From: an archaeon | Lineage (GTDB): Archaea > Nanobdellota > Nanobdellia > Pacearchaeales > GW2011-AR1 | DNA: 19,987 nucleotides | Direction: 5' to 3' | NCBI GenBank assembly: GCA_043810775.1 | Contig: JBDRNU010000004.1 | Span: forward strand, 1-19,987 | Shown: positions 1-19,987 of the stretch, piece after piece | Numbering within the stretch: position 1 is the first letter of the stretch | How the letters are laid out: each line of letters starts with the position of its first letter | Notes under the pieces: generated by a model | What the model saw: only the letters and a program-made list of their open reading frames with translations | Database searches by the model: none | What the model was told of the DNA's origin: nothing | Program-made: the position numbers and the translations under genes

Positions 1-97
1 TAATTTTATTGTTAATAGGAATGAGTTTGTTTTTATTCATAACAAAAGTTATAAGATTTAAAATCAGTTATTTTATTACCTAATAAGTCAGTTATAG

Positions 98-111
98 AAA
101 AACTTATAAAT
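98..111 (+). promoter_or_regulatory. putative archaeal BRE/TATA promoter for ORF 132..1244
   Basis: GAAAAACTTATAAAT: a purine-rich BRE followed by a TTATAAA box about 28 nt before the ATG, consistent with a near-leaderless transcript. Confidence 0.5.
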
Positions 112-131
112 GCCTAATATAGTATCAAAGC

Positions 132-1244
132 ATGCCAGAAGCAGTTAAACTTGAAAAAAAAGCAGAACTACTAGCTAATCCTGGATATGCTTCATTTATT
201 GATTCTTTGCAGGAATTATATAATCTAAGTCATCTGCACCCTGAAAATATCACTTGGATAGGTGAAAATACTAGAAGATTTGACACTAAAACTCATCTAG
301 AAGAACAAATAGATATTAGAACAGACTGCCCAGTAATTTCAGTAAGATTAATTCCTTTAGTAGATGGTAAACCAATTACAGGGCAAGAAGTTTACAATGC
401 TCCCTTGCTTCTTTCAGATGTCTCTACTCTTGCAACTTCACCAATAAAAAGATATCAAATTACAAAAAATATGGACGCACCAGAATCTCAAGAAAGATTG
501 CCAAGCCCTGTAACTCTTGCTCAAAAAATTAAAGAATTAAAATTCGCAACTCCAATAAAAGATACAACTCTAGTAGTAGACCTAGTAAGCTTGCTTCCAG
601 TAGCCCCTAATAGGGAATTTTTACTCGAATTTAATCCGCATATGTCTTTTCAAAATGGAAGCCACTCTTTTTATCAAGTTGCAGTTATAGGGCAAGATGC
701 TATATCCATATATAATCACCAAATTGGAGGAGAGCCAAGAGACCTAAAAAGAATAGCCACAAATATTGATTTAAACAACTGGAAAGCAGAAGCTGTTCCA
801 GACTTATCTAGTTTAGAGCAAGCCCTAGTTGCTGATAAAACAGGGCATATTATTTATATTGCTTCTCCTTTTGAATTTAAACCTCAAGGGGAATTTGATT
901 ATAAAGATTTGCGTTTACTTTCTCAAGGATATTTCTCATCTACTAGGGGTGGCTCTTCTGACTTTTTTTCTCCTCTAGATTATGATAGTGGTTTTAAATC
1001 AAGTTCTCCCTTGCTAAAAGGATTCACGCCAATGCAAAAAAAAGCACGAGTCAGCGAAACCAGCCTGTCACAAGGAAGAAAAAGCGGAACAGGTATATTA
1101 AGCACAGAACAAACCCTTGCCACAACTAAAGGAATCCCTGTAATCTATCACTTATACTTTTTATCAGTAAAACCAGAAGAAGCAAAAAGCATTTCTTCTG
1201 AAACTCTTGACAGGGTTAGCTCTTATGCTTTTTCAAAAAACTAA
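132..1244 (+). CDS. hypothetical protein (370 aa)
   Basis: Long ORF with an upstream TATA box. No family motif recognised. Ser/Gly-rich stretch near the C-terminus. Confidence 0.75.
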   Translation: MPEAVKLEKKAELLANPGYASFIDSLQELYNLSHLHPENITWIGENTRRFDTKTHLEEQIDIRTDCPVISVRLIPLVDGKPITGQEVYNAPLLLSDVSTLATSPIKRYQITKNMDAPESQERLPSPVTLAQKIKELKFATPIKDTTLVVDLVSLLPVAPNREFLLEFNPHMSFQNGSHSFYQVAVIGQDAISIYNHQIGGEPRDLKRIATNIDLNNWKAEAVPDLSSLEQALVADKTGHIIYIASPFEFKPQGEFDYKDLRLLSQGYFSSTRGGSSDFFSPLDYDSGFKSSSPLLKGFTPMQKKARVSETSLSQGRKSGTGILSTEQTLATTKGIPVIYHLYFLSVKPEEAKSISSETLDRVSSYAFSKN

Positions 1245-1245
1245 A

Positions 1246-1668
1246 ATGGCAACAGACTCAATTAAGGCAAATCTTAAAAGAACAGATTCTCATACTGAAT
1301 TTTATGAAAATGTTGCAGAACCTGCCAAAGAATATTTTAAAAAACATCCAGGAGATGAAGACCTTGCAGCTTACATTACTTGTATAACTTATACTAGAGA
1401 TGAAAGAGGAGATGAAGAGTTGAATATGGTATTAAGTGTGCGAAAATCAGTTTATGCTTCAATATCAGCAACTAGTGATGAACACAAAATAGATATCTGT
1501 CCTAATGTTAAAATAGACGACAAAAAAGAACATATGGCAAAATCAAGAGAAGCAATTGCAAGATTAGCTCCAGGAACAATGGAGTTTATTCTTCAAAGTG
1601 AAACCCTGTCAAAAGAAGCAAAATCACTAATTGATGCTGTTTACTCTTTATTAAAACCTTCAGATTAA
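1246..1668 (+). CDS. hypothetical protein (140 aa)
   Basis: ATG at 1246 is 1 nt after the upstream TAA (TAAAATG), so it is preferred over the TTG at 1207. Its stop overlaps the gyrA stop (TTAA). Confidence 0.65.
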
Positions 1669-4193
1669 GTTTTCAATTCAGCCCCATTATCCATAGCTTC
1701 CTGAACCTTGACTAAATCAGTAACCTTATCTCCTTGCTGTAATTTAACTATCCTGACTCCCTGAGTAGCTCGTCCCATTACTCTCAAAGCTTTTACAGGT
1801 GTCCTTATAATCATACCTTTTCCTGTAGTTACAATAACAGCATCACTATCATTAGCACACACAGTTGAAACTACCTTTCCATTTTTCTCCCCAACCTTCA
1901 AGTTAATAACACCCTTGCAAGCCCTTCCTGTCAGCCTATAATCACTAACACTACTTCTCTTTCCATAACCTTTTTCAGTAATAGTTAAAATAGTTTCCTT
2001 GCTCTTTTCATCAGGAAGTATCTCTGAACTTACAACCTCATCACTCTTTCCAAGCTTAATTCCAGTTACCCCATATGAAGCTCTTCCCATAGGCCTGACT
2101 TCTTTGCTGTTAAACCTTATAGCCTGTCCATTTTTTGAAATAAGCAGCACTTCCTGCCCTTCCTTAATTATCTTAACATCAATTAAATCATCTGAATTAT
2201 CAGCAGGCAGATTAATTGCCTTAACTCCCGTTGCCCTTGGTTTAGAAAACTCCTCAAGCTTTATTTTCTTAACAATTCCTTTTCTAGTAACCATCATCAA
2301 AAAATCATTAAATTCCTTAACAGATATAACACTTTTAACAGTCTCATCTTTCAAATTAATTAAATTAATCAAAGCCTTGCCCTTGCTATATCTCTCAGCA
2401 GCAGGAAGCTGGTAAGCTTTAAGCCAATAAATCTTTCCCTTAGTAGTAAATAACAATAAATAATCATGTGTACTGCAGGTAATTAACTGCTTTACAAAAT
2501 CTCCAGTAGCCAAGTCACTTCCTATCACCCCCTTGCCCCCTCTTTTCTGCTCTTTATACACTCTTGAATCAATTCTTTTGCAATACCCTTTGTCAGTTAT
2601 TGTAACAACAACATCTTTTTTCTGCACCAGGTCTTTTTCACTTAGCTCCTTTACTCTCTGCAAAACATAGGTCTTCCTGGTGTCTCCATATTTTCTTTTT
2701 ATTTCAAGAACCTCTTTCCTAATAACATTTAATATTTCCTTGTCAGAAGAAAGTATTTTTTTCAGTTCATCAATCAAGGCAAGCAAGTCTTTTTCTTCTT
2801 TCTTAAGCTTGTCCTGTTCTAGCGCTGTCAAGCTGGATAGTTTCATATCAAGAATAGCCTGAGCCTGTCTCTTAGTTAAGTTAAATTTTTTAACTAAAGT
2901 TTCAAGAGCAGCAGTGACATTTGCAGATTTTTTTATTGTCTGCACAACAGAATCAATATCTTTCAATGCTATAAGCAATCCCTTAACTATCTCAAGTCTG
3001 TCTTCAGCTTTTTTGAGCTCAAACTTAGTCCTTTTAGTAACAACTGTCTTTCTATACTTAATATACTCTTCAAGTATCTTTTTTAAATTCAAAACTTGAG
3101 GCTTTCCACCTACAAGAGCAAGCATATTAGCATCAAATCTAGTTTGAAGCTTAGTAAATTGATATAATCTATTCATAGTGAATTTAGAATCAGCCCCTTT
3201 TCTCAGCTCAATAACTATTCTTATTTTTCCTTTGCTTGACTCATCACGCAAATCAGAAACATCAGGCAGTTTCTTAAGCTGAACTAGTTTGGCAATCTCC
3301 TCAACTAAAGTGGCTTTATTTAACATATAAGGAATCTCTGTAATTATAATAGCCTCTTTATTCTTAAAACTTTCAATAGTTGTTTTTCCCCTCATTGTCA
3401 AACCGCCTTTACCTTCTTTATATAACTTCTCTAAATCTCCAGAAACATATCCTCCTGTAGGAAAATCAGGAGCCTGAACAATTTCCATTAGTTTTTCAAT
3501 TGAAATATCTGGCTTCTCAATAAGCTTGTTAATAGCATCACAAATTTCAGATAAATTATGAGGTGGTATATTAGTAGCCATACCTACTGCAATTCCAGTA
3601 GCCCCATTCAACAATAATAATGGAAGTTTAGCAGGCAAGGTCTCTGGCTCTTTTAGTGAATTATCAAAATTAGGCAGAAAATTCACAGTTTCCTTGTCAA
3701 TATCTTCAAGCAGTTCCATTGAAATCTGTGATAATTTAGCTTCAGTATATCTAGATGCTGCAGCAGGATCTGCATCAAGACTTCCAAAATTTCCCTGTCC
3801 AAAAATAAGAGGATATCTCAGGGAAAAATCCTGAGCCATCCTTACTAAAGCATCATAAATAGCCATATCTCCATGCGGATGAAACTTACCCATAGTATCC
3901 CCAACTATTCTTGCACACTTCCTTGTCTGTGTTCCAGGTTTCAATCCAAGAAGAAGCATAGCATATAGTATTCTTCTCTGAACCGGCTTTAAGCCATCTT
4001 CAACACTAGGTAAGGCTCTACTTACTATGACACTCATTGCATAGTCAATGTAAGCTTTTTGCATCTCTTCGCTAATTTCAGCAGCAACTATCCTTTTACC
4101 TTTTTCATCAATGCTGTCTTTTTCAATCTCTTTCTTGTTTTCAGCTTCAATTTCATTTTCAAATCCGTTTTCATCTTCTTTTGCTGGTGTCAT
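1665..4193 (-). CDS. gyrA: DNA gyrase subunit A
   Basis: [21 protein letters not shown], catalytic Tyr in AASRYTE, GyrA-box QKRGGKG, C-terminal beta-pinwheel repeats (RATGV, RASYGV, RACKGV, RATQGV). Confidence 0.97.
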
Positions 4194-4792
4194 GTTTTTA
4201 TTCCTAATTTATTTAGTTCATCTACTAACTGAGGATAATCTTTGAATAAAACTGCTTCAAATCCTAATTTTTTAGCAGCATTAATATTTTTCTCTTTATC
4301 ATCTATAAATATACAATCTTCAGCTTTTAATCCAGAATCACTTAGCAAATGTTCAAAAATTTCCTTATTGGGCTTTCTTACACCTAAATCATATGAAAAG
4401 TATGTTTTATCAAATAATTCTAAAACTTCTTTATAATCTTCTCTTAAAATATTAACTGTAGTTCTATCATTATCAGAAAGCATCATTAGCTTGTATTTTC
4501 CTTTTAACTGATTAATTAAATTAACAACTTGTTCGTTATGATTAATCCCTTGCTTGATTATTCCAAGCATTTCTTCTTTACTTACAGGTATCTTAACATC
4601 CTCATTAATTTTTTTAATAAACTCATCAAAATCAATCTCATCCCCATTTACTAATACAATTAAATCATCAAATGGTTTATGAATTTCGTCAAAATCCTTA
4701 TTATATTTTTTAGATAATATATTTAGCAAAGCATGAGTATATTTACCACTAGTCAAAACTCCTCCCCAATCAAAAATTATTGCTTTGGCCAT
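4190..4792 (-). CDS. HAD-superfamily hydrolase/phosphatase (YihX-like, 200 aa)
   Basis: Motif [10 protein letters not shown], motif II LSD, motif III RKP, motif IV FIDD. ATG at 4792 is 1 nt after the gyrB stop; ATGA overlap with gyrA. Confidence 0.9.
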
Positions 4793-4793
4793 T

Positions 4794-6680
4794 TTAAATA
4801 TCAACAAATGCCTCGTGAGCATGCTCAATAATAAACTGCTTTCTAGGAAGAACCTCATCCCCCATCAAGACAGAGAAAATCCTGTCAGCTTCAACAGCGT
4901 CTTCAATTGTAACTCTCTTCAAAGTCCTGGAATTAGGGTTCATAGTAGTGTCCCATAACTGTTGAGGATTCATCTCCCCCAAACCCTTAAATCTTGTTAC
5001 ATTAGCAGTTCCTATTTTATCCAAAACTCTTTTCAAAGCACCATCTGAATAAACATAATGATCTTTCTTTTTCCTTACCTTATATAATGGGGGAACAGCT
5101 ACATACACATTTCCATTTTCAATTAATCTGGGCATAAATCTAAAAAAGAAAGTTAAAAGCAAAGTCTTAATATGCTGTCCATCAACATCTGCATCTGTCA
5201 TTATAATAATTTTACTATATCTTAGCTTAGTCAAATCAAACTGCTCGCCAACACCCACCCCAATTGCAGTAATTAAATTGGAAATCTCTTCATTTCCAAA
5301 GACTTTTGAAGGATTTGACTTTTCAACATTCAATATCTTCCCTCTCAAAGGCAATATAGCCTGAATTTCCTTATTTCTCGCCATTTTAGAAGAACCAGCA
5401 GCAGATTCGCCTTCAACAATATAAAGCTCAGTATCATCAGCTTTTTTCCTGCTGCAATCAGCTAGCTTTCCAGGCAAACCACCTAACCCAAAAGCACTTT
5501 TTCTTCTAACAAGCTCTTTGGCTCTTTTAGCAGCATCTCTGGCTTTAGCAGCTTCACTGGCTTTTAATGCAATTTTTCTTGCAATAGCAGGATTTTCTTC
5601 AAAAAATTCACTTAATGCACTTGAAGTAATTGAATCAAGATGTCCTTTAACTTCAGAATTTCCAAGCTTAGTTTTAGTCTGGCCTTCAAACTGGGGTTCA
5701 GGAATCTTTACACTAACTATGGCAGTTAAGCCCTCTCTGACATCATCACCTGTAAGATTTCCAGATTTGATTATCCCTTTTTTCTTAGCATAATCATTGA
5801 TTACCCTAGTTAAAGCAGTTTTAAATCCAACAATATGAGTTCCTCCCTCAACTGTATTAATAGTATTTACAAATCCAAAAATATTTTCTTGGTAGCTGGA
5901 ATTATACTGAATGGCAACATCTACTATAACTGAATTTTCCTGTTTCTGGAAATAAATTGGCTTGTGCAATGCCTCTTTATTTTTATTCACCCATTTTACA
6001 AATTCTACCAATCCTCCCTGATACTGGAAATCTTCCTTCTTGTCTTTAGTCTCATCTTTTAAGCTAATTTTCAGGCCTGCGTTTAAAAAAGCAATTTCTC
6101 TGAATCTTGTAGCCAGTGTAGAAAAATCAAAATTTAAAGTAGAAAATATCTCATCATCAGGCCAGAATATAATTGTAGTTCCAGTTTCTTCAGTTTTTCC
6201 AGTAACCTTTAATTCAGTTTTCTTTTTCCCTCTTGAAAATTCCTGGCTGTGTATCTTGCCGTCTTTTCTTACTTCAACAATAAGCTTTTTTGACAATGCA
6301 GAAACAACACTTATACCTACTCCATGTAATCCTCCTGAAATCATATAAGCTTTTTTATCAAATTTTCCACCAGCGTGAAGTTTGGTGATTACTAATTCTA
6401 CAGCTGGAACCTTGAATTTAGGATGAATATCAACTGGAATTCCCCTACCATTGTCTTCAACCCTTACACTTCCGTCTTTTCTTATTGTAATTTTAATGCT
6501 AGTGCATACTCCTGCCAGGCACTCATCAACAGAATTATCAACAGCTTCATAAACTAGATGATGCAAGCCTTCCTTGCCAGTGCTTCCAATATACATTGCA
6601 GGCCTTTTTCTTACACCATCCAGACCCTCAAGTACACTAATATCATTTGCATCATATTTTGTCCCTTTAGATTCTGGCAT
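4794..6680 (-). CDS. gyrB: DNA gyrase subunit B (short form, about 628 aa)
   Basis: RKRPAMYIG, EAVDNSVDE, DNGRGIP, LHAGGKF, GGLHGVG, TOPRIM EGESA/PLRGK/DADVDG, RFKGLGEM. Start set at ATG 6680 (alternative TTG 6701). Confidence 0.97.
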   Translation of the reverse strand: MPESKGTKYDANDISVLEGLDGVRKRPAMYIGSTGKEGLHHLVYEAVDNSVDECLAGVCTSIKITIRKDGSVRVEDNGRGIPVDIHPKFKVPAVELVITKLHAGGKFDKKAYMISGGLHGVGISVVSALSKKLIVEVRKDGKIHSQEFSRGKKKTELKVTGKTEETGTTIIFWPDDEIFSTLNFDFSTLATRFREIAFLNAGLKISLKDETKDKKEDFQYQGGLVEFVKWVNKNKEALHKPIYFQKQENSVIVDVAIQYNSSYQENIFGFVNTINTVEGGTHIVGFKTALTRVINDYAKKKGIIKSGNLTGDDVREGLTAIVSVKIPEPQFEGQTKTKLGNSEVKGHLDSITSSALSEFFEENPAIARKIALKASEAAKARDAAKRAKELVRRKSAFGLGGLPGKLADCSRKKADDTELYIVEGESAAGSSKMARNKEIQAILPLRGKILNVEKSNPSKVFGNEEISNLITAIGVGVGEQFDLTKLRYSKIIIMTDADVDGQHIKTLLLTFFFRFMPRLIENGNVYVAVPPLYKVRKKKDHYVYSDGALKRVLDKIGTANVTRFKGLGEMNPQQLWDTTMNPNSRTLKRVTIEDAVEADRIFSVLMGDEVLPRKQFIIEHAHEAFVDI

Positions 6681-6780
6681 TTTCAATTCTGATAATTTCA
6701 ACTAATACTTCAATATTTTAATAATTTGGCTGGAAAAATAAGTAGATTTTTTCTACTTCTTTATTACTCAAAAACACCTA

Positions 6781-6797
6781 TATTTATAAACCTTTCT
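6781..6797 (-). promoter_or_regulatory. putative BRE/TATA promoter of the gyrB-HAD-gyrA operon
   Basis: Minus strand reads AGAAAGGTTTATAAATA, the same pattern as other promoter-like motifs in this window. Confidence 0.6.
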
Positions 6798-6803
6798 GAA
6801 AAT

Positions 6804-6816
6804 TTACCGTCGGTAA
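6804..6816. promoter_or_regulatory. GC-rich palindrome TTACCG-T-CGGTAA, candidate operator
   Basis: Perfect 6-1-6 inverted repeat in an AT-rich divergent intergenic region, just upstream of the gyrB BRE. Confidence 0.4.
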
Positions 6817-6915
6817 GTGTTATAATTGAATGCTAAAATATATATTACAGTATATATTAGGTGGATATTCAAAAGTAATACAAAAATTTATTAAGTGGTA
6901 TAACACTACAAAAAA

Positions 6916-8328
6916 ATGACATTTCCCTTATATGAATTTTTGCCTAAAGAAAAAACACTAGAAATTGAGCTAGAAGTAGTTAGTGAGATGCAACAAGCTA
7001 TAGAAGGGGGTCAAATAGAAGATGAAACTCTATCTAAAAAGTTTGCTGCATCAACTGTTGAAATAATCTGCAACTTTAGGACTCTATCTAACCTTTCCTA
7101 TGATCAAGATTATATTATGGAAGCTGTTCCCAAAAAATTCCAACATTTTCTAGGAAGAGAGGCAATAAAACCAGGTAAGATTATAGATTATCACAGAGAA
7201 AGAGTAGATGCCATTAAAGATTTAGTAGATCACTTTGACAATCCAAAAATATTAATATCAGCTGAAAAAGAGCTTGCTTTGATGTATCTTTCAATTCTTC
7301 CTGGAGCTAAAAACCTCGACTTTAAGCAAAGGTCAAATATAAATTTAGCTGCAAATCAAACTGAAGTTAATATGTCAGATATTTATGCAATGTGCTGCCT
7401 AAAATTCTGTGGAGATGGAGAATACATACTAGGCTTATCTCCAGCAGGTCATTTATATACAAAAAAACATAATGCTCAAACTAATTATGAGTTATTGCAT
7501 TTCTTTAATAAAGCACATTCACATGCAGTTACTTTTTTAAGCCTTGACCCAAAAATGGTGAACAAAGTAGTGCCAGATAATAAAGTTTGGTCAGAAGAGC
7601 AAAAAGGTTTAGAAAATATTTGCTCAGAAAGCAGAGGTAAAATTGGCATTGAGATGCTCCAGTCAGGCCACAATCATAGAGAATTTCTATCAACTACACC
7701 TCATGAAATTATTTTAGGTCATGAACATATTAAAGAAATGATAGTTGCAGAAAACCCAGAGAAAAAAGAAATATACTATTGCACAGTATTTGCAGATGAT
7801 ACTATTAGTGTGGGAATGCTAAGGCCTTCACAAGAAGATATTCCTGAGGCTATAATAAACTCAGGTTATTTTGCAGACTATGTAATGCTTCACGCAGCTA
7901 ATCCCTCTTCAACTTATTTACAAACAGATATTGCAGGAAGCATAGCGCGAGACATGATGATTTGTAATGAAAAACATAGATTTTACCAAATTTCTGAACA
8001 CGTTCAACGAAAAGTGCGTAAAAAAAGAAAAAAAACTAAAAGTAATAAGATAAAATGGATTCCCAGATTTAGAATTATAACTCATGGTGAAGCATATCAA
8101 TCCAAGCAACAAATATCTAAAACTATAAGGCAAATTACTCCCCATCATGTTGATGCTTTTCATCGTAAATGCGCAAATCCAAGTGAGCATCAGCTGATGC
8201 TAGCTGCCTTGGATAATTATCCCTTGCCAGCTGGTTGTACATATGTAACAGAACACGACCGTGGAAAAAATACACTGTCAAGAAAATACAAAAGCAGGTC
8301 AGCAATGCAGCTAATATTCGGGCAATAG
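6916..8328 (+). CDS. hypothetical protein (470 aa) with a basic, His-rich C-terminus
   Basis: Long ORF containing RKVRKKRKKTK and HHVDAFHRK...TYVTEHDRG. No named family recognised. Confidence 0.8.
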   Translation: MTFPLYEFLPKEKTLEIELEVVSEMQQAIEGGQIEDETLSKKFAASTVEIICNFRTLSNLSYDQDYIMEAVPKKFQHFLGREAIKPGKIIDYHRERVDAIKDLVDHFDNPKILISAEKELALMYLSILPGAKNLDFKQRSNINLAANQTEVNMSDIYAMCCLKFCGDGEYILGLSPAGHLYTKKHNAQTNYELLHFFNKAHSHAVTFLSLDPKMVNKVVPDNKVWSEEQKGLENICSESRGKIGIEMLQSGHNHREFLSTTPHEIILGHEHIKEMIVAENPEKKEIYYCTVFADDTISVGMLRPSQEDIPEAIINSGYFADYVMLHAANPSSTYLQTDIAGSIARDMMICNEKHRFYQISEHVQRKVRKKRKKTKSNKIKWIPRFRIITHGEAYQSKQQISKTIRQITPHHVDAFHRKCANPSEHQLMLAALDNYPLPAGCTYVTEHDRGKNTLSRKYKSRSAMQLIFGQ

Positions 8329-8517
8329 CTACGCCTCTTTTTTTTCTTTATTAGCTTTCCTTACCCACATAACCTTCTTATTATCTCTTCCCATTTCACT
8401 GTTTTTCCTGCATTTACTAGAACAAAAATAAGAAATCTTCCCAGAAGCACTGTCTACAACAGTAGTGCCCCTAATCTGTTCATTATAATCTCTCTTGCAA
8501 AATGTGCATTTTACCAT
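8329..8517 (-). CDS. rpl24e: 50S ribosomal protein L24e
   Basis: CTFC...YFCSSKCRK zinc motif and WVR; conserved order rpl7ae-rps28e-rpl24e. Confidence 0.92.
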   Translation of the reverse strand: MVKCTFCKRDYNEQIRGTTVVDSASGKISYFCSSKCRKNSEMGRDNKKVMWVRKANKEKKEA

Positions 8518-8518
8518 T

Positions 8519-8812
8519 TTAAGTAAAAGCCCCCTTAGTCACCTTGCTCTTAATTCTCCTTGCTTCAATATTAGTCTCTCTAAGCATTAAAATATCTTTT
8601 AGTCTCACAGGGCCCTTAACATTTCTTCTTAATATCTTTCCCTTCATATCACCATCAGTTATCCTGCATTTAACCTGGGTAATTTCCCCTCTGAATCCAG
8701 TTCTTCCAATAAGTTCTTCAACAACAGCAGGCACAGCCTGTCTGCTAAACTTATCACTGCCTTTCATTGGATCAGCTTTCCCTTGCCTAATTTGCTGCTT
8801 ATTACTACCCAT
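8519..8812 (-). CDS. rps28e: 30S ribosomal protein S28e with N-terminal extension
   Basis: IGRTGFRGEITQVKCRI...RNVKGPVRLKDILMLRETNIEARR. Confidence 0.95.
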   Translation of the reverse strand: MGSNKQQIRQGKADPMKGSDKFSRQAVPAVVEELIGRTGFRGEITQVKCRITDGDMKGKILRRNVKGPVRLKDILMLRETNIEARRIKSKVTKGAFT

Positions 8813-8820
8813 TTTATCTC

Positions 8821-9123
8821 TTATTTAGATTTCTCAACTTTATAATCACCAAGATCACCAGAAATAATTGCAATACAACTGCAAGGAATTTTTAAACCAG
8901 CTACAATTCCTAATTTTTGCTTGCTGTCTACTTCTTCAAATTTTATTCCTTTTTCATTGCATAGTGCAGGAATATGCTGAACTATTTCCTTTGGTTCAAC
9001 ATCTTTAGCTACAACAACTAGTTTTGCTGTACCTCTCTCTATAGATTTAGTAACTTCATTTATTCCTTTGTCAATTTTTCCAGTTTTTCTTGCTTTTTCA
9101 ATTATATTATAGAAGTCCGCCAT
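8821..9123 (-). CDS. rpl7ae: ribosomal protein L7Ae (K-turn binding protein, 100 aa)
   Basis: KGINEVTKSIERGTAKLVVVAKDVEP. ATG at 9123 has a GGAGGT Shine-Dalgarno at 9128-9133. Confidence 0.95.
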   Translation of the reverse strand: MADFYNIIEKARKTGKIDKGINEVTKSIERGTAKLVVVAKDVEPKEIVQHIPALCNEKGIKFEEVDSKQKLGIVAGLKIPCSCIAIISGDLGDYKVEKSK

Positions 9124-9152
9124 TTTGACCTCCTGTTTAAGAACATTCTTTA

Positions 9153-9191
9153 AAACAGAAAACAATCTATCCTCCACATGTTTTCTGTGTC
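9153..9191 (-). promoter_or_regulatory. 5'-leader hairpin of the rpl7ae operon
   Basis: 10-bp stem ACAGAAAACA/TGTTTTCTGT (9155-9164/9179-9188) with a 14-nt loop, near the predicted transcript 5' end. Confidence 0.55.
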
Positions 9192-9219
9192 ATTGGATAA
9201 AAATCAATGAAAAAATAGC

Positions 9220-9233
9220 TTTATAAATCTTTC
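9220..9233 (-). promoter_or_regulatory. putative BRE/TATA promoter of the rpl7ae operon
   Basis: Minus strand GAAAGATTTATAAA immediately after the dapA-like stop. Confidence 0.6.
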
Positions 9234-10205
9234 CTAACTTTTTTTACCTAATAAGAAACCTAAAGTCTTGTTAAAATTAATTAAATTTAGTCCTTTTAAA
9301 GCATTATAAATCTTGACTTTGTTCACTTCAGAAACATCAGTTAAAGGCAGTCTGGGAATACCTACTTCATAACCCATAAATCTTAAGGCAAAATGAACAC
9401 ACTGCGGATTATTCTCGTCTGGAAGAAACATAGCTTCATATAATATTTTTCTCTCTTCATTCATTTTCAAAGCTTCTTCAGGACTAGTCCTATATAAATG
9501 AATCATATTACTCATTCCTTCAGGGTCCACATTAGCTGCAACTGATATTAATCCTCTAGCTCCTCTTTTTATCATTTCAAATGCCTGATCATCATCTCCA
9601 CTAAGAACAATAAAATCTAATTCACTAGTAAGTTCAACTGTTTTCTCAACCCTGTCTAAAGCAAGCTGCCCACCTGAAGCTTCCTTTACACCAATAAATC
9701 TCTCATGCTGTGCAAGTATAGCTAGAGTTTCAGGCTCAATGCCATTTCCACCAGTTCTTCCCCTAACATTATAAGCAATAAGCTCTCCCTCAATTGCATT
9801 AAGAATTTCCTCATAATGCCTAATTATCCCTCTCTGAGTTGGCTTTACTTTATATGGGCTCACAGATAAATGAGTAAATACTCCAGCTTCCTGTTCCATT
9901 TTAGCAGCTAAATCAATAGCATGTTGAGTTTTATTGCTCCCATCTCCAGCAATAATTAAATTTTCATCACCCCAATTTTTATTCACAAACTTAACTAATT
10001 TAACTTGCTCATCATCTTCTAATAAAGAATCAGCTCCAGTGCATCCACCAATAACAAGTCCATCAACTCCCCCATTAAGTAATCTTATAATATGGATTGC
10101 TAACATATCATAATTAATTGGAGCATTAAAATTTTCATAAACAGCATCAATAGGAGTTACACTTGCAGGAATGCAATAATCTCCAATGGGAGCAAAAGCC
10201 TTCAT
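9234..10205 (-). CDS. dapA: DapA/DHDPS-family class I aldolase (4-hydroxy-tetrahydrodipicolinate synthase-like)
   Basis: GCTG, YNVRGRTG, Schiff-base Lys in IGVKEASG, LSGDD, ISVAAN, PRLPL. Some catalytic positions are substituted. Confidence 0.75.
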   Translation of the reverse strand: MKAFAPIGDYCIPASVTPIDAVYENFNAPINYDMLAIHIIRLLNGGVDGLVIGGCTGADSLLEDDEQVKLVKFVNKNWGDENLIIAGDGSNKTQHAIDLAAKMEQEAGVFTHLSVSPYKVKPTQRGIIRHYEEILNAIEGELIAYNVRGRTGGNGIEPETLAILAQHERFIGVKEASGGQLALDRVEKTVELTSELDFIVLSGDDDQAFEMIKRGARGLISVAANVDPEGMSNMIHLYRTSPEEALKMNEERKILYEAMFLPDENNPQCVHFALRFMGYEVGIPRLPLTDVSEVNKVKIYNALKGLNLINFNKTLGFLLGKKS

Positions 10206-10259
10206 AAAAAACTCTAGGATTCCTGCTTTATATAGATTATTATCATATAATAAATATAA

Positions 10260-11234
10260 TCATCTCCACTTCACATTTACTTCATCAGTTCTTTCCCTAG
10301 GCTTTATATCAGCTTTCCTAGTATCTTGATTTATTCCAGAATTAAACATTATCTCTCCAAGATATGCAATCATAGCTCCATTATCTACAAGTAAATCATT
10401 AGGAGGAACAAAAAATCTTGCTTTTCTCTCGCCACACATAATTTTACACATTTCTGCCAGTCTCTTATTACAAGCCACCCCACCTCCCACAAGCAGCTCA
10501 CTCTTGCCAGTATGAGCCATCGCTCTTTCCGCAGTCTCAACAAGCATAGCAAAAGCAGTCTCTTGCAAAGAATAAGCTAAATCTTCCAGTTTATACTTCT
10601 TAGATTCAAGCTTCTGTCTTAAATTAGTCAACATTCCAGAAAAACTAACATCCATTCCCTTGACAGAATAAGGCAATTCAATATAAATCCGAGATTTACT
10701 GGCTAGCTCCTCTATTTTCCTACCTCCAGGAAATCCCAAGCCAGCATACCTTGCAAAAGTATCAATAAAATTTCCTATTCCTAAATCCAGAGTCTCACCA
10801 AATATCCTATACTTCCCACTAGCATAAGCTATAATTTGAGTATTTGCTCCAGAACAATATAGCAAAACAGGATCTCTAGCACTAGTAACTCGACCAATTT
10901 CCAAGTGAGCCACACAATGATTTACTCCAATCAAAGGAACTTTCAATTTTTTTCCAAGCTCTTTTGCAAATTTCATTCCTTCAAGCAGGCACGGAGCTAA
11001 TCCCGGAGCATTTGAAAATGCAACAGCTTTAATCTGATTTTCTTTTATTTTTGCATTCTCTAAAGCAGAATTATAAATATTATATTTAACATTTTCATGA
11101 TGCTTGACAGCTTCCATTGGAATTATGCCCCCACTGCTAGTAGTGTAGCTATCCTTCACATTAGCGAGAATTTTTCCCCGGTTTACAATTCCCACTCCAA
11201 ACGTATGAGCTGTAGATTCAATTCCTAATATCAT
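10260..11234 (-). CDS. kae1: tRNA N6-threonylcarbamoyltransferase Kae1 (stand-alone, not fused to Bud32)
   Basis: MILGIESTAHT, VNHCVAHLE, SGANTQ, GETLD, GGVACN, DNGAMIA. Confidence 0.95.
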   Translation of the reverse strand: MILGIESTAHTFGVGIVNRGKILANVKDSYTTSSGGIIPMEAVKHHENVKYNIYNSALENAKIKENQIKAVAFSNAPGLAPCLLEGMKFAKELGKKLKVPLIGVNHCVAHLEIGRVTSARDPVLLYCSGANTQIIAYASGKYRIFGETLDLGIGNFIDTFARYAGLGFPGGRKIEELASKSRIYIELPYSVKGMDVSFSGMLTNLRQKLESKKYKLEDLAYSLQETAFAMLVETAERAMAHTGKSELLVGGGVACNKRLAEMCKIMCGERKARFFVPPNDLLVDNGAMIAYLGEIMFNSGINQDTRKADIKPRERTDEVNVKWR

Positions 11235-11282
11235 ATAAAAAAATACAACAAACATTATAAATACCTTCTCATCTGAAATTAA

Positions 11283-12389
11283 ATGATTAAGGATTTTAGT
11301 TCAAGAATTCTACCTGCTGGGAAAGCGGACTATATAAAGCAAAGACTTCCAGACGGAACAATTGAAGATGTCTGCCTTTGTACTCATACCTCAAGATTTA
11401 CCTTTGGTTGTGAAGCTCAAGTTTCGGGAAGATTCGGAATTCCAGAAGAAGTAGTCAGAAATCATGGCGAATATTCAGAAGGAAATATAAATATCTACAG
11501 ACAGCTAGGAATTCATGATTTAAGATGTGATGGTTGTTACGCTAGAAAAATGGGAAGAAGAAGCAACTGGGGCAAAACTAATTCAGGTCATGTTAATTCA
11601 AAAACAAGAGCAGATTTTGAAAAATATAAACCATCACAAATCAGGCTAGGAGTGCTAGTTGAATGTGGATATCTCCCATTATACGGGCATGTGCTAAATG
11701 ATTTTCTAGGCTTATGCGAAGAATATTCCTCTAGAGTAATTCTTCCCACAAAAATGCTGACATTCGGGAAAGAATCATTAATCGACATGAAACATCTCCT
11801 CCCAGATATGCTAAAAAGTCTTCCTACAGCAGAAGAACTAGTCGAAAAATTCAAAAATACAATGTCAGTAGTTAATTTTAGTATTTATAATCCTAAATTT
11901 GAACCAGGCCTAGTTTCACAAGGATTTACCTCCAATAGAAGAATGAAAGAAGCAGAAAAGTTCTATCAATCCGGAGTTAACACAACAATTACTCAAGTCT
12001 GTGATGTTACAGCTTCAATAGAAGATAATATTTCAAGGGGATTTCCAATAGATGATGTTATAATAATGCACGATGAACTTGGAATAATAATGAGAATAAT
12101 TCCACTAAGAATTACAACTAAAAAATTTGCACAACAAGCAACAGGAAAAACTTGGGAAGAACTAATTTCATCTAAAGATTATAAACTAAAAGGAAATCAT
12201 GAAATCATCCCTAACTTTCTTCATCCAGATTTTCAAGCTCTAATAGAATCTGGGGTAGGTTTTTGCGGAAGAATTGGGACTATAGAATACTGTGACCATT
12301 GCAATCTCGATAAAGCTAAAATAAGTTTTCCAGCATCTGAATTAGCTCCTGATAGAGATAAAATAAAAAAACGCAGAAAAATAGTCTAA
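11283..12389 (+). CDS. putative atypical radical-SAM-like Fe-S protein (spore photoproduct lyase-like resemblance)
   Basis: GC(43)-X38-C(82)DGC(85)YAR, then IRLG, LPTK and NFSI segments at spacings resembling SplB-like proteins; C-terminal CG...YCDHC. ORF is well supported; family is inferred. Confidence 0.5.
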   Translation: MIKDFSSRILPAGKADYIKQRLPDGTIEDVCLCTHTSRFTFGCEAQVSGRFGIPEEVVRNHGEYSEGNINIYRQLGIHDLRCDGCYARKMGRRSNWGKTNSGHVNSKTRADFEKYKPSQIRLGVLVECGYLPLYGHVLNDFLGLCEEYSSRVILPTKMLTFGKESLIDMKHLLPDMLKSLPTAEELVEKFKNTMSVVNFSIYNPKFEPGLVSQGFTSNRRMKEAEKFYQSGVNTTITQVCDVTASIEDNISRGFPIDDVIIMHDELGIIMRIIPLRITTKKFAQQATGKTWEELISSKDYKLKGNHEIIPNFLHPDFQALIESGVGFCGRIGTIEYCDHCNLDKAKISFPASELAPDRDKIKKRRKIV

Positions 12390-12420
12390 AAATAAATATA
12401 AGAAATAAAAAATAAAAAAT
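12390..12420 (-). terminator. putative oligo-T archaeal terminator of the 48-aa basic protein gene
   Basis: A-rich on the plus strand, so T-runs on the minus strand, just after the stop codon. Confidence 0.35.
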
Positions 12421-12432
12421 TAGATTAGTCTT

Positions 12433-12579
12433 TTACCTTTTCTTTTTCTTCTTAACAGCTTTCTTTTTCTTCTTGCCGCCTCTGGCCATCTTTGCTTCAC
12501 AGACATTTCCTTTACCGTCTACGTAATATAGGTAACCAGACTTCCTCTTAATAACATTTTTTACAAGTACTTTTCCCAT
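12433..12579 (-). CDS. small highly basic protein (48 aa), absent from the ORF track; candidate nucleic-acid-binding protein
   Basis: Hand translation: MGKVLVKNVIKRKSGYLYYVDGKGNVCEAKMARGGKKKKKAVKKKKKR*. GGAGGT SD at 12584-12589, TATA at 12673-12680, T-rich tract after the stop. Confidence 0.85.
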   Translation of the reverse strand: MGKVLVKNVIKRKSGYLYYVDGKGNVCEAKMARGGKKKKKAVKKKKKR

Positions 12580-12672
12580 TTTTACCTCCTTTTTCTTAGT
12601 CTTCAAAACGTTAGTTTTGGATGAAACAGAAAATATTATTTTCTGTGTCTTAAAAAATTCACGACGAGGAAG

Positions 12673-12704
12673 TATTTAAACCTTTCGAAGAAAGATTTAA
12701 AATA
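12673..12704. promoter_or_regulatory. back-to-back divergent BRE/TATA promoters
   Basis: Minus strand CGAAAGGTTTAAATA (12687-12673); plus strand GAAAGATTTAAAATA (12690-12704). Confidence 0.6.
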
Positions 12705-12712
12705 ATTAACTG

Positions 12713-12846
12713 ACTCAACACAGGAAGTTAATGAGTTGTGCTGTAAGCACGACAGTTGGAAACCTCCTAAACCGCAAAAATGCTCTTTCATTCTTGCATT
12801 TTTGGGGCACAGAGTAGCGAAACATCAGTGAGCTACTCTGTTGGGT
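12713..12846. ncRNA. candidate structured ncRNA of unknown family (strand uncertain, plus slightly favoured)
   Basis: More GC-rich than its flanks and packed with helices: AGGAAGTT/AACCTCCT, GTTGTGC/GCACGAC, CAAAAATGC/GCATTTTTG, and ACAGAGTAGC/GCTACTCTGT capped by a GA...GA K-loop-like loop. TATA motif at each end. Confidence 0.5.
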
Positions 12847-12850
12847 TTAT

Positions 12851-12865
12851 CATTTAAACCTTTCT
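12851..12865 (-). promoter_or_regulatory. putative BRE/TATA promoter pointing into the structured element
   Basis: Minus strand AGAAAGGTTTAAATG directly after the DUF192 stop, the same arrangement as at 9220-9233. Confidence 0.45.
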
Positions 12866-13204
12866 CTAAATCGCAAAAAGATCAAAAACTTCTTGATACT
12901 TATTATTAAGTGGTACTTCAATTAGTTTTGAAAATTCCTTTTCAGGCTTTATGGATAAATTTCCAGGGGATACCAATTTATGCTCGACAATCTTCCCCGA
13001 GCTATCAAGCCATATAGCTATAAAAGGCATCCTAACAAAATAAGAATGAATACTCTGTCTTCCAGTTTTTGAAAACTCAAATAACAAGGCTGTAGCATCT
13101 TCCTTGTCAGTAAACATTAATCCTTTAAATTTCTCCCAGCTATTGCACTTTTTTATATTTTCAATAACAATTTCCTTGCCCTTGAAATTAAGTTTTGCTT
13201 TCAT
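12866..13204 (-). CDS. DUF192 (UPF0127) family protein (112 aa)
   Basis: KFKGLMF...LLFEF...IHSYFVRMPFIAIWLD...LIEVP. Start moved to ATG 13204. Confidence 0.8.
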   Translation of the reverse strand: MKAKLNFKGKEIVIENIKKCNSWEKFKGLMFTDKEDATALLFEFSKTGRQSIHSYFVRMPFIAIWLDSSGKIVEHKLVSPGNLSIKPEKEFSKLIEVPLNNKYQEVFDLFAI

Positions 13205-13571
13205 ATCTAGTCTCCCTAAGATATCTATTATATAACTCATTTATATTTCTTTCGCATACATAATCATGGTGCTTAAAGCCCCCTCCAAAACTCTTCGGAA
13301 TATGCATTAATTCATGTATTATAATTTTTGTTCTCTCGTCCTCACTTAATTTATCAAATCTCTCACTTAAAAATTCAAGAACATAAAACCCTTTTCTTCC
13401 AAGAGCTTTTTGCATAACCTTGTTTAAAGCATGGCATCTAGCAATAGTCCCCCTGCTTGAGCTCCCATATCCCCTAATGCAGACAACATCATCAATTTTA
13501 ATATGTGGGAATATCTTACTGACTATCTGCCTAGCTCTTTCCTGCAAATCTGGCGCAAATTCATATCTCAT
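13188..13571 (-). CDS. putative metallopeptidase (COG4900-like, 127 aa)
   Basis: HEXXH motif IIHELMHIP followed by FGGG. Start moved to ATG 13571. Confidence 0.8.
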   Translation of the reverse strand: MRYEFAPDLQERARQIVSKIFPHIKIDDVVCIRGYGSSSRGTIARCHALNKVMQKALGRKGFYVLEFLSERFDKLSEDERTKIIIHELMHIPKSFGGGFKHHDYVCERNINELYNRYLRETRYESKT

Positions 13572-13573
13572 TT

Positions 13574-14490
13574 TTATTTTAATCTGATTTTTTGATGGTG
13601 AACATGATAAGGAATAGGCTTCAACCCCTGTTCTCTTAATATAATGCAAGGATGCGAACAAAACCATAATTTACATAAACTTTATTTGTAAAAGGCTTTA
13701 TAATTTTAATTATACTAAAAAGAATGCTATCATTTTCTCTGCTAATAGGAACTGAAAGTAATAAAGGCATCTTTTTATCCCATTTATCCAAATCATCAAT
13801 CCTCTTAATCTCAAGAATATCCTTAACTACACCTTGAAAATCAAAATCAGTTATAGCTCCTGATTTTTTAAATTCCATAATAACAAAGTCATTTTCTGGA
13901 GTAATTGCAAACTCATACAAAATACCCTCTTCAAATTTGAGGCTTTCTATTTTTTCCTTAATTAATTTAAACAAATTAGCGACGTCTTTTTCAGAATTCT
14001 TCACATTTTTTTTCACAAGCTTGTCTTTATCAACAAATAAGCACTCTTTTTCTTCAGGATAATACCAAATAACTAAACTTTTGCTGTCTATAATTGCATT
14101 GTCACAACTAATTGCTGAACCAGCTTCCCAAGCTCCATTAACCACACTTAAATAAATTTTTTCATTTTCCTTGATTAAAGTCCCGCTATATTTTGGAAAA
14201 ACAAAGTCATGAATTATCACAACTAAATCATCAGAAATATTTTTCTTGATAAATTCATATGCTTTATCAAGCGAGTCAATTACAATGCTTCTCGACAAGT
14301 TAGTAGTCTTAGTTGATGAAGAAAACCTAATTCCCAGTTCATCGCCATCTTTAATTCCCTGTATAGTCAAGCTATTAAGAAAGTCTTCCTTGCTTTTCAG
14401 CTCATCTAAAATTATAAGCCTCTTAGGAAATAAACCTTTTTTCTTTAGCTCTAATAAAGAATCAGCTTTCTGACCATAATTGCTTTTCAT
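13574..14490 (-). pseudogene. PEP synthase/dikinase-like mini-protein (ATP-binding N-domain plus phospho-His motif), frameshifted near 13660-13663
   Basis: N-terminal YGQKADSLLEL and GIRFSS resemble the PEP-synthase GGKxxxL and VRSS motifs. After YG, the -1 frame reads CSHPCIILREQGLKP and stops at 13574, 2 nt before the next ATG. Could be an assembly error rather than a true pseudogene. Confidence 0.6.
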
Positions 14491-14491
14491 T

Positions 14492-14710
14492 TTACAAAAT
14501 TTCAATTAGCTTAAAATTACTGCCAGCTCCTGATTTAATTTTAATTCTCCCTACAGGAGTTGTAAAGTACTTGCTTAATAAATTAATAAGTTCAATATTA
14601 GCCTTATTATCTTCAGCTTTATTTTCTAAATAAATTAAATAATTATTATCTCCAAATTCAAGTATTTCCTGTTTAGAGCTAGAAGGCTTTACCTTAACTT
14701 TAATTATCAT
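14492..14710 (-). CDS. DUF167 (YggU/UPF0235) family protein
   Basis: IKVKVKPSS...EDNKANIELINLLSKYF...IKSGAGSNFKLIEI. Confidence 0.85.
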   Translation of the reverse strand: MIIKVKVKPSSSKQEILEFGDNNYLIYLENKAEDNKANIELINLLSKYFTTPVGRIKIKSGAGSNFKLIEIL

Positions 14711-15588
14711 GAATTTAGTAAATTTTCATACTTTTTTAAGTTTTTCAGTACTAGTTCAGGAGTTAACTTCTGAAGCCTTTTAACCAATCCCTTATCTTCT
14801 AACTCTTTTTGAGACACAGGCACGCATACTCCATCAACTTCATCTACAGACTTCATATGCAGAGAAAATGGAACTCTAGCAAGTTTTCCACTAGGAGTAC
14901 CGCTAGAGTCAATAATTATCATATTTGGTTTTTTCTCATGACCTGCCTGAACACTGATTTTTGTATCACTAGTTACTTGTTTAGCCCACTTCATCAAAAA
15001 ACTATCTTTCTTTTCCTCACCATAAGAAAGATATTGGGCATAAAAATTAAATCTTATTTTATTTTTAAGTAATAAATATACATGAAAAGAGCTCCCAGTC
15101 CATAATATTAAAGTTTTGTAACCAAGCATTTTATTAAACTTCTCATCTTTTTTAATATTCTTAACTAAAGATAAAGCAACTTTCCTGGCATCTTCAGGGG
15201 AAAGATTGCTCCTATCTATGTCAATAAAAACCCTGTCAATAGCTCTTCCTATCCCTTCATGATTACAGGCATAAAAAAAGTGAATTAGCTTCCTAGGGAT
15301 AAAATAATACCATATATGAGTCTGAATATAATTCAGCTGGTTCTTTACTTCCTCTAAACCATGCTCAGCCCTTAATTGAAGCATTTTTTTATCAACATGC
15401 CTTAAATTATGTATATATAAGGGTCTCCCTATAGTTCCCCTCTTAATAAAAAATGGCTTTCCTCTTGGAAGAAGAGTTTTCGTAGCTAGCTCCTTTCCTC
15501 TTAAAAATTTCTCATTTGCCCTAGCTACCTTGCTATAAAAATACAAAACATCCAAACTCCCGTAGGGTTTTAAAACCTCTTTATCCAT
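14707..15588 (-). CDS. archaeo-eukaryotic primase (AEP) superfamily protein, LigD polymerase-domain-like
   Basis: Motif I FIDIDR (DxD), motif II TGSSFHVY, motif III IIID followed by RVPFSLH. Confidence 0.7.
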   Translation of the reverse strand: MDKEVLKPYGSLDVLYFYSKVARANEKFLRGKELATKTLLPRGKPFFIKRGTIGRPLYIHNLRHVDKKMLQLRAEHGLEEVKNQLNYIQTHIWYYFIPRKLIHFFYACNHEGIGRAIDRVFIDIDRSNLSPEDARKVALSLVKNIKKDEKFNKMLGYKTLILWTGSSFHVYLLLKNKIRFNFYAQYLSYGEEKKDSFLMKWAKQVTSDTKISVQAGHEKKPNMIIIDSSGTPSGKLARVPFSLHMKSVDEVDGVCVPVSQKELEDKGLVKRLQKLTPELVLKNLKKYENLLNS

Positions 15589-15620
15589 AATTTACTAAAC
15601 TAAATAAGATATTTAAAACT

Positions 15621-16085
15621 ATGGAAGAAAAAAAACCAATTAAATACGAAAAATCAGCTGGAGCAATTATATACTATAATGACAGCAAAATTAAGTTTCT
15701 CTTGCTAAAATATAAAACTTACTGGGGATTTGCTAAGGGCTGGATTGAACAAGGTGAGACAATAGAAGAAACAGTTAAACGCGAAGTTTTTGAAGAAACT
15801 GGCCTAAATGAATTGCAGATAGATAAAAAATTTAAGCATATTCAAAAATGGTTTTTTCGCTCTTATGAAGATAAATCCCTAGTAAGAAAAGAAGCCATAT
15901 ATTTACTTGCTAAAATAAGTAAAGAGCAGGCATCTCATGTAAAAATCTCTATTGAGCACGAAGATTTTATATGGCTAGAATATGAAGAGGCTCTGAAAAA
16001 AATGAAGGTGAAGCAAAATAAAGAAATGCTGAAAAAAGCTTATGATTATATTAAAAAACTTGAGGTTCAGCAGAAGATATTATGA
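15621..16085 (+). CDS. NUDIX hydrolase (Ap4A hydrolase-like)
   Basis: Nudix box GWIEQGETIEETVKREVFEETG; SAGAII; SIEHEDFIW. Confidence 0.9.
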   Translation: MEEKKPIKYEKSAGAIIYYNDSKIKFLLLKYKTYWGFAKGWIEQGETIEETVKREVFEETGLNELQIDKKFKHIQKWFFRSYEDKSLVRKEAIYLLAKISKEQASHVKISIEHEDFIWLEYEEALKKMKVKQNKEMLKKAYDYIKKLEVQQKIL

Positions 16086-16606
16086 TAAACCAAATTAAAC
16101 CAAATATCTGGCAATTTGTATTCTCAGACTTTGGTTCATGCGTCTATATTCTGAAAATAAAGGATAAATTAATAGCAATAGATACAAGCTCGTCACAAAA
16201 CCTTGGGGAGTTAATCTTATTCTTAGAAAAAATAAACCTTAGTCCTAAAGATATTGATATCCTAATCCTAACTCACAAGCACTATGACCATGATGATAAT
16301 ATAGATATATTTGAAAAAGCTAAATTATATGGAAGTAAGGAAGATTTTTCTGATGAAAAAATTCTGGACATTTTTAAGTTAAACATTCCAGAATTTGAAA
16401 TTATTGAAACTCCTGGGCACACTAAAGGTAGCATCTGTTTATTCCTAGAAAAAGAAAAAATTCTCTTTTCAGGAGATACTATTTTTCACAATGGATATAT
16501 TGGCAGAACAGATCTCCCTACCTCAGTTCCAGAAAAAATGAATGATTCACTTGAAAAATTAAAGAAAATTAATTACAAGATTCTATGCCCGGGGCATATG
16601 TACTAA
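16082..16606 (+). CDS. metallo-beta-lactamase-fold hydrolase (glyoxalase II-like)
   Basis: THKHYDH, TPGHTKGS, FSGDTIF, GRTD, PGH. Confidence 0.9.
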   Translation: MINQIKPNIWQFVFSDFGSCVYILKIKDKLIAIDTSSSQNLGELILFLEKINLSPKDIDILILTHKHYDHDDNIDIFEKAKLYGSKEDFSDEKILDIFKLNIPEFEIIETPGHTKGSICLFLEKEKILFSGDTIFHNGYIGRTDLPTSVPEKMNDSLEKLKKINYKILCPGHMY

Positions 16607-16610
16607 TTAT

Positions 16611-17792
16611 CTAAACAACAATCTCAATCCCATCTCTATGCTTTAACTTATGGTCTTTTCCAACTATCTGCTTTGTCTTGGCATCAAGAGCTTTAATAAA
16701 ACCTTTTCCAATATCAGTATGCAGCTTAAAAGCAAAATCTAAAGCAGTAGTTCCATCAGGAACTAAAAAACAATCAGGAAGTATATTTCCTTTTGAATCA
16801 GCAAGTTTATGCACTCCAGCAGGAAATACAGCAATATAATTCAACAAGTCAAAAACAGCAGTATTCAAAACTTTCTGAACTCCAGTAAACCCATACTGTT
16901 CAAGCACATTTTTCTTTATACTATCCAAGGCTTCTTTCTGCTTTTCATTCAACTCCTTTAAAATTTTGAAATTCTTATCACCTGGAATATATTCAATTAA
17001 ACCTGCCTTACTTGCCTCTCTTAAAGCAAGTTCAGAATCAGCTGAACAAGGTACAATTATTAATTCAGGATACTCTTCTTCTAGTTTCTTAAGATTTTCC
17101 CTGCCATTAGGCCTGTCAATTTTATTTGCAGCAATAATCATTGGCTTAGTCAAATGTCTAAGTTCATGAGCAAAACTGCTTATCTGCTCTCCAGTCCATT
17201 TAGAAGGATTAGAAGTATCATAACTAGCTTTTAATAAAACCTTTTTAACATCATCTTCTGAAACTTTTAGCCCAGAAAACTGCTTGGCAATAGCTTTAGC
17301 AAAGTTCTCCTTAGTGCTCTGAATAGTTCTTGAAAATTCTTTCCAAACCTTCATCAAAATCCCAGAATACCATAAATCAAGCTCATTTTCAAGCATTTTA
17401 ACATCCTTAACAGGATCGTATTCCTTAGTAATCTTGCCTTCAGCATCAGTCTCTCCTGAAATATCAACTATATGTATAAAAACATCAGCCTGCCTTAAAT
17501 CATCTAAAAATTGGTTTCCTAAACCTTTGCCCTTACTTGCTCCTTCAACCAAACCAGCAACATCCATAAGCTCAACAGGCACAAATCTCTGATGGTTAAC
17601 ACAATATCCAGTCCTAGGATTACATTGAACATTAAATTCCTTATCTAAGCAATCTATTCGAACATATCCCATACCTGTATTTGGCTTTATAGTAGTAAAA
17701 GGGTAAGAAGCAATAGCTACATTAACTAGTGTGCAAGCTTTAAAAAAAGTTGACTTACCAACAGAAGGCTTTCCTACTAATCCTAAAATCAT
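16611..17792 (-). CDS. ychF: Obg-family translation-associated NTPase, archaeal YchF
   Basis: GKPSVGKST, YPFTTI, DVAGLV, ANKID, C-terminal TGS domain (DFAFKLHTDIG). Confidence 0.92.
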   Translation of the reverse strand: MILGLVGKPSVGKSTFFKACTLVNVAIASYPFTTIKPNTGMGYVRIDCLDKEFNVQCNPRTGYCVNHQRFVPVELMDVAGLVEGASKGKGLGNQFLDDLRQADVFIHIVDISGETDAEGKITKEYDPVKDVKMLENELDLWYSGILMKVWKEFSRTIQSTKENFAKAIAKQFSGLKVSEDDVKKVLLKASYDTSNPSKWTGEQISSFAHELRHLTKPMIIAANKIDRPNGRENLKKLEEEYPELIIVPCSADSELALREASKAGLIEYIPGDKNFKILKELNEKQKEALDSIKKNVLEQYGFTGVQKVLNTAVFDLLNYIAVFPAGVHKLADSKGNILPDCFLVPDGTTALDFAFKLHTDIGKGFIKALDAKTKQIVGKDHKLKHRDGIEIVV

Positions 17793-17861
17793 AAAAAAAT
17801 AAAGAAAAAGAAAGTATAAAAATATATGTAAAATAAAAAAGTAAAAATAAGAAAAAGAAAG

Positions 17862-18008
17862 TTACTCTTCGTCTTCTTTTATTTGCTCTTCTTTATTGTC
17901 TTCACTATCTTCTGACTTTTCTTCACTATCTTCTGACTTTTCTTCACTATCTTCAGAAGTTTCTTTACTTTCTTCTTCAGTCTTTTCTTCATTAATTTCT
18001 TCTTCCAT
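17862..18008 (-). CDS. small highly acidic protein (48 aa), absent from the ORF track
   Basis: Hand translation: MEEEINEEKTEEESKETSEDSEEKSEDSEEKSEDSEDNKEEQIKEDEE*. Upstream AGAAAGCTTTATAAAA promoter motif (18060-18045) and T-rich tract downstream. Confidence 0.7.
   Translation of the reverse strand: MEEEINEEKTEEESKETSEDSEEKSEDSEEKSEDSEDNKEEQIKEDEE
17899..17954. repeat. 21-bp tandem repeat TCTTCACTATCTTCTGACTTT, about 2.7 copies, in frame (EKSEDSE units)
   Basis: Exact copies at 17899-17919 and 17920-17940, partial copy at 17941-17954. Confidence 0.9.
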
Positions 18009-18094
18009 TTTATATAATAACCTCAAATTTCAATCCCAAACAGCTTTTATAAAGCTTTCTAAAACTATTAAACGAACTCCATATACTCTAATTA

Positions 18095-18110
18095 GAAAAA
18101 ACTTTAAATA
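18095..18110 (+). promoter_or_regulatory. BRE/TATA promoter of tRNA-Ile
   Basis: GAAAAAACTTTAAATA; the TATA begins 31 nt before tRNA position 1. Confidence 0.65.
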
Positions 18111-18133
18111 ATCAGTTAAAGTTAAGATTTTAT

Positions 18134-18241
18134 GAGCCTGTAGCTCAGCCAGGTTAGAGCTCTGGTCTTATATGACCCTATCTCGTTAGAGATAGAAGCT
18201 AAGACAGCCAGAGGTCCCAGGTTCAAATCCTGGCAGGCTCA
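18134..18241 (+). tRNA. tRNA-Ile(UAU) with a 33-nt intron at 37/38 (18173-18205)
   Basis: Acceptor GAGCCTG/CAGGCTC plus A73; D stem GCTC/GAGC; anticodon stem CTGGT/GCCAG with CT-TAT-A; T arm CCAGG-TTCAAAT-CCTGG; BHB helix CTTA/TAAG with 3-nt bulges; CCA not encoded. Confidence 0.9.
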
Positions 18242-18279
18242 TTTAATTAACTTTAAAAACCAAAAAGTAATGTATTATT

Positions 18280-18678
18280 ATGGCAAAAATAGCAAAAAAA
18301 GAGGTTAAAAAAACTGAGGCGAAAAATCAAGCAACAAAGAAAGATGATTACACAAAACTGTTTGCATTCTTAGCAACATTTCTAAGTATAATTGGATTTG
18401 TTATTGCTTTATTGGCAAAAAAAGACAATCAATACATAATGTACTATGCAAAACAGTCCTTAGTTGTATTTATAGTTGCTATAATAGTAAGTGTCGCAGA
18501 TACAATAATAACTGGAATATTTAATTTAATATGGCTACATTTTATCGGGCAATTAATTATAGAGATATTAGGAATATTAGTATTTATCCTTTGGATTATA
18601 AGTTGGGTTTATGCATTGAGTGGTGAGATGAAAGAAGTTCCAATAGTCGGCAAGTATGGCAATCAAATAAAGCTTTAA
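18280..18678 (+). CDS. DUF4870-like integral membrane protein
   Basis: Three hydrophobic segments, YYAKQSL and C-terminal EVPIVG. Confidence 0.75.
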   Translation: MAKIAKKEVKKTEAKNQATKKDDYTKLFAFLATFLSIIGFVIALLAKKDNQYIMYYAKQSLVVFIVAIIVSVADTIITGIFNLIWLHFIGQLIIEILGILVFILWIISWVYALSGEMKEVPIVGKYGNQIKL

Positions 18679-18750
18679 AACCTTATTTAATTTTAAATCT
18701 TATTTTTTTAATTATAGTTAGTTTTAAAAACCACATCTAACTTTATTTTC

Positions 18751-18847
18751 TATCTTCCTTTATTCAGTTAAAGGAAGCTACAAAAGAACCTTGGTTCAAT
18801 CACCCCTGAGGCATACTCAAGGGAGATACAAAAGAACCGTTAGGTGC
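18751..18847. repeat. tandem duplicated hairpin-TACAAAAG-hairpin unit upstream of tRNA-Glu
   Basis: Exact 12-mer TACAAAAGAACC at 18779-18790 and 18827-18838, each preceded by a long stem-loop and followed by an ACC/GGT mini-stem. Confidence 0.6.
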
Positions 18848-18853
18848 TTTTGA

Positions 18854-18926
18854 GCCCCTATGGTGTAGAGGCCAAGCATAAAGCCCTTTCGAGGCTTTGA
18901 CCCGGGTTCGAATCCCGGTGGGGGCA
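18854..18926 (+). tRNA. tRNA-Glu(UUC)
   Basis: Acceptor GCCCCTA/TGGGGGC, anticodon arm AAGCC-CTTTCGA-GGCTT, T arm CCGGG-TTCGAAT-CCCGG; CCA not encoded. Confidence 0.93.
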
Positions 18927-18964
18927 TGGTATCATTTTGAGGATTTAAAGGAACCTTTTATGTA

Positions 18965-18994
18965 CAGATTTTATACAAGTTGTATATAAATCTG
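18965..18994. repeat. near-perfect inverted repeat between tRNA-Glu and the integrase
   Basis: CAGATTT-TATACAA-G-TTGTATA-T-AAATCTG (14-bp arms, one bulged base). Confidence 0.75.
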
Positions 18995-19011
18995 ACGAGC
19001 TAAAAGAAAAC

Positions 19012-19987
19012 ATGAAAATAGATCCTCATAACCATAAAGGAGTTTACACTTCTTGGAAAGAAAAAAATAATGGGAAATTTGAAGGTGTGAGTAATCAAAA
19101 TTCCGCATTAATATTGAGATATTTGAATGATATGGAGAAGGGCATTAATATCTCTAATGTTAGTGTTAAAGGTCCAAGAAGTTATGGAAGATTACTCTCA
19201 CTAAAAACTAGGCTTACATTCTTTTCTAAGAAATTTAGAGAGTTATATAATTTAGACAACCTTTTAGAAATAAAAGAAGACCAATTGTTGAGTTTCTTTG
19301 CTGATATGAGATCTGGAGATATAAAAAAGATTAATGGTGGAGAATATAAATCTATCCAAACTTATGTTAAAATTTTCAAGGCTTTTTGGCATTGGCATAT
19401 GAAGACCAGTAAAAAGAAAGGAATAGAAGTAGAAGATATAACTGTTGATTTAGACACAACACAGGATAAACCAAAATGGGTGTACTTAACAGAGGAACAA
19501 GTCAAAAAATTATGTGATAATGCAAAATATGAATATAAAATATTAATTATGTTTTTATTTGATTCTGGCATAAGATCTCCTTCAGAACTCATTAATATTA
19601 AGGTTTCAGATCTTTATGTTGATTATAAAGAATTACATATTAGGGATGAAGTTAGTAAGACTTTTGGAAGAAGGATAAAGTTAATGATTTCTTCCAAGTT
19701 ATTAAAAGATTATGTTCTAGAAAAAGGCTTGAATAATGAAGATTACCTTTTTCCCATAAATCCAAAAGTTGTTAATAGATATTTGAAGAGATTAGCTAGT
19801 AAGATTTTGGGAGAACATACTAGTGAAGCTGGTGAAAAGTTTTCAGAACTAACAATGTATGACTTTAGGCATATTTCCTGCTGTTACTGGCTTCCAAGAT
19901 ACAAATCTGAATCTGCCTTAAAATACAGATTTGGATGGAAGAAAAGTGATAAGATTCATTATTATTCTGAACTATTAGGTATGAAAG
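19012..19987 (+). CDS. tyrosine recombinase/integrase (3'-truncated by the window edge; not in the ORF track)
   Basis: Open frame from ATG 19012 (MKIDPHNHK...) with DSGIRSPSEL (R), SKT (K), MYDFRH (YxxR), RFGW (W) and IHYY (Y). Confidence 0.88.
   Translation, partial: MKIDPHNHKGVYTSWKEKNNGKFEGVSNQNSALILRYLNDMEKGINISNVSVKGPRSYGRLLSLKTRLTFFSKKFRELYNLDNLLEIKEDQLLSFFADMRSGDIKKINGGEYKSIQTYVKIFKAFWHWHMKTSKKKGIEVEDITVDLDTTQDKPKWVYLTEEQVKKLCDNAKYEYKILIMFLFDSGIRSPSELINIKVSDLYVDYKELHIRDEVSKTFGRRIKLMISSKLLKDYVLEKGLNNEDYLFPINPKVVNRYLKRLASKILGEHTSEAGEKFSELTMYDFRHISCCYWLPRYKSESALKYRFGWKKSDKIHYYSELLGMK

Follow-up and report, generated by a model that had tools for sequence, protein, structure and literature searches.

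The intergenic stretch 12690-12865 of the window (the whole 19,987-nt stretch of archaeal DNA analysed here) folds into a dense series of helices between a small basic protein gene and a DUF192 gene, which raises the question of whether it is the gene of a structured RNA or a folded DNA of another kind. The original prediction favoured the first possibility and described an unassigned non-coding RNA, possibly closed into a four-way junction, with one hairpin forming a K-loop for L7Ae and with the neighbouring basic protein as a possible partner. All the helices that it listed are present in the sequence at their coordinates:

12722-29/12761-68: predicted enclosing stem, 7 of 8 pairs formed, one A.C mismatch
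12735-41/12747-53, plus strand: stem of hairpin A, 7 bp, one of them G.U
12775-83/12796-804, plus strand: stem of hairpin 3, 9 perfect bp
12809-18/12832-41, plus strand: stem of hairpin 4, 10 perfect bp, capped by GAAACATCAGTGA

The 176 nt of this stretch fold at -58.4 kcal/mol, compared with -35.1 ± 3.9 kcal/mol for shuffled sequences (z = -5.92), and none of 200 shuffles equals this value. Folding of the opposite strand is almost equally strong (z = -5.65), and the strong folding of both strands hints at palindromic DNA rather than at a strand-specific RNA. No match of the element to a known RNA family is found in Rfam at the gathering threshold: over the entire window, Rfam returns only two tRNA matches, both outside the element, and over 12550-12950, with E values up to 10, it returns 12 noise matches, the best of which scores 21.4 bits against a threshold of 60 bits. 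ARAGORN finds no tRNA within the element. Box C/D sRNAs are 50-70 nt long and have a C box (RUGAUGA) and a D box (CUGA) at their termini; there is no C box on the plus strand, and the sole snoRNA match scores 15.3 bits against a 44-bit threshold. In other copies, described below, loop indels shift the small reading frame that opens with the ATG at 12731, and for the same reason no reading frame is conserved between the copies. The description of a strongly structured and unassigned element is thus borne out by the fold z score, the lack of an Rfam match, and the constraint on the stems that is presented below. As a side observation on tRNAs, two tRNA genes (L002:1373-1495 on contig C9 of the same genome, and window 18134-18241) contain long introns of 50 nt and 34 nt and are detected by Rfam and missed by ARAGORN.

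The view of a locus-specific non-coding RNA gene is contradicted by the distribution of the sequence, which is one copy of a dispersed repeat. Specifically, a BLAST search of the 176 nt against their own 995-kb assembly (hereafter G000) yields five matches with 86-100% identity, four of them at other places, including near-full-length copies on contigs C9 (93% identity) and C7 (94%) and two further places where only the first half is present. All five aligned copies have in common a 5' module (ATTAACTAACTC...CCTCCTAAA); the three long copies alone also possess the 72-nt segment 12772-12843. With an nhmmer profile, 15 copies of the 5' module are detected in G000 (E ≤ 0.016), and the 3' segment is again limited to the three long ones. 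The covariance model R1, which comprises hairpin H1 and hairpin A, retrieves 14 copies in G000 and 6 in G001, the only genome of the same genus, and no match in 149 other genomes of the same family (one per genus, searched with stricter filters); a BLAST search of 60 relatives returns only two 18-nt matches at chance level. As far as searched, the repeat family is confined to this genus of small DPANN-type archaea. Genes for tRNAs adjoin 5 of the 15 copies. Three DNA runs yield low-depth contig fragments only, and one contig lacks 12772-12843 and most likely corresponds to the short paralog at C2:22816. On contig C2 of G000 (~22750-22950), a promoter-like hairpin, hairpins A and B without H1, the promoter-like hairpin again, a full element, and the repeat once more follow each other in tandem, which suggests either that insertion recurred at one and the same duplicated target or that the array is a concatemer.

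The comparison with G001 places the boundaries of the repeat at this locus, which comprises the following features:

12433-12582, minus strand: small basic protein gene (49 aa), whose G001 ortholog has the same promoter-like motif and leader and no element
12674-12686, minus strand: proximal target-site duplication, ATTTAAACCTTTC on the plus strand and GAAAGGTTTAAAT on the minus strand, exact 13-nt direct repeat D4
12687-12851, plus strand: inserted element, 165 nt, absent from the syntenic site of G001, 93-94% identical to the C9 and C7 copies
12852-12864, minus strand: distal target-site duplication, 1 nt from the DUF192 stop codon, an extra promoter-like motif pointing into the element
12866-13240, minus strand: DUF192 gene (PF02643, E = 1e-6), whose stop codon abuts the distal duplication

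In G001, the gene order (metallopeptidase, DUF192, small basic protein) is kept, the DUF192 ortholog is 69% identical, and the spacer between the DUF192 gene and the basic gene contains a single GAAAGGTTTAAAT, on which the two flank alignments of the window overlap by exactly 13 nt. In the window, the same 13-mer is found twice (12674-12686 and 12852-12864), around the 165-nt insert 12687-12851, and it has three occurrences in the whole genome, counting both strands. The proximal duplication continues into the flank that is common with the empty site of G001, and it would serve as the functional BRE/TATA of the small basic gene. The sequence from this motif to the start codon of the basic gene is conserved with G001, so the proximal copy probably keeps the putative promoter of that gene at its original distance.

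Two other long copies tell of the same difference between the species: the C9 copy, located after a tRNA-Lys gene, is missing from the corresponding G001 site, where the genome of the window is longer by 191 nt, and the C7 copy, located between two convergent genes, is missing from a G001 site that is shorter by ~164 nt. Conversely, the G000 sites that correspond to two G001 copies (L034, L038) are uninterrupted. Presence and absence differ both ways between the two species, which have one insertion in common (C2:22816 = G001:C6). The long copies are 93-94% identical, compared with 68-76% for the orthologous flanks, and being more alike than the flanks they spread after the split of the two species. 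The G001 state at the window locus could, in principle, also have arisen via deletion between the repeats.

Flanking direct repeats that beat 200 of 200 shuffles are found at 8 of the 15 copies of G000, with lengths of 13-36 nt (the remaining 7 have no significant repeat), and at 3 of the 6 copies of G001, with lengths of 25-45 nt (none at the other 3); at the C9 copy, the comparison with its empty site reveals no flanking repeat. The sequences of these repeats mostly differ between copies; among them are TATA-like motifs, the 3' end of a tRNA, and a putative gene start. At several copies, the repeat takes in the first 2-14 nt of the element itself, or the promoter-like hairpin, and part of the "duplication" could be a terminal redundancy or a recombination patch. 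A separate observation concerns the window at 12767-12780 (CTAAACCGCAAAAA), the junction between hairpin B and the nested module, which matches 12866-12879 (CTAAATCGCAAAAA), the 3' end of the DUF192 gene, in 13 of 14 positions; this match may reflect chance or a trace of template switching.

The core of the family consists of three consecutive hairpins (H1, A, and B), to which the window copy adds a 5' extension and a module nested in hairpin B:

12687-12704, plus strand: 5' extension GAAGAAAGATTTAAAATA, BRE/TATA-like, repeating the duplicated target in inverted orientation (inverted repeats I2 and I4, with 92% complementarity in each)
12705-12732, plus strand: hairpin H1 (ATTAACT / AGTTAAT), the best-conserved end within the family
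12735-12753, plus strand: hairpin A in its short form (GTTGTGC / GCACGAC), helix 2 of R1
12760-12848, plus strand: hairpin B, split, with arms AAACC (12760-64) and GGTTT (12844-48) around the nested module
12772-12843, plus strand: nested two-hairpin module, 72 nt, at the place of the 4-nt hairpin B loop of the short copies
12775-12804, plus strand: hairpin 3, with A5/T5 arms
12809-12841, plus strand: hairpin 4, 10-bp stem with loop GA-AACATCAGT-GA, the K-loop of the original prediction

Hairpin A occurs in a short and a long form, and hairpin B is a variable palindrome; the short copies at C2:22816, C3:42559, and C3:25732 read ...CCTCCTAAAGGTT(T)AT..., with the arms of hairpin B and no intervening module. 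In the R1 structural alignment of 20 copies, which was fitted to the model, 96.1% of the cells are paired and both partners are changed in 12 of the 21 pairs (a result that none of 500 shuffles attains, whereas controls with slid pairing reach only 23-43% of paired cells). H1 contributes 7 pairs, with 97.8% of its cells paired and 3 pairs changed on both sides, while in helix 2 both sides change in 9 of the 14 pairs and one T.G wobble is invariant in 20 of 20 copies, which points to the plus strand as the putative folding strand. Moreover, the 14 columns that vary among the three long copies are without exception unpaired (0 of 66 paired columns vary, versus 14 of 77 unpaired ones; Fisher p = 1e-4).

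This alignment also bears on the competing stems at the 5' side. H1 (12705-11/12726-32) and the predicted enclosing stem 12722-29/12761-68 compete with each other: compensatory changes back H1, and the enclosing stem is possible only in the six copies that bear CCTCCT, in which it is invariant. As regards the helix ACTCAA/TTGGGT, which was thought to close the four-way junction, both strands are present, but position 12841 is claimed twice, once by this helix and once by hairpin 4. The four-way junction was rejected as a candidate fold: the C7 copy has only a weakened form of its closing helix, the short copies have none, and the predicted plus-strand start at ~12725 would lie downstream of the ACTCAA strand.

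Taken together, a multi-copy family, an empty site, a duplication, and compensated stems are found here, and 12687-12851 is very probably a 165-nt insertion of a MITE-like mobile element that lacks terminal inverted repeats (TIRs), is non-coding and non-autonomous, folds into multiple hairpins, and is flanked by long and variable duplications, its mobility being read from copies and empty sites and not from observed movement. According to this reading, the element would have landed between the stop codon of the DUF192 gene and the BRE/TATA-like motif of the basic gene, and 13 bp of the target would have been duplicated, with the consequence that the basic gene keeps its motif at the original distance. 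The element would be composite: the core is made up of H1, A, and B, and the loop of hairpin B houses a distinct module of two hairpins (72 nt). The hairpins, probably in the form of single-stranded DNA or RNA folded on the plus strand, would be recognised by some enzyme, and integration would proceed via widely and variably spaced cuts (13-45 nt) or via recombination guided by similarity to the target. A possible reason for the survival of the long duplications is that promoters, gene starts, and tRNA ends are restored by them.

The search for an enzyme that could mobilise the family covered both genomes of the genus, which are 80% (G000) and 85% (G001) complete, and detected no RVT_1, TnpB, DDE_Tnp_1, or Cas1 domain in either, where the control search for RVT_1 was positive in 3 of 14 known genomes. 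No Y1_Tnp domain was detected in the incomplete assembly of G000, and one was detected in G001, where an IS200-type Y1 transposase gene lies on a 2-kb contig (L053, G001:C33:1-1957) with GC-rich flanking hairpins. This transposase was rejected as the mover: its flanking hairpins are unrelated to the element, with a best R1 score of 8.3 bits. Each of the two genomes encodes two tyrosine recombinases, which were likewise rejected, as no copy of the element lies beside the three loci examined. Guiding to the target by the 5' extension does not hold for the whole family, since the complementarity is found in one subfamily only (C4, C2:22816 and its ortholog on G001:C6, and perhaps C16).

The genes next to the insertion were considered separately. 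The original prediction had the basic protein as a possible partner of the element, and the syntenic spacer of G001, which keeps both genes without the element, argues against such a partnership; the protein has no Pfam, NCBIfam, or PHROG family match and appears from this synteny to be a neighbour of the element and not its partner. The 5' leader of the basic gene (12590-12665, minus strand) contains two hairpins, CAGAAAAT/ATTTTCTG and CAAAAC/GTTTTG, whose stems are kept in G001 with different loops, and this leader may be cis-regulatory. On the other side of the basic gene, a 368-aa ORF (11283-12389, plus strand) belongs to no Pfam, NCBIfam, or PHROG family, and used as a query it finds no match in G001, which has a nucleotidyltransferase-like gene in its place. 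A structure search of the Atlas, with many viral look-alikes, suggests a radical SAM enzyme of the spore-photoproduct-lyase (SPL) type, and on this lead the 368-aa protein was set aside as a candidate transposase.

Among the alternatives, the one that survives best is compatible with mobility and states that the element, in addition to moving, carries a small RNA gene: a stable plus-strand RNA would be transcribed from the BRE/TATA-like extension of the element, with a start at ~12725, and would act in cis or in trans. The inward-facing BRE/TATA-like GAAAGATTTAAAATA (12690-12704) does exist as originally described, back to back with the promoter-like motif of the basic gene, and it is carried inside the insert. 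The wobble pairs favour folding of the plus strand, with 31 G.T cells versus 2 A.C cells (20 of the 31 come from the single invariant pair). In the three long copies, none of the 52 positions over 12796-12847 varies, loops included, compared with 14 of the 92 columns that precede them (Fisher p = 0.001). Lastly, 11 copies lie between co-directional genes, and 10 of them run antisense to those genes (a count that includes the correction of the C9 row for a spurious ORF over the tRNA and of the C4 row for a 49-aa gene below the ORF cut-off), and an RNA from such copies would need a promoter of its own. Such an RNA is nonetheless unlikely: a similar promoter-like extension precedes the C2:22816 copy and its ortholog on G001:C6, which amounts to only ~3 loci and is not a family-wide trait, and the family is restricted to one genus. 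Oligo-T runs terminate archaeal transcription, and the T5 run at 12799-12803 could stop the transcript before hairpin 4; the putative plus-strand transcript from ~12725 and a minus-strand transcript from ~12830, driven by the distal duplicate, would both meet the T5 run of hairpin 3.

The same hairpin is at the centre of a second and considerably less probable explanation, a domesticated insulator or terminator, in which the A5/T5 hairpin 3 would stop read-through from the DUF192 gene and from the duplicated promoter-like motif before it reaches the basic gene. Hairpin 3 has a T5 run on both strands, the three long copies are all located at the 3' ends of genes or tRNAs, and similar CAAAAATGC...GCATTTTTG hairpins recur in other genera, but the same site in G001 does without the element and the short copies do without hairpin 3.

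The K-loop concerns the nested module, which is present in 3 of ~15 copies and is identical in them save for four loop positions of hairpin 3. A K-loop follows the pattern of a canonical stem and then 5'-GA...GA-3', with tandem sheared G.A pairs. The pattern is found on the plus strand as GUAGC-GA-N9-GA-GCUAC (12814-12836), but the GA pairs are not kept in the homologs. Specifically, the covariance model R2, built on the module, gives weak matches (E ≤ 0.1 per genome) in 9 of 150 other genomes of the order, and most of these have only the CAAAAATGC...GCATTTTTG hairpin in common and lack the loop of hairpin 4. The best match (32.3 bits), in a genome of another genus (G080), has a different stem with the loop CAAACAUUUGUGAG and reads C-AAACAUUUGUGA-G, where AAACAU..GUGA is kept and the 5' GA is not. 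An RNP of L7Ae with hairpin 4, perhaps together with the neighbouring basic protein, would draw on a 5'-stem-GA-N9-GA-stem-3' compatible with tandem sheared G.A pairs, on a 13-nt loop that is invariant in three copies, on the part of that loop kept in G080 despite the differing stem, and on an L7Ae gene 3.6 kb away (8860-9114 in the window, as expected of an archaeon), yet it is very improbable: three identical copies hold no covariation information, so GA...GA is not probed by variation, the minus strand, which is the direction of the flanking genes, gives U.C and C.U instead of G.A, and G001 encodes both the basic protein and L7Ae and has neither the element at this site nor a match to the module.

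In G080, the module (L060, G080:C4 ~1501-1568, minus strand) is a 65-nt two-hairpin insertion between P3-like and P4-like (AGGAAGGTCC) parts of a locus that aligns with the RNase P RNA of G000 (L077:247-611, G000:C15; 95.3 bits, RF00373); Rfam makes no RNase P call at the G080 locus at the gathering threshold. The module may be regarded as a unit that occurs independently and is nested in the element. In other genera (L069-L076, L062; G080, G221), mosaic hairpin clusters are composed of CAAAAATGC...GCATTTTTG and TGTCAAAAA...TTTTTGAGCA units with no detectable flanking repeats, and those of G080 and G221 look like a REP/BIME-like class of repeats.

Returning to the mobile, hairpin-based element as the preferred reading, we tentatively put forward a bolder version of it, which we hold to be possible rather than probable: the family may represent a class of archaeal mobile DNA with a mechanism not yet described, in which a strand-specific folded intermediate is handled by a host or other enzyme, the cuts lie 13-45 nt apart, a promoter-complementary 5' extension may guide one subfamily, and extra hairpin modules are picked up and spread. 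In the same scheme, the GA...GA module, which also lies inside the RNase P RNA-like gene of another genus, could be independently mobile and could be a protein-bound RNA or DNA.

Genome-reduced DPANN archaea are generally regarded as poor in mobile elements, and here a single DPANN genome of 1 Mb carries ~15 copies of a hairpin element without TIRs. The long duplications copy promoter-like motifs, gene starts, and tRNA ends, which means that insertions at gene boundaries can be tolerated, and they represent a route by which reduced genomes can gain intergenic DNA, duplicated promoter-like motifs, and new RNA hairpins. Moreover, the family points to a route of transposition that has no model in the literature searched, and it is a warning for annotation, as an intergenic stretch of such a genome that folds strongly and covaries can be a mobile repeat and not a non-coding RNA gene.

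In the literature searched (listings and abstracts), no TIR-less hairpin elements with long duplications are described in DPANN archaea, and the family partly resembles several known systems. The likeness to the K-loop and K-turn motifs of L7Ae is restricted to the stem followed by GA...GA, whereas the G.A pairs are not conserved in the G080 relative. SINE-type retroposons, which move by target-primed reverse transcription, have variable-length target duplications, extra filler at one junction, and one conserved and one variable end in common with the family; in contrast, no reverse transcriptase is found in either genome of the genus, and the copies have no A-rich or LINE-like tail. To our knowledge, no SINE-type retroposons are known in archaea. 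REP/REPIN sequences and palindromes derived from IS200/IS605 are likewise based on hairpins, devoid of TIRs, folded in a strand-specific manner, intergenic, and sometimes arranged in tandem mosaics. REP/REPIN and IS200/IS605-derived elements insert without target duplication and need a Y1 transposase, which is not found in G000, whereas the family has duplications.

IS1634 and IS1549 measure 1.5-2 kb and have inverted ends. These members of the IS1634 family, of the DDE type, are similar to the present family in that they generate long and variable direct repeats on insertion, of 8-514 bp and with no mechanistic model proposed (PMC2266710). Unlike the present family, for which no DDE_Tnp_1 and no TIRs are found, they are autonomous and encode a transposase.

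Prokaryotic MITEs are non-autonomous derivatives of insertion sequences. They are credited with TIRs of ≥ 10-15 bp and target-site duplications of 2-10 bp (PMC11602168) or with TIRs of ~4-30 bp (PMC10969869), and a MITE-rich Woesearchaea genome appears in MITE catalogues, which may include sequences related to the family (PMC11602168). The family differs in that its core ends without TIRs (the sole inverted repeat, 12689-12701 with 12853-12865, is formed between the 5' extension and the target duplication), in that its duplications are 13-45 nt long and of variable length, neither short nor fixed, and in that no parent insertion sequence is found (DDE_Tnp_1 in G000 and G001, Y1_Tnp in G000, in genomes 80% and 85% complete). 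It resembles MITEs in being small (~90-190 nt), non-coding, AT-rich, intergenic, multi-copy, strongly folded, flanked by direct repeats, and variably present between relatives.
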